Made by a program: the position numbers and the translations under genes. Positions 1 through 64,000 of a DNA stretch of 64,000 nucleotides are shown here, piece by piece. Positions within the stretch are counted from its first letter, which is position 1; each line of letters starts with the position of its first letter. The stretch lies in assembly GCA_963675745.2 (NCBI GenBank), contig CAXXWX010000019.1, forward strand, positions 64,001 through 128,000. The letters are read 5' to 3'. The DNA comes from Phycisphaerae bacterium (GTDB lineage: Bacteria; Planctomycetota; Phycisphaerae; UBA1845; Fen-1342). The notes under the pieces were generated by a model. That model made no database searches. It was given only the letters and a program-made list of their open reading frames with translations, and was not told the DNA's origin.

Positions 1-1717
<1,717 letters not shown>

Positions 1718-1804
1718 TGAAATCTCTCCCAGGGAGCCTGTGGCACATTGAAGCACGCCGCCGCGCCAGTGGCAAGCGCCACGCGTTCGGCTGTGGACAA
1801 CCCT

Positions 1805-1849
1805 TCGCTTCTTAGCGCCTCGCTTCGCAGCGGCTCGCTTCGTAGCGGC
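1805..1849. repeat. 3 x 15-bp imperfect intergenic tandem repeat
   Basis: tcgcttcttagcgcc / tcgcttcgcagcggc / tcgcttcgtagcggc. Confidence 0.7.
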
Positions 1850-1898
1850 CGACCCCCGAGTCGGCTGTTGTCGCGATGAGCAACTTCGCGGCAGCGCA

Positions 1899-3230
1899 TC
1901 AGCCCGGCCATTCGATCAGCGTCAGGTGAAATGCCCACAGGCCCTGCATCACCAGCATCGCGCCCAACAGCATATGGCGCGTCAGCGGACGCCACTCGCG
2001 CGCCATCCATATGCCGAGCACCACCAAAGTCGGGACGGCCGTGGCCATGTAGCGCGCGATGGGCACAATCCCAAAAGCCGCGCCCCCGGAGGCCAGATAC
2101 GCCTGCGCAAAAGTCAGCGGACCCACAAGCAACAGCGGGCGAAACCGCGCCGGCACGCGCCACATGCCCGCGATGCTGACGAACAACATGAAGAAAGTCA
2201 GCGGCATGTTCCATGTGCGCGGATTGACCAGCTCCACCAACCCAAGCGGAAAACTGATGACCACCTGCGCCAGATGCTTGAACTGATACCACACGCGCGC
2301 CATCAGCAAATACTCAATCCAATCGCCGCGATCCTTGTCCGGCACCCAGCCATTGCGGAAGTTCTCGGCATACACAAAAGCCGAGCCGTACTCGTGGTGC
2401 AGGAACGCCGCATACAGCGCGATGCCCGCGCCGGCCACGAGGCCAAGCGGGATCAGCATGGCAAGTCTGCGCCGGATGGGCGTGGAATCGTCGAGCCCGT
2501 AGGCCAACAGGAAGACCGGCACCATCACCACGGCCGTGGGGCGCGTCGCCGTTGCGAACCCACACGCCAGCGCCGCGGCCCAGAACCACCGGCGGTCGAC
2601 ACACATGCACACGATGACAAATGTCAGCAACGTCATGCACTCGGCGTAGCCCAGCGCGAGATAGCATGACGACGGCAGGCACATCGTGCAGGCCGCCACG
2701 ACCAGGGCCGCGTGATGATCCACCTTGCCCCGGATCCAGACATAGAGCAGGATCACCGCGACCAGCGTGGCGAGATGCGCGACGAGGACCATGGCGACGT
2801 TTGTACCCAGCAGCGTGGCAAACGGTCGGCAGATGAGCGGATAAAGCGGAAAGAAAGCTATGTTCTGCTCCAGGCGCTCGCCCGGCTCCGGAGTCACGTA
2901 TTTGTAACCACCGGTGACAATGCTCTTGTAATGCTGGCCGTCGAAACGCAGCAGTGGATTGAGGTCCAGCATGTACGTGGCCAGCCAGCGTGATTGCTCG
3001 GACGACGGGTCGTCGAGCTGGGCCTGCATGTCACGCGCGTAGTATTCAAACGGGTGGTACATGGCGAACGTCATGCGGAAGCTGATGAAAGTCCCCGCGT
3101 ACGCGCCCGTCCAGATCACCAGCCGCGTCAGCAGGTAGACCGCCGCGACCCACGCCAGCCCGCGACGCAGACTCACCGCTGATGGTGCGGCGGTTGGAGA
3201 GTCAGAGAAGAGCAGTTTTGAGTGTGCCAT
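1899..3230 (-). CDS. GT-C fold mannosyltransferase (PIG-V / Mannosyl_trans2-like)
   Basis: Polytopic membrane protein with RFDGQHY..I...GY, NIAFFPLYP, YAE and ATATRPT motifs. Confidence 0.8.
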   Translation of the reverse strand: MAHSKLLFSDSPTAAPSAVSLRRGLAWVAAVYLLTRLVIWTGAYAGTFISFRMTFAMYHPFEYYARDMQAQLDDPSSEQSRWLATYMLDLNPLLRFDGQHYKSIVTGGYKYVTPEPGERLEQNIAFFPLYPLICRPFATLLGTNVAMVLVAHLATLVAVILLYVWIRGKVDHHAALVVAACTMCLPSSCYLALGYAECMTLLTFVIVCMCVDRRWFWAAALACGFATATRPTAVVMVPVFLLAYGLDDSTPIRRRLAMLIPLGLVAGAGIALYAAFLHHEYGSAFVYAENFRNGWVPDKDRGDWIEYLLMARVWYQFKHLAQVVISFPLGLVELVNPRTWNMPLTFFMLFVSIAGMWRVPARFRPLLLVGPLTFAQAYLASGGAAFGIVPIARYMATAVPTLVVLGIWMAREWRPLTRHMLLGAMLVMQGLWAFHLTLIEWPG

Positions 3231-3259
3231 CAGTTATGCTACGTTTTGCATGCCACCGC

Positions 3260-4021
3260 TTAACCGTCGGGCATTCCCGCGAGCAGCACGAAGCGCCCGG
3301 TATCGGCGCCCTCCACGCGGTGTGAGTAAAACAAATCTGTTCGCTCCATCGTACACAGCCCGCTCACTTCGATGTTCTCGCTGCGCACGCCGGCACGTTC
3401 GAACTGCCTTTGGTTCGCCTGCCAAAGGTCGAAGTATATGCGGCCCGCGCGCGTGGCGAAAAGGTCATCATGGTCCGGCAGCGCGTTGGCGGCCGCCGCG
3501 CGAACATCCTCTTTGACCTCGTAACTGCGCGGTCCGGCGGAAGGGCCGATGCCGACCAGCAGATTGCCCGGCCGGCAGTCAAAGCGCGCCGCCATCAGCC
3601 CGACGACTTTCGCGCCGATACCGGCCACCGTACAGCGCCAACTCGCGTGTAACATCCCCACGACGCGTCGAACAGGGTCATAAGCGAGCACCAGCGGGCA
3701 GTCGGCCGAAAAGGACATAAGCGCCACGCCGCGCGCGGCCGTGATCAGCCCATCCACGCGTTGAACCGGTCCGGCGGGCCGCGTCGCATCCACGACGGCG
3801 ATCTCGGTGTCGTGTACCTGGCAAGAATAGCGAAGTTGCTCTGCATCAAGACCGAGATCGCAGGCCATGGTCGCGCGGGCGGACGCCGCGGCAGAACCAT
3901 GCTCGGAATCGCGCAGCCGGAAGTCCTGCGGCTTGGTTGAGTAGGCGTGTACCAGACCTGGCTGAGCATCCAGGTGTTCAAACCGGGCATATCGCCGACC
4001 GTTGCGCTCGAATAGCCGCAT
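3260..4021 (-). CDS. pgeF: YfiH/PgeF family protein (laccase domain; purine nucleoside phosphorylase / peptidoglycan editing)
   Basis: QVH, DGLIT, SADCPLVL, HASWR, IGPS, YEV, FYSHR motifs; likely start ATG 4021 overlapping the upstream stop. Confidence 0.85.
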   Translation of the reverse strand: MRLFERNGRRYARFEHLDAQPGLVHAYSTKPQDFRLRDSEHGSAAASARATMACDLGLDAEQLRYSCQVHDTEIAVVDATRPAGPVQRVDGLITAARGVALMSFSADCPLVLAYDPVRRVVGMLHASWRCTVAGIGAKVVGLMAARFDCRPGNLLVGIGPSAGPRSYEVKEDVRAAAANALPDHDDLFATRAGRIYFDLWQANQRQFERAGVRSENIEVSGLCTMERTDLFYSHRVEGADTGRFVLLAGMPDG

Positions 4022-4992
4022 CAGTGGTCGCCCGGTTTGAGAAGCACCTTCGCCATGCCCGGTCGGGCGGCGGCCTCGAACGCCGCCGGCCCATCGGAAA
4101 GTGCGAATGCCGCACTGATCAACGGCTCGACATCCACAAAACCGCGCTCCAGCATCTGTAAGGCATCGCGAAACGGCCCGCAGCGGTTTCCCAGGAGACG
4201 AATCTCGTTGATCACGAGCGGCGCGAGGTCGATCGGCTCCGGCTGTGCATATGTGCTCTTGAGCACGATCGTGCCGCGCGGGCGAACCAGGCGAAGCGCT
4301 AGCGCGAGGCCGTCCGGCGCGCCCGAGCACTCCACGACCACGTCCTGATCCGCCGCCGGCTTTACGTTCTCCAGCGTGAGCGTGTCCAACTCGAACTTCT
4401 TGGCCAGGGCCAGTGATTTCGGGTTTCTGCCAACAAGCGTCAGACGGCAGTGGTAGCGCGCCAGCACCTGGCCGACGAGCAGCCCGAGCCGCCCCGATCC
4501 GATCACGGTCACACGCATGCGCGGATCGATCGGACAATGCCGCGGGATTTGCAACGCCGCGGCGAGCGGTTCGACAAAGACGGCCTGCTCGTCGCTGACA
4601 CCTGCCGGAACGATATGGCAGTTTCTTGCCGGCACGACCACATGCGTGGCAAACGCGCCGTCTCGACCACTGATGCCGACGACGGTGCGCATGCGGCAGT
4701 GTGTCTCCAGGCCGCGCCGGCACATGTCGCAGTCATGGCAGACGCAGTTGATCTCGGCCACGACGCGCTTGCCCAGTAGCTCCTCAGGCCCCTCGATAAC
4801 GGTCCCCGAAAACTCGTGCCCCGGCACGCCCGTGAAGTCCAGGTAGCCGCGCACGATTTCGAGATCCGTCGCACAGATGCCGGCCAGGTGAACTCGAATC
4901 AGCACATCGTCAGCGCCGCGCTGCGGGAGCGGGTGGTCGCGGACAAAGGTGACTTGCCCCGGCTGGTCCTGGTTGACGATAAGGGCTTCCAT
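4021..4992 (-). CDS. Zinc-binding medium-chain alcohol dehydrogenase
   Basis: GICATD, GHEFSG, CxxCxxCx7C structural Zn site, GSGRLG NAD-binding motif. Confidence 0.9.
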   Translation of the reverse strand: MEALIVNQDQPGQVTFVRDHPLPQRGADDVLIRVHLAGICATDLEIVRGYLDFTGVPGHEFSGTVIEGPEELLGKRVVAEINCVCHDCDMCRRGLETHCRMRTVVGISGRDGAFATHVVVPARNCHIVPAGVSDEQAVFVEPLAAALQIPRHCPIDPRMRVTVIGSGRLGLLVGQVLARYHCRLTLVGRNPKSLALAKKFELDTLTLENVKPAADQDVVVECSGAPDGLALALRLVRPRGTIVLKSTYAQPEPIDLAPLVINEIRLLGNRCGPFRDALQMLERGFVDVEPLISAAFALSDGPAAFEAAARPGMAKVLLKPGDH

Positions 4993-5054
4993 GAGAACCG
5001 GTACTCCAACCGTCTCTGATGCGGTGTGGATGTGTGTCGACGATCGGTGGCGGC

Positions 5055-5870
5055 CTATTGGCCGCGGAAGAAACGCTGGAGATCGACCCAGGTGCGCTTG
5101 GCGCGACTTGTGCGGCGCTCGCGCGACTCCGGCGTCTGGCCGGCGCGGGCGAATAGATCAGCGCTGTTGGCCGCCTGCCACGCCTGCCAGGCCTGTTGAT
5201 CGCAATCATGATCATAGCCCGTCAGCCGGACCAGTGATTCCTCGCACATCTGGACCACCGCAAACTCTAGGTCGCCCAATCCGTCGATCAGGGCAGTAAC
5301 CACGACCGGGTCGCCGTCAAACCCGCCCAATGCCCGTGCCGCCTCGATGCGCACCGGCCGGCTCGGATCGGAGCGCAACAGCCTGATGCACAACTGGCGC
5401 ACCGGCGGAAAGAATTCAACCGGCAGCCGCGCCGGGCAGCGGTCGGCCAGCGCACTCAGCGCCTCCCGGCGCGCGAACTCGTCCGGCGGCCGAATCTCAT
5501 CCGGCGGGCGCTTCTCGTATTCGAGAATGTTCACAAACGTCGAGACCACATTGTCACGCTCGCTCCGGGCCAGCGCCCGGATGGCGATGCAGCGAAGCTG
5601 CGAGTCCGCCTCGAGTCCGGCGATAGCCTTGAACCCCTCGATCGCCCAGTCGCGGTCGCGGTTGCGGCTCCGGGCGACATGGGTGATCGCCTCGCGGCGG
5701 GTGCCGGTATCCTGCTCCGACATCGCGACCAGCATGTATTCCTCGGTGCTGCCCAACCGGCCGAGGCCGCCGCGCGCGCACCCGAACAGCGGCGTGAGGC
5801 ACGCGCAAGCCAGCAGCAAGCCGGCCACATTGTGCCTGGCGGTGCCGTGGTAGGACACGCTCGGTCTCAT
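5055..5870 (-). CDS. HEAT-repeat lipoprotein
   Basis: Lipobox LFGC; repeated helical motifs (RREAITHV, RCIAIRAL, RREALSAL, RIEAARALG). Confidence 0.7.
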   Translation of the reverse strand: MRPSVSYHGTARHNVAGLLLACACLTPLFGCARGGLGRLGSTEEYMLVAMSEQDTGTRREAITHVARSRNRDRDWAIEGFKAIAGLEADSQLRCIAIRALARSERDNVVSTFVNILEYEKRPPDEIRPPDEFARREALSALADRCPARLPVEFFPPVRQLCIRLLRSDPSRPVRIEAARALGGFDGDPVVVTALIDGLGDLEFAVVQMCEESLVRLTGYDHDCDQQAWQAWQAANSADLFARAGQTPESRERRTSRAKRTWVDLQRFFRGQ

Positions 5871-5871
5871 A

Positions 5872-6711
5872 TCAGCGGGTTTCTCCCGGTGCCACCGGCG
5901 ACGCGATATAGCGTTCGGGTTCGACATACTCAACGTGCTCGATCGCGCGATCGAGAAAGCGTGAGCCGACCTGCTTGAATCGCTCAGGGTTGTCGCTCAC
6001 GTAACACCGCATCGTACCCAGCCCCGTGGCGTGGCTCAAGCAGCCGTCCTCTTCGAGGACGCTGCGCACGGCGCGGGCAGTTTCCCGCCCGCTTTCGACG
6101 ATCGCCACCTGCGGGCCGAGCGCATCGGCAATGGCCGCGCGCAGCAGCGGATAATGCGTGCATCCCAAGACCACGACGCGCACGCCTCGGGGGCGCAGCC
6201 GGGAGAGATAATCTTCACACGCCAGCTTCACCAGTGGATCGTCGCACGCGCGGCCTTCCTCGACCAGCGGCACGAACAACGGACAGGCCAGCGGTACCAC
6301 TTCGGCATCGGGTGCCAGCGCGTGAATGGCGCGCGGGTAGGCGCCGCTGTTGGTGGTGGCCTCGGTGCCGATAACCGCAATCGCTCCCCCGCCGGCCAAC
6401 TCGACCGCGGCTCGCGCTCCGGGCTCGACGACTCCGATTATCGGAACCGGTAGCTCGGCCACCAGGTGGTCCATGGCCAGTGCGCTGGCCGTATTGCACG
6501 CCGCGACGATCAGTTTGGGGGCAAACCCCAACAGAAAGCCCGCCGTCTCGTGGGCGAAATGGGCCACCGTCTGTCGTGACTTCATGCCGTACGGCACGCG
6601 GGCCGTATCGCCGAAGTACACAACATCTTCATGCGGCAACAGACGTTGGATGTGCTGGACGACCGAAAGCCCCCCCAGCCCTGAGTCGAAGACACCGATC
6701 GGGTTGTTCAC
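5872..6711 (-). CDS. murI: Glutamate racemase
   Basis: IGVFDSGLGGL, GDTARVPYG, ACNTAS, LGCTHYP; GTG 6711 has GGAGG upstream (ORF extends to 6750). Confidence 0.95.
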   Translation of the reverse strand: MNNPIGVFDSGLGGLSVVQHIQRLLPHEDVVYFGDTARVPYGMKSRQTVAHFAHETAGFLLGFAPKLIVAACNTASALAMDHLVAELPVPIIGVVEPGARAAVELAGGGAIAVIGTEATTNSGAYPRAIHALAPDAEVVPLACPLFVPLVEEGRACDDPLVKLACEDYLSRLRPRGVRVVVLGCTHYPLLRAAIADALGPQVAIVESGRETARAVRSVLEEDGCLSHATGLGTMRCYVSDNPERFKQVGSRFLDRAIEHVEYVEPERYIASPVAPGETR

Positions 6712-6786
6712 GCGGTCCTCCCTGACCAGTCGGCGTGTAGTGCTTGTCACGAGCGCAGCGTCACCGAGCCCGCCGGCGGGTTCGAG

Positions 6787-8278
6787 CTACCGCGGCTCGA
6801 CGAGCCGACGTACGAATTTCGCGATCACCACGGCGGCGACCGCTCCGACCAGCATTATACCGCCTGCCACCGCCAGCATTTGTGGATTCTGCTGCCAGGC
6901 CAATCGAACGCTGTCGGCATAAAAGTCATAGACGTCCAGCGCCGGCTTGTTGAGCCACAACGCGGCCACGAACCCCAGCGCTAGCCAGGGCCCGAATGGA
7001 ATCATCATGCTGCGCTTGAGCAGCAGGCCGAGCAGCCAGCCCGCCAGCGCCAACGCCACTGACAACGCCAGCCCCAGCAACGCAATGTCCCAGCCACCGA
7101 GCGCGCCGGCGGCGCCAAGAATGTATATGTCGCCCACGCCGAAGGCTTCGCGCCCGAACACGAGCGTAAAGCCGATGCGCAACACCCATCCCCGCCGATG
7201 CACCGACGACCGCGCCCAGAGCGGCGTACGCCACGCCTCCAATCGGAGCGATCCCACCCCCGGGTGACCAGGTGGCCAGATGACTCCACGTATTGCCTAT
7301 AACCGGGACCCAGGCGGCGAGAAGTCCGGCGGCCACGCCCGCGATGATGATCGGCGCCAGCCAGCCGGCTTCCGACAGGGCCAGTGCCCGCGCCTGCGCT
7401 TCCTCTTCATCGATGGCGGCCTCAAGCTCGTCATCAGCTTCGCGTTTCTGCCCGCCGATCAACACCGTCATGACGAAGATGACACCCAGAACAACGGGTA
7501 CCGGCAGCAAGACGAGCAACGGCGTGCTGTGTGGATCGAGCAGCGGCTTGACCAGCAGCCACGCGGACAGACCCGCGAGCGTCGCCGCCGCCAGCGATCC
7601 GAGCGCGACGTGCGGCGCCTGGGTGACATGCGGTCGCTCAGTGTCCGGCGTCTCGGGTTCGGCGTCGTCCTCCTGGCTATCAGGCCGCCACGCCGTCAAC
7701 CAGAGCATCACAGCGCTAACAACCAGGGCCGCGACCGCGGCAAGCCCCAACGGCTGGGCAGGCGTGGATGGCGGCAGCATCTGGTGCGGCCATACAGCAT
7801 GGATCAGCAGACCCGCCCAGACCGCCGCATTCGTCACACGCGTATCGATCATGTATGAAACCAGGTCAGTCGCCGAGCAGGCGATCATCGTCGCGATCAG
7901 CGCCAGCCACGCCAGCAACAGCGGACTGTCGGCCGGCCAGCTCAGCACTCCCAGCCCGGCTCGGCTGTCGGCACCGAACAGCAGGTGAAATACCAGGCAG
8001 TAAAGCAGCCCCGTGAGCGCTTCCACCAGCGGGTATTGCAGCGATATCGCCGACCCGCAAGCACGGCAACGCCCACGCAGCAGCACCCAACTGAAAACCG
8101 GGAGGTTGTCATACCACGAGATCGTCGCCGAACATGCCGGACAAAACGAACGCGCGGGTTTGTGTATCGACAGACCCCGCGGCATGCGGTAGATGACGAC
8201 GTTCAGAAAGCTGCCCACGCACAGGCCGAGCAGCCAGACGAAAACGCCTATGATGAGCATCGCGCCAGGTGTCATCAC
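6787..8278 (-). pseudogene. pilD: Prepilin peptidase (A24), split by an apparent single-base frameshift at 7190-7193
   Basis: N-terminal GSFLNVVIYR, CxxC...CxxC, YPLVE in ORF 6926..8278; C-terminal FGVGD and IPFGPWL in ORF 6787..7257; removing one base from the G4 run joins the frames. May be a sequencing error. Confidence 0.75.
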
Positions 8279-8838
8279 TCCGGTTCCGCGGGTGGCGCGG
8301 TCTCGCCGACCGCCGTCAGCACCGCTTCGACAACCGCCTCCACCGACTTGCCATGCGTGTCGACCGTATGACTTGAGATGCTCTTATACAACGGAACCCG
8401 GGAATTGAGAATGCTGGCAACCTCAGCCAGGCCCCCCAGATCGGACAATGCTGGACGTTGTGTAACGCTGCGCGGGTCGGACTGTATGCGTTCATACAGC
8501 ACCTCGGCAGGCGCCGTCAGCCAGATGCAGCGGCCGGCCGCCTGAAGGCGCCGGCGATTATCCGCCGACAGCACTGCCCCACCGCCAACGCTCACAACCT
8601 GCCGTGCCCCGGCCGTCAGGCGCGCGATGACCCGCGTCTCGCGCTCACGAAAGGCCGGCTCGCCGTCGCCGGCGAATATGTCACAGATGCTGCGCCCCGC
8701 CTCGCGCTCGACCTCGTCATCCGTGTCCACAAAACGCCAACCCAGACGATCCGCCAGCAATTGGCCGACACTGGTCTTACCGCACGCGCGATACCCGATC
8801 AGGATGATGTTGCTGGCTGGATCGGCCCGGCAGGTCAC
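8275..8838 (-). CDS. aroK: Shikimate kinase
   Basis: IILIGYRACGKTSVG Walker A, DTD, GEPAFRERE, GGG, RP motifs; GTG start overlaps the upstream TGA. Confidence 0.92.
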   Translation of the reverse strand: MTCRADPASNIILIGYRACGKTSVGQLLADRLGWRFVDTDDEVEREAGRSICDIFAGDGEPAFRERETRVIARLTAGARQVVSVGGGAVLSADNRRRLQAAGRCIWLTAPAEVLYERIQSDPRSVTQRPALSDLGGLAEVASILNSRVPLYKSISSHTVDTHGKSVEAVVEAVLTAVGETAPPAEPE

Positions 8839-9689
8839 CTGTACACCGTGTGGCGCAAGGTGGCGGCCGGATTCTCGAGTTCGAACAGAACCGCGTGCAG
8901 CCGCTCGTGCCCCTGGCCGGGGTTCACGCACAACGACCGACCGACCAGATCGCGGTAACTCCCGGTCACCTCGACCGACTCGTGTACATGGCCGTGCAGC
9001 GCCAGCAAAGGCTGCCGTTGCTCGATAAATCGCCGAATCGCGCGAGAGCCGATGGGGGCCTCGACCTGCGGCAGACGGTCCAGCTTGCTGTCGTACGGCG
9101 GCGCGTGGCACACGAAGATCCACGGCGGCGGGATCTGCGGTGCGGAAGCCAACTCCTCCTCAATGGACGCGTGCCCGCCAAAGTGGGTCTCACCGCTCAC
9201 CTGTCGAACCACAGCCGCGTCATCGCATACCAGACCATCACCGTCGGGGGGTATCGGATCGCCCGGGAGGTCCAGACGCTCGAAGTCCTTTACATAATGC
9301 GGCGTCCACGGCGTGTGGTGATAGCCGGTTATGCTCGTGCCACCTACGCGCCACGCCGTCTCGAGCGACAGGGTCACGACGTGGCCGGCGGCAGCGTGCT
9401 GCTCAACGAGGCGCGCCGTTGCCGTCCAATCGTGATTGCCCAGCAAGACCGCAACTTCGAGGTTACGCAGTTCCTGGCGCCACCGTGTCACGCGCGGAAT
9501 GAACGTCTCATTGATATAGGCGGCCTGAGACCTGACCGGATCATCGACCTGCCCGTCGGCAAACAGATCTCCGCCCAGTATCAGTATCTCGGGACGCTCC
9601 CTGGTCAGCAGCTCGGTTAGTTGCTCGTAAAGGGGGGCACTGCCGTGAAGATCAGTCGTGAAACAAACCAGCATGAAAAGCCCAGACAT
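8835..9689 (-). CDS. Metallophosphoesterase (Icc-related)
   Basis: DLHG, GGD, GNHD, HAPP, HGHVHE, NPG motifs. Confidence 0.88.
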   Translation of the reverse strand: MSGLFMLVCFTTDLHGSAPLYEQLTELLTRERPEILILGGDLFADGQVDDPVRSQAAYINETFIPRVTRWRQELRNLEVAVLLGNHDWTATARLVEQHAAAGHVVTLSLETAWRVGGTSITGYHHTPWTPHYVKDFERLDLPGDPIPPDGDGLVCDDAAVVRQVSGETHFGGHASIEEELASAPQIPPPWIFVCHAPPYDSKLDRLPQVEAPIGSRAIRRFIEQRQPLLALHGHVHESVEVTGSYRDLVGRSLCVNPGQGHERLHAVLFELENPAATLRHTVYR

Positions 9690-9718
9690 TGCGTACGTGT
9701 TGGTGAAAAGCCGCGCTC

Positions 9719-10033
9719 TTAGTACGCGGCATTCTCTAGCCGTCGATCGAAGTTGTCTACGGCTTGTTGGGCCTGATTCACCACGTCGTCGAGCGTTTCC
9801 AGCGCGGTTCGCCCACCGGTGGCCGGGGCGAATGGGTTGAATGCCGGGTCGTCACGTGTCGAACAGCCGGCAGCCACGCACAGTCCGGCGGCGCAGAGTA
9901 CCGGCCCGACGACGCACCACAGGAGGGATCGTCGGGCCAGTATTAGATTCCCCGGTGGTTCGGGCGCAGCGGAGTTGGCAGAAGGTTTGAGCATGGGCGC
10001 TCCGTGCGTCACGCTGGCCGGGTTGTCTTGCAT
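9719..10033 (-). CDS. Small hypothetical lipoprotein
   Basis: Hydrophobic stretch ending in AAGC; fills the gap upstream of the operon; start uncertain. Confidence 0.5.
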   Translation of the reverse strand: MQDNPASVTHGAPMLKPSANSAAPEPPGNLILARRSLLWCVVGPVLCAAGLCVAAGCSTRDDPAFNPFAPATGGRTALETLDDVVNQAQQAVDNFDRRLENAAY

Positions 10034-10236
10034 CGGGGACCGAGGTCACCTGGAATGCGCTTGGGTCCAGCTCGGCCCCGACTATATCCTCACTATCGAC
10101 CGAATATCATCCGTGGTGAAGGCAAAACCCGGCGCCCAAGCTGTTTATGGGACAAGCACTTACGTCCGCTATTGCGGATTCGGGCGCGGGTCGTATCATC
10201 CTCCGCACGGTGTTCGCGCGCCCGCTGGGAGAATCC

Positions 10237-10611
10237 ATGGCGATGTTCGAAGCGATCGTAACGGGGAGTTTCTCCGCCACGCACCAGCTACGCCTGGCTG
10301 ACGGCACGCTCGAACCGCTGCACACGCATGATTGGAATGTGCGGGTGACATTCGCGGGCGACGAGCTTGAAACCACCGGCTGGCTGGTGGACTTTACGAC
10401 GATCCGCGCTCGCCTGGCGGCGCTACTGACCACGCTGCGTGATCGCAACCTCGGCGAGTTGCCCGCCTTCGCACGGTGTAATCCCTCGGCCGAGCTGGTC
10501 GCCCGGCACATTGCCGAACAGCTTTCGACCGATCAGTCGCCACGGGCGTCTCTTACGTGCGTCGAGGTTGAGGAGGAACCGGGTTGTTTTGCCCGCTTTA
10601 TTCCGAGTTAG
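10237..10611 (+). CDS. queD: 6-carboxytetrahydropterin synthase / PTPS family
   Basis: FSATHQL, LHTHDW, LVDF, NPSAE, VEE motifs. Confidence 0.85.
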   Translation: MAMFEAIVTGSFSATHQLRLADGTLEPLHTHDWNVRVTFAGDELETTGWLVDFTTIRARLAALLTTLRDRNLGELPAFARCNPSAELVARHIAEQLSTDQSPRASLTCVEVEEEPGCFARFIPS

Positions 10612-10662
10612 CACCCGGCCCAGAAGCATTCGTGGTTTGACGCGAGCGCCATCGCCTCTAAC

Positions 10663-11427
10663 ATGCACGCCATGAACCGCTGCCTGGCTGCCATTCCGAT
10701 CGCACTGCTGGTCATCGCCAGCGGTTGCACGACGGCGGAGCGTCCGGCGCTGGGCCCCTTGCCCGACCCGATCCTGAGCACGCGTCCGCCGCGCGCGCTG
10801 CCCTCGCCGAGACAGGTTCCCCTGACGCCGCTCCCGAAACCCGTGCCGATTCGGCGCGCCCCCCAGATCGGGCCCAAGGCGATCGTCGTGGATCCGGGAC
10901 ACGGGGGCAAGGATCCCGGCGCGCCGGGTGTGGGCGCAATCCCGGAGAAGACCGTTAACCTCAAGATCGCGAATCAGGTCGCCGGTGAACTGAGGGCGCG
11001 CGGGGCGCATGTGACGCTCACGCGCAGCGACGACCGCTTTATCACGCTGAATGCGCGCGCACAGCAAGCCGAGCGGCACAACGCCGATTTGTTCGTCTCG
11101 ATCCACGCTGACGCGGCGCGGCGGGCCAGTGCCAGCGGCACAACGGTGTACATCGCGCGCAACGCCTCGCGCCAGAGCATCAGCGCCGCCGAGGCCATCA
11201 CCGCCGCCTTTGAGCGCGCCGGGATCAAATGCCGCGGTGTTCAGCGCGCCGGCTATCGCGTGCTCGTCGGCCACTCGCGGCCGGCGGTCCTGATCGAGTG
11301 CGGATTCCTCTCAAACCCGACCGAGGCCCGGCTGCTGGCCCAGGCACCGTATCAATCCAAGATCGCGGCGGCGATCGTCGATGGTATCAATGACCACTTC
11401 CGCGGCGCCAATATCGTCGGACGCTAG
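10663..11427 (+). CDS. N-acetylmuramoyl-L-alanine amidase (Amidase_3), lipoprotein
   Basis: Lipobox ASGC, Pro-rich linker, VDPGHGGKDPGA, EK, FVSIHAD, LIECGFLSN. Confidence 0.92.
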   Translation: MHAMNRCLAAIPIALLVIASGCTTAERPALGPLPDPILSTRPPRALPSPRQVPLTPLPKPVPIRRAPQIGPKAIVVDPGHGGKDPGAPGVGAIPEKTVNLKIANQVAGELRARGAHVTLTRSDDRFITLNARAQQAERHNADLFVSIHADAARRASASGTTVYIARNASRQSISAAEAITAAFERAGIKCRGVQRAGYRVLVGHSRPAVLIECGFLSNPTEARLLAQAPYQSKIAAAIVDGINDHFRGANIVGR

Positions 11428-11462
11428 CGCGGTTTCAGAAGAGACCGGTCACGTGGCTGTGT

Positions 11463-11483
11463 GCCACGGCTCTGTGAGCCGTG
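11463..11483. repeat. REP-like hairpin, family B, copy 1
   Basis: gcCACGGCTC-tgt-GAGCCGTG; near-identical copy at 18042..18062. Confidence 0.6.
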
Positions 11484-11676
11484 AGGTTGGCATCGAGACT
11501 GCACTGCTCAAGAGCGGTGGCACGCTGGATCGTTTCCGAAAACGCCTTGGTTCTCTCTCGGGTTCCACCGCCTCGCTCACATAGCACTGTAGCGGCCTGC
11601 GCCTCGCAGGCCGTCGATGTCAAACGGTGTTCGCGCTATACGGCGGCTGGCGGGGCGCGGGCCGTTACGCGCTGTG

Positions 11677-12669
11677 TCACCAGGCCTCGAGGTCGCCGAC
11701 AATCTCCTCGACCAGATCCTTAATGGTCAGCACGCCCAGGCAGTCGCCGCGGCGGTTGCAGACGATCGCCATTGCCTCGTGGGCCCGTTGCAGCTTGCGC
11801 AGCGCGGCCGGCACCGTATGGCCGGCGTTCAGCCGAACCGCGTCGCGCGCGAGTTCGGCGATCGGACGCTCCGCCTCGTCGGTCAACACGTCGAAAACGT
11901 TTACCACGCCGATGATATGGCGTGGATTCCCGCGATACACGGGAAGGCGCGAGAAGTGGGCCATGCGCGCGATGCGCAGGAAGTCCGCGCGCGGCAGATC
12001 GGCGGAGACCATTGCCACCCGGGGGCGGGGGATCATCACGCGCGCCACCCGGGTGCGCGCCAGGCTCATCACGCGTTCGAAGGTCTCGCGCTGAAACGTG
12101 GAGAGACCGCCGCGCTCCGCCCCCTCGAGCAACAGCTTACGCATGCGTGCCCGCGGCAGCAGGTCGCGCTCAGCCTCGGCCTGGACGGGATCGATGAAAC
12201 GCAGCAATCCGCGCGTCAGGCGCATGAGCGCCGCCAGCAAGCCCGTCAGACGCACCACGCGCATCCACACCGCGAGCGGAATCGAGCAGGCATACATCAT
12301 GCGATTCGCGCGGCGCCGGAATCGTTCTTTCGGCAGAATGTTGCCGAAGACCAGTATCGCCGGCGTCACGATCGCAGTCGTGTAGAGTTCCGCCGTACTG
12401 GTACTGACCGCGGCGCGCAACCAGAGGGCAGTGATCAACGCCGCCGCCAGGTAGTCGGCGATGTTCGTCCCGACCAGTGCGGTGATAACCAGCCATTCAA
12501 AGCGTTCGGTCAGTGGTAACAGACGCCGGGCCGCGTGATTGCCGCGCGAGCTATCCACGCGCAAGCGCACGTTGTTCAGCGCATACACGCCCATTTCGGT
12601 GCCGGAGAAGAACCCGCTCAGCAACACCGCCAGCAGCGCCCCCGCCAACAGCAGCAACGAGACCATCAA
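11677..12669 (-). CDS. CNNM (DUF21) + CBS protein
   Basis: SGFFSGTE, LVGTN, FGNILPK, VMIPR, FSRLPVY, DLVEEIVG. Confidence 0.9.
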   Translation of the reverse strand: MMVSLLLLAGALLAVLLSGFFSGTEMGVYALNNVRLRVDSSRGNHAARRLLPLTERFEWLVITALVGTNIADYLAAALITALWLRAAVSTSTAELYTTAIVTPAILVFGNILPKERFRRRANRMMYACSIPLAVWMRVVRLTGLLAALMRLTRGLLRFIDPVQAEAERDLLPRARMRKLLLEGAERGGLSTFQRETFERVMSLARTRVARVMIPRPRVAMVSADLPRADFLRIARMAHFSRLPVYRGNPRHIIGVVNVFDVLTDEAERPIAELARDAVRLNAGHTVPAALRKLQRAHEAMAIVCNRRGDCLGVLTIKDLVEEIVGDLEAW

Positions 12670-14000
12670 GGCGTGCCCCCCTCTTCATCGCCGTTCTCCG
12701 CGAGCAGGCGCAGGTCCAGCCGCTCTATCCGCCGCTGCGCCAGTTCCGTGACTTCCAGCTCGATGTTCGCAATCTGCACCCGATCACCGACCCGTGCCGG
12801 CCGCCCCAGCCGTGCGGTGACCAGTCCGCCGACGGTCGTGACCCGCTCCGGCAGTGCCGGCAGTTGAAAGGTCTCGGACCAGTAGTGCACGCTGAGTCGC
12901 CCGCTGATGTCATATTCGCGCTCACTGCGGCGCTCGATCTCGGGACGCTGCTTCTCCTCGTGAGGCCCGTAGATCTCGCCGACAATGTTCTCCAGCACAT
13001 CCTCCAACGCTACCAGTCCGGCCACGCCGCCGAACTCGTCGACCGCAATGGCGATTTGTGAATGCGTGTCGCGGAAGTGGTGCAGTACCTGCTCGCACGT
13101 GATCAGCTCCGGCACGAAGCGTACCGGCGTCACCAGGTCGCGCAGCGACTTGTCGCGCTCGAAGAAGAGCACTTTCGCGTATATCAGGCCGATGATCTGA
13201 TCGATCGCCCCGTCATAGACGGGAATCTTCTTCAGCCGAGTACGCCGCATCAGATCGAGCAGTCCGGCCAGGGGGGCGTTTACATCGTGGGCGGCGATCT
13301 CGACACGCGGGACCATGACTTCACGCACGCGAATCTGTCCGAGGTTGATGATCTCCCGCAGCATCTCATCCTCGGCCGCCTCAAGCAGTCCACCGTGCCG
13401 GTTGACCTCCAGGAGAGCCTTCAACTCATCGGGGCGGATACCGTGCGGCGACACGTGGGCCCCGCTCTTGTCGGCGAAAAGAACGCGGTTGATCGGTTCG
13501 ACCAGCAAGAGATCAATCAGACGTCCGATTGGGCCGCAGGGATAGCCGGCCACTTTCACCAACACTGCTGAATAGGGTGCCAGTCGGCCGGCGAGACTTA
13601 CGCCCAGCACCTTGGGTACGACCTCGCCAAAGACCACAACCAGCAGAATGCTGAGCAGACCCACAACCGGGACGATCCAATCGCCGACGCGCGCCGCCAG
13701 ATGGTGGTTGAGCACGAATGACACCGAAAACATCAGAATGTTGACGGCCGTATTGGCGACAAGAATCACCATCAGCGTGTGTTTGGGGTTCGCCATGCAC
13801 GAGGCGGCGAGCCGGCGGAAGCGGTTGGGACTGGTCGCGTCATGATGGATTTGCGTCGGGGAACGGGAGAACAGCACGGCCTCGCTGCCCGAGAACAGGC
13901 CCGACAACACCAGTAGGCCCAGAATCGTCAGACCGCTGAGCGCGCCACCCATCCAGGTTAACTCGCCGGCCGCAAGGAGCATTGAAGGGAAGCTGTTCAT
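12666..14000 (-). CDS. Hemolysin-family CNNM + CBS + CorC_HlyC protein
   Basis: SGLFSGSE, FGEVVPK, VMVPR, VDEFGGVAG, EDVLENIVGEI, C-terminal TTVGG transporter-associated domain. Confidence 0.9.
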   Translation of the reverse strand: MNSFPSMLLAAGELTWMGGALSGLTILGLLVLSGLFSGSEAVLFSRSPTQIHHDATSPNRFRRLAASCMANPKHTLMVILVANTAVNILMFSVSFVLNHHLAARVGDWIVPVVGLLSILLVVVFGEVVPKVLGVSLAGRLAPYSAVLVKVAGYPCGPIGRLIDLLLVEPINRVLFADKSGAHVSPHGIRPDELKALLEVNRHGGLLEAAEDEMLREIINLGQIRVREVMVPRVEIAAHDVNAPLAGLLDLMRRTRLKKIPVYDGAIDQIIGLIYAKVLFFERDKSLRDLVTPVRFVPELITCEQVLHHFRDTHSQIAIAVDEFGGVAGLVALEDVLENIVGEIYGPHEEKQRPEIERRSEREYDISGRLSVHYWSETFQLPALPERVTTVGGLVTARLGRPARVGDRVQIANIELEVTELAQRRIERLDLRLLAENGDEEGGTP

Positions 14001-14228
14001 GTTCGCTCGCGCGGAGGCAACGTCCGCGTGCGCACCGTAGCGGGCAGGCACGCGCGCGACAAGCCTGCCGGGGTCCTCCAACAATCATGCCCGCCGCGCT
14101 CGATACATATCCAGGACATGCGCGACAATCAGGCGGGCGACACTTATAATGGAAGCAGCGCCCGGCGCGCAGCGGGCAATACGCCAGTCGACGCCACGTT
14201 GAGCCTATCGAGGAGGCACCGGGAAGGA

Positions 14229-15728
14229 ATGGCCATGTTTTCCAGCCACCGTCGCCGCGGGCGACTGATCACGCTGGCGGTTTTCGCCCTGCTGGTGGCA
14301 GGTGTGGCGGGCCAGGAGCGTCTCAACATCTGGGGCACGCCGCCCCGCGAGGAGGCCCATCGCACCAAGGCCGCCGAGGGTTTCCCTCCGCTGCCACTGC
14401 CGGTTGTGCCGCAACGGCGTACCGAGAAGAAGCGCCCGCCGGCGCCGCCCAAGCTGGTGGCCAACGTTGGTGGATTCGGCCATGCCGGTTGGAAAGGCTC
14501 GCCCGGCGCCGTCGACCAGCTTCTGAAGAATGCGCGACGTCGTCTGAATGTCTGGTACGGCTGGGAGCAGCTCGGCTTGGGCGAGATCGTCCGCAAACAC
14601 GCCGCCGGTGTCGATCACCACACGCCGGTGTTGTACTTCTGCGCGTACTATCCTCTGGACCTGAGCGATGACGCGCGCGACGCCTTGCGCAGCTACGCGC
14701 TGGGCGGCGGCACGCTGGTCATCAACTGCTGCGGGCAGCGGTCGGCATTCGAGTCCGCCGCGGCTGAGCTGGGCAAGATGTTCCCGCAATACCCGCTGCG
14801 TCCCCTGCCGCCCGACCATCCGCTGTATCACGCGTACTACGCGATTGAGCAGGTGCGCTATCCACTGCCATCCGATAACCCGCTGGACACCGGTGCCGCC
14901 GGGACCGGTCCGCCCCGCCTGCGCGCCATCACGCTCGGCACGCGTGCGGCGGTAATCGTCAGCCTGGAGGATCTCGCCTGCGGCTGGAACGAGTGGAACA
15001 ATCCACGCGTCGCGCGCGTCAGCGCCGCCGACTCCACGCAACTCGGGCTGAATCTGATCACGTATGTTACGGCCGAGCAGCGTTATGCCCGTTTTCTTGC
15101 GGAGACGCGTGAGATCGCCGGTCCCAGCGTGCGCCCGCGCCAGCAGCTTACGCTGGTGCAGTTGATCCACGACGGGAATTGGAATCCGAACCCGTCAGCC
15201 GTGCCGTTCTTCCTGGCCGAGCTGGCGTCGAACACGTCAATCGCGGTCAACTTCAAGCGCCAGACGATGGAGATCAAGGACCCCAGCCTGTTCAGCCAGC
15301 CACTGCTCTACATGACCGGTTCGTGGGCGCCGAATCTGTCCAGCGAGGAGATCGCCCTGCTGCGGCGCTTTCTGACCAACGGCGGCGTGTTGATCGCCGA
15401 CAGCGCGGCGGGCCGCGCTGAGTTTGACCGCGGCTTTCGGGAGATGTGCGCCGCGCTGTTGCCGGATCATCCGCTCCGCAGATTACCCGCTGATCACGCT
15501 GTTTTCACGAGTTTCTATTCGATCACGCAACTGCGCGCAAACCACAAGCCGGACCCGATCGAGCCGGAGTTGGAAGGTGTGTTCGTTGGTGGTCGGCCAT
15601 TGATTATCTACAGTCCGCTGGGCCTGAGCGACGGCTGGGCCCGGCAATTCAGCGCCTATGCGCGGGCCTACGCCGCGCCGGATGCGGTTAAACTGGGCAC
15701 GAATCTGGTCGTGTACGCCATGCAGTGA
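14229..15728 (+). CDS. Secreted protein with two DUF4159 domains
   Basis: Signal peptide; two related units (LRSYALGGGTLV...PPDHPLY...DLACGW and LRRFLTNGGVLI...PADHAVF...GLSDGW). Confidence 0.75.
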   Translation: MAMFSSHRRRGRLITLAVFALLVAGVAGQERLNIWGTPPREEAHRTKAAEGFPPLPLPVVPQRRTEKKRPPAPPKLVANVGGFGHAGWKGSPGAVDQLLKNARRRLNVWYGWEQLGLGEIVRKHAAGVDHHTPVLYFCAYYPLDLSDDARDALRSYALGGGTLVINCCGQRSAFESAAAELGKMFPQYPLRPLPPDHPLYHAYYAIEQVRYPLPSDNPLDTGAAGTGPPRLRAITLGTRAAVIVSLEDLACGWNEWNNPRVARVSAADSTQLGLNLITYVTAEQRYARFLAETREIAGPSVRPRQQLTLVQLIHDGNWNPNPSAVPFFLAELASNTSIAVNFKRQTMEIKDPSLFSQPLLYMTGSWAPNLSSEEIALLRRFLTNGGVLIADSAAGRAEFDRGFREMCAALLPDHPLRRLPADHAVFTSFYSITQLRANHKPDPIEPELEGVFVGGRPLIIYSPLGLSDGWARQFSAYARAYAAPDAVKLGTNLVVYAMQ

Positions 15729-15764
15729 TCGACGAACAAGAAGCGGTGGCGCGGCCCGTCATCA

Positions 15765-15789
15765 TGACCGGTTGGAAACCGGTCCCACA
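15765..15789. repeat. REP-like palindrome, family A (intergenic copy)
   Basis: tgACCGGTT-gg-AAACCGGTcccaca; same sequence at 56889 and 56919, variants at 52941 and 25966. Confidence 0.75.
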
Positions 15790-15839
15790 ACGGCTGACGC
15801 CTGCGTCGGCCGCAGACCGCCAACAGCACCCGGAGCACC

Positions 15840-16867
<1,028 letters not shown>

Positions 16868-16871
<4 letters not shown>

Positions 16872-18001
16872 CCTCTGAGCTGGGAACCATGCCGCGCTCA
16901 CACGCCAACCCGTTGCTTGACCCCCAGACGCTCGAACGTGTACGCGGGCTCGCCCTCGTGGCTCGTCGAGTTGTCGAGGGTGCGCTGCACGGATTACACC
17001 GCTCGCCGCTGCACGGCTTGTCGATCGAGTTCGCACAGCACCGTGAGTATTCACCTGGCGATGAGCTCAAACACCTCGACTGGCGCGTCATTGCCCGCAG
17101 TGACCGTTACGTCATCAAGCAGTACCAGCAGGAGACCAATCTGCGCGCCGTGCTCTTTGTCGATTGCTCCAAGTCCATGGCCTACGGTGCCCACAAGCTC
17201 CCAGGCACAAGCGTCACAGCCGCGCCCCGTGGTGGTCGGGAACCGCCGGACCTCGCGGCATCGCCTGATCAGCTCGCCGGTCAGTCTGACCAGCTCGGAG
17301 CTGGTCCCGGCGACTTGGCGATCGACGTATCGGCGGCCAGTGATATTGAACGCGATGCCGGCTCATCCGAGCGCGTGGTGCCGGCTGATCCTCACGAGAA
17401 GCTGCATTACGCGAAGACGCTTGCCGCCGCCCTGACGCACCTGCTGCTTGGCCAGGGAGATTCGGTCGGGCTGGTGCTGACCAGCTACAAGACCGTCGCG
17501 CACGTGCCGCCGCGCGCCACCCCCGGACATCTGATGACCATCTGCCACACGCTCGAGCGCGCCCGGGCCCGGGGCTTTACCGATCTGTCGGGCGTCATGC
17601 GGCAGTTTGCCACTCGTCTCAAGCGCCGCAGCCTGGTCATCGTGATCAGCGACCTGCTCGACGACCCCGACCAGGTGCTCAGTGCCCTCGGCCAGCTCCA
17701 CCACCGCGGTCACGAGGTAATAGTCTTTCAGACGCTCGATCCGCGCGAGCTCACCTTTGACCTGGGCCTGGCGGCCGTTGGTGTGACAATCATCCGCGAT
17801 CTCGAGACCGGCGCCGAATTCGAAGCCGAGCCACAGCTCATCCACGACCTGGTCAGAAAGGAGATCAACACCTTCTTTGATCACCTCGACAACGGCGCTC
17901 GCCGCCACGGCGTACACCTGATCCGTTGCCAGACAACCGACCCCGCCGAACGCGTCCTTACCGACTACCTGCACTCGAGATTGAAACGGGGCCGACTATG
18001 A
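16868..18001 (+). CDS. DUF58 (VWA-like) protein
   Basis: GLHRS, EFAQHREYSPGD, DWR, DCSKSM, VISD; carries a low-complexity insert; start may be ATG 16889. Confidence 0.9.
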
Positions 18002-18041
18002 TCGTGGCTCGATCCTGTCAGACTCGCGGGTTCACCTGTGC

Positions 18042-18062
18042 GCCACGGCTCTATGAGCCGTG
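18042..18062. repeat. REP-like hairpin, family B, copy 2
   Basis: gcCACGGCTC-tat-GAGCCGTG in the DUF58-BatA gap. Confidence 0.6.
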
Positions 18063-18095
18063 CTTCGCGCCGCGTGCTTGCACCACCGATGCCCA

Positions 18096-20381
18096 ATGAC
18101 CCTGCTATCCCCCCTGGCTCTGCTTTTTGCTCTGACGGCCGCCGTGCCGTTGATTCTGCATTTGTACCAGCGCCGGCACCGCAGCGTGATTGTTTTCTCG
18201 ACCAACCGTTTCTTCACCGCCTCCGTAATTCGCTCGCAACGCCGGCTACAGCTTCAGCGACTGCTGCTGCTCGTGCTGCGCATGGCGGCCTGCGGGTTTT
18301 TGGCCCTGGCGCTGGCGCGCCCCGTGCTGACCTGGTCCGGCATCATCGGCGGCGAACCAGGCACACGCGACCTGGTGATCCTGCTTGATGACAGTCTCTC
18401 CATGCAGGCCGTGGACGCGGTGGCGGGCGTTGGTGTTCCATCAACCGGACGGCAGGGGCTCGTGGATAGAGAACGCCGCTCCGTTTCCACGCGCCGCCAG
18501 CAAACGCGATTTGACCGCGCGCGCGACCTCGCCCTTCAGACGCTGGATGAACTTGCCGCTCACGATCGGGCCGCGATCATCACTTTCACCGGGCGGGCGC
18601 TGGGTCACGAGTCGCGCGCCGGACTCACGCCGACCGACAACCTGCTGATGTTGACCGACGAATTGGAGCAAATGCGCCCGACCTTCGCGGCCGGCGACGC
18701 TTTCTCGGCCCTGCAAACAGCGGCCCGCGTGCTGGAGCACAGCGAACGGCGCACGCGTTTGATGGTCGTCCTCAGTGATTTCCAGGATTCGGATTGGCGG
18801 CGCGGCGGTTGGCCACAACCCTTGCACCCGGTGGCGACCGCGTACATCGACGTGGGCCCGCCGGCGTTCGCCAACGTGTCCGCCGATCAACTCCTGCTGA
18901 GCCAGGCCAGTGCCATCGTCGAACAACCCAACCTGCTTCGGTTGCGACTGATCAACCACGACCGGCAGACGCGCTCCGTCGAGCTGGCCTTGCGCGTCGA
19001 CGGCGTCGAGCAGTTGCGCCGGACGGTCGAGCTCGTCGCCCAGAGCCCGCGAATCGAACACCTGCCTGTTACCTTCGACACTCCCGGCCTGCACCGCCTG
19101 ACACTCGACATCCTCCACCGCGACGCATTGGCCGCCGACAACACGCTGCACGCCACCGTCTGCGTCAACGATCGCCTGCCCGTGTTGATCATCAGCGGTG
19201 ATTCGGACCGTCCGCGCGATCGCTCGGGGGCGTTTTATCTACGCGCCGCGGCGCGCGCAGTCAGCCCCGATGGCGAGAGCATCCAGACCGACCTCATTCG
19301 GCCCGACGCCCTGCCCGGCACAACCCTCGACAACAGCCGCGTCATCGTCCTCAGCAATGTCGCCAGCCTGCCGCTGCCCCAGCTCGAACGCCTCGAACGC
19401 TTCGTGATGGCCGGCGGCGGACTCGCCATCTTCCTCGGCAACAGCGCCGACACCGATTTCTACAACAACATCATGGGGGCCGAAACGCGGCCGCTCGGTG
19501 GGCTGATGCCCGGCCAGATTCGCGCGCTCGTCGGCGGCCGGGAAGGTGAGCTGCCGCTCAACGTGGTCGAGGCCGACCTGGACCACCCGATTCTGCAACG
19601 CTTCGAAGGCGCGCTGCGCGGCGCACTGGCCGCCGTCAATATCTACCGTGCCCACGTCGTCCAACCGCGCGCCGCATGGGTGCTGGCGCGACTTAACGAT
19701 CAGGCGCCGCTTATCCTCCAGCGAAACTACGGCGAAGGCCGCGTAGTGCTGTTCACCTGCCCGCCGCAACCCACCTGGACCGATCTACCGCTCAAGGGCA
19801 CGTTTATCCCGCTGGTCAGTCGCACTCTCAGCTACCTCGCCGGCGGTGTCGAATCGCAGCGTGGGGTTGAGGTCGGCCGTGAGCTGACGATAGGCCATGG
19901 GTCTTCCGCCACCGAGACACCAATCTATGTCACAAAGCCCGACGGTGTGCGCGTAACCGCGCGTATTGCGGTGGAACGCCAGCCCTCGGTGTCGGGGCCG
20001 CGCGTCTATCTACCGGCCGCGATGGTCGACCGACCCGGAATCTATGAGATCGACCGACCGCCGGCTTCCGACCCGCGCGCGATGATGTTGCGCGCGGTAA
20101 ACGCGCCGCGATGCGAGTCAAGTTCGACGCCGGTTGAGCGCACGGCTCATGCTGGTGCCGCCGGCGATTGGAATGTCACCGATGTGGCCCCGAGTGGGGA
20201 GGGTTCGCCGCAGCGTTCGATCATCGCCCCGCTGTCAGCCAGTGCCGCCGCCGGACGCGGCATATGGGATATGCTGCTCTGGGTAGCGCTGGCCATTGTG
20301 CTGCTCGAACCGCTCATCGCCAATCGCCGCACCCTCAAGCGCGTCGCACCGACGCGCGCGGTCAAGCGGAGGGCGGCGTGA
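18096..20381 (+). CDS. BatA-domain / VWA membrane protein
   Basis: N-terminal VPLILHL...F....F...LLLVLR..ALARP (BatA), DDSLSM MIDAS, LSDFQ, GATase-like GGGL region, C-terminal TM. Confidence 0.85.
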   Translation: MTLLSPLALLFALTAAVPLILHLYQRRHRSVIVFSTNRFFTASVIRSQRRLQLQRLLLLVLRMAACGFLALALARPVLTWSGIIGGEPGTRDLVILLDDSLSMQAVDAVAGVGVPSTGRQGLVDRERRSVSTRRQQTRFDRARDLALQTLDELAAHDRAAIITFTGRALGHESRAGLTPTDNLLMLTDELEQMRPTFAAGDAFSALQTAARVLEHSERRTRLMVVLSDFQDSDWRRGGWPQPLHPVATAYIDVGPPAFANVSADQLLLSQASAIVEQPNLLRLRLINHDRQTRSVELALRVDGVEQLRRTVELVAQSPRIEHLPVTFDTPGLHRLTLDILHRDALAADNTLHATVCVNDRLPVLIISGDSDRPRDRSGAFYLRAAARAVSPDGESIQTDLIRPDALPGTTLDNSRVIVLSNVASLPLPQLERLERFVMAGGGLAIFLGNSADTDFYNNIMGAETRPLGGLMPGQIRALVGGREGELPLNVVEADLDHPILQRFEGALRGALAAVNIYRAHVVQPRAAWVLARLNDQAPLILQRNYGEGRVVLFTCPPQPTWTDLPLKGTFIPLVSRTLSYLAGGVESQRGVEVGRELTIGHGSSATETPIYVTKPDGVRVTARIAVERQPSVSGPRVYLPAAMVDRPGIYEIDRPPASDPRAMMLRAVNAPRCESSSTPVERTAHAGAAGDWNVTDVAPSGEGSPQRSIIAPLSASAAAGRGIWDMLLWVALAIVLLEPLIANRRTLKRVAPTRAVKRRAA

Positions 20382-22699
20382 TGACAGCGACCGGTAACAC
20401 GCTTGCGGACCTGGTGCTTCGCTGGCCGGAGATCGGCGTCGTCGGCAGCCTGGCCATCGCGCTCGGCTTCGCGGTCGTCGTGTTTGCCTACACGACCGGA
20501 CTGAGGGCGCAACAACACGCGCCGCAAGCGCGCTTCGGGTTGCTGACGCTGCGCCTCATGGCCGGCGCATGCGCTGCGCTGGCGCTGGCCCACCCGGCGT
20601 GCATTCAGGAAACCGCCACCTTCGAAAAGCCGCATCTTGCCGTTGTTCTCGATGACAGCATTTCCATGTCCACGCCATCGCCAGATTCCTCAGGCGACCA
20701 TGAGAGCACGCGTTATACCCGGGCTACGACGATTCTGCGCGAGAAACTGTCGCCCCATCTGGCCGAGACTCATCAAGTCGCTGTCTTTGACGTCCAGGCC
20801 CGCGCGCTCGAACCCGACGCACTCCCCGCAGCACCGACGGCCGAACGCAGCCCGCTCTCCGATACGCTGACCCGCATCCAGCGCACATTCACCGGCCGCG
20901 CCCTGGCCGGCATAGTGATGCTCTCCGATGGCGCTGAAATCACCGACCAACCCGACGCCAATCGGCTCGACGACCTGCGCGTGCCCGTTCATGCGATCGA
21001 GCTTGTCGATCCCGCGGCTCGTGCAACCGGGCCGCCGGACCTGGCCATCGAAGCGATCAGCGCCAGCCAGCGGACGATTGTCGGCAACACGGTTCGCGCG
21101 ACCGTCGATCTGACGGCGACAGGCGATGTTGGCGATGCCGGCGTCCCGTTGACCATACTCACGGGCGATCGCACTGTCGCGAGCACGACGGTTCGTTGGC
21201 GCCCGGGCGCCGTCACCGCGCGCGCCGAACTGGAGTTTGTCCCACGGCGACCGGGTCAATACAGCTACACGGTTGAACTGGGCGGCCTGCCCGACGAGGT
21301 GGATCTGGCGAACAACCGCGACGTCTTTCCGCTCACGGTTCGCGCTCGGGCGCTGACCGTCTTCTACCTTGATGGCGTGCTCCGCTGGGAAGGCAAGTTC
21401 GTTCGTCAGGCGCTCAACGCCGACCCCGACCTGAACGTGGTCTCGACTGTCCGGACTGTCCCTCCCGGCACAGACCGTGGCTCGCAAGGCATCATCACCG
21501 CGCACCAGCTCGCCGACGTTGATGTCGTGATCCTTGGCGACATCGAGGCCGACTTCTTTTCAACCGACGAGCTCGACGCGTTGACGTCCTGGGTCACAGA
21601 TGGCGGCGGGGCGCTGGTCGTCACCGGCGGGTATCGCAGTTTCGGTCCCGCCGGGTTCGGCCGCTCGCCGCTGCGCCACATTCTGCCGGTCGAATTCAGC
21701 GCCGATCCCAACCCTCAGATCGAGCGGCCTTTCAGCCTGAAGCTGACGGAAGCCGGCCGCCAGCACTCCATTTTCAGCCTGACCCGCGACCGCGTTCGCG
21801 ACGCCGCCTTCTATCACGCGTTACCGCCACTCGACGGCTGTTCCCGGATTGCCGCGGTCAAGCCCGGCGCACAGGTTCTCGCGATCAACCCCACCGTGAC
21901 CGGCCCCGACGGAAGTCAAGGCTACCCGGTAATGGTCACCCAGCGCGTCGGTGCCGGGCAGACGCTGGTTTTCAGCGTGGACACAACCTGGCGCTGGCGC
22001 ACAATCGTCGGCGGCTTTACCGGCGAGGCCGCTTTCTACACAACTTTCTGGGGCCAACTGGTCCGCGCACTTGTCGGGGGTGATGAAGACACCACCAACC
22101 CCCTGCTCGTCTCCACCGACGCCACGCGTTACAAGCCGGGACAAACCATCGAACTGGCCATCCAGATGGCAACCGGCGCGGACGAACCGGTCGAGGAGCG
22201 CGGTACGGCTTCAGAGGTGCCGCCGATGAGCGCGGGGGTCTACAACCTCAGCGCGCGTGCGTTCACCGAGTCCGGGCGCCACCTGAAGATCCCGCTTACC
22301 GACCTGGGTAACGGTCGCCAGCGCGGATCGCTCTCGGCCCGTGCCGCCGGCCGCCTCGATATAAGTGTGATCGCCGAGCCGCCGGCGGTGGCTGAGGATG
22401 CCCTTCAAACAGGCGACGTCTACACGCGTACAATCACGGTCTTCGTTGATCACGCCGATCCGGAACGACGCAACCCCCGTCCCGATCCGCAGTGGCTGGC
22501 CCGCGTCGCGCAACTCACCGGCGGCCACGTCGTCACGCCTGACCAACTCGATGCCTGGATCACCGGGCTGCCGGCGGAACGTGTTGCCGTCGTGCAGACC
22601 GCTACCACCGGCTGGCGTGGCGACCATCTGCTTGGCGGCTTGTGCCTGCTGCTGCTCTGCACCGAGTGGGTCCTCCGGCGTTGGAGTCAACTGGTATGA
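20381..22699 (+). CDS. Membrane protein with VWA, Ig-like and glutamine-amidotransferase-like domains
   Basis: Two N-terminal TMs, DDSISM, LSDG, DLANN, RWEGKF, GGALVVTGG..SFG, TWRWR, FWGQLVR, C-terminal EWVLRR. Confidence 0.8.
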   Translation: MTATGNTLADLVLRWPEIGVVGSLAIALGFAVVVFAYTTGLRAQQHAPQARFGLLTLRLMAGACAALALAHPACIQETATFEKPHLAVVLDDSISMSTPSPDSSGDHESTRYTRATTILREKLSPHLAETHQVAVFDVQARALEPDALPAAPTAERSPLSDTLTRIQRTFTGRALAGIVMLSDGAEITDQPDANRLDDLRVPVHAIELVDPAARATGPPDLAIEAISASQRTIVGNTVRATVDLTATGDVGDAGVPLTILTGDRTVASTTVRWRPGAVTARAELEFVPRRPGQYSYTVELGGLPDEVDLANNRDVFPLTVRARALTVFYLDGVLRWEGKFVRQALNADPDLNVVSTVRTVPPGTDRGSQGIITAHQLADVDVVILGDIEADFFSTDELDALTSWVTDGGGALVVTGGYRSFGPAGFGRSPLRHILPVEFSADPNPQIERPFSLKLTEAGRQHSIFSLTRDRVRDAAFYHALPPLDGCSRIAAVKPGAQVLAINPTVTGPDGSQGYPVMVTQRVGAGQTLVFSVDTTWRWRTIVGGFTGEAAFYTTFWGQLVRALVGGDEDTTNPLLVSTDATRYKPGQTIELAIQMATGADEPVEERGTASEVPPMSAGVYNLSARAFTESGRHLKIPLTDLGNGRQRGSLSARAAGRLDISVIAEPPAVAEDALQTGDVYTRTITVFVDHADPERRNPRPDPQWLARVAQLTGGHVVTPDQLDAWITGLPAERVAVVQTATTGWRGDHLLGGLCLLLLCTEWVLRRWSQLV

Positions 22700-25600
22700 A
22701 CCCGTCCGAACAGAAAATCGCCACCATGCTCGGCGCCGTGTTCCGCCATTGGCGGCGCGAACAGCTCGGCTGGTTCACTACGACAACTGCCGCCGCGATT
22801 CTCGCCTGGCTGCTGACCCTGATTATTCTGGACAATCTGGCCATGCTACCGGCGGCTGTGCTGCTGATTGCCTGGGCAGCCCTCCTGCTGACCTTAACCG
22901 TCCGGTCCATTCTGCTGCTTCACCGGTTGACCAGCGGGCGACCTTCGGCGACCCGGTTGGCGCTGCTTTACGAACGCCGAGCGGACAATCATGACAACCG
23001 TCTGATCAACTCGGTGGAGTTTCTCGGATCGCGCCGGGCTCGGCGTAATGCGCTGGCCCAAGCCGCCGTCGTCGAAAACGCCGCCGCACTCGATCTGCGC
23101 ACGGCGCGCCTGGCGGGTGATCTGCGCGCGTCGCGTCGTTTGGCGAAGGCCGCCGTCGCTTTGCTGGTGGTGATGATTGCCTACTCGTCGGCTCGCCCGC
23201 TGTGGGTCGGTAATGCCATCGCCCGGCTCTTCACGCCGTTTGCCCCGGTCACTCACCTGCTGGCCACCGTCCCCATCGTATCGCCCGGCGACGCCGACCT
23301 GATCGAAGGCCAGCCGTTCAACATCAAGGCTGCCATCGAGGTAACGCGTTACAGCACGGTCCCGCGACGAGTCCTGCTCGAATACCGCGTCGCCGATCTC
23401 ACCTGGCAGGAATTCACCATGCGACCGCGCGGCGAGAGCGAATTCAGCTACGAATTCAGCGCGGTGCGGCGATCGTTCGCATACCGCGTACGCGCCGGCC
23501 GCTCACTCAGCCCCACATATCATGCCAGCGTGCAACCCCGACCGCGCGTTGAGGCTCTGCAACTCACCGTTACGCGGCCAGCCTATGCCGGCGCCCAGAC
23601 CAGACGGTTGCCGCCCAACATCGGCGACGCGACGGTGCTCGCCGGATCACAGGTCGGCATCGAGATTACGGCGTCGGCCCCGCTGTCCGCGGCACACGTG
23701 GAGTTCTCCAGCGGCCGCCGAGTGGCGATTCCAATCGCACCGGCCGACCTGCACCGGGGACAGGTGTCGTTGGCGGTGTCAAACACGGATGCGTACACAA
23801 TCCATGTCGCGGATACCGCCGGTCTTGCGAACATCAACCCGCCCCAGTACGCGCTGACCGTGACACCCGATCAGGTCCCGCTGGCCATCGTTACCCGGCC
23901 CGGGCGCGACCTGATCCTCCCTGGCAACGCGTCGCTGGAACTCACCATCGAAGCTCAGGATGACATCGGCCTGACGACCATCGAGCTGCAAACGCGCGCC
24001 CCCGACAGAGACTGGTCGACTGATCAGGAGTGGCCGGTGGAACCCAGCGGGGCGCGGCACTTCCTACAGAGAGCCGCGATCGACCTCGGCACGCTCGGAC
24101 TGAATGTCGGTGATACGCTGCTCTATCGCGTCGTGGCGCATGACAACTGCCGGCCGGCCCCCAACCTGGGGATCGGCCGCACCTGGGCGGTGACCATCGC
24201 CGAGCCGGATGATAGCGCCGCATTGCTGGCGGCCCAGACCAGGCGTCTGCTCGAAGCCCTGCACCGGATTCTCGCGCTGCAGCGCGAGAACCGCGCCGCC
24301 GTGGACATGGATCGCCCAACCGGGCCCGTACGCGGCCGACAGGAACAGATCCGCGATCTCACCGCCGCGCTCGTCGCCGAGCACGCTCAGGATCTGCGCC
24401 CGCGCGAGCACGTGATCGCCGAGCTTGTGGCGTTGGCGGATGGGCCGATGCTCGACGCGGTTCAGAAACTCGGGGACTACGCGGGCGACTACAAGCAGCG
24501 CTTCAAGCTCAAGCCCGCCCTGCTGGAGTTGATGGATCACATCATCGCCCGATTGGCGTCCCTCGTGGGGCAACTCGAACAGTCACTCGCCAGCGCCGCC
24601 CAGGCCCAGCGCGTGCTGGAGCAACTTCAGACCGAGCAGCGCGAGCAGGCGCTTCAGGATATCCGCGAACTGCTCACCAGGCTGCGCGACTTTCTGCCCG
24701 AGCAGGACAAGGTCATCGAGCAGACCGAGGAGTTGGCCCGCAAGGGCGACGACCTGACATCCGGGGATATCGAGACGATTGAACGCCTCAAAGGCATCGA
24801 AGACCGCTGGGCGGAGATTTTCCTGGACAGCGTTCGCGATATCACCAAGCTCACCGAACAGGGTTTTGCCGACGAAACGATCGCCAACGATTACAAGGAG
24901 ATGGTCGAACAGATCGAGGAAGCGAGTCTCAACCTAACGCCTGATCTCGTCGAGCTGGCCGTCCCGCGTGAACAGTCCGGACGCGAGTTAGCCGAATCCC
25001 TCGTCGAGGAAATGGAGATGTGGCTTCCAAACTCACCCGACTACATTCAGTGGGTCATGGAAGAGCCTCTCGATTTCCCGGAGATACCTATGGTTGACCT
25101 GCCCGACCAGCTCTGGGATTTCATCGGCGACTTGATCGAGGAGCAGGACGAGCTCAACGATGCCGCCGAAGACGTCACCAGCGCCTGGGCCGATTCACTG
25201 GCCGAAGGTGCCGGCTGGGAAGTAGCCGGCGGGCCGATCAGTAATTTCAGCGCGGTCGGGAAAACCGGGAACCAACTCCCCGACAACAACGAACTGTCCG
25301 GGCGCTCCGGCGACGGCCGTTCGGGTCGCAGCCAGGGCCAGCTCGTCGAGGACATTGCCAAGGGTCTCCAGGGGCGCAACACGCCGACTCGTATTACCAA
25401 CGACCCGTACGAGGAGGGTGTCGTCAAGGAACTACAGCAGTTGGCCACCAGCGGCGCGACCGGCGGTGGCAAGGCGCGCGGCGCCGGGCAGGAGGGTCTT
25501 CAGGGCGAGAGTCCGCCGCCGCTCTTGAAGGACATGAACTTCATGCGTGACTGGCAGCAGCGCATCCGCCAGAAGGCCGAACGCGTTGCCGGCCAGCTCA

Positions 25601-25899
25601 AGATGTTGCGCATCAACCTCCCCGACCTCGAACGGGCCCTCGAACTCATGCGTGAGGCTGAACAGGCGGGCGTGGAAGGCCGCTACGCCGAGATGTTTCG
25701 CAAACAGCAGATGGTCATGCAACGCCTGCGTCGCAGCGGGGAGCTGGCCGCCCGTGAAATCGCGCTGACGATAGAACGCGCGTACCACCTGCCCGCCGAG
25801 CAGCGCCGCAAAGTGCTCGACGGTCTGGAGGAACCCCTCCCCGAGGAGTATCAGCCGGCCGTCTACCGTTATTTTCAACAACTGAGTGAGTTGCCATGA
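22696..25899 (+). CDS. Large membrane-anchored coiled-coil protein (DUF4175-like)
   Basis: N-terminal TMs, Ig-like segments (RPAYAG, AQDDIGL), long coiled coil, Gly-rich segment, C-terminal PEEYQPAVYRYF. Confidence 0.75.
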   Translation: MNPSEQKIATMLGAVFRHWRREQLGWFTTTTAAAILAWLLTLIILDNLAMLPAAVLLIAWAALLLTLTVRSILLLHRLTSGRPSATRLALLYERRADNHDNRLINSVEFLGSRRARRNALAQAAVVENAAALDLRTARLAGDLRASRRLAKAAVALLVVMIAYSSARPLWVGNAIARLFTPFAPVTHLLATVPIVSPGDADLIEGQPFNIKAAIEVTRYSTVPRRVLLEYRVADLTWQEFTMRPRGESEFSYEFSAVRRSFAYRVRAGRSLSPTYHASVQPRPRVEALQLTVTRPAYAGAQTRRLPPNIGDATVLAGSQVGIEITASAPLSAAHVEFSSGRRVAIPIAPADLHRGQVSLAVSNTDAYTIHVADTAGLANINPPQYALTVTPDQVPLAIVTRPGRDLILPGNASLELTIEAQDDIGLTTIELQTRAPDRDWSTDQEWPVEPSGARHFLQRAAIDLGTLGLNVGDTLLYRVVAHDNCRPAPNLGIGRTWAVTIAEPDDSAALLAAQTRRLLEALHRILALQRENRAAVDMDRPTGPVRGRQEQIRDLTAALVAEHAQDLRPREHVIAELVALADGPMLDAVQKLGDYAGDYKQRFKLKPALLELMDHIIARLASLVGQLEQSLASAAQAQRVLEQLQTEQREQALQDIRELLTRLRDFLPEQDKVIEQTEELARKGDDLTSGDIETIERLKGIEDRWAEIFLDSVRDITKLTEQGFADETIANDYKEMVEQIEEASLNLTPDLVELAVPREQSGRELAESLVEEMEMWLPNSPDYIQWVMEEPLDFPEIPMVDLPDQLWDFIGDLIEEQDELNDAAEDVTSAWADSLAEGAGWEVAGGPISNFSAVGKTGNQLPDNNELSGRSGDGRSGRSQGQLVEDIAKGLQGRNTPTRITNDPYEEGVVKELQQLATSGATGGGKARGAGQEGLQGESPPPLLKDMNFMRDWQQRIRQKAERVAGQLKMLRINLPDLERALELMREAEQAGVEGRYAEMFRKQQMVMQRLRRSGELAAREIALTIERAYHLPAEQRRKVLDGLEEPLPEEYQPAVYRYFQQLSELP

Positions 25900-28385
25900 C
25901 CAGGCGGCAGACAATCGCGCTCGCCGGCATGTCCCGGCTCCTGCGGTGCCGGTTACCAGGGCATATGTGGCACCGGCTTCCAGCCGGTGGATGTTGGCAA
26001 ACTAAGCACACCGTCTCGTGGGGCGCGGTCGCCCGCCACACGGCCGCCCTGCTGGCACTGCTCTTCGCCACAGCTCCCGGCATCGCAGACGATTGGTGGG
26101 ATGCCAAGTGGGACTATCGCGCGCGTCTCGATTGCCCCGCGGGCGCCGGTGACGTTGCCTACGCGACGATCAACACCGCCGGTCGCACGGCCGAAGACGG
26201 TTGTGATCTGCGTCTGGTGGATAGCGCCGGTCGCCTGCGTCCCTTCGAAATCCTCCACCACGATCCACAGCTTGCCACGCTGATCTGTTTTCAGGTTCCG
26301 CCGGGCGAGGCATCGAGCGTCTGGCTCTACTACGGCAACAGCCGCGCGCGCCCTATAGAGACCAACTATCCGACTCGCAAGTCACAGCATGAAGCACGTG
26401 AGCGCTGGGAACAGGTCGAACAGGAACGCCAGCGCATCATCGGCCTGCGTCGCCCACAGGAACGCCGCCTGCACGAACTGCGGCGCAAACTTGACGAGGC
26501 CGAAAGCGCCGGCCAGGAGCCAACCGCCCGCAGTTATCGTCAGCAGATCGCGCGCATCGAAGAGCAGCTTGCCGACATCGGCCCCGTGCCCGAGAACCCC
26601 CGGCCGACCACGACCGGTCCGTGGCAGCGTCATCGGGGTGTTCTGCTACGCACCTACCGCAAGGCCAAGGAGACCCACCCGGCCACGCTGCGCGAATTCA
26701 ACGCGCTCAAGCGACACAGCGAAGCTGAAGGCGCCGCATTTCGCGGCGCAATCTCCGACGGCTTCAATCCGTTCGGCACCAGCGACAACTATCTCAGCGA
26801 ATACGACGGCTTCCTGCAAATCCCCGATGATGGTGAATACGGCTTCTGTACCGTCAGCGATGACGGAAGCTGGCTCTACATCAATGATCGGCTGATCGTC
26901 GAGTGGCCGGGAAGCCACCGTTTCGAAGAAGGCGCGCACGGCGAGAAGAACGGCACGCTGCGCCTCAAGCAGGGCATCGCACACATACGGTATTACCACG
27001 AGGAAGGCACCGGTGGGCAGATGGCGTATGTGGCCTGGAAACCGCCCGGCGCCGAGCGCTTCGCGCCGATCCCCCGGCGTCAGTGGCTAAGTGTGCGCGA
27101 GGCGAGCGCCGGCGCGTACCAGCCCCGCCGGGCGCCCCTCATGGCCGTCCCGGATGTCCAGGTGCTCCACACGTTCTGGGCGCCCGACTCTGAAGGGCTT
27201 CAGGCGACCATGCTGCAATGCGAAGATCACAGTTATGTGGAGCGCGGCGAGATCGAATCGGTGCGCTGGTCATTCGCCGATGGGCTCGAAGCCGATGGGC
27301 CGTCCGTGCAACACGCGTTGTTTCGCACAGGTCGGCCGACCATCACGCTCACCGTCACCGATCGTCGCGGGCGCGAAGACAGCATCACCTGCGCGCCGCG
27401 TATCTTTCAGGTCGATGTGGTCGCCGCCTACTTCCGCTATGGCAGCCCGGAGGAGTATCAGCAGTCGGCGGCGGATTATGATGTCGAACACATGAACCGC
27501 GACGACCTGGACCAATACGCGCGCTTCTGGAACCTGGTGGAAGACTGGCCGCAGCATGCCCGCGCCGCTGATGCGTTTGTTCGTCGTTTCCCGGATCACG
27601 CCGACGCACCGAGTCTTGCGGCTACGGGTGCCAAGGCATACCTCGATCCGGGCATCTACGATGCGGCACGCGCCGACCAGCTCTTGCGGACGATCAGCGA
27701 GAGCACCGAGCGGACGAACGCCCGACGACGGGCGCGCCTTGACCGTGCGCATCTGCTCGCCTGGCATCTCGGTCAGCCGGCCGCGGCCAGGAGCGTCTAC
27801 GACGAGATATATGCGGCAGTTGAGGATGACCAGCGCAAAGGCCCACGCATCATGGCGCGCGAGTGTCTGATCGGGGTTGCCGACGTGGCGTTGCTGGAAG
27901 GTCAATACGAGCAGGCGGAACGCGGCTATCGTGACGTCCCGCCCGTCGAGCGGCGTACGATTGAGCTGCCGGAATTGCTGTCCAAGACCGGCGGCAACGC
28001 CTACGTGGTCGACGATCTCATCCGCCGCGGGGAATACGAGTGGGCCCGCCGCGCGCTTGACCGCTGGGAAGACGAGTTTCCCGTGCAGAAGCTGGAGGGC
28101 TATACGTTTTTTCTGCGCGGCAAGGTGCTGTTCATCGAGGCTCCCGGCGAACTGGCCCTGCGCTACCTCGAGCTGGCCGAAAGCGTTGCCCCGAAAGCGG
28201 TTCACGTGCCGGAGGCGGTTTGGCTGCGCGCCAACTGCTTGATGGCGCTGGGGCGCTATGAAGAGGCCGCCCTGCAATTCACGCGCATCGCGCACGAGTT
28301 TACCTACTCGGAGTTCTTCGGGCGCGTCGATGAAAAGCTCAGGGAATGTCGCGAGGCAATGGAAGATGCTCCCCCGCCCGAGTAA
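25896..28385 (+). CDS. Secreted DUF2341-like + PA14 + PKD + TPR protein
   Basis: WWDAKWDYR/DLR N-terminus, YGFCTVSDDGSWLYIND (PA14), WSFADG..TLTVTD (PKD), C-terminal TPR helices; true start uncertain. Confidence 0.7.
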   Translation: MTRRQTIALAGMSRLLRCRLPGHMWHRLPAGGCWQTKHTVSWGAVARHTAALLALLFATAPGIADDWWDAKWDYRARLDCPAGAGDVAYATINTAGRTAEDGCDLRLVDSAGRLRPFEILHHDPQLATLICFQVPPGEASSVWLYYGNSRARPIETNYPTRKSQHEARERWEQVEQERQRIIGLRRPQERRLHELRRKLDEAESAGQEPTARSYRQQIARIEEQLADIGPVPENPRPTTTGPWQRHRGVLLRTYRKAKETHPATLREFNALKRHSEAEGAAFRGAISDGFNPFGTSDNYLSEYDGFLQIPDDGEYGFCTVSDDGSWLYINDRLIVEWPGSHRFEEGAHGEKNGTLRLKQGIAHIRYYHEEGTGGQMAYVAWKPPGAERFAPIPRRQWLSVREASAGAYQPRRAPLMAVPDVQVLHTFWAPDSEGLQATMLQCEDHSYVERGEIESVRWSFADGLEADGPSVQHALFRTGRPTITLTVTDRRGREDSITCAPRIFQVDVVAAYFRYGSPEEYQQSAADYDVEHMNRDDLDQYARFWNLVEDWPQHARAADAFVRRFPDHADAPSLAATGAKAYLDPGIYDAARADQLLRTISESTERTNARRRARLDRAHLLAWHLGQPAAARSVYDEIYAAVEDDQRKGPRIMARECLIGVADVALLEGQYEQAERGYRDVPPVERRTIELPELLSKTGGNAYVVDDLIRRGEYEWARRALDRWEDEFPVQKLEGYTFFLRGKVLFIEAPGELALRYLELAESVAPKAVHVPEAVWLRANCLMALGRYEEAALQFTRIAHEFTYSEFFGRVDEKLRECREAMEDAPPPE

Positions 28386-29505
28386 GCGCACCGTTGGCCA
28401 GGCCTTGTGCCTTTGGTCACTGCTGTGCTGCGCGTTCGCAATGCCCGGTACACCACCGCACGCCACAAGCCAACCGACAACCAGGCCCGGGGAACGCGCC
28501 AACCTGCCGGCCAATGGCAGATTCGAGCAGGTCAACGCCAAGACCGGCCTGCCGGTTGGCTGGACCAGCCAACGGCCGGACAACGTCAAGACCACACTCA
28601 GCGATGATCGCTTGCGCCGCCGCGTCGTCGAAATGACCGGCGACAAAAAACTGATGGGCGGCTATGGCGTTGATCTGCTTAGCGGTCGGATTCCCTGCAA
28701 GGCCAACACGTACTACCGTTGCACCGGCTACACGCGCTCCGACGGCCCGAACATGAAGGTTTTTGTGAAGGGCTATGCGCGCGTTACACGGCGCGTCGAG
28801 GGCAAGCTGGAAACGTTCGACGACCAGGTTTACCAGACACGCAAGGACATCGCGCCGACCGAGGAATGGACGCCCTTCTCGCTGGACTTCCACATCGTAC
28901 CGTCCGACGTTTTCAGCGATCATCAGCATGAAATCGAGTATGTGCGCATCAAGCTCTGGGCGTACTGGCCGGCGGGCACGTGTTGGTTCGACGACATCCG
29001 CTTCGTGGAGCTCGACCCGCTGGCGGCGTCGCAACAGCGCGACAAGCGTCCGGTGACCCATATGGACGTGCCGCCGCGACTGCTGCCCAGCGTGGAAGAC
29101 GACGGCGCGGTTGACGAAGCCGACCTGTGGCGTGCCGCGCTGAACGCTTTTAACGACGGGCGCGCGGCGGAGGCCTGGCCGGTGGTCGACGAACTGCTGT
29201 CGCGTGCGCCGGAGAACATCGACTACCACGTGCTGGCGGCCCGCTGTCTAGTAAAGCTAGAAAAACTGGATTTGGCGGAAAAGCAGGTGTCGTGGCTCTT
29301 GGCCGGCCAGCGCAAGCTCGAGCCGTGGCAGCGCGACTGGACGCTTGTGGTCCGCGGCAAACTGCTGTGGCTACGCGAACGCCGGGCCGACGCTGTCGCA
29401 TGTCTTGAAGACGTTGTCCGCTCTGCTGCGTCCGAGCACGCCCGGGCGGCCGCACGCCAATTGCTGCTCGACATGAGGCAGACGTCGCAGCCGTCCAAGC
29501 CGTAG
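28366..29505 (+). CDS. Secreted carbohydrate-binding-like + TPR protein
   Basis: Signal peptide, NGRFE...PVGW and WFDDIRF jelly-roll motifs, TPR-like C-terminus. Confidence 0.65.
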   Translation: MLPRPSKRTVGQALCLWSLLCCAFAMPGTPPHATSQPTTRPGERANLPANGRFEQVNAKTGLPVGWTSQRPDNVKTTLSDDRLRRRVVEMTGDKKLMGGYGVDLLSGRIPCKANTYYRCTGYTRSDGPNMKVFVKGYARVTRRVEGKLETFDDQVYQTRKDIAPTEEWTPFSLDFHIVPSDVFSDHQHEIEYVRIKLWAYWPAGTCWFDDIRFVELDPLAASQQRDKRPVTHMDVPPRLLPSVEDDGAVDEADLWRAALNAFNDGRAAEAWPVVDELLSRAPENIDYHVLAARCLVKLEKLDLAEKQVSWLLAGQRKLEPWQRDWTLVVRGKLLWLRERRADAVACLEDVVRSAASEHARAAARQLLLDMRQTSQPSKP

Positions 29506-29532
29506 CGACGCCGGACGCACATCCCCCCCACC

Positions 29533-29548
29533 TGTTTCACGTGAAACA
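29533..29548. promoter_or_regulatory. parS site (perfect consensus)
   Basis: TGTTTCACGTGAAACA, 16-bp palindrome about 100 bp upstream of parB. Confidence 0.92.
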
Positions 29549-29645
29549 CAAATCGCACGCCGGCCAGCTCGGCAATGGCGGCGGTAGTATTGACACTCGG
29601 GGCATCTGGCGCTCTACTTCACACATACACCATATGGAGGACAGT

Positions 29646-30548
29646 ATGTCAAAACCAACGCAGCGTCTCGGCCGCGGCCTGAGCACCCTGGTGGGCAGCC
29701 GACCAACCGCAGCCATCCCACCAACGGACGTGACTGATAGCGATCGCGATGAACACACGGTGGACGTCCCCGTTGATGCCATTCGTGTGAACCCCAGACA
29801 GCCGCGGACCGTCTTCGACGATCAAGCGCTGGAAGGTCTCGCCGAGTCAATTAAAACTCACGGCCTCATGCAGCCGGTGGTCGTCCGGCCGTTGGGAAAT
29901 GGGCGGTACGAGCTCATCGCCGGCGAACGGCGTTGGCGCGCGTGTCGCCTGGCTGGTGTGACCTCCGTAGCCGCGGCTGTTCGCAAATGCTCGGACGCCG
30001 AGGCGCTTGAACTGGCCCTGGTGGAAAACCTCCAGCGGGAGGATCTGAATCCGATAGAGCGCGCCATGGCCTATCGCACGTATATCGACGAGATGCGCGT
30101 CACCGCCGAGGTGCTGGCGACGCGGACCGCCCAGAGTCGGGCTAATATCGCTAACTACTTGCGCCTACTTAATTTTGGCGATGAGATTCGCGCGATGGTC
30201 AATGATGGCCAACTGGGAATGGGGCAGGCGCGTGCAATTGCCGGCATTAGTGACGCACAGCGTCAGTTGGCTGTGGCACGCATGGCGGTACGGCGAAACC
30301 TGTCCGTACGCCAGGTGGAACGTTTGGCCACGGGAAGCCAGCCTGTGCGCGCCAAGGAAGACGGTGCAAGCGGTGCGGAGCGACACCAGAGTGAGGTTGA
30401 GGCGGCGCTGAGCAAGTCGCTGGGCATGGCGGTGAAGCTGCATTCCGGCCGCCGAAAGAACTCCGGGCGCGTTGTGATACACTACAAAGACCTCGAGGAG
30501 TTTGATCGCATCGCGCAGAGGCTTGGGGGAAAGAGGGAGTTGGAGTAA
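29646..30548 (+). CDS. parB: Chromosome partitioning protein ParB/Spo0J
   Basis: LGRGL, NPRQPR, LIAGERRWRA, LVENLQREDLNPIE; GGAGG RBS before ATG 29646. Confidence 0.95.
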   Translation: MSKPTQRLGRGLSTLVGSRPTAAIPPTDVTDSDRDEHTVDVPVDAIRVNPRQPRTVFDDQALEGLAESIKTHGLMQPVVVRPLGNGRYELIAGERRWRACRLAGVTSVAAAVRKCSDAEALELALVENLQREDLNPIERAMAYRTYIDEMRVTAEVLATRTAQSRANIANYLRLLNFGDEIRAMVNDGQLGMGQARAIAGISDAQRQLAVARMAVRRNLSVRQVERLATGSQPVRAKEDGASGAERHQSEVEAALSKSLGMAVKLHSGRRKNSGRVVIHYKDLEEFDRIAQRLGGKRELE

Positions 30549-30553
30549 GACCG

Positions 30554-31414
30554 ATGTCCAATCCGCGCCCGGCCCAGCAGGCGGGCCGATTCTACCCGCA
30601 GGATGAGAACTCCTGTAGAGGGTTGCTCGGCAAGTGTTTTGAGGGTACGAGCGGCGTGCCGGCTGCTGTCGGGGCGGTCGTGCCGCACGCCGGGTGGGTG
30701 TATAGCGGCGCGACGGCCGCGCTGGGGATTGCGGGCGTGGTTGGCTCTAATCCGGACACGGTGGTGATCTTCGGGGCTGTTCACGTGATGTGCCGTGATA
30801 TCGCAAGCGTTTTTGATCTGGGTGCATGGGCGACGCCATTGGGGTCGCTCGAGGTGGATGAGGCCCTTGCGGCGGCGTTGGTCGGATCGGAACTCATGCG
30901 GGCGAATCGGCAGGCGCATGAGCGAGAGCATTCGATCGAGGTTCAGCTTCCGTTGCTGAAGTACGCCGGTGGGGATATGAAGATTGTACCGGTGATGGTC
31001 GCACCGTGTGTGGAGGCGGTGGAGGTGGGGCGAGAGGTGGGGCGTGTGGTACGCAACTGCGGCAAGCGGGTCGCTTTTCTGGCGTCAACGGACTTGACGC
31101 ACTATGGTCCGGCGTTTCAGTATGAGCCGGCGGGGCATGGTCGGGAGGGCATTCGGTGGGCGAAGGATGTGAACGACCGGCGTTTGATCGGGCTGATTGA
31201 GCAGGGGGATGGTGAGGGTGTTATTGCGGACGCCGAGGCGCATAGGAGCGCATGCGGTGCCGGGGCGGTGGCGGCGCTGCTGGGGGCGATGGAGGAACTG
31301 AGGTACTCGGGGTACGAGGAGTTGCGGCACACGACGAGTGCGGATGTTGAGCTGGCGCGCGGGGGGAGTGCGGTCAATTCTGTTGGCTATGAGGCGGGGA
31401 TATTCCGGGTTTGA
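30554..31414 (+). CDS. amrB: AmmeMemoRadiSam system protein B (MEMO1 family)
   Basis: RPAxxAGRFYP, VPHAGWVYSG, EHSIEVQLP, ASTDLTHYG, CG, SVGY. Confidence 0.9.
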   Translation: MSNPRPAQQAGRFYPQDENSCRGLLGKCFEGTSGVPAAVGAVVPHAGWVYSGATAALGIAGVVGSNPDTVVIFGAVHVMCRDIASVFDLGAWATPLGSLEVDEALAAALVGSELMRANRQAHEREHSIEVQLPLLKYAGGDMKIVPVMVAPCVEAVEVGREVGRVVRNCGKRVAFLASTDLTHYGPAFQYEPAGHGREGIRWAKDVNDRRLIGLIEQGDGEGVIADAEAHRSACGAGAVAALLGAMEELRYSGYEELRHTTSADVELARGGSAVNSVGYEAGIFRV

Positions 31415-31420
31415 CAAATG

Positions 31421-31436
31421 TGTTTCACGTGAAACG
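31421..31436. promoter_or_regulatory. parS site (15/16 match)
   Basis: TGTTTCACGTGAAACG just after the amrB stop. Confidence 0.88.
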
Positions 31437-31734
31437 TTTATCACACGTGGACGGCGTGGATGTCATGGTTGATGACCTGGGCATAGATCGTGCCAGAGAT
31501 GCGCTGCGGATAAGCGCATCAAGCGTAAAGGTTTGCAATAGCAGAGCTTACAATCGAGGCTGCGAGCGGGAGCGCGCACGACCGCTCGCAAACGAACTGT
31601 GCATAGACAGCAACTTGTCCCCTCAATCCCTCCATTGACGGCCCGTCGTTTAGCATGTACCGCGCAGCAACTGCTGGCAAGCACCGCCGCTATCCGGGGC
31701 GATCGCCAGTCTCCGCGCGGGGCTCAGTTTGGTG

Positions 31735-31938
31735 CTAGTCGAGTGGCTTCACATTCTGGGCCTTGGGGCCCTTGTCTCCCTGGATTACCTCGAACTCCAC
31801 GCGCTGGCCTTCGTTGAGTGACCGGTGACCATCGGCGATGATCGCGGTCTGGTGCACAAACACGTCCGCACCGTCGTCAGAACTGATGAAGCCAAACCCT
31901 TTTGTGTCATTGAACCACTTGACCGTACCCGTTGCCAT
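31735..31938 (-). CDS. Cold-shock protein (CspA family)
   Basis: [26 protein letters not shown]. Confidence 0.95.
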
Positions 31939-32157
31939 TGGACATCTACCTTGCTGCTGCGCCGAGGATCGGATCCGGTGGAAACAAACGTTGTTTCGTA
32001 GCGATTCGAGACACGGAGACCCATCCGTTCAGCGTTTAGACAGCGAAGTATGGCCCGTGTGGGATTCGGCGTCAAGAACACTCGGCCGCGAAGATTGGAT
32101 GGTTCGGGGCGATGGCCGGCCGGGATCATGCGGGTGAATTGCATTAACGGCGGGGAT

Positions 32158-34353
32158 CTACGGCTGGTTGAGTCGCGCCTCGACCTGCTGGAGCAACATT
32201 GCTGACTCGGTGCGCGTTGCATCAAGGGCCAGTGCGGCGCGCAGTGCCTCGGCGGCTTCGGGTAGCTCGGCGAGTCTGTAATGCATGACGCCGAGGTTGT
32301 GAAGCGTGGCCACGTCGCGCGGCCGCTCGACGCGCGCACGCACAAAGTAGTCGCGCGCGGCCGCGTAGTCGCCGAGCTTAGACGCGATCGTGCCCAGATA
32401 ATAAAGGGCATCGGCATCACGCGGCGCGATGCGCAGAATGTGGTCATACTGGTCGCGCGCCGCCTCGAATTGTTGCGTGAGCAGCAACAGGCGGGCATAT
32501 GCGGCGCGTAACGCCAAATCGTCGGGAGCCAGTGCCACAGCGCGGGCGAACAACTCGGCGGCGCGCGCGGGTTTACCACGCGCCTGTTGAGTTTCGGCGA
32601 ACATGGCGAGCAGTTTGTAGTCGTCGGCGTGCCGCGCGACGGCGGGCTCCAGGACGGCGGCGGCCTGGTCGAACTGGCGGGCAAGTATGAGCATCTGGGC
32701 CACTCGTCCGATCAGGCCACGATTGTCGGGGTCGGCGCCTATGGCGCGCTGGTACTCAACAAGCGCCTCCGCCGTGCGCCCCTCGGCCTTGAGCATGTTA
32801 CCGAGCTCGATTCGGTGGGGCGTATCGCCGGGCTCATACTCGAGACCGGCCCGGCAGGTTTTAATGGCGGACTGGCGATCGCCCAACTGCTGGTACGCGT
32901 ATGTCTGGCCAAAAAGCACGCCCGACGGCACGCGCACATCGAAGCCACACAGGCGATTTACGCTCCCGAGGGTGAACCCGACGAGCAGGGCCAGCACGAC
33001 GGCAACCGTCGTTCGCGGATATGAACGCCATTGCCAGGCGCGCATCAACACCCACGCCGCCGCCACCACCAGGATCGGGATGGCGGGCGTGCGAAAGCGG
33101 GGGGAATACCAGAAGAACGCCGTCACAAACACGGGCACAAATAACAGCAGCCATTCTGGGCCGTAGCGCAGCGGCCGGCACAGCAGAATCAGCATCCCGA
33201 CCAGGGCCGGCGCGACGACCAGGGGCGTGGTGAGCGGCATCAGGCGTAGCCAGCGGTTGAAGCCCAGCATCATCTCGATGGTGGGTTGGTAGATATCGCC
33301 ATAATGGCGTGAGGAGACAAACCCGTAGAGTTTACGGCTGACCAGCCACAGAAATGTCGCCGGGTTGTCACGCCAATACTGCACCGCCTGGTCGCGGAAA
33401 TAGCGGTCAACCGCCTTCCAGGTGGCATGGCGGCCGGTTTTCTGCTCGTAAACGCGAGCGGCGTCGGCGTGCATGAGGTCGCGGCGCGTGCTGATCTCCG
33501 GCAGCGGAGCATAGACGCCTTCGGCACCCGGGTGATTGCCGAGTCGCAGCGTGATGCCGCCCACGGCTTGCACGGGGAATAGTTCGCCGCTGGCATGGAG
33601 GTTGTGCAGCGTGGCCGGCGCGATGACTATCAGGGCTGTTGCGGTCGGCAGTGCGGCTTTCCATAGTGTGTGGGGCTCGCGTCGCCGGCTCAGCAGCAGC
33701 CATAGCGGCACAAGTCCCAGCAGGAGCAGGGCGGGGGCGTAGGCCAGGCAGAGCAATCCGACGGCGCCGCCGGCCAGCAGGTGGCTGAGCGTGGTGGCCC
33801 GGGTTTGCAGCCGGACGAAAGATGCCCAGGTCACGGTTACCAGCAGCAAATGCAGTGAACTGGCGAGGATGCGCAGTGAGGACGAGGCCGGCTCCTGCAT
33901 GAGCAGCAATATCGCGGCGGCCACGAGCCCGACGCGCGCGCTGAAACGCCGACGGCACACCGAGGCCAGCAGCCAGGCGGTTGCCAGGTCGGACAGCAAC
34001 TGGAGCACGTAGACGGTGGTGAGTCCGCCGCCCACGGCGCGGATGGCTCCCAGAACGTAGGGATATAGCGGGGCGGAGAAGAAGGGGGCGTCCTGGATCA
34101 ATCCGCCGGTGCTGATGCGTTCGGCCCAATCCCAGTAGACCGCGGCATCGTTAAGCGGCACCTGTGCCAGCGGGTTGGTGTTTACGTACACGCTGAGAAC
34201 GATGAGGCGGCAGGCCAGGCTAAGCAGGCACATCGCCGCCAGGATCAGCCGGAACCGTCGCGCGGCACCGAGCTGTTCCTGCGGCGGCTGACTGGCATCG
34301 GTGGCAGATGACGTGACAGCGGCTGGCCGATTCTTGTCTGTGCGTCTGCCCAT
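32158..34353 (-). CDS. GT39/PMT-like membrane glycosyltransferase with C-terminal TPR repeats
   Basis: DAAVYWDWA, APLYPY, many TMs, SPRFRTP, several TPR repeats. Confidence 0.75.
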   Translation of the reverse strand: MGRRTDKNRPAAVTSSATDASQPPQEQLGAARRFRLILAAMCLLSLACRLIVLSVYVNTNPLAQVPLNDAAVYWDWAERISTGGLIQDAPFFSAPLYPYVLGAIRAVGGGLTTVYVLQLLSDLATAWLLASVCRRRFSARVGLVAAAILLLMQEPASSSLRILASSLHLLLVTVTWASFVRLQTRATTLSHLLAGGAVGLLCLAYAPALLLLGLVPLWLLLSRRREPHTLWKAALPTATALIVIAPATLHNLHASGELFPVQAVGGITLRLGNHPGAEGVYAPLPEISTRRDLMHADAARVYEQKTGRHATWKAVDRYFRDQAVQYWRDNPATFLWLVSRKLYGFVSSRHYGDIYQPTIEMMLGFNRWLRLMPLTTPLVVAPALVGMLILLCRPLRYGPEWLLLFVPVFVTAFFWYSPRFRTPAIPILVVAAAWVLMRAWQWRSYPRTTVAVVLALLVGFTLGSVNRLCGFDVRVPSGVLFGQTYAYQQLGDRQSAIKTCRAGLEYEPGDTPHRIELGNMLKAEGRTAEALVEYQRAIGADPDNRGLIGRVAQMLILARQFDQAAAVLEPAVARHADDYKLLAMFAETQQARGKPARAAELFARAVALAPDDLALRAAYARLLLLTQQFEAARDQYDHILRIAPRDADALYYLGTIASKLGDYAAARDYFVRARVERPRDVATLHNLGVMHYRLAELPEAAEALRAALALDATRTESAMLLQQVEARLNQP

Positions 34354-34543
34354 CGCGTACTCGCCCGGAACACAGCCTATCGGCGTGGCGCCGAATCGAC
34401 ACACGCAGATTATCGGCTTGGGGCGTTACGTGCCAGGATAGTCAACGGGGCACAGCGCGAGCGGCTTGGGCCGCAGGTATCCGGCGCGTGTTGTCGCGGC
34501 GGCGTCAGACTTGGCCATCGGCGCGGCGTGCGGCCAGTCGTGC

Positions 34544-35911
34544 TCAGTCCACTGTCTCCAGCAGTGCGGCCTCTGCCTGCACATGACGCCATCGATGGTC
34601 CGCCACTCGGCCGGCGCATTCGTTCAGTTCGCCCGCGACGGCGTTCCAGGTTGATTCGCCTACCCGGCCGGTGTCGGCCGATTCGACGGTTGCCGGGTCG
34701 GGTGAGAAGCGGCCGGCGACAATCGCCTCACCGATCTGGCGATACGCTTGCCGGAAGGGCATGCCCTGCCGTACGAGATCGAGGGCTGCGTGCGTGGCGT
34801 AAATTTCCGGCCGCAGCGCCGCGGCCATGCGGTCGGCGTTGAGCTTGAAATCGGCGAGCACGCGGCCGGCGGCGGTCAGCATGTCCACTAGCTCATGCGC
34901 CGTGCGTATGGCGGGTTCCTTGGTCAATTGCAGGTCGCGATGATAGCCGGAGGGGAGTTTTCCGCTGACCCATTCCAACTCGGTCAGTCGCGCGCGAAGG
35001 CGCGCGCCGCGCGCCCGCAGCAGCTCCAGCACGTCCGGGTTTTTCTTCTGCGGCATGATTGATGAGCCGGTCGTCATGTCGGCGGGCAGCTCGAAGAACC
35101 CGTACGCCGGACTAGCGAATAGCAGCATATCGCAGCTCAGTTTTTCCAACAGCGCGCCGATGTCGGCGGCGACGCGCAGGAAGTACTTCTCCATGCGGCC
35201 GCGACTGTTTTGCACGTCGACCGGACTACGCTGCACGCGCCGGAAGCCGAGCAGCGCGGCGGTATAGTCTCGATCGAGCGGCAGCGGCACGCCGAAGCCG
35301 GCGCCGGTGCCGAGCGGGCAGGCGTCGAGCCGGGTGAGCAAATCGAGCCCGGCATACATTTGCTCGAGGGCGGCTTCGATGACGGCGTGCAACCACTGCC
35401 CGACGCTGGACGGCATTGCCAGTTCCATGTGCGTGTAGCCCGGCATGGCGAGTGCGCCGTCGCGGCGGGCACGCCGAAGCGCGATGCGGCCTAAGTCGGC
35501 CAGCAGGTTTAGCCAGGCCAGCGCGTGGTTTCGCATGAACAAGCGCATCGCCGTCGCGACCTGGTCGTTGCGCGAACGGCCGGTGTGAATCTTCTCGCCG
35601 GCGCTGCCGCACTCCGCGATCAGCCGTGCTTCGATGGCGGTGTGGCAATCTTCCAGCTCGGCGGGGATTGGGAACGTACCGGCCAGAGCGTCACGGTCGC
35701 ACTCGGCCAGGGACCGCAGCAGCAATTGCAGCTCTTCGGCGCTGAGCAGTCCGGCGCGATTTAGCGTACGGGCATGTGCGGCGGAGCCCAGGCAATCCCA
35801 GTGCAGGAGTTGCAGATCCCAATGTGGATCGTCACCGACGGTGAACCGGTGGGTTGCCGCGTCGAGGCCGGTTCCCTTTTCCCAAAGCCGTGCCGGCGCT
35901 GGTTTGGTCAT
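34544..35911 (-). CDS. argH: Argininosuccinate lyase
   Basis: IHTGRSRNDQV, MPGYTH, TGSSIMPQKKNPD. Confidence 0.95.
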   Translation of the reverse strand: MTKPAPARLWEKGTGLDAATHRFTVGDDPHWDLQLLHWDCLGSAAHARTLNRAGLLSAEELQLLLRSLAECDRDALAGTFPIPAELEDCHTAIEARLIAECGSAGEKIHTGRSRNDQVATAMRLFMRNHALAWLNLLADLGRIALRRARRDGALAMPGYTHMELAMPSSVGQWLHAVIEAALEQMYAGLDLLTRLDACPLGTGAGFGVPLPLDRDYTAALLGFRRVQRSPVDVQNSRGRMEKYFLRVAADIGALLEKLSCDMLLFASPAYGFFELPADMTTGSSIMPQKKNPDVLELLRARGARLRARLTELEWVSGKLPSGYHRDLQLTKEPAIRTAHELVDMLTAAGRVLADFKLNADRMAAALRPEIYATHAALDLVRQGMPFRQAYRQIGEAIVAGRFSPDPATVESADTGRVGESTWNAVAGELNECAGRVADHRWRHVQAEAALLETVD

Positions 35912-37032
35912 TGCACTCGGCCTCCCGCGTTGGTGTGCGCGGCCACGGCAGCCGGGCCGGCGCCGCGCGCCATACGCTCGAAGTATGCCAACGCGCAGAG
36001 CTGATAGCCGGCCGCACCCCGCGCCAGCTCGTCGGAGCACACGTGTTCGTCTGGTGTATGTGAGCGCGAGGAGTCGCCGGGGCCGATCTTGATCGTCGGA
36101 ATCCCCGCGAGGTAGATCATGTCGCTCATGGAGGGACTACCGGCGGGGGTGACACCCGACAGGGCGCTGCAAACCGCGGCGACAATCGGCGCGGCCGGGT
36201 CGGTCTCCACCGGTATGAGTCTGTCGCTGTGGATCAGCAATTCGCATTGCAGGTATGCGCGCAGGCGTTGATACAAGTCCGCGTGTGATTCGCGTGGCGT
36301 GGTGCGCACATCGAGGAAGAACTCGCAGTGGTCAGGGATGACGTTGCGAGCACGGCCGCCGCTGATCATGGTCACGTGGCCTTGGCAGGGGCCGAGCAGC
36401 GGGTGTGACGGTCCCCAATCGAAGTCTCGCAGCCGCAGCAACTGCGCGGCGGCGTTGAGAATGGCGTTGTCGGCGTTTGTCGGCGCGACATTCGCGGGGT
36501 GGGCCGCGCGGCCGCGCGCGATCCCACGCAGGATCAGCAAGCCGCGTTGGGCGATCATCGGCTGCATGCGCGTCGGTTCGCCGACGAGTGCGGCGTCGAG
36601 CGGTTGGAGTTGATCCACGATCGTGCCGAGTCCGGCGCCGCTGTTTTCTTCTTCCCCGGTCAGGGCCAGCACCAGCGTACCGCCGAGACGTTCGCCACGG
36701 TCGAGCCGCGCTTTCAGAGTTAGTGCGGCTTCGATCAACGTGACAACGCAGCCCTTGGCGTCGTTGGCACCGAGGCCGATCAGACGCTCACCTTCGTGGC
36801 GGAGCGTGAACGGATCGCCGGTCCAGCCTTCGCCGGGTGGAACGGTGTCGAGATGCGAATTGAAGAGCAACCGCGGCCGCGGCTGATCGCCGATTTCGCA
36901 CCAGAGGTTGTTGCCGCTGCGCTGCACGCGCAGGCCGGCGTCACACAGCTCGGCGCTCACTGCGTCGGCCAATGCGGCTTCCTGGCCCGAGAGGCTGGGC
37001 ACGGCGACCAATCTCGCCAGGCGCGGGATCAC
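35908..37032 (-). CDS. argE: M20 deacylase (ArgE-like; probable N-acylcitrulline deacylase)
   Basis: NSHLDTV, GLGANDAKG, GEE, GEPT, GPG..SHTPDE; sits inside the arg operon; GTG start overlaps the argB stop. Confidence 0.85.
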   Translation of the reverse strand: MIPRLARLVAVPSLSGQEAALADAVSAELCDAGLRVQRSGNNLWCEIGDQPRPRLLFNSHLDTVPPGEGWTGDPFTLRHEGERLIGLGANDAKGCVVTLIEAALTLKARLDRGERLGGTLVLALTGEEENSGAGLGTIVDQLQPLDAALVGEPTRMQPMIAQRGLLILRGIARGRAAHPANVAPTNADNAILNAAAQLLRLRDFDWGPSHPLLGPCQGHVTMISGGRARNVIPDHCEFFLDVRTTPRESHADLYQRLRAYLQCELLIHSDRLIPVETDPAAPIVAAVCSALSGVTPAGSPSMSDMIYLAGIPTIKIGPGDSSRSHTPDEHVCSDELARGAAGYQLCALAYFERMARGAGPAAVAAHTNAGGRVQ

Positions 37033-37967
37033 GCTTGCACCGTTTGGTTTTCGAGCAGCGGTTGTTCGGCGGTCCGCTGCCGGACCAGCAGCGTGCCGCA
37101 GCCTTCGTTGGTGAAGACTTCGCTCAGGATCGTGTCGGGGGCTGTGCCGTTGACAATGTGGGCGCGCGGCACGCCGCCGTTCAGGGCGTCGGCGCACGCG
37201 GCGAGCTTGGGTAGCATGCCGCCGCTGACGTGGCCGGCATCGATCAGCGCGCGCAGCTCCGCGAGATCGAGGTGCTCCTGCAACGTGCGCGGGTCGTTGA
37301 CGTCGAGCAGCACGCCATCGACGGTGCTGACCAGAAAGTACTTCGCGGCGCCCAGCTTGATCGCGATTCGCGCGGCGACGGTGTCGGCGTTGATGTTCAG
37401 CACCTGCCCGTTCTCATCCGCGGCGAGCGAACACACGACCGGCACGAACTCCTCGGCCAACAGGTTGCGCAGCAGGGCGACATCGACCTGCTCCACATCG
37501 CCCACGTGTCCGAAGTCGATCTCGCGGGTCTCTCCGCTGCCGGGGTCGTTTACCGCCTGACGCGGCCGGCGCGAGGCGGCGACCAGACCGGCGTCGATCC
37601 CGCTCAGACCGACCGCGGAGACGCCCGTGCGGCGAAACGCCGCCACCACGTCCGTATTGACCGTTCCCGCCAGCCCCATCTTGACGACTTCGAGGGTGTC
37701 GGTGTCGGTGATGCGGCGGCCGGCAAAGAGGTTGGGCGCGAGGCCGAGCCGCTTGCTGAGTGCGCTGACCTGTTCGCCGCCGCCGTGCACGACGACGAGC
37801 TGGATGCCCAACTGTGCCAGCAGGGCCAGTTGATCGACCAGATTGTCCAGCACGCGGCCGGGCGAGCACAGTTGCCCGCCGAGCTTGACCACGAACACGC
37901 GTTTTCGGTACGCGCGGATGTATGGCGCCGCGGTACGCAGGGCGTTGAGATTGTGCTGCAAGTGCAT
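37029..37967 (-). CDS. argB: Acylglutamate kinase
   Basis: VVKLGG, VHGGG, GRRITD, NINAD, GGMLPK; no fused acetyltransferase domain. Confidence 0.93.
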   Translation of the reverse strand: MHLQHNLNALRTAAPYIRAYRKRVFVVKLGGQLCSPGRVLDNLVDQLALLAQLGIQLVVVHGGGEQVSALSKRLGLAPNLFAGRRITDTDTLEVVKMGLAGTVNTDVVAAFRRTGVSAVGLSGIDAGLVAASRRPRQAVNDPGSGETREIDFGHVGDVEQVDVALLRNLLAEEFVPVVCSLAADENGQVLNINADTVAARIAIKLGAAKYFLVSTVDGVLLDVNDPRTLQEHLDLAELRALIDAGHVSGGMLPKLAACADALNGGVPRAHIVNGTAPDTILSEVFTNEGCGTLLVRQRTAEQPLLENQTVQA

Positions 37968-37985
37968 GGTTCTCGCTCCCGCCGG

Positions 37986-39002
37986 CTAATCGCACTCTGC
38001 CTGTGGCGGTTGGCCGAGCAGTTCGTTCAGGATTGCGGCCTGCGTCCACATGCGGTTTTCGGCCTGATCGACGACCACGCTCCGGGGGTCGTCGAGCGCG
38101 GCGTCGGCGATCACGACGTTTCGCCGAACGGGGAGGCAGTGCATCAGGATGGCGTCGGCGTGCAGGTGGTCCGGCGTAACGGTCCAGTTCGCATGCTCGG
38201 CAAAACTCTGCTTCTGCGCGGCCGCGTCACCGTATAAGGCCGCGCTGCCCCAGCTCTTGACGTAGACGACGTCCGCAGCGCGACAGGCGGCGGGCTGGTC
38301 GTGCGTTACTTCCAGTTTTGTGCCGGCGTCGTGGCACCAGGTGGAAGCGCGGTCGAGAATTCCGGCAGACAGCTCGTAGCCGGGCGGATGGGCAATCGTG
38401 ACCTGCATTCCCGCGGCGGCGGCGGCCAGCACGGCCGAGTGCGGAACCGCCATCGGCAGACCCTTTGCCTGCGGGGCCCAGGCAAGCGTAAAGCGTTTGC
38501 CGGCGGTGCCGGAGAGCTTTTCGTCGATCGTCATCCAATCGGCCAGACCCTGGCAGGGGTGTTCGGCGGCGGATTCCATGTTGATCACCGGTACGGTGGC
38601 GAACCGGCCGAACGCGCGGATTACCTGGTCGAGCGCGTCTTCGGCGGCATTACGCATGGCGGCAAACGTTCGCACCGCCAGCGCGTTGCCGTAGCGGCTG
38701 AGCACGGGCGCGGCTTCGCGGATGTGCTCGGCGGCGGGGCCATCCATCACCACGCCGTCGCGATACTCTAGCTGCCAGGTGTCGCCACCGACGTTCAGGC
38801 AGATGGCGTGTCCGCCGTAACGCAGCATGGCGGCCTCGAAAGAGGTGCGTGTGCGCAGCGACGGATTGAAGAACACCGTTGTGAGGATTCGTTCGCGCAG
38901 CGCCGCCGCCGTGGCGTCGCCGCTCTTCAGACAGCGGGCGGCTTGCACGAGTTGCGCGAGGTGCTGCGGGTCGTAGTCGAGCATACTGAGGTAGTGTTGC
39001 AT
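37986..39002 (-). CDS. argF: N-acylornithine carbamoyltransferase (AOTCase/SOTCase family, ArgF')
   Basis: FNPSLRT, MDGxxxEH, HPCQ, WAPxxKxLPxAV, KSW, HCLPVRR. Confidence 0.9.
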   Translation of the reverse strand: MQHYLSMLDYDPQHLAQLVQAARCLKSGDATAAALRERILTTVFFNPSLRTRTSFEAAMLRYGGHAICLNVGGDTWQLEYRDGVVMDGPAAEHIREAAPVLSRYGNALAVRTFAAMRNAAEDALDQVIRAFGRFATVPVINMESAAEHPCQGLADWMTIDEKLSGTAGKRFTLAWAPQAKGLPMAVPHSAVLAAAAAGMQVTIAHPPGYELSAGILDRASTWCHDAGTKLEVTHDQPAACRAADVVYVKSWGSAALYGDAAAQKQSFAEHANWTVTPDHLHADAILMHCLPVRRNVVIADAALDDPRSVVVDQAENRMWTQAAILNELLGQPPQAECD

Positions 39003-39112
39003 GGCTAGGCTGCCTCCAGTTGGCGCAGGGTGTCGGCCAGGTCGTCCAGTACGGAAAGCGGCGCGTTCAGAGCGTGCGGCGTGTTTGTTTTCGCGCTATT
39101 CATGGAAACCTG

Positions 39113-40177
39113 CTATAGGGGGCGTGCCGCCGGACTCCAGAGACCGGCGGTCTCCGGCAGGTCGCACATCAGGTTCATGTTCTGGATGGCGGTACCGGAC
39201 ATTCCTTTTCCGAGGTTGTCGAGCGCTGCCATCGCGACGACCTGCCGGTCACTAACCGCCACGCAGAGATCACAGAAGTTCGAGCCGGCGACGTTTTGCA
39301 GTTCGGGTGGCTCGTCGAGGATGCGAACAAACGGCCGACCTGCGTAGAACGCTTCACAGCGCTGCTTCATCTGCCTGGTGTCGGATGGCTCGCGCAGCTC
39401 GAAATGGGCGGTTATGTAGATGCCGCGCGTGGCGTCGATGCTCTGCGCGACGAAGCTGGTTTGCAGACGTCGGCCGGTCGGGTCGCCGAGCGCCTGCAAA
39501 ACCTCCGGCTCATGTTGATGGGCCAGCGGTTTGTAGGCGCGGAAATTCGATCGCCGCGTCGCGTGGTGCGTCGTTTCCTTGAGCTGACGCCCCGAGCCGG
39601 ACGAGCCGGTTTTCGCGTCGATGACCAGCTTGCCGGCGGCGCTCTCGTCGATCAACGGGGCGGTGGCGAGGATGGCGCCGGTCGCCAGGCAACCCGGATT
39701 GGCGATGAAGCGGGCGCCTTGAATGTCTTGGTGGAACAACTCCGGCAGGCCGTAGACGAACTGCGATCGACGCTCGGGCAGCCACGGCGTATGCGGATAG
39801 TGCTGTTCGTGAGTTGGCTGGTGAGTTAGACGCAGGTCGCCGGAGAGATCGACGATGCGCAGCCTGTCAGTGCCGCTCGCGCCGTCCGCCGATTGCAGCA
39901 GTGCCTCGATCGCCGCCGCACTCGCACCGTGCGGCAACGCTGAGAATACCACGGCCGTTTCGGCGTCGAGCAGCGCGGGCAGGTCAATCTCGGGCGACAT
40001 GCGCAAGTCGTAAAAGCCGCGCAGATGCGGGTGTACATCGCCGATGGCCGCACCGGCGTGGGAAGTGGTCGTGACGGCGACGACGCGCGCGGCGGGATGC
40101 TGAACCAGCAGGCGCAGCAGCTCACCGGCCCCAAACCCGCTGCCTCCCAGAATCGCGACGTTTACGGGCATGCTCAT
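39113..40177 (-). CDS. argC: N-acetyl-gamma-glutamyl-phosphate reductase
   Basis: GGSGFGAGEL, ALPHG, DLSGDLR, YGLPE, ANPGC, HQHEPE, DNLGKG. Confidence 0.95.
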   Translation of the reverse strand: MSMPVNVAILGGSGFGAGELLRLLVQHPAARVVAVTTTSHAGAAIGDVHPHLRGFYDLRMSPEIDLPALLDAETAVVFSALPHGASAAAIEALLQSADGASGTDRLRIVDLSGDLRLTHQPTHEQHYPHTPWLPERRSQFVYGLPELFHQDIQGARFIANPGCLATGAILATAPLIDESAAGKLVIDAKTGSSGSGRQLKETTHHATRRSNFRAYKPLAHQHEPEVLQALGDPTGRRLQTSFVAQSIDATRGIYITAHFELREPSDTRQMKQRCEAFYAGRPFVRILDEPPELQNVAGSNFCDLCVAVSDRQVVAMAALDNLGKGMSGTAIQNMNLMCDLPETAGLWSPAARPL

Positions 40178-41238
40178 GACGCCACCACCGTTGCACGCTG
40201 CGCGTCTAGCCGGCACGCGATGAACTCGCCCAGATTACGGCCGCTGGTGCGCGCATTGATCGCCTTCAGTTTCAACCGCTGTTCGATGTAGCGCACTCCG
40301 ACCGCATTGTCGGTGGCGGGTCCGCTGATGACGTCGATGTCGAGACCAAACTGCTCGTGCAGGATTCTCTTGGCGCCCCAGGCGCCGACCGGATCGTTGG
40401 CGCACATGACGACGGCCGCTCCGAGGTGCATCAGGTCGGCGTCGGCGAGTATTTCCGCCACACCATACTCGCCGTGCACGCCGTCGCCGAGCTCCGCCAC
40501 GATGACGTCGGCGCCCAGTTGCGTGACGTGTGTGAAGAGAGCGCGTGTCACGCTGACGGCGTTGTGGCTGCTCGTCGAGGCCGCGCCGGCGTCGCCGAAC
40601 GAGACCGCCCAGCGCGCGCCGTAGTCCATCATCTTGAGCGTATCACGGCGCAATGCCACGCCCGTCAGCTTACAGCCGGCGACCGCGTTGCCACGTCGGG
40701 CCAGCTCGCGGATCAACTGGGCCGCGGCGGTTGTTTTGCCGCTGTTCATGCAGGTTCCCGCCACGTAGATGACCGGCACCGGTGGCGGGGCGGTGTCCGC
40801 GACAGGGATGGCGTTCATGCCGATATGAGCCGGCACACCTTCGCGCTTCTCAAACTGGGGAAAGACAAGCACGCTGCCGAGGATCTCGACGTCGAATGGT
40901 GGTCCGACGTCGGGGTTGATCGACGTGCAGTGTCCGATCACGCCGCCGAGGTTCAGCATTTGTAGCCGATCGCCGACGCGGACCTGCGCCGGTACGACGC
41001 CGGTATAGCCGTGCAGTGCGCTGCGCGCTCCGAGCACGCCGGCGATGATGTCGCCGTCGTGCAGCGTCACAAGCCGGCCGTGGAGGTCTTCGAGCTGGTT
41101 GTACGCGGTTTTCTCGCCCAGCACGCGGCCGGCGACGATGTAACCTTCGCGCGCGACGACGGTCTCGATCAGGCGGGCGTCGCGTCGCAACGGCACGTTG
41201 CCGGTGACGGAGGCAATCTTGTCAATCCAGACCCGCAT
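40174..41238 (-). CDS. DUF1611-like P-loop protein embedded in the arg operon
   Basis: GTCMNSGKT, KLTG..RD, FGDAG..ST, ELGDG; overlaps both argG and argC. Confidence 0.7.
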   Translation of the reverse strand: MRVWIDKIASVTGNVPLRRDARLIETVVAREGYIVAGRVLGEKTAYNQLEDLHGRLVTLHDGDIIAGVLGARSALHGYTGVVPAQVRVGDRLQMLNLGGVIGHCTSINPDVGPPFDVEILGSVLVFPQFEKREGVPAHIGMNAIPVADTAPPPVPVIYVAGTCMNSGKTTAAAQLIRELARRGNAVAGCKLTGVALRRDTLKMMDYGARWAVSFGDAGAASTSSHNAVSVTRALFTHVTQLGADVIVAELGDGVHGEYGVAEILADADLMHLGAAVVMCANDPVGAWGAKRILHEQFGLDIDVISGPATDNAVGVRYIEQRLKLKAINARTSGRNLGEFIACRLDAQRATVVAS

Positions 41239-42442
41239 CACACCGACTCCCACGCATCCGGGCCCGGGCCAGCAGCCAATCCTGCAAGCCATAGATCTTC
41301 GCGAAGGCGGCCGCTTCCGCTCCGGTCCACAGCGCGCTGCCTTCGCCGTAGAGGCCGATCTCCGGATCAAGCAGCGAGTAAGGGCTGGTGCTTCCCAGAA
41401 CCGTGGCCTGCCCGGCGGTCAGCCGCACCTGCACGTCGCCGCACACGGGCTGCTGCGAGGATTCGAGGAAGGCTTCGATGTCGCGCATCAGCGGATCGAA
41501 GAAGCGGGCCTCGTGCAAGGCCGCCGCATACAACTCTCCCAAGGTGCGCTTCCAGGTAAGCTGCTGGCGCGACAGCACGAGCTTCTCCAGCTCGCGATGG
41601 GCGGCGATCAGCAAGGTGGCCGCCGGCGCCTCGAAGGCCACGCGTCCCTTGATTCCCAGGATTGTGTCGCCGACGTGGACGCCGCGACCGACGCCGTATT
41701 CGCCGGCGCAGTTGTCCAGGAGACCGATCAGCCGGATCGGATCCAGCGCCTCATGATCCAGCGCTACGGGCACGCCACGCTCGAAGCTGATCGTCAGCTC
41801 CCGCGCATCGCGCGGTGCCTGCGCTGGCGAGCGCGTCAGTACATAGGCTTCCTCGGGCAGCACGCCGTCGCTGCGGTGGGTTTCGGCGCCGCCGATGGTC
41901 ACGCCCCACAGCCCCCGATTGATCGAGTACTTCGTGGTTCGGGCCTCAATGGTAATTCCGTGCTCGGCGAGGCACGCCGTCTCCTGCTCGCGGGACAGCG
42001 CCTGACTGCGCACCGGCGTGAGGATCTCCACGTCTGGCGCAAACACGCGAAACGCCACGTCAAACCGGATTTGGTCGTTGCCGGCGCCGGTCGAACCGTG
42101 GGCCAACGCCTGGGCGTCGATCTCGGTGGCGTACAACGCGCAGCGTTTGGCCTGCACCATCCGTTCGGCGGAGACGCACAGCGGATACACGTCGCCGCGG
42201 AGGGCGTTGGCGAAGATCAGGTGCTTGAGATAGTCGTTGAAGAGCTCGTGGCGCGCGTCGATCGTGACATGCCGCGCGACGTTCAGCGAATGGGCCCGGG
42301 CTTCGACCGCCGCGACTTCGTCAGCGGCGTTGTCGGTCTGGACCATCACGGTGTGTACGTCGTAACCCTGCTCGGCGAGCCAGACCGCGCAGTAGGTTGT
42401 GTCGAGGCCACCTGAAAAAGCCAGAACCGCTGTGCGAGTCAC
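41222..42442 (-). CDS. argG: Argininosuccinate synthase
   Basis: LAFSGGLDT, AHGSTGAGNDQIRF, GIKGRVAFEAP. Confidence 0.95.
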   Translation of the reverse strand: MTRTAVLAFSGGLDTTYCAVWLAEQGYDVHTVMVQTDNAADEVAAVEARAHSLNVARHVTIDARHELFNDYLKHLIFANALRGDVYPLCVSAERMVQAKRCALYATEIDAQALAHGSTGAGNDQIRFDVAFRVFAPDVEILTPVRSQALSREQETACLAEHGITIEARTTKYSINRGLWGVTIGGAETHRSDGVLPEEAYVLTRSPAQAPRDARELTISFERGVPVALDHEALDPIRLIGLLDNCAGEYGVGRGVHVGDTILGIKGRVAFEAPAATLLIAAHRELEKLVLSRQQLTWKRTLGELYAAALHEARFFDPLMRDIEAFLESSQQPVCGDVQVRLTAGQATVLGSTSPYSLLDPEIGLYGEGSALWTGAEAAAFAKIYGLQDWLLARARMRGSRCDAGLD

Positions 42443-42444
42443 CG

Positions 42445-42939
42445 TTATGTCTCCGTGTGTGGCACTTGTCCGTCGGGGCCTGCGTTCGTGTGGCCCGATG
42501 GCGCGCCTTTGAACAGGGCCAGGACACGTCCCTGGGCCGCCCGGCTGCGGACCGCGACAAAGACCGTGTCATCACCCGCCACGGTGCCGGCGATCTCGGG
42601 CACGTTTTTGCCGTCGAGCTCGACAGCCACCGTCGCGGCCCCACCGGGCGGGGTTTTGATGACGACCAGATTGGCTCCTATCGGCTCAATCGAAACGATT
42701 AATTCACTACTATGTAAACCGAGACCATTCGCGTCGCCCAGGGTGGTGACGCGTGAGGCAGGGATATAGCAACCATCCACGCGTACCAGCCCCAACTCAC
42801 GCACGTCGCGGCTGATACTGGCCTGGGTGACCTGAAAACCCTGGTTTCGCAGAAGTGTTGCCATTTCTTCCTGGTTGGCCAGTCGCCGCCGCCTTACCAA
42901 CTTCAGAAGGGCCGCCTGCCGCGTTCGTCGCTCTTTCAT
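42445..42939 (-). CDS. argR: Arginine repressor
   Basis: NQEE, VTQASISRD, KTPPGGA, GTVAGDDT. Confidence 0.93.
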   Translation of the reverse strand: MKERRTRQAALLKLVRRRRLANQEEMATLLRNQGFQVTQASISRDVRELGLVRVDGCYIPASRVTTLGDANGLGLHSSELIVSIEPIGANLVVIKTPPGGAATVAVELDGKNVPEIAGTVAGDDTVFVAVRSRAAQGRVLALFKGAPSGHTNAGPDGQVPHTET

Positions 42940-42950
42940 TGGGCACCATT

Positions 42951-42986
42951 TCTGAATAAACCATAGAAATTGCAAGTATATGCATA
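42951..42986. promoter_or_regulatory. Candidate ARG box upstream of argR
   Basis: AT-rich imperfect palindrome TGCAAGTATATGCA (42971..42984) plus a TGAATAAA half-site at 42953. Confidence 0.65.
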
Positions 42987-43220
42987 TTGGCAGCGAGTTC
43001 AAGGGGTCTGGGCGGATTTCTTTGCGGGGGCCGTGCCAGCCGATCCGGCGGGGGTATTCGAAATACGCAAGTTGCGGTCGGATGGCGGGCAGGGGGCATG
43101 CGGGGGCGGCTCAATTTTCGCGTCCGATATGCCCGATAGCCAGTTTATACGGAGCCTTACGACAAGATGCCGTGACTTGGCGAGTGAGTCGAGTCGGTTG
43201 GAGGATGTGCTTTGGAAGGA

Positions 43221-43442
43221 ATGAAGCTGCTGACGGTTGAAGAGGTTACGGGGATGCTCCGGATGTGTCGCGATACGGTCTATCGTCTCGCGAGTGAGGG
43301 GAAGCTTCCCGGGCGGAAGATCGGGCGCACCTGGCGTTTCCCGGCGGACGAGCTGGAACGCTGGCTTCGCGAGCGGCCGAGCGGTGATGCCGGTCCCACC
43401 AGCAATTGTTCGTCTCTCGATACGCGGGAGGCCGGATCGTGA
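43221..43442 (+). CDS. Excisionase-type HTH (HTH_17) DNA-binding protein
   Basis: LLTVEEV..ML....TVYRL...GKLPG.KIG..WRF....LERW. Confidence 0.85.
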   Translation: MKLLTVEEVTGMLRMCRDTVYRLASEGKLPGRKIGRTWRFPADELERWLRERPSGDAGPTSNCSSLDTREAGS

Positions 43443-43534
43443 GCCGGGCCGACGACCGGCATCGAATCCACGTTGGGCCGGCGTTGCCGGGAGGCCGGTT
43501 GGATGAACCAGCGCGCCCGGCAGGGGTCGGGTCG

Positions 43535-45508
43535 ATGAAGATCGGCCTGCCGACACTCCGCGGCAAAATCGCAGCCCTCGGTATTGGGGTGTCCGTCCTC
43601 ACGGCCCTGGTCTTCGGCTACGTCGCGCATGTAAGCAAGGCGCGGCTTCTGGAGAGGAGCCTGATGGGGGACGTTCATCCGTCCGACGTCACCTCCCTGC
43701 TCAACGAAGACCTGGCGACGATGGCGCTCATCGGGCTAGGCGTTTGCACCGCGATCGGGATTCTGACGGCGATAGTCGCTCGCGCCCTGGTCGCGCCGCT
43801 GGCGATCGTGACCAAAGCGGCCAACAGGTTGACGGCGGGCGAGCGGTGGGTGCGTTGCCGAATGGACCGCTCAGACGAAATCGGCCAGCTCGGCACTGCG
43901 CTCGACACGGTGGCAAGCACTATGGAAGAAGCCCTCGTGGGGCTCGAAGAGGTTGTGCGGCGACGCACATGCGACCTGGAGCAGGCGGTTGCCGAACACA
44001 AGGCGACCACCGAGGCGCTACAGGCGAGCGAAGAGCGGTTTCGCGCCGTGTTCGAGAGCACCACGGATTGTGTTCTGGTTTGGGACCGCGACCACAACTG
44101 TCTGTATGCCAACCAGGCGGCCATTGACCATGTCGGAACCACCCGGGATCGCGTTGTTGGCAAGAACATCCGCGACGGGCTGTGGCAGAACGCGGACTTC
44201 GTGCGTTTGTGGGTTCAGCGTATCGACACGGTTTTCGAAACAGGCGAGGGAATGCGGGTCGAGGACGAAGCGCTGGTTGGCGACCGATTGGTATACAGCG
44301 AGTCGGTCCTTTCGCCTATCCGCCGAACCGACGGTGGCGTTTTCGCCGTGGGAGCTGTCCACCGCGACGTGACTGAACGCAGGCGCACGGAGTTGGCGCT
44401 GGTCGCCGAGCGCGAGCAACTCATCTCGATGTTCGACGGTATCGATGAGGTCGTTTACGTCGCTGATCCGACGACACATGAACTATTGTACCTGAACAAA
44501 CCTGCCAAAGAGCATTGGGGTGACCGTGTGGGAGAGAAGTGTCACTGTGTACTGCAAGAGCGGGACACACCTTGCCCCTTCTGCACGAATGATCGTCTTT
44601 TCGGCGACAATGGCCGACCGTCGCACATCTGGGAGTTCCAAAACGAAAAGAACCGGCGCTGGTACCGCTGCATCGACAAGGCCATACGCTGGCCGAACGG
44701 GCGGATGGTGCGTTTTGAGCTGGCCATAGATATCACAGAGCGCAAGCAGGCAGATGAGGAGGTCGAGCGGCAAGCTGTTCGATTGCAGGCGGCAAACCGC
44801 GAGTTGGAGGCGTTCGCGTACTCGGTTTCACATGATCTACGCGCCCCCTTGCGTTCGATCAGCGGCTTCGCGCAGATCATCGCCAAACGTCACCGTCGCG
44901 ACCTGAACGAGGAAGGGCGGCATTACTTCGACAACATCGTACAGGCCGGTGAGCACATGGGCGTTCTGATCGAAGATCTGCTCAGCTACTCTCGTTTGGG
45001 GCGCGGAGCCCTGCGTCGTCAGCCTGTGCCGCTGGGCGAGGTTCTGGCGCGAGTACTGGACAACCTAGCCGAGCGCGTAACCGAGGCCAAGGCAAGTGTC
45101 GCGATCCCGGACGACCTGCCGGTACTGAACAGCGATCCGACACTGCTCGGGGCCATGCTGACAAACCTGTTTGAAAACGCGCTGAAGTACCGCAGCAGTG
45201 CGCGTCCCGCCGAGGTCGCTATGCATTGCCGTTGCGATGACGACAACATTGTCATTGGCGTAAGCGACAACGGCATCGGCATACCGCCGGAGTATCACGA
45301 GAAGGTCTTCGACGTTTTTCAGCGGTTGCACAGCCAGGACGATTACCCCGGAACCGGCGTTGGCCTGGCGATCGTGAAGAAAGTCGCCGGCCTGCTGGGC
45401 GGTCGCGCGTGGGTGGAATCTGAACCGGGTGAAGGTAGTACGTTCTACGTGGAGCTGCCGGTCGAAAGCGTGGCGGCTGAACCTACTCTCGCACTGAGCA
45501 GGAGTTGA
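43535..45508 (+). CDS. Membrane sensor histidine kinase (HAMP, 2 PAS, HisKA, HATPase)
   Basis: Two TMs, DEIGQL, PAS/PAC ends, FAYSVSHDLRAPL, ENALKY, DNGIG, GTGVGL. Confidence 0.9.
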   Translation: MKIGLPTLRGKIAALGIGVSVLTALVFGYVAHVSKARLLERSLMGDVHPSDVTSLLNEDLATMALIGLGVCTAIGILTAIVARALVAPLAIVTKAANRLTAGERWVRCRMDRSDEIGQLGTALDTVASTMEEALVGLEEVVRRRTCDLEQAVAEHKATTEALQASEERFRAVFESTTDCVLVWDRDHNCLYANQAAIDHVGTTRDRVVGKNIRDGLWQNADFVRLWVQRIDTVFETGEGMRVEDEALVGDRLVYSESVLSPIRRTDGGVFAVGAVHRDVTERRRTELALVAEREQLISMFDGIDEVVYVADPTTHELLYLNKPAKEHWGDRVGEKCHCVLQERDTPCPFCTNDRLFGDNGRPSHIWEFQNEKNRRWYRCIDKAIRWPNGRMVRFELAIDITERKQADEEVERQAVRLQAANRELEAFAYSVSHDLRAPLRSISGFAQIIAKRHRRDLNEEGRHYFDNIVQAGEHMGVLIEDLLSYSRLGRGALRRQPVPLGEVLARVLDNLAERVTEAKASVAIPDDLPVLNSDPTLLGAMLTNLFENALKYRSSARPAEVAMHCRCDDDNIVIGVSDNGIGIPPEYHEKVFDVFQRLHSQDDYPGTGVGLAIVKKVAGLLGGRAWVESEPGEGSTFYVELPVESVAAEPTLALSRS

Positions 45509-45512
45509 TGGG

Positions 45513-45980
45513 ATGGTGACACCAGCGCGGATATTGCTTGTGGAAGACAACCGGATGGACGTAGAGCTGACGATGGACGCGTTTCGTGGAGCCCGTCTCG
45601 GGAACACGGTGCACGTGGCGCGCAATGGTGAGCAGGCGCTCGACTACCTGTTCGGTCGCGGTGAGTACGCCGATCGCGCGGCTCATCCGTTGCCGGACCT
45701 GATCCTGTTGGACCTGAAGATGCCCGGGATCGATGGCTTCGAGGTGCTGCGCCAAATCAAGGCGGCCCCCGGGCTGCGGCGCCTGCCCGTCGTGATCCTG
45801 ACTTCATCGAAGGAGGAAGGTGACCGGGCCATGAGCTATGACGGCGGGGCGAACAGCTACCTGGTCAAGCCAATCGGCTTTGAGGGGTTTCTCGAGGTTG
45901 TACGGCGGGTGGAGGACTACTGGCTGAGTTTGAACGTCGGCCCACCGGTCGAACAGCAAGCCACGTGTCAAACATCATAA
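45513..45980 (+). CDS. Single-domain response regulator (Rcp1-like)
   Basis: ILLVEDN, PDLILLDLKMP, ILTSS, GANSYLVKP. Confidence 0.92.
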   Translation: MVTPARILLVEDNRMDVELTMDAFRGARLGNTVHVARNGEQALDYLFGRGEYADRAAHPLPDLILLDLKMPGIDGFEVLRQIKAAPGLRRLPVVILTSSKEEGDRAMSYDGGANSYLVKPIGFEGFLEVVRRVEDYWLSLNVGPPVEQQATCQTS

Positions 45981-45993
45981 GGACCGGCCCGAG

Positions 45994-48900
45994 ATGTCCA
46001 ACCCTATTCGCGTTCTCTACGTCGATGACTACCCGCTGGATCGCGCGCTGGTGCGTGATGCCCTGGTGAAGGAGCACGGGGGCTTTGCGCTGGTTGAGGC
46101 GGCGTCGCGCGAGGAGTTCGAGGCGCGACTCGCGGACGGCGCGTACGACGTTGTGTTGAGTGACTACAACATTCTCGGATACGACGGCCTGAGCGTGATG
46201 GACGCCGTGCAGACGCACGCGCCTGGAGTGCCGGTCATTCTCGTCACTGGCACCGGATCCGAGGAAATCGCGGTCGAGGCCATGCGGCGCGGCGCCGCGG
46301 ACTACGTGATCAAGACACCCAAGCACATTCATCGCCTGCCGATGACAATCAGAGCAGCGCTCGACAAGCGCCGTATGATCGCCGAGCAAGCGCAGGCCGG
46401 CGAGGCGCTCCGCGCGAGCGAACAACGCTATCGGCAACTGGTCGAACTGGCTCAGGAAGGCATCTGGGCGCTCGATACCAAGGCGCGGACCACGTATGTC
46501 AATCCGCGCATGGCCGTAATGCTGGGCTATACAGTCGATGAGATGCTGGACCGTCCACTCTTCGATTTCATGGACGAGAAGCAGGTCCGGCGGGCGCAGG
46601 CCTGTTTTGACAGGCGCCAGTCAGGCATCACCGAGCACCACGAATTCGAGTTCCGGCGGAAGGACGGGGCCGCGATCATCGCGGAGGTGGCTACCGCGCC
46701 GTTGGAGGACGCGGCGGGTCGTTTCGTCGGGGCTTTCGCCGTCGTCTCAGATATTACGCGGCGCAAGCAAGTCGAGCTGGCGCTGCGCGAGAGCGAGGAG
46801 CGATTCCGGCTTGTCGGCCAGGCGACGCAGGACTACATATGGGATTGGAGGCGCGCCACGAATCGCGTGTGGCGCAACGAGGCCTTCTACGAGCATTTCG
46901 GGCCACAAGCGCCAGACGAGGAATTGTTTGACTACTGGCTCCAGCGGGTGCATCCGGATGACCGGGAACGCGTCTTGAAGCGCGTGATGGCCGCCACGGA
47001 AGGCGCTGAGCAAAACTGGACGAGCGAGTACCGCCTGCGGCGAGCCGACGGCAAGTACGCCCACGTGATCGACCGTGGCTTCGCTGTACGTGACGCGCAA
47101 GGCCGCACCGGCCGCGTCGTGGGCGCGATACAGGATATCACGCAGCGCAAGCAGGCGGAGGCGGCGCTGCACGAGAGCAAGAGGCTTCTGGATGCCACGG
47201 GGCGCATGGCCCGGGTGGGAGGCTGGGAGTTGAACGCCGAAACGCTGGAGGTGAGGTGGACCGAAGAGACCTATCGCATTCATGAGGTTCCGCCCGGTCA
47301 CCAGCCGTCGTTGCAGGAGGCGATAAACTTCTTTCACCCCGAGGATCGCGGGCGATTGTCGAGGGCCATTCAGCGGGCGTTGGAGGAAGGCGCGCCCTAC
47401 GACATGGAGATCCGCTTCATCACGGCCAAGGGACATCACCTGTGGACGCGCATGGTTTGTCAACCCGAAAATGTGGACGGCAAGACCGTAAGGCTGGTGG
47501 GGACGTTCCAGGATATCACCGATCGCAAGCGGGCCGAGGATGCGCTGCAGCAGAGCGAGGCACGCTTCCGGCGTGTCGTCGAGCATGTCAGTGATGCGCT
47601 CATGGTAGACGATGCAAGTGGGCGCGTCGTTTTTGCCAATGACCGTTTCCTGGAGCTGTTTGGCATCAAACACGAGCAGATCGGGTGCATCCGGCTCGAA
47701 GACTACGTAGCGCCGAAGTTCCGACAGGTGCTGCGCGATCGACACGATCGGCGCGTGCGCGGCGAATGTGTGCCCGCGCGCTTCGAGTACGAAGGGCAGC
47801 GACAGGATGGCAGCCATCTGTGGCTCGAGGTTGACGTTGTCGTACTCAAGGAGCCCGATGGACGCGTCACCGGCACGCAGTCGGCGATCCGCGACATCAC
47901 CGAGCGCAAGAATGCGGTGGAAGCACTACGGCAAAGCCAGGAACGTCTAAAGCTGGCGCTGCGTGGGGCCGACCTTGGCACGTGGGACTGGAACGTGCAA
48001 ACCGGCGCGGTCACGTTTGACAAGCGTTGGGCAGAGATGCTGGGGTACACGGTGGATGAGATCGAGCCGCATGTTCGCTCGTGGGAGAAGCTCCTCCACA
48101 CAGACGATGTGCCGCACGTGAAGGAGGTGCTTAACGCGCACCTGGAAGGTGGGACGCCGGTTTACGAAACTGAGCACCGGTTGCGCCATAAGTCGGGGCA
48201 TTGGGTGTGGATATTGGACAGAGGGAAGGTGATCGAGCGCGACGCGGCCGGCAAGCCTCTGCGCGCTTGCGGAACACATCTGGACATCACCGAGAGGAAG
48301 CGCGCCGAGGAGGAACATCGGAAGCTGGAGGGACAGCTTCGCCAGGCGCAGAAGCTCGAAGCCGTGGGAACGCTGGCGGCGGGTGTTGCCCATGACTTCA
48401 ACAATGCGCTGATGGCCATCCTTGGTTATGCCGAGGCCGCGCGCTTGGCGCTGCCCCGCAATCACAAGGTCCACGCCGATCTCGACGGTATCGTGAAGGG
48501 CGGCGAGCAGGCTTCGGCGGTGACGAAGTCGTTGCTGATGTTCAGCCGCGAAGCCGCGGCGGAGAAGAGCCCGGTGAACCTGGCCCAGGTGGTGCGGAAC
48601 GTGGCGAAGATGCTGAGCCGCATGTTGCCGGCCGCGGTCGAGATGACCGTCGAGGCACCGGAGTCGGATGAGCTGGTGATAGAGGGTGATACGGTCCAGC
48701 TCAATCAGGTACTAGTGAATCTGGCCATCAACGCGCGCGATGCCATGCAGGATGGCGGACAGTTGCGCATTACGGTCAGCTCACGGCCCGATGATGCCGC
48801 GGATGTCTGGTCGACAATCGCCGCGCGCGGTCTGGGCACAGTGCGGCTCGTCGTTGAAGACAGCGGCACAGGTATGCCGGCGGAGGTGACCGCCCGGGTT

Positions 48901-49488
48901 TGCGACCCCTTCTTCACGACCAAAGAGAGAGAACGGGGGACCGGCCTGGGGATGGCGGTGGTGCATGGGATTGTTGAGTCGCATCGCGGTCACATGCAGA
49001 TTGAGTCCGAAGTAGGCCGGGGTACATGTGTGACAATCGAGTTCCCGCGTTGCTGTCCCGCGGCCCAGGCTAGTAGCGCGGCCGTCGCTCCGGCGGTGGC
49101 CAGGGGAGGCGGCGCGACGATCCTGGTGGCAGAGGACAACGCGCAGGTCCGCGCGGTCATTGCCAGCGCCCTGACAGCGGCGGGCTACGAGGTGATTCAG
49201 GTCGCCGATGGAATAGGCGCGATGAAGGTGATCGAAACACCGGGTAACCGCGTTCGGCTCGCCATTCTGGATGTTGATATGCCCAAGATGTCGGGCAAAG
49301 TTTGCTTGGCGAGGATACGAGAAGCGCACCCGGAATTCCCGGTGATCATGATGAGCGGATTCTATGATGTGAGTCACTGCGGGCATGAGATCGAGGGGGT
49401 GAGCCTGTTGCAGAAACCGTTCCAGATCGCGGAGCTCACGCGCCGCGTCGGCGAAATGTTCGATGTTGTCGCCACGCGCGAGGACTAG
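45994..49488 (+). CDS. Hybrid histidine kinase (REC, 5 PAS, HisKA, HATPase, REC)
   Basis: N-terminal REC, five PAS/PAC blocks ending in DIT.RK, AHDFNN, NARDAM, PFFTTK, C-terminal REC. Confidence 0.92.
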   Translation: MSNPIRVLYVDDYPLDRALVRDALVKEHGGFALVEAASREEFEARLADGAYDVVLSDYNILGYDGLSVMDAVQTHAPGVPVILVTGTGSEEIAVEAMRRGAADYVIKTPKHIHRLPMTIRAALDKRRMIAEQAQAGEALRASEQRYRQLVELAQEGIWALDTKARTTYVNPRMAVMLGYTVDEMLDRPLFDFMDEKQVRRAQACFDRRQSGITEHHEFEFRRKDGAAIIAEVATAPLEDAAGRFVGAFAVVSDITRRKQVELALRESEERFRLVGQATQDYIWDWRRATNRVWRNEAFYEHFGPQAPDEELFDYWLQRVHPDDRERVLKRVMAATEGAEQNWTSEYRLRRADGKYAHVIDRGFAVRDAQGRTGRVVGAIQDITQRKQAEAALHESKRLLDATGRMARVGGWELNAETLEVRWTEETYRIHEVPPGHQPSLQEAINFFHPEDRGRLSRAIQRALEEGAPYDMEIRFITAKGHHLWTRMVCQPENVDGKTVRLVGTFQDITDRKRAEDALQQSEARFRRVVEHVSDALMVDDASGRVVFANDRFLELFGIKHEQIGCIRLEDYVAPKFRQVLRDRHDRRVRGECVPARFEYEGQRQDGSHLWLEVDVVVLKEPDGRVTGTQSAIRDITERKNAVEALRQSQERLKLALRGADLGTWDWNVQTGAVTFDKRWAEMLGYTVDEIEPHVRSWEKLLHTDDVPHVKEVLNAHLEGGTPVYETEHRLRHKSGHWVWILDRGKVIERDAAGKPLRACGTHLDITERKRAEEEHRKLEGQLRQAQKLEAVGTLAAGVAHDFNNALMAILGYAEAARLALPRNHKVHADLDGIVKGGEQASAVTKSLLMFSREAAAEKSPVNLAQVVRNVAKMLSRMLPAAVEMTVEAPESDELVIEGDTVQLNQVLVNLAINARDAMQDGGQLRITVSSRPDDAADVWSTIAARGLGTVRLVVEDSGTGMPAEVTARVCDPFFTTKERERGTGLGMAVVHGIVESHRGHMQIESEVGRGTCVTIEFPRCCPAAQASSAAVAPAVARGGGATILVAEDNAQVRAVIASALTAAGYEVIQVADGIGAMKVIETPGNRVRLAILDVDMPKMSGKVCLARIREAHPEFPVIMMSGFYDVSHCGHEIEGVSLLQKPFQIAELTRRVGEMFDVVATRED

Positions 49489-49492
49489 CCCC

Positions 49493-50146
49493 GTGCTGCA
49501 CAGCATGGTCCTTCTGGTTGACGACCACGCACTCGTGCGACAGATGCTGCAGGAGCGGCTGGAGCGCGAGCCATCGATCTCGGTTGTGGGAACGGCGGCA
49601 AACGCTGACGACGCAATCGAGGCTGCCCGCCGGCACCGGCCGGACATCATTGTGATGGATATTGATATGCCGGGCCTCGTTTGCTTCGACGCCGCCCGGC
49701 AGATCATTGCCGAGCGGCCCGAAACGCGTTTCGTGTTTCTCACCGCGTACAGCCATGATCATTACATTGAGGAGGCGCTGCGGATCGGCGCATACGGGTA
49801 TTTGACCAAGGATGAACCACCCGATCGCGTGGCTGCCGCCGTGCGTGCGGTTGCCCGCGGGGAGGCGAGTTTCTCCGACGAGGTACGTGCCCGCATCGTG
49901 ATCGACTCCAAGCGCACGAGGCTCGGGGCGGCGCGGCACACTCGTCTGTCATCACTGTCGACGCGTGAGATCGAGACTCTACGGTATATCAGCCGGGGAC
50001 TACCCATGAAAGAAATCGCCATTCTCATGGGAGTGGGGCGGCGCACCGCCGAGAAGCACAGCGAGAACCTGATGCGCAAGCTGGATATTCACGACCGCGT
50101 CGAGTTGGCCCGCTTCGCGATCCGCGAGGGTGTTTCAGAGGCGTGA
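49493..50146 (+). CDS. NarL/LuxR-family response regulator
   Basis: LVDDH, MDIDMP, GYLTK, LSTRE..L..I..G...KEIA. Confidence 0.92.
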   Translation: MLHSMVLLVDDHALVRQMLQERLEREPSISVVGTAANADDAIEAARRHRPDIIVMDIDMPGLVCFDAARQIIAERPETRFVFLTAYSHDHYIEEALRIGAYGYLTKDEPPDRVAAAVRAVARGEASFSDEVRARIVIDSKRTRLGAARHTRLSSLSTREIETLRYISRGLPMKEIAILMGVGRRTAEKHSENLMRKLDIHDRVELARFAIREGVSEA

Positions 50147-50366
50147 GCGCTGAGTCTCTGCTCCTCTCTGGCAGTTATCGACCCGTCTACCCTACGTAAC
50201 CCAACGAATAGCCCCGGCCGCCTGCGTAACCGATTGTCATAGTGCAGGCGGGCGCGGCGTGCGGCACTGCCCTGTTCTCCGGTGCCCGGTCCAGGGCTCA
50301 TGCGGACCGGGCGTTCGCCCTCCCTGCTGGAACTGACAGGAGCAGGCTAACGTGGGAGCAAGGCGG

Positions 50367-52500
<2,134 letters not shown>

Positions 52501-53219
52501 CCCATGAGGCCGAGCAGATCGGACTCAGACGCGGGTGTGTTGTGAACAAACAAATACAGGTTGCTTGCGTCCAGCTCCTCCAGCGGGTCCCTCGTCAGCC
52601 ACCGCCCAAGCCGCGGATCGTAATACCGCCTGCCCCAATATCCAAGCCCCGTCTCATCATCCCAATACTTCGTGCTGAAGCGGAGCGGGTTCTCGGCCGC
52701 GTAGTCGCCGGTGGTCGTGACGGCGTTGCCGTAGGGGTCGTATTCGTAGTGGGCGACGATGGCGTCCGACGCCGTGTTCGGGTCGTTCGGGTCGGCGGCG
52801 CTCAGGTCGAAGAGCTGGTCGACGTTGCCGTTGGCGTCCTGGAAGACCACGAAGTCGCCGTGCGGGTCGTTGGGGTCGTTCGGGTCGTCGGGGTCGCTGA
52901 TGGCGAGCAGGCCGCCGATGCCGCCGGCACCATCGAGGCCTGACCGGTCGGAAACCGGTCCCAGAAGACCAGACAGATCCAGGCCCCAGGTGTACTTGCG
53001 AATGGCGGGCGGGACGCCCGCGCCACCCTGATTCAGTCCGTCGAGCTCCATGATCGGTCGCCAGCCGTCGTAGATGAGCTTCGTCAACGCCGTCGGGTTG
53101 TTCGGATCCCATGCACCGCCGCCGGCGTTCGGGTCCCACGGCTCCGTCGCCGTGGCGTTCCACGCCGACGTGCCAGTGTTCCAATTGTACACGATCTTCG
53201 CGATCCGGCGGCGTGCCAT
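52501..53219 (-). pseudogene. Rhs repeat-associated core fragment, toxin tip missing
   Basis: YTWGLDLSG, GAGGIGGLL, YEYDPYG, NPLRFSTKYWDDETGLGYWGRRYYDP..GRWLTRDP, P-x4-DLLGL; homology ends at the IS110 end. Confidence 0.85.
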
Positions 53220-53345
53220 GGATTTGAACCCCCTTTGGCACCAGATCGACCGAGCATCGTTGGCGCGAGGCAAGCCAGGAGCCACGCCGGCGAGTCATAC
53301 CCGGTGCGGGCATTCTGCGCTGCGGTCGGCGTTCCCAAAACGTAA

Positions 53346-53364
53346 CGGAGAGGGCGGGATTCGA
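53346..53364 (-). repeat. 19-bp direct repeat of the tRNA-Ser 3' end (att site)
   Basis: cggagagggcgggattcga, identical to 57352..57370. Confidence 0.9.
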
Positions 53365-53492
53365 TCGGGCCGGTGTTGCTAAGTTGTTCCTGGAGTGCCA
53401 CTTACGGCTTAAATCGCGTGGCTATCGAGACTTGGCGATTCTCCGTTCTTTACTGTTCTCACACGGTTTTTTTGCCGTCTTGATCTCCAATC

Positions 53493-53513
53493 TGCGGACA
53501 CCTTGCGGACACC
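53493..53513. repeat. Tandem 10-bp direct repeat, candidate integrase arm-type sites
   Basis: TGCGGACACC at 53493 and 53504, about 130 bp inside the att repeat. Confidence 0.6.
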
Positions 53514-53583
53514 GGCGCGGCGGCCTCCGGCTGGCGTTCCCTACTCAAGGACAGATGGGTACGCCGGGGTGGCGTGTCACGCC

Positions 53584-54480
53584 TCACCGCCGACCTGCGG
53601 TGATGAGTGCAATGCCCGCCAAAAGAAGGATGGCCGCGGACGGCTCGGGAAGGAACGTGATTCCTGCTATCGTCTCGCTACCGGTGTAGAGCTGCTCGAT
53701 GCTGTTGGGGTCGCCGAAGGTGCCGCGTTGAATGCCGCCGCCATAGGTCCAGATAATCTTGTCGTTCAGGTAGTCGTAGGTGAGGTCGCGCAGCGTTGGG
53801 ATGAACTCGCCGACGTAGAAGAATTCTCGATTCGAGCCGTTGAGATTGGAGCGGACGACGTGTTCGTCTTCGGTCCAGAACACCTTGTCGTGGATCAGGT
53901 CGAGCGTGACGCCACCCCACCAATGGTCGCGGCTGTACAGGAACTCGATGTTGGTGCCATCCAGGTTACTGCGTTTGAAGGAGCCGGACTCAACCCAGTA
54001 GAGCTTCTCGTGGATGTAGTCGACCGCCACCCCATCGCCGGTGTTGTCCGTGTAGGCGAGGATCTGCTCGTCCGTGCCGTCGAGATTGGCGGAGCGAATC
54101 GACGAGATTGAGAGATCCGTATTGGCTGAGTAGTACATTCGCCCGCCGATTGGGTCGATGGACACGTCCGCTGGAGTGGGTGTCTGTATCGCGACATCCA
54201 AACCGGTTCCATCCTGCTGGATACAGTGGATCTTGTTGTGCAGTCGCTCGATGAAATAGAGCTCACCGCCGACCGGATCGACGTCCATCCCCCAGTAGAG
54301 GCGGCTGCCATGCGAGTGGATCGACTGGGCGCTGCCGCCGTCGGCATCCATGCGGTAGATGTGGTCGAACAGACCGTCCTCGGTGAAGAAGATCGTCCCG
54401 GGGTCGGCGTCGGCCGCAGCAGCCGTCACGGCGAGCAACAGGCTCGCGAGCAAGGCGTAGTGACGTGAGTGAGCACGCAT
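53584..54480 (-). CDS. PEP-CTERM surface protein with YWTD (LDL-receptor class B-like) beta-propeller
   Basis: Signal peptide; LYFIE, MYYSA, LYWVE, VFWTE, IIWT repeats with RSNLDG; C-terminal PEPSAAILLLAGIALITAGRR. Confidence 0.85.
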   Translation of the reverse strand: MRAHSRHYALLASLLLAVTAAAADADPGTIFFTEDGLFDHIYRMDADGGSAQSIHSHGSRLYWGMDVDPVGGELYFIERLHNKIHCIQQDGTGLDVAIQTPTPADVSIDPIGGRMYYSANTDLSISSIRSANLDGTDEQILAYTDNTGDGVAVDYIHEKLYWVESGSFKRSNLDGTNIEFLYSRDHWWGGVTLDLIHDKVFWTEDEHVVRSNLNGSNREFFYVGEFIPTLRDLTYDYLNDKIIWTYGGGIQRGTFGDPNSIEQLYTGSETIAGITFLPEPSAAILLLAGIALITAGRR

Positions 54481-54774
54481 TATAGGGCCCCAACTCGCGG
54501 GTCTACCCGCGTTACCCGCCGGCTTAGTTATCGAGCCGTACGCTATCGCGCCGGACTTCCGCCGATGCACATCGTCGCCTCTTGAGATGGTACGCCGGTG
54601 AGGGCGTGGTTTTCAAGCGGCTTCCTGGCGCCATGGTGCCGTTTCTGGACAGCCCGCCGGTTTCGCCTTGCCATAGGCCATCGTGCCCGAGGCGCTGGAT
54701 GGCCGCTTCGAACCGTTAATGAACCACCTTTCCCTCTCCAGCTGCGCTCTCTCATCGAAACACGCCGGGCCTCC

Positions 54775-54986
54775 CCTACGCCGGCGCCTTCCAGCGAGCC
54801 GCTCAGATCCTGGCCCCAGGTGTATTTGCGCATGATTTCGTCGCCGTCCGTGCCGTCGAGTTCCAGCACCGGCCGCCAGCCATGGCGGATGAACTCGCGG
54901 TCAGCCGTCGTGGTCCACGCGCCGCTTGCGCACGTCTCGACCACCTTCCACACCCGGCGACCCAGATAGTCGTAGGTGAATGTCAC
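54775..54986 (-). pseudogene. Short Rhs fragment
   Basis: VTFTYDYLGRRVWKVV...GWRPVLELDG...RKYTWGQDLSGSLEGAG; homology then stops. Confidence 0.8.
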
Positions 54987-55183
54987 GCGAATACTGCCTT
55001 GAGCGGCCAATGTGTGACATCTTAGCCGGGACCTGAGGCCGAAAACGCCGCTCTGGGACGGTTCCTCCCTGTCACACCTTTCCGCTCCTGGTGGTAGCTC
55101 CCTTGAACTCCAGGGAACAGACACTCTGCAGCCCACTTTCCGCCTACTCGCAGAGTGACGCGTATACGGCGGCCGCACAGATG

Positions 55184-55876
55184 TCATGAACCCTCGTGCC
55201 AAACATGCAGGCCAGCCTTCACGCGTAGTCGAGGCCCCTCTACGAAGTGTGGCGCCGTCTGGTTAGGAGGACCGACCAATAGGCCCCAATGTCCAAACCC
55301 GCCGCCCCACACTATGGCTGTCCAGCCCTCGGGCAATGCACACACTTCGGCAGGAGCCCACTCACGGACAGGACCGGGAAGGCCATTCGGATCGACCACG
55401 ACTGTGGAGTCGCCGATACGATCTCGCCACGCTCGGATGACCTCCGTATCGACATTCCGTGTCGCCCAATCCCTGACTCCACGCAGAAACGGCCTTGATG
55501 AAGGTTCTCGCGACATGTACAGCACGCCGATGGAAACAGCTGCCCCCACCAGCAGAATCGTCACGCATAGACGTCGCCCTCCGGCGTTGCGGCCTTCTCC
55601 ACCACCAATTACGAGCGCAACTGCGAGAGTCAAAGGAAGCAATGGCGAAAGAGCAGCAATGACAAACGGGAAAAGGGCCTTCCACACGGACTTGCTTCCG
55701 AAGGTCAAGTGGGTCAGCCCTTCGCGATATTGAATGTCAATGCTCCAAATGACGCACCCAACCGCAAACGCCACGCTAGCGATCGACGCGACGCCCGCGA
55801 TCGCCAACCTCCTCTTCGTCGGTGCCGAAATCGTACGTTCCGTGTTCGCTGAATCTTTGGGTGTGTCCATCATCAA
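55184..55876 (-). CDS. Membrane protein, candidate immunity protein
   Basis: Three hydrophobic segments, then a soluble domain with WGGGFGHWG; directly downstream of the Rhs toxin tip; lower GC than core genes. Confidence 0.6.
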   Translation of the reverse strand: MMMDTPKDSANTERTISAPTKRRLAIAGVASIASVAFAVGCVIWSIDIQYREGLTHLTFGSKSVWKALFPFVIAALSPLLPLTLAVALVIGGGEGRNAGGRRLCVTILLVGAAVSIGVLYMSREPSSRPFLRGVRDWATRNVDTEVIRAWRDRIGDSTVVVDPNGLPGPVREWAPAEVCALPEGWTAIVWGGGFGHWGLLVGPPNQTAPHFVEGPRLRVKAGLHVWHEGS

Positions 55877-55937
55877 CTCGCTCCTGGCCGAATGGTGTTG
55901 CCAAGTATGTCCACGCGGCCGCGCTGTTTGACGAGTA

Positions 55938-57224
55938 TCAGCGAATCGGATGAGGGCGCGCTGGCGGCGCTGGCGGTGCGGGCGGCGGGAACGTCATGCC
56001 TCCATAATGTCCTCGAAGAGTCTCGCCGGTCTTTTGTGAGCATGGATCGCACTCCAATATCCCGAGCACTCTCGCCGGTACCGGATCTCCAAAGTAGCCT
56101 CGCCCTGTCCACATAAGCGCCCCCGGCCGGTAGGCATTGTATCTCCACCACTTCCAGAGGGTTACCGTGTTAACAGCCATGCTTAGCGAATTACCACATT
56201 GCCTATTAACTAATCCCCACAAGTAGTAGTTGACCTCAGTTGCCTTGAAGCAACGTCCATCCACTGTTACCGTCCCTGCGCAGCTTTCGCTGGGACACTT
56301 CCCCACCGGCTTTATGGTCGGAGCACCCAGATGGGTTATATCCCAACCACCCGCACTATAGACCGCCTCGCAGACGCTCGTTTTTTGTTTCGTCGTCATT
56401 CCATCGAACTGATCCTCAATTGTTGAGCGCATGGTCTTGAGTGCATCAGTAATATCGGGGCCACAATAGTCGCAGCAGCCCATGAGCCCTAGCAGATCCG
56501 ACTCGGACAAAGGCGCGTTGTGGACGAACAAGTATAGATTGCTTGCATCCAGTTCACCAATCGGATCCGTCGTCAGCCAGCGCCCCAACCACGGCAAGTA
56601 GTACCGATAACCGTAGTACACCAGCCCCGTCTCGTCGTCGTGCCACTTTGTGCTGAAGCGGAACGGGTTTGTGTCGGCGTAGGCGCCGTCGCTGTGCAGG
56701 ACCGTGCCGTAGGGCGAGTAGCGGTAGTTGGCGGCGAGCGACCATGTGAACGCCGGCGTGGCGTATTCGACGACCTGGCCGACGTTGCCGAGGGCGTCGT
56801 AACAGTAGAGGTACGTCTTGTCGTCGGCGGTCGTGGCTGTGCCCTGCGTGTCGAGGGTAGCAAGCAAGCCACCGATGCCGCCGAGGCCTGACCGGTTGGA
56901 AACCGGTCCCACAAGACTTGACCGGTTGGAAACCGGTCCCACATGGTAGGAAGATGCCTGGCCTCCGGATTGACCAGCCAGGTCCAGTCCCCAGGTGTAC
57001 TTTCGAATGGCGGGCGGGACGCCTGCCCCACGCTTATTCAGTCCGTCGAGCTCCATGATCGGTCGCCAGCCGTCGTGGATGAGCTTCGTCAACGCCGTCG
57101 GGTTGTTCGGATCCCATGCACCGCCGCCGGCGTTCGGGTCCCACGGCACCGTCGCCGTGGCGTTCCACGCCGACGTGCCGGTGTTCCAATCGTACACGAT
57201 CTTCGCGGTCCGGCGGCGTGCCAT
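55938..57224 (-). CDS. Orphan Rhs core plus Cys-rich C-terminal toxin domain
   Basis: YDALGNV, YSPYG, NPFRFSTKWHDDETGLVYYGYRYY..GRWLTTDP, P-x4-DLLGL, then a tip of about 180 aa; no N-terminal Rhs shell. Confidence 0.85.
   Translation of the reverse strand: MARRRTAKIVYDWNTGTSAWNATATVPWDPNAGGGAWDPNNPTALTKLIHDGWRPIMELDGLNKRGAGVPPAIRKYTWGLDLAGQSGGQASSYHVGPVSNRSSLVGPVSNRSGLGGIGGLLATLDTQGTATTADDKTYLYCYDALGNVGQVVEYATPAFTWSLAANYRYSPYGTVLHSDGAYADTNPFRFSTKWHDDETGLVYYGYRYYLPWLGRWLTTDPIGELDASNLYLFVHNAPLSESDLLGLMGCCDYCGPDITDALKTMRSTIEDQFDGMTTKQKTSVCEAVYSAGGWDITHLGAPTIKPVGKCPSESCAGTVTVDGRCFKATEVNYYLWGLVNRQCGNSLSMAVNTVTLWKWWRYNAYRPGALMWTGRGYFGDPVPARVLGILECDPCSQKTGETLRGHYGGMTFPPPAPPAPPARPHPIR
56889..56943. 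repeat. Two tandem REP-like family A palindromes (30-bp period) in frame inside the Rhs gene
   Basis: tgaccggttggaaaccggtcccaca twice, encoding VGPVSNRS twice. Confidence 0.8.
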
Positions 57225-57351
57225 GGAATTGAACCCCCTTGCGCAGCAGATCGACCGAGCATCCTGGGCGCGAGGCAAGCCAGCAGCCACGCCGGCGAGT
57301 CATGCCCGGTGCGGGCATTCTGCGCTGCGGTCGGCGTATCCCAAAACGTAA

Positions 57352-57438
57352 CGGAGAGGGCGGGATTCGAACCCGCGGATAGGTTGCCCTATCACCGGTT
57401 TTCGAAACCGGCCCCTTCAGCCACTCGGGCACCTCTCC
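57352..57438 (-). tRNA. tRNA-Ser(CGA)
   Basis: GGAGAGG acceptor stem, CCGAGTGGCTGAAGG D arm, CCGGT-TTCGAAA-ACCGG anticodon arm, long variable arm, GGTTCGAATCC T arm, discriminator G; CCA not encoded. Confidence 0.96.
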
Positions 57439-57447
57439 AAGGCAGTT

Positions 57448-57489
57448 TTGACCTAAACCCTTGACCTAAACTCCACCCTCTGCTATGGT
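57448..57489 (+). promoter_or_regulatory. Sigma70-like integrase promoter overlapped by 11-bp direct repeats
   Basis: TTGACC (57461) - 17 bp - TATGGT (57484) with extended TG; TTGACCTAAAC at 57448 and 57461. Confidence 0.65.
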
Positions 57490-57533
57490 GTTTCCCGCAC
57501 TGAGAGCCAGGACAGAAGGACGGAGTATCAGCC

Positions 57534-59015
57534 ATGGCACGTCCTCGCATATGGGTCAACCGGCACGGAAAACCCGTTAAGACGAACACCGGCATATCCT
57601 TCAATAAAGCACGGCGCAGATTCTACATTATCCGATCCGATGGGAAGCGCCAAGAATTCAGAACTTGGGAAGACGCCCGCGCTGGACTCGCCACTGAGAA
57701 GGCCAACTCGATTCCAACCGAGGAACTCGCTCGCATAGCGGCTGTCGCCCGGTACCGAAGTGACCTCGCCCATGAAGCGTTGTACGGCGACGCGCGATTC
57801 CATGAGATTCTCGACGAAATGACGATCGGAGGGCCGCAAATCGTCCAGTCAGTTTCCCACGCTGAAGCTGTCGTGGGCTTCGCGGAAGCCGCGAACACCT
57901 TGGCCGATCAAGTCGATGTGCCGCGAATGAAGATCGGCGTTGACCCCGTCACACCGATTGGCGGCCCGCGCCTCCGTGATGTCATCCAGAAATGGAAGCA
58001 ACACAAGGTCGAGGAGGCCGGGGGGCGCACGACCCGGCATCACGGGGATGGTGAGCGATTGTGGGGCGAGTTCGTCAAGCAGGTCGGGAATCTGTTCATC
58101 GCCCAACTAAGCCCAGCCCACTTTCGCACGTTCCACTCGTGGGTCGCTCGTGAGGGCGCAAAGCACAGCCCCAAGTGGCAGGGCAGCCGCGTCGCTATTG
58201 TAAAGGGGGTTCTACGGTTCGTTCGCAAGCGGTATCCTGAATGGCCGTGGCCCGTGGGGATCTTGGAGTGGGCCGACAGCTACATGGTCAGGCCTTACCG
58301 GTCGCCTGCGGTGAACCGTGAGCCCATGCCAGCCAAGACGTTCGCCGCTCTTGTCGAACAGTGCCGCACGTGGACGCACATCAGCACTACAGCACACGAC
58401 GCCACGACACAGAGCGGAAGGGCAAAGCGACTACAGGCCATCAGAACACGCCGAGACGGGTGCCAATTCGAGGCGATTTTGCGCTTGGGGCTAAATTGCG
58501 GCCTCGATCCGGTCGACATCGAACGGCTCACGTGGAACGACCTCCGGCTCACCGCCGCCACTCCTCACATGCGGTTCGCCCGCCGCAAGATCGAGCGCGC
58601 GGTCGGCATGGCTGTCGAGCGGATTACACCGCTACTACCAAGTACGGTTGAAGCCGTGGAGCGGTGGCGGTCTGGTGGTGAGCCACATGGTGAATGGGTC
58701 TTCCGGACGGCCCGTGCTGGACGGTACTCGCGAAATCGTGTGGCCCAAACGATGAAGCGGCTACGCGAAGAATCAGGCGTCGACGGAAGTTGGTCGTTCA
58801 AGCATCTGAGAAACGTCGGCCCGACCCTGGCTCGGCGGGCGCGGCTATCGAACGACGAGCGCGAGGCATTCCTCGGGCACGTTGTCGGCGGGACATCCAG
58901 ATTCTACGAGGGGGATGTCGACGAAACGTACCTGATTCCGCTCGTCGATCTGATCGGCGAGCAGTACTTCGACGGCGAGAAGGTGGAAGCTGGCCCAGGT
59001 GGCACAATCCAGTAG
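57534..59015 (+). CDS. Tyrosine recombinase / integrase, atypical box I
   Basis: LGLNCGLDPVDIERLTWNDL (box I), SFKHLRN, FLGH...RFY (box II); adjacent to a tRNA. Confidence 0.8.
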   Translation: MARPRIWVNRHGKPVKTNTGISFNKARRRFYIIRSDGKRQEFRTWEDARAGLATEKANSIPTEELARIAAVARYRSDLAHEALYGDARFHEILDEMTIGGPQIVQSVSHAEAVVGFAEAANTLADQVDVPRMKIGVDPVTPIGGPRLRDVIQKWKQHKVEEAGGRTTRHHGDGERLWGEFVKQVGNLFIAQLSPAHFRTFHSWVAREGAKHSPKWQGSRVAIVKGVLRFVRKRYPEWPWPVGILEWADSYMVRPYRSPAVNREPMPAKTFAALVEQCRTWTHISTTAHDATTQSGRAKRLQAIRTRRDGCQFEAILRLGLNCGLDPVDIERLTWNDLRLTAATPHMRFARRKIERAVGMAVERITPLLPSTVEAVERWRSGGEPHGEWVFRTARAGRYSRNRVAQTMKRLREESGVDGSWSFKHLRNVGPTLARRARLSNDEREAFLGHVVGGTSRFYEGDVDETYLIPLVDLIGEQYFDGEKVEAGPGGTIQ

Positions 59016-59683
59016 GCGAAAACGACATGGATGCTCGCCGACCACAGTATTGGCATCTTCCGACTGGCACGTGAAACGCAACGCACACGTGGTGGCCGAT
59101 GCGTGCTCGGCGATCGAGCAAGCGTACTTCGGCGTAGCCGAAGCGGGGGAAGAAGGGCAGCGATAAGGCGGGGGAGCCACGTTTCGATCTGGGCGCAGGC
59201 GTCCGCGGTTCGGTGGTAGACGGCCGCACGAGGTCATCAGTTTCGTGCATCCAGATCTGCAACGCTTCGATCAGGCCCCGGGCTCGGCGACGAATTTTCG
59301 CCCCGGCGATCCTAGTCGCTGATACCCGCTTGCCCGCGAGAATCCGGCTACTACAAATGCGACGACGATAGCCAGAAAAAGAGCAGCAAGCCCAAGAAGC
59401 CCGACACACGGAACACGGCAAAGACGTGTTACTTCTGCCGCATCTGCCTCCGGCACCGGGATAGTGGGTCGGGAGCCGGGCAGAGTAGCACGGGCGCGCG
59501 GGCAAGACCACAGCTCTCCAGGCCCAGGCAGATATGGGCCGAGTTGGACTCCTGAGGTCTCCCTCATGCACGCGGTCGCGCAGCGTAACGGGTTGCGCCA
59601 TGTCCAGCAGGCTTGCGGGTCACGTCAGCAGAGCCCTACACTCGCGGGGGCTGCCCGGCGTCACGACCAGGGCCGATCACTGT

Positions 59684-59699
59684 GCGTAACGCGTTACGC
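59684..59699. repeat. Perfect 16-bp palindrome GCGTAACGCGTTACGC
   Basis: Seen directly; recurs at 63935..63950 (15/16) and in degenerate form at 59583. Confidence 0.75.
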
Positions 59700-61382
59700 T
59701 ATCCGCCCATACCACGGCCACAGATAGTCATACTCCGGTTTCGCCCTAAGCTCCGCCCGGAATACGCTCAGCATGTCGGACAGCTTCTGCAGCAGCAGAA
59801 GGTTGCCTGACTCTGTCCTCAGCTGCTGCACCGGGTGCCGGGTTACATATTGCTGCTCAAGAGCCGGTTCGTAGTTGTGAAGCACCATGATGTTTCGCGA
59901 CCACGCCGGACGGAACGCCACCGCCAGCTGCGGCCTGAAAGGGATGCCCAGTTCGACGTGCCGCCAGCGGCACTCGCGGGGGAGCTTCCGCGGGACCACG
60001 CTGGAATACTTGTGCCAGAGCGCACGACACGCCCCGCTCGTGCGCCCTGGGTTGTCCTCGTCACCGAGGATCATGTCGTCGAGGGGATTCTCCTCCAGCC
60101 AGGCCTGATCGGGAAAGCCGCCGTCCAGTTCGACGTCGTAGTCGCGGCAGGCGAAGAACGAAACGGGGAGGGACAGCTCCTCCGCAACGTCCCGCGGATG
60201 CAGAAATTGGACGCCCTCGCCCCACTCACGCTCGACGCCCACGTCGTTCCTGAACCACTTAATCATCGGCGGCGTGAAGTCCAGGTGCTTGAGAATCTGC
60301 TTTGACACGTAGTCGTTGAAATACACCTGCTTCTTCACGCCGAACCTCGCGTGCTCTCCCGCGGTCGCGGCCGATGCACAACTGAGAGGGTACTTAATCG
60401 GCGGCGGAAACTCCGAGGGGCGGGCTTTGATGAACGCGCGCCAAGCTCCGAGCGGCTGCACTCGCTTGCGACGCAGCTGCAGCACGGGCTCGAACACCTC
60501 AGGCGGCAGGTCTACAAGGAACTGCGCGCGGTAAGGGAACGCCTTCGCCAGCATCCCAAGGAGTGTGCGGGGGCCAAACTGCGGCACGTTGTGCCATCGC
60601 TTTTGCACCCCAGCCGTCCATTTGATTCGCCAGCCGCGATCGAAGCGCGGCTGGGGTTGGTCAAGATGTACGGCGTCGTCGGTCATACCGAGCACGGCAA
60701 CACGGATGACGTACTCGACGTCACCGCTGGTCTGTTGGCGGGGAAATACGTCCACGAACGCGACGCCGTCTCGAATACCGCCCGCCCGTTGGGCTTTTTG
60801 CACGCAGCGATCACCATCAAGCAGCTGGGCGACCCGCCGCTCCAGGATCCCGGCGTCGGCGTGGCCCTTTGGCAATGGCACGGTGATCTCCACCTCGCCG
60901 AGCGCGAGCCTCGCCTTTGGCTTTTTCCGCTTCGGTGCTTCGCGGCGGGCGTGCAGGGCAGGTTGCACCGCGTGGTGCCAGATAATTCTCGCAAGGTACA
61001 GATGTCGGCGGAACCAGCACCACGGGCAGCCGACGTAGCGGCAGTGCCGGTTGTGGTTCTCGCCGGGCGTGTTACACGTCAGCAACTGCTCGGCGCGCGA
61101 CGGCGTCAGCAAGCCATGCTCTTCCCACCGTCGAACCTGTCGCCGCCAGAGAGAGCGGACGCCGCTCACCAGTACCATCCACTTCTTGGGGTTGTCCCGC
61201 TGCACGTATGGTAACACCCGTTTGAGGTACTCGACGAGCAGCAGGCAGCGGAACAGCGTGAACCGGACGCCTTGCTGGTCGAGGTGCGTGGGCTTGCGCG
61301 GCGACTGTATTGAAAGCCGCCGAAATGGCCGCGCGTCGGGCTTGCGCGCTTGCACCTGTGTCTGGTATGCTGGGAACGGCAT
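59694..61382 (-). CDS. Hypothetical 562-aa protein with Zn-finger-like motif, possibly Rep-derived
   Basis: Long ORF; LLTC...HCRYVGCPWCWFRR motif. Confidence 0.6.
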   Translation of the reverse strand: MPFPAYQTQVQARKPDARPFRRLSIQSPRKPTHLDQQGVRFTLFRCLLLVEYLKRVLPYVQRDNPKKWMVLVSGVRSLWRRQVRRWEEHGLLTPSRAEQLLTCNTPGENHNRHCRYVGCPWCWFRRHLYLARIIWHHAVQPALHARREAPKRKKPKARLALGEVEITVPLPKGHADAGILERRVAQLLDGDRCVQKAQRAGGIRDGVAFVDVFPRQQTSGDVEYVIRVAVLGMTDDAVHLDQPQPRFDRGWRIKWTAGVQKRWHNVPQFGPRTLLGMLAKAFPYRAQFLVDLPPEVFEPVLQLRRKRVQPLGAWRAFIKARPSEFPPPIKYPLSCASAATAGEHARFGVKKQVYFNDYVSKQILKHLDFTPPMIKWFRNDVGVEREWGEGVQFLHPRDVAEELSLPVSFFACRDYDVELDGGFPDQAWLEENPLDDMILGDEDNPGRTSGACRALWHKYSSVVPRKLPRECRWRHVELGIPFRPQLAVAFRPAWSRNIMVLHNYEPALEQQYVTRHPVQQLRTESGNLLLLQKLSDMLSVFRAELRAKPEYDYLWPWYGRIA

Positions 61383-61815
61383 TATTCTTGTCCTTCGGCG
61401 TCGCGGCTCTCACGGAAATGTGGTCGCGACGCCGTTTTTCAAACTTGCCTGCCCGCATCGACGCGAGGCAGGTATGCACTCATAACCGTACACAGTCGCG
61501 GGGCCGTGTGTCAAAAATGGGGGCTACAGTATCTCAGTTCTGTGGACGTGCTGGCGTCCTCGACGGTCGGGCGATCCGTGCTCTTTAATGCAGCGGGGTT
61601 ATCAGTGTCCTCGCCGCAGCGGGATCTCAGTGCTCTTCAATGTCGCGGCGGCATTGGGGGCCTCGGCGGCGTAGCTGAGCATCTGAATGATGGACGATCA
61701 CCATATACTCGCCTGGCGAGGACCATATAGACTCACCAGGCGACCGCAGGTCACCTGGGGGATGTCTTCAGAGCAAGCTCTCCGAACGATAGTGAGGAGA
61801 GCGAAGATGTACAAA

Positions 61816-61838
61816 GTACATACTCGAAGAGTATGTAC
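61816..61838. other. Perfect 10-bp-stem hairpin in an AT-rich intergenic patch
   Basis: GTACATACTC-GAA-GAGTATGTAC between divergent genes. Confidence 0.65.
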
Positions 61839-62090
61839 GTAAGTACTTCTAGTCATTTCCGGCGATTCGGCATGGCCATCTGCATGGGGGCCATCCAAGC
61901 GGCGGCATCCGCACGCTGGGAGGTTTTTCCAGACTTTTTTGAGTGCGCGGACACCTCCGGTTTCACCAGTACAAACGCCGTTTCTGGCTCGCCGACGGGG
62001 GTTACCAGTTGTTGCCGCAAGTATTGCGAGCAAATGTGGATTTGCGCATTCCTCAAAGCTGACGTAGGCTTTCTGAAGGGGGATGTGAGG

Positions 62091-62447
62091 ATGCGCATGA
62101 CTGCCAGTGGCGAACTCATAGACTGGCTCAATCGACGGATCGTACGGCGGCTGGCGACGGAGGCCATGGCAGCGGCGACCGGTGATCGGCCACTGTGGAC
62201 GCGTAAATGTCGGCTGCTGCTCACCGGGCGCACCATCGTGGAGGTTGAGCGGGCCGCCGGGTGGCCGGCGGGGCGACTGAGCTGGAGCCTCAGCACCGGT
62301 TCCCGGCCGAGGATCGAACGCGGCTTGGCGCTGGCGGCGGCGCTCGGCGTTGCTCCCGAATACCTGTTCGATGATGCAGTCTTACTTGAGAATGTGGCCG
62401 GATATGCCACCACGGCCAGGCAGCGTAACGCGGCGCACGAGGACTAG
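62091..62447 (+). CDS. Cro/C1-type HTH protein
   Basis: TIVEVERAAGWPAGRLS...GSRPRIERGLALAAALGVAPEYLF; ends 3 bp before the helicase start. Confidence 0.65.
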   Translation: MRMTASGELIDWLNRRIVRRLATEAMAAATGDRPLWTRKCRLLLTGRTIVEVERAAGWPAGRLSWSLSTGSRPRIERGLALAAALGVAPEYLFDDAVLLENVAGYATTARQRNAAHED

Positions 62448-62450
62448 ACG

Positions 62451-63932
62451 ATGGCGGTGTCTCCGGAACAACTTCAGCTGCTCATAATTCACTTGGTGCG
62501 CGACATTGACACAGTCCAAGCGGCCGAGCCCCGCCTTGACGAGACGCTGTTCGACCGGCAATCCGAGATCGTGGAGTCGGCGTGCTGGCGCGCGTCGCGA
62601 TCTTTCTACCGTCGCACGGGGGAGCTCATACCCCAGGAGCGCTTTGGTCCGGCCCTCCGGAGCGTTCTGAAGGAGCGGTTCCCAGACCACGACATGCCCG
62701 ACGGCGTGGTCGCCGACACGATGCGGGAGATCTTCACCGTCGATCCGGCGGCGCTGGAGCATCGGCTGATCCGCCCGGTGCTGGAGGAGTTCATTCTCAC
62801 GAGGTCCGTTGAGCCGCACGTTAATAAGCTGGTCCACGGGCGCGCGGATTACGCCGACGTCATCACCGACATGAGTAAGGCTGCGGAGGCGGCGCGGATC
62901 TCGGCCGCCAAGCCTGAGAATCTCCGCGCGCTGGGGCTAGACGTCTTTGCGGACGCGGGGCGCATCCCCACCGGTTGCCGCCCGATCGATGAGGTCTTCG
63001 GGGGCGGCATTTGCGTGGGGGAGACGGTTGGCCTGCTGGGGCCGATGAAAGGCGGCAAGACTTCGTTGTGCCAGTCACTGGCCTGCGAGTTTGTAAAGAA
63101 AGATGCCAAGCATCGGGTGACCTACGTGACCTACGAGGAGTCAGGCCGCCAGCAGTGGCGCAAGCTGCTGATCAGCTACATGGATAAGCATCACCGCAGG
63201 GAGGTCGAGGGTAAGCGGCCGCACGAGATTGCCGACGATATCAAGGTTGACCTGCGCGCCGCGCACGAGCGATTAGCTGCCCAGCTCAATTTGATCGACA
63301 TGTCCGGGGCGATGGATGGCCAGGGCTATGGCGGCCCGCCCGAGCTGGCGACTTGCCTGGAAGGACTGTATCGAGATGGGAGGCTGGGACAGTTAGTGAT
63401 CATCGACCACGTTCTGCCGCTGGTACGCCAGTACATGGCTATGCAGGGCCTGGATCAATCGAAGCAGATGCGTCACAAGATTCAAGAAGTGGCCATCATG
63501 GCCAAGGGGCTGGCCCCGCGCCTGAAAGTGTGCATGGTGCTGGCCCATCAAACGGACGCCAAAGGCAATAGACGGGGCATCCACAAGCCCACGCACACAA
63601 ACTCGGCCGAGAACAAGCTCTTCGCCGAGTACCTGCACGACTGTCTGTGCCTGGGAGCCAAGCAGAGCGACGACGAGCCGATCGCCTGGTTGAACCTGTC
63701 GGCCAGCCGTAACCGGGAGACTAGGGCTGTCCTGGTTCGCATCGCGGGCGAGCGCTGTCGCGTCGAGCTTGTGCAGGACTACGTAGCGGATGAGGGAACC
63801 GGCCAGTTTATCCATGCCGAAGATTTGATGCACGGGCACGTTGCCCCCGAGGAGGTAACCGGGCGCATGCCCAGGCGTGACGGTCCGCCCTGGCTCAACG
63901 AACCCGGTTATCCGCGCATTGCCGGCGACTAG
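62451..63932 (+). CDS. DnaB-like (SF4/RecA fold) helicase
   Basis: IPTG...IDEVFGGG, GPMKGGKT Walker A, VTYEE, IIDH, LAHQ, ASRN. Confidence 0.8.
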   Translation: MAVSPEQLQLLIIHLVRDIDTVQAAEPRLDETLFDRQSEIVESACWRASRSFYRRTGELIPQERFGPALRSVLKERFPDHDMPDGVVADTMREIFTVDPAALEHRLIRPVLEEFILTRSVEPHVNKLVHGRADYADVITDMSKAAEAARISAAKPENLRALGLDVFADAGRIPTGCRPIDEVFGGGICVGETVGLLGPMKGGKTSLCQSLACEFVKKDAKHRVTYVTYEESGRQQWRKLLISYMDKHHRREVEGKRPHEIADDIKVDLRAAHERLAAQLNLIDMSGAMDGQGYGGPPELATCLEGLYRDGRLGQLVIIDHVLPLVRQYMAMQGLDQSKQMRHKIQEVAIMAKGLAPRLKVCMVLAHQTDAKGNRRGIHKPTHTNSAENKLFAEYLHDCLCLGAKQSDDEPIAWLNLSASRNRETRAVLVRIAGERCRVELVQDYVADEGTGQFIHAEDLMHGHVAPEEVTGRMPRRDGPPWLNEPGYPRIAGD

Positions 63933-63951
63933 AGGCGTAACGCGTTACGTT

Positions 63952-64000
63952 ATGGCCCGCGTTCTCATCGTTGTCGAGCAGCCGCATTTGCGCTCCGGCC
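63952..64000 (+). CDS. Start of the next gene (partial)
   Basis: ATG 20 bp after the helicase stop, open to the window end: MARVLIVVEQPHLRSG. Confidence 0.4.
   Translation, partial: MARVLIVVEQPHLRSG

Follow-up and report, generated by a model that had tools for sequence, protein, structure and literature searches.

A gene between argG and argC in a Phycisphaerae arginine operon is predicted to encode an N-succinylglutamate-forming enzyme, possibly an ATP-dependent ligase

The first step of arginine synthesis is carried out by two-domain ArgA, by ArgJ, by a Xanthomonas-type kinase-synthase fusion or by the LysX/ArgX route; these systems occupy the same pathway slot as the gene described here, called X, and occur where X is absent. 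Yu et al. reportedly found in 2023 that a further enzyme, DgcN, acetylates D-glutamate with acetyl-CoA. DgcN and the DUF1611 proteins (PF07755, NF041892; structures 7XRJ, 2OBN and 2G0T) are similar to X in length and in their C-terminal P-loop fold. BioD activates its substrate by phosphorylation beside Lys37, and CbiA and CobQ are BioD-related ATP-dependent P-loop amidoligases. According to the accessible part of a recent study, BioD is a homodimer that needs Mg and NTP (10.1101/2023.03.26.531482).

The family of X has already been predicted to be an alternative N-succinylglutamate synthase by GapMind (PLoS Genet 2026, PMC13759103), the accessible text of which gives its experimental evidence as 'no' and counts the family in 109 genera. 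The supplement of that article contains plasmid maps for the Steroidobacter gene (pALF12) and for E. coli argA, and results for these plasmids were not found in the accessible part of its text. GapMind was the only paper naming the family accession among the literature matches listed, and the sole match for an ATP-dependent N-succinylglutamate ligase of arginine biosynthesis. The two papers listed for DUF1611 were unrelated. The ATP-ligase reading and the unmatched N-terminal domain discussed below were not found in the literature covered, which leaves out the majority of subscription journals as well as the paper on DgcN.

By its sequence and surroundings X is a member of this predicted alternative ArgA family (A0A127FCT3). 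The two proteins have 354 and 357 aa, respectively, and the traits by which the family is delimited in the accessible GapMind text were all found for X: an arg operon, exclusion of ArgA (no ordinary ArgA found in the genome) and an ArgF' with the succinyl signature (A, P, S or V). The pALF12 insert, as far as its published map allows translation by eye, matched the motifs of X along the whole length. Proteins whose P-loop has the Steroidobacter form share 41-46% full-length identity with X, and two of them fall in the arg-operon clade (SH-aLRT 96 in a quick tree of 50 rows). The present case differs in that X comes from a Phycisphaerae branch, while in the accessible GapMind text the exclusion was made against Pseudomonas ArgA and not ArgJ, and the mechanism was limited to DgcN likeness. 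The role itself being already predicted in print, what is added here is the contrast of ATP-site motifs with DgcN and the non-membership in DUF1611.

Profile searches of the ORFs in the window (the whole stretch of 64,000 nucleotides that was analysed) gave the gene order argR-argG-X-argC-argF'-argB-argE-like-argH on the minus strand (Table 1). The first 17 nt of X are also the last of argG, and at the other end the stop codon of X (TGA) and the ATG of argC at 40177 share the sequence ATGA. ArgB has 312 aa and matches the kinase part alone of the ArgA model (positions 3-281 of 429). No argA, argJ or GNAT gene is found within the operon, and argD is also absent from it. The preliminary description had given the same gene order, the overlap of X with both neighbours, the absence of argA, argJ and GNAT genes and an ArgB without a fused acetyltransferase, and on all these points the Pfam and NCBIfam matches agree with it. 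The argE-like M20 protein does not reach the cut-off of any NCBIfam model listed for it. The palindrome upstream of argR was labelled after the ARG box consensus; promoter and terminator scans of the locus were at chance level.

Table 1. Features of the arginine operon in the window, with the profile matches that name them
Feature	Position	Strand	Assignment
argR, arginine repressor	42445..42939	-	Pfam PF01316 and PF02863 above cut-off
argG, argininosuccinate synthase	41222..42442	-	TIGR00032, 318 bits (cut-off 268)
X, predicted N-succinylglutamate-forming enzyme	40174..41238	-	open frame, 354 aa
argC, N-acyl-glutamyl-phosphate reductase	39113..40177	-	TIGR01850, 329 bits (cut-off 234)
argF', N-acylornithine carbamoyltransferase	37986..39002	-	NF003384, 391 bits (cut-off 288); best PDB match 3L02
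argB, N-acylglutamate kinase	37029..37967	-	TIGR00761, 220 bits (cut-off 151)
argE-like putative M20 deacylase	35908..37032 (start taken from the overlap with argB)	-	PF01546 above cut-off
argH, argininosuccinate lyase	34544..35911	-	TIGR00838, 290 bits (cut-off 279.5)
ARG-box-like palindrome, over a -10-like hexamer, upstream of argR	42970..42985	-	

Two further observations concern the layout. In relatives the place of the gap between argC and argF' (window positions 39003-39112) is often taken by a class III aminotransferase, a family found in 41 loci, whose best match in the genome studied is about 31% identical and lies at C26:518940. The same short gap is seen in several relatives (L009, L013, L014, L016 and L021-L024), and so another aminotransferase likely fills the argD step. 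After argH (32158-34404, minus strand) lies a gene whose membrane-bound product matches the PMT_2 glycosyltransferases weakly and ends in TPR repeats, in place of which several relatives have a gene for the large chain of carbamoyl-phosphate synthase.

The genomic context was analyzed for the best 80 of 585 confirmed X loci, a pattern used to find them including D199 of X. These loci come from Planctomycetota, Acidobacteriota, Myxococcota, Bdellovibrionota, Pseudomonadota, Gemmatimonadota and other taxa. Arg genes were present in all 80 of these best loci: argC in 75, argG in 71, argF in 65, argB in 62, argH in 60, argR in 51 and argE in 50. In 75 of the 80 argC lies within 800 nt after X, and the remaining five loci end at most 375 nt from X. 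One locus (L058) belongs to a record titled as a Klebsiella pneumoniae MAG; its X groups tightly with those of uncultured 'Proteobacteria' and argF' is present, and the species label looks doubtful. Fused X-ArgB, X-ArgC and X-ArgG forms were not counted, since they are few, each on a single contig and with differing partners, and therefore likely frameshift artefacts.

In a sample of 251 genomes of the class, the one studied included, the X profile matched 22, sixteen strongly (E < 1e-170, again with the genome studied) and six weakly. ArgJ was found in 197 of the 251 genomes, a count that includes one genome (G249) marked unpublished. The preliminary description had proposed to check whether X co-occurs with arg operons lacking argA and argJ, and it does: ArgJ was found in none of the 16 X-bearing genomes of the class, and neither ArgJ nor a full ArgA in any of another 50 genomes with X (those of 50 among the 56 loci L026-L081), four of which matched the ArgA model weakly and through GNAT alone. 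X without the other enzyme is thus seen in 66 genomes for ArgJ and 51 for ArgA, these being incomplete MAGs of related organisms that do not count as independent. Thirty-eight genomes of the class have neither X nor ArgJ; 28 of them also lack argC, and ten have it. Inspection of the regions in five of these ten gave a LysX-type cluster in G138, a kinase-NAT fusion adjoining argC in G177 and G194, and no nameable first enzyme in the inspected regions of G215 and G024. Seven genomes of the family of these last two (G016, G024, G047, G061, G082, G215 and G240) have argC, in two copies in five of them, with no ArgJ and no X; as no first enzyme was found in these seven, such gaps could be filled by unseen genes. 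In the order of the genome studied, 22 of the 23 genomes without X in families f1-f3 are also without argC, which suggests that the whole arginine operon was repeatedly lost, or patchily gained, there.

Within the genome itself, which is 91.4% complete and 6.1% contaminated, X is present as a single copy and ArgJ was not found, the control being detected in 10 of 14. ArgB is the sole match to the ArgA model TIGR01890, and the Xanthomonas-type NAT domain PF04768, detected in the positives G177 and G194, has no match. GNAT profiles gave 26 matches in 24 frames, none of which matches the ArgA models at 1e-8; 16 of the 24 fall in no NCBIfam family at this limit, so a short stand-alone ArgA may be among them. 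A genome search for argA, argJ and GNAT-type synthases, which had been suggested earlier, is thereby negative for ArgJ, two-domain ArgA and a kinase-fused synthase, and leaves these 16 frames without a family. The sequence of X shows no match to the first-step enzymes already known (ArgA, ArgJ, the kinase-synthase fusion and LysX/ArgX). From the context and the exclusion with ArgJ and ArgA we predict, with good confidence, that X fills the missing first step of arginine synthesis. Of the initial proposal that X is a non-orthologous replacement of ArgA or ArgJ, the role is thus kept as a prediction and the DgcN-type family is not. If the role is true, many uncultured bacteria, and some cultured ones such as the carriers Steroidobacter and Geothrix, would have their gap in arginine synthesis closed by X.

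The acyl group was addressed through ArgF'. The protein of the window has Ala91 at the specificity position, aligned to the Ala of 3L02; other Xanthomonas chains among the matches listed have Ser or Glu there. According to the accessible GapMind text, an ArgF' whose residue 92 is A, P, S or V is specific for N-succinylornithine (PMC13759103). Among the ArgF matches neighbouring X, 57 of 64 have one of these four residues, five have T, one has Q and one is a canonical ornithine carbamoyltransferase. With Ala91 in ArgF' the arginine pathway is likely succinylated, and the acyl group is likely succinyl and not acetyl, which narrows the earlier 'N-acetyl- or N-succinyl' to the second. The canonical carbamoyltransferase belongs to a Bdellovibrionales MAG (L027:1881-7459), where X-argC-argD is followed by this gene and a second argR, and in whose genome no ArgJ and no close ArgE orthologue were found; it may represent a recent graft, or an X acting in a route without ArgF'.

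The preliminary description regarded X as a DUF1611-type protein because of its motifs. The translation of X does contain GTCMNSGKT, KLTG and DAG; KLTG, however, is not a motif of DUF1611/DgcN proteins, of which three with solved structures read ATGQTG. The traits of that group, the GK[M/R] variant of Walker A, ATGQTG and EGQG, are not found in X, which has GKT, KLTG and ELGDG. X has no Pfam match at 1e-3; at a looser limit CbiA, MobB and DUF1611 were touched through the P-loop alone, and PF07755 reached 14.4 bits (E 0.026) against a gathering cut-off of 25 bits. Weak matches to PF07755 were obtained for 14 of 61 X homologues (best E 1.3e-5), the DgcN model of NCBIfam did not match X at 1e-3, and the profile-profile comparison of the X family with three DUF1611 proteins gave a probability of 3.2% (E 0.014). 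Judged by these profiles and motifs, X is not a member of the DUF1611/DgcN family, and what stands of the DUF1611-type assignment is the C-terminal P-loop fold. The ESM Atlas label 'DUF1611 domain-containing protein' was not counted, the naming being automatic and the clusters so named sharing no Pfam family.

Searches of the PDB by sequence gave no matches with X alone and three, all by chance, with a close X alignment; a deeper X profile matched the P-loop stretches of FtsY, BioD and MobB only, and no DUF1611 chain. In the protein search, 5264 of 8000 scored candidates were matches, the named ones being hypothetical proteins from Phycisphaerae and other planctomycetes, and at E 0.001 the large unnamed family related to X has 1686 clusters.

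The predicted structure of X (pLDDT 93.5, pTM 0.91) consists of an all-beta N-domain (residues 1-146 approximately) and a P-loop C-domain (147-349). In a fold search against 48,161 chains, in which the best matches fall mainly on residues 147-349, DUF1611 proteins took the first two places, 2G0T with Z 17.7 and an rmsd of 2.9 (179 aligned) and 2OBN with Z 16.0, followed by ApbC (Z 15.7), BioD 1A82 (Z 15.3, rmsd 3.3, 181 aligned) and CTP synthase (Z 14.9). DgcN 7XRJ ranked seventh (Z 14.9, rmsd 3.2, 181 aligned, 14% identity), in a tie with BioD and CTP synthase. Foldseek with the whole model placed SRP GTPases, HypB and BioD first, DgcN being absent among the matches listed. The N-domain modelled alone was again all-beta (pLDDT 93.8) and matched nothing at Z >= 5 among the 48,161 chains (best 3.0, no proof of a new fold), with no DUF1611 chain at Z >= 2. 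As the matches fall mainly on the C-domain, 'DUF1611-like' is true of the fold of one domain alone; the structural likeness to DgcN and DUF1611 anticipated in the preliminary description was found for that domain (2G0T, 2OBN, 7XRJ), with no DUF1611 match listed for the N-domain.

Conservation of the putative active site was surveyed in 61 diverse X homologues with 27-56% identity to X. K168, K190 and E249 are invariant in all 61, position 169 is always T or S, and position 199 always D or E. The X family profile aligns Walker A with Lys15 and Thr16 of M. tuberculosis BioD, K190 with Lys37 and T192-G193 with Thr41-Gly42, followed by the Asp run, the BioD residue numbers being counted by hand; according to the accessible part of the structural literature these residues line the active site of M. 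tuberculosis BioD (PMC9932657). E249 may be the counterpart of the BioD Walker-B Glu, by its position after a strand. X thus has an intact Walker A Lys-Thr, a strand-2 Lys, a downstream Asp and a Walker-B-like Glu, and resembles BioD in the fold (1A82) and in the Thr-Gly after the strand-2 Lys; it differs in that the identity is at most 17%, a beta domain of 146 residues is added and the pathway is another one, and X is not a BioD. In DgcN 7XRJ, 2OBN and 2G0T, by contrast, Met or Arg follows GK, and Ala stands at the position of K190. Among 80 DUF1611 loci, 73 were parsed and have M (72) or K (1) after GK and A (67) or P (6) before TGQ, a count that is partly circular because the loci were found with patterns holding these motif positions. 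X further differs from DgcN and DUF1611 proteins in falling below the Pfam cut-off and perhaps in its N-domain, which is predicted to be all-beta, and one DUF1611 locus (L129) adjoins an epimerase-like gene, X being found in arg operons instead. The simplest account would be that turnover of Mg-ATP has been retained in X but not in DgcN.

We therefore put forward, tentatively and at slightly less than an even chance, that X is an ATP-dependent succinate:L-glutamate amide ligase. Mg-ATP would bind at K168, T169, D199 and E249; the carboxylate of succinate would be phosphorylated beside K190, as carbamate is in dethiobiotin synthetase; and the amino group of glutamate would attack the acyl phosphate to give N-succinylglutamate, ADP and Pi. 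The net reaction would be succinate + ATP + L-glutamate -> N-succinylglutamate + ADP + Pi, and the product would then pass through ArgB, ArgC, an aminotransferase, ArgF' and the M20 deacylase. Against this reading, the ATP-site residues of X are also kept in distant paralogues outside arg operons, which together with the Foldseek matches to SRP GTPases and HypB speaks for nucleotide use and not for amide ligation as such; moreover, the two best folds are DUF1611 proteins, and DgcN, the one relative to have been characterised, is held to be an acetyltransferase.

These last points favour instead a DgcN-like, non-GNAT succinyl-CoA:L-glutamate N-succinyltransferase, in which the P-loop would hold the phosphates of CoA. 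A first enzyme of the DgcN kind is also the reading of the preliminary description and, by analogy, of GapMind. All evidence for the first-step role applies to it equally, DUF1611 proteins head the fold matches with DgcN at rank 7, C163 in the P-loop of X matches in place the Cys of the GTDCSVGK region of DgcN, and according to the accessible GapMind text Foldseek finds the Steroidobacter protein weakly similar to 7XRJ (PMC13759103). However, X keeps the Walker-A Thr and the strand-2 Lys that are missing from DgcN-type proteins, the profile-profile probability for the three DUF1611 proteins is low, and the N-domain search holds no DUF1611 chain at Z >= 2. The catalytic motifs thus suggest a ligase that depends on ATP more than they do an acyl-CoA transferase of the DgcN type, and we consider the transferase rather unlikely. 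An assay with acyl-CoA only, or the rescue of an acetyl-pathway E. coli argA mutant, could miss an ATP-dependent succinate ligase.

X might otherwise be an NTPase with an accessory or regulatory function in the pathway, such as partnering ArgC or ArgB, with N-acylglutamate supplied by a stand-alone GNAT encoded elsewhere. It keeps its place immediately before argC as the order of the other genes changes, its best Foldseek matches are regulatory NTPases, and both the 16 GNAT frames without a family and the weak GNAT-only matches in four of the 50 X genomes would leave room for such an enzyme. An accessory protein would, however, be expected at times beside ArgJ or ArgA, which was never seen in the 66 and 51 genomes, respectively, and the recurrent clusters scanned in the 80 loci included no GNAT family; we hold this explanation to be improbable.

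Finally, an ArgJ-like X that returns the succinyl group from N-succinylcitrulline or N-acylornithine to glutamate, or acts as deacylase where ArgE is absent, is consistent with the presence of X in the stead of ArgJ in the class sample, with the coupling of X to a canonical ornithine carbamoyltransferase in L027, with the absence of ArgE also from S. denitrificans according to the accessible GapMind text (PMC13759103) and with the lack of a close orthologue of the window ArgE in 13 of 22 X genomes (11 with best E > 1e-20, two with none), which were picked for the absence of argE at the locus and so selected on the counted feature, but it is improbable, as argE adjoins X in 50 of the best 80 of 585 loci, the one studied among them, all five argE-less genomes checked have three to nine other M20 peptidases, and transacylation needs no intact ATP site.

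Returning to the ligase reading, if it holds, a textbook step would gain a new type of enzyme, and the large unnamed family a lead to its function. A wider proposal, which we regard as speculative and as falling somewhat short of an even chance, is that X is the founding member of a family of P-loop amide ligases that make N-succinylglutamate with ATP and without CoA, their N-terminal beta domain having no clearly known fold and their non-arg paralogues being amide ligases as well. If true, it would imply a new first-step chemistry of arginine synthesis in more than 100 genera, and the paralogues near ATP-grasp and ABC transporter genes would be amide ligases that have escaped recognition in natural-product clusters.

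The six weak homologues in the class sample lie outside arg clusters, near ABC transporters, an ATP-grasp and decarboxylase pair or unrelated genes, and four of them co-occur with ArgJ. A distant homologue (26%) with the same ATP-site residues as X is encoded on a Priestia megaterium plasmid (L127:736-8900, NZ_CP085446.1). The phosphonate-like cluster to which it belongs also encodes a carbamoyltransferase, two ATP-grasp proteins, ThDP enzymes and an M20 peptidase, and contains a gene of the PEP mutase family. Three others are found directly before ABC transporter genes (L126:3893-6663, L121:7331-9705 and L124:4749-7638), one of them being labelled DUF1611 domain-containing by NCBI.
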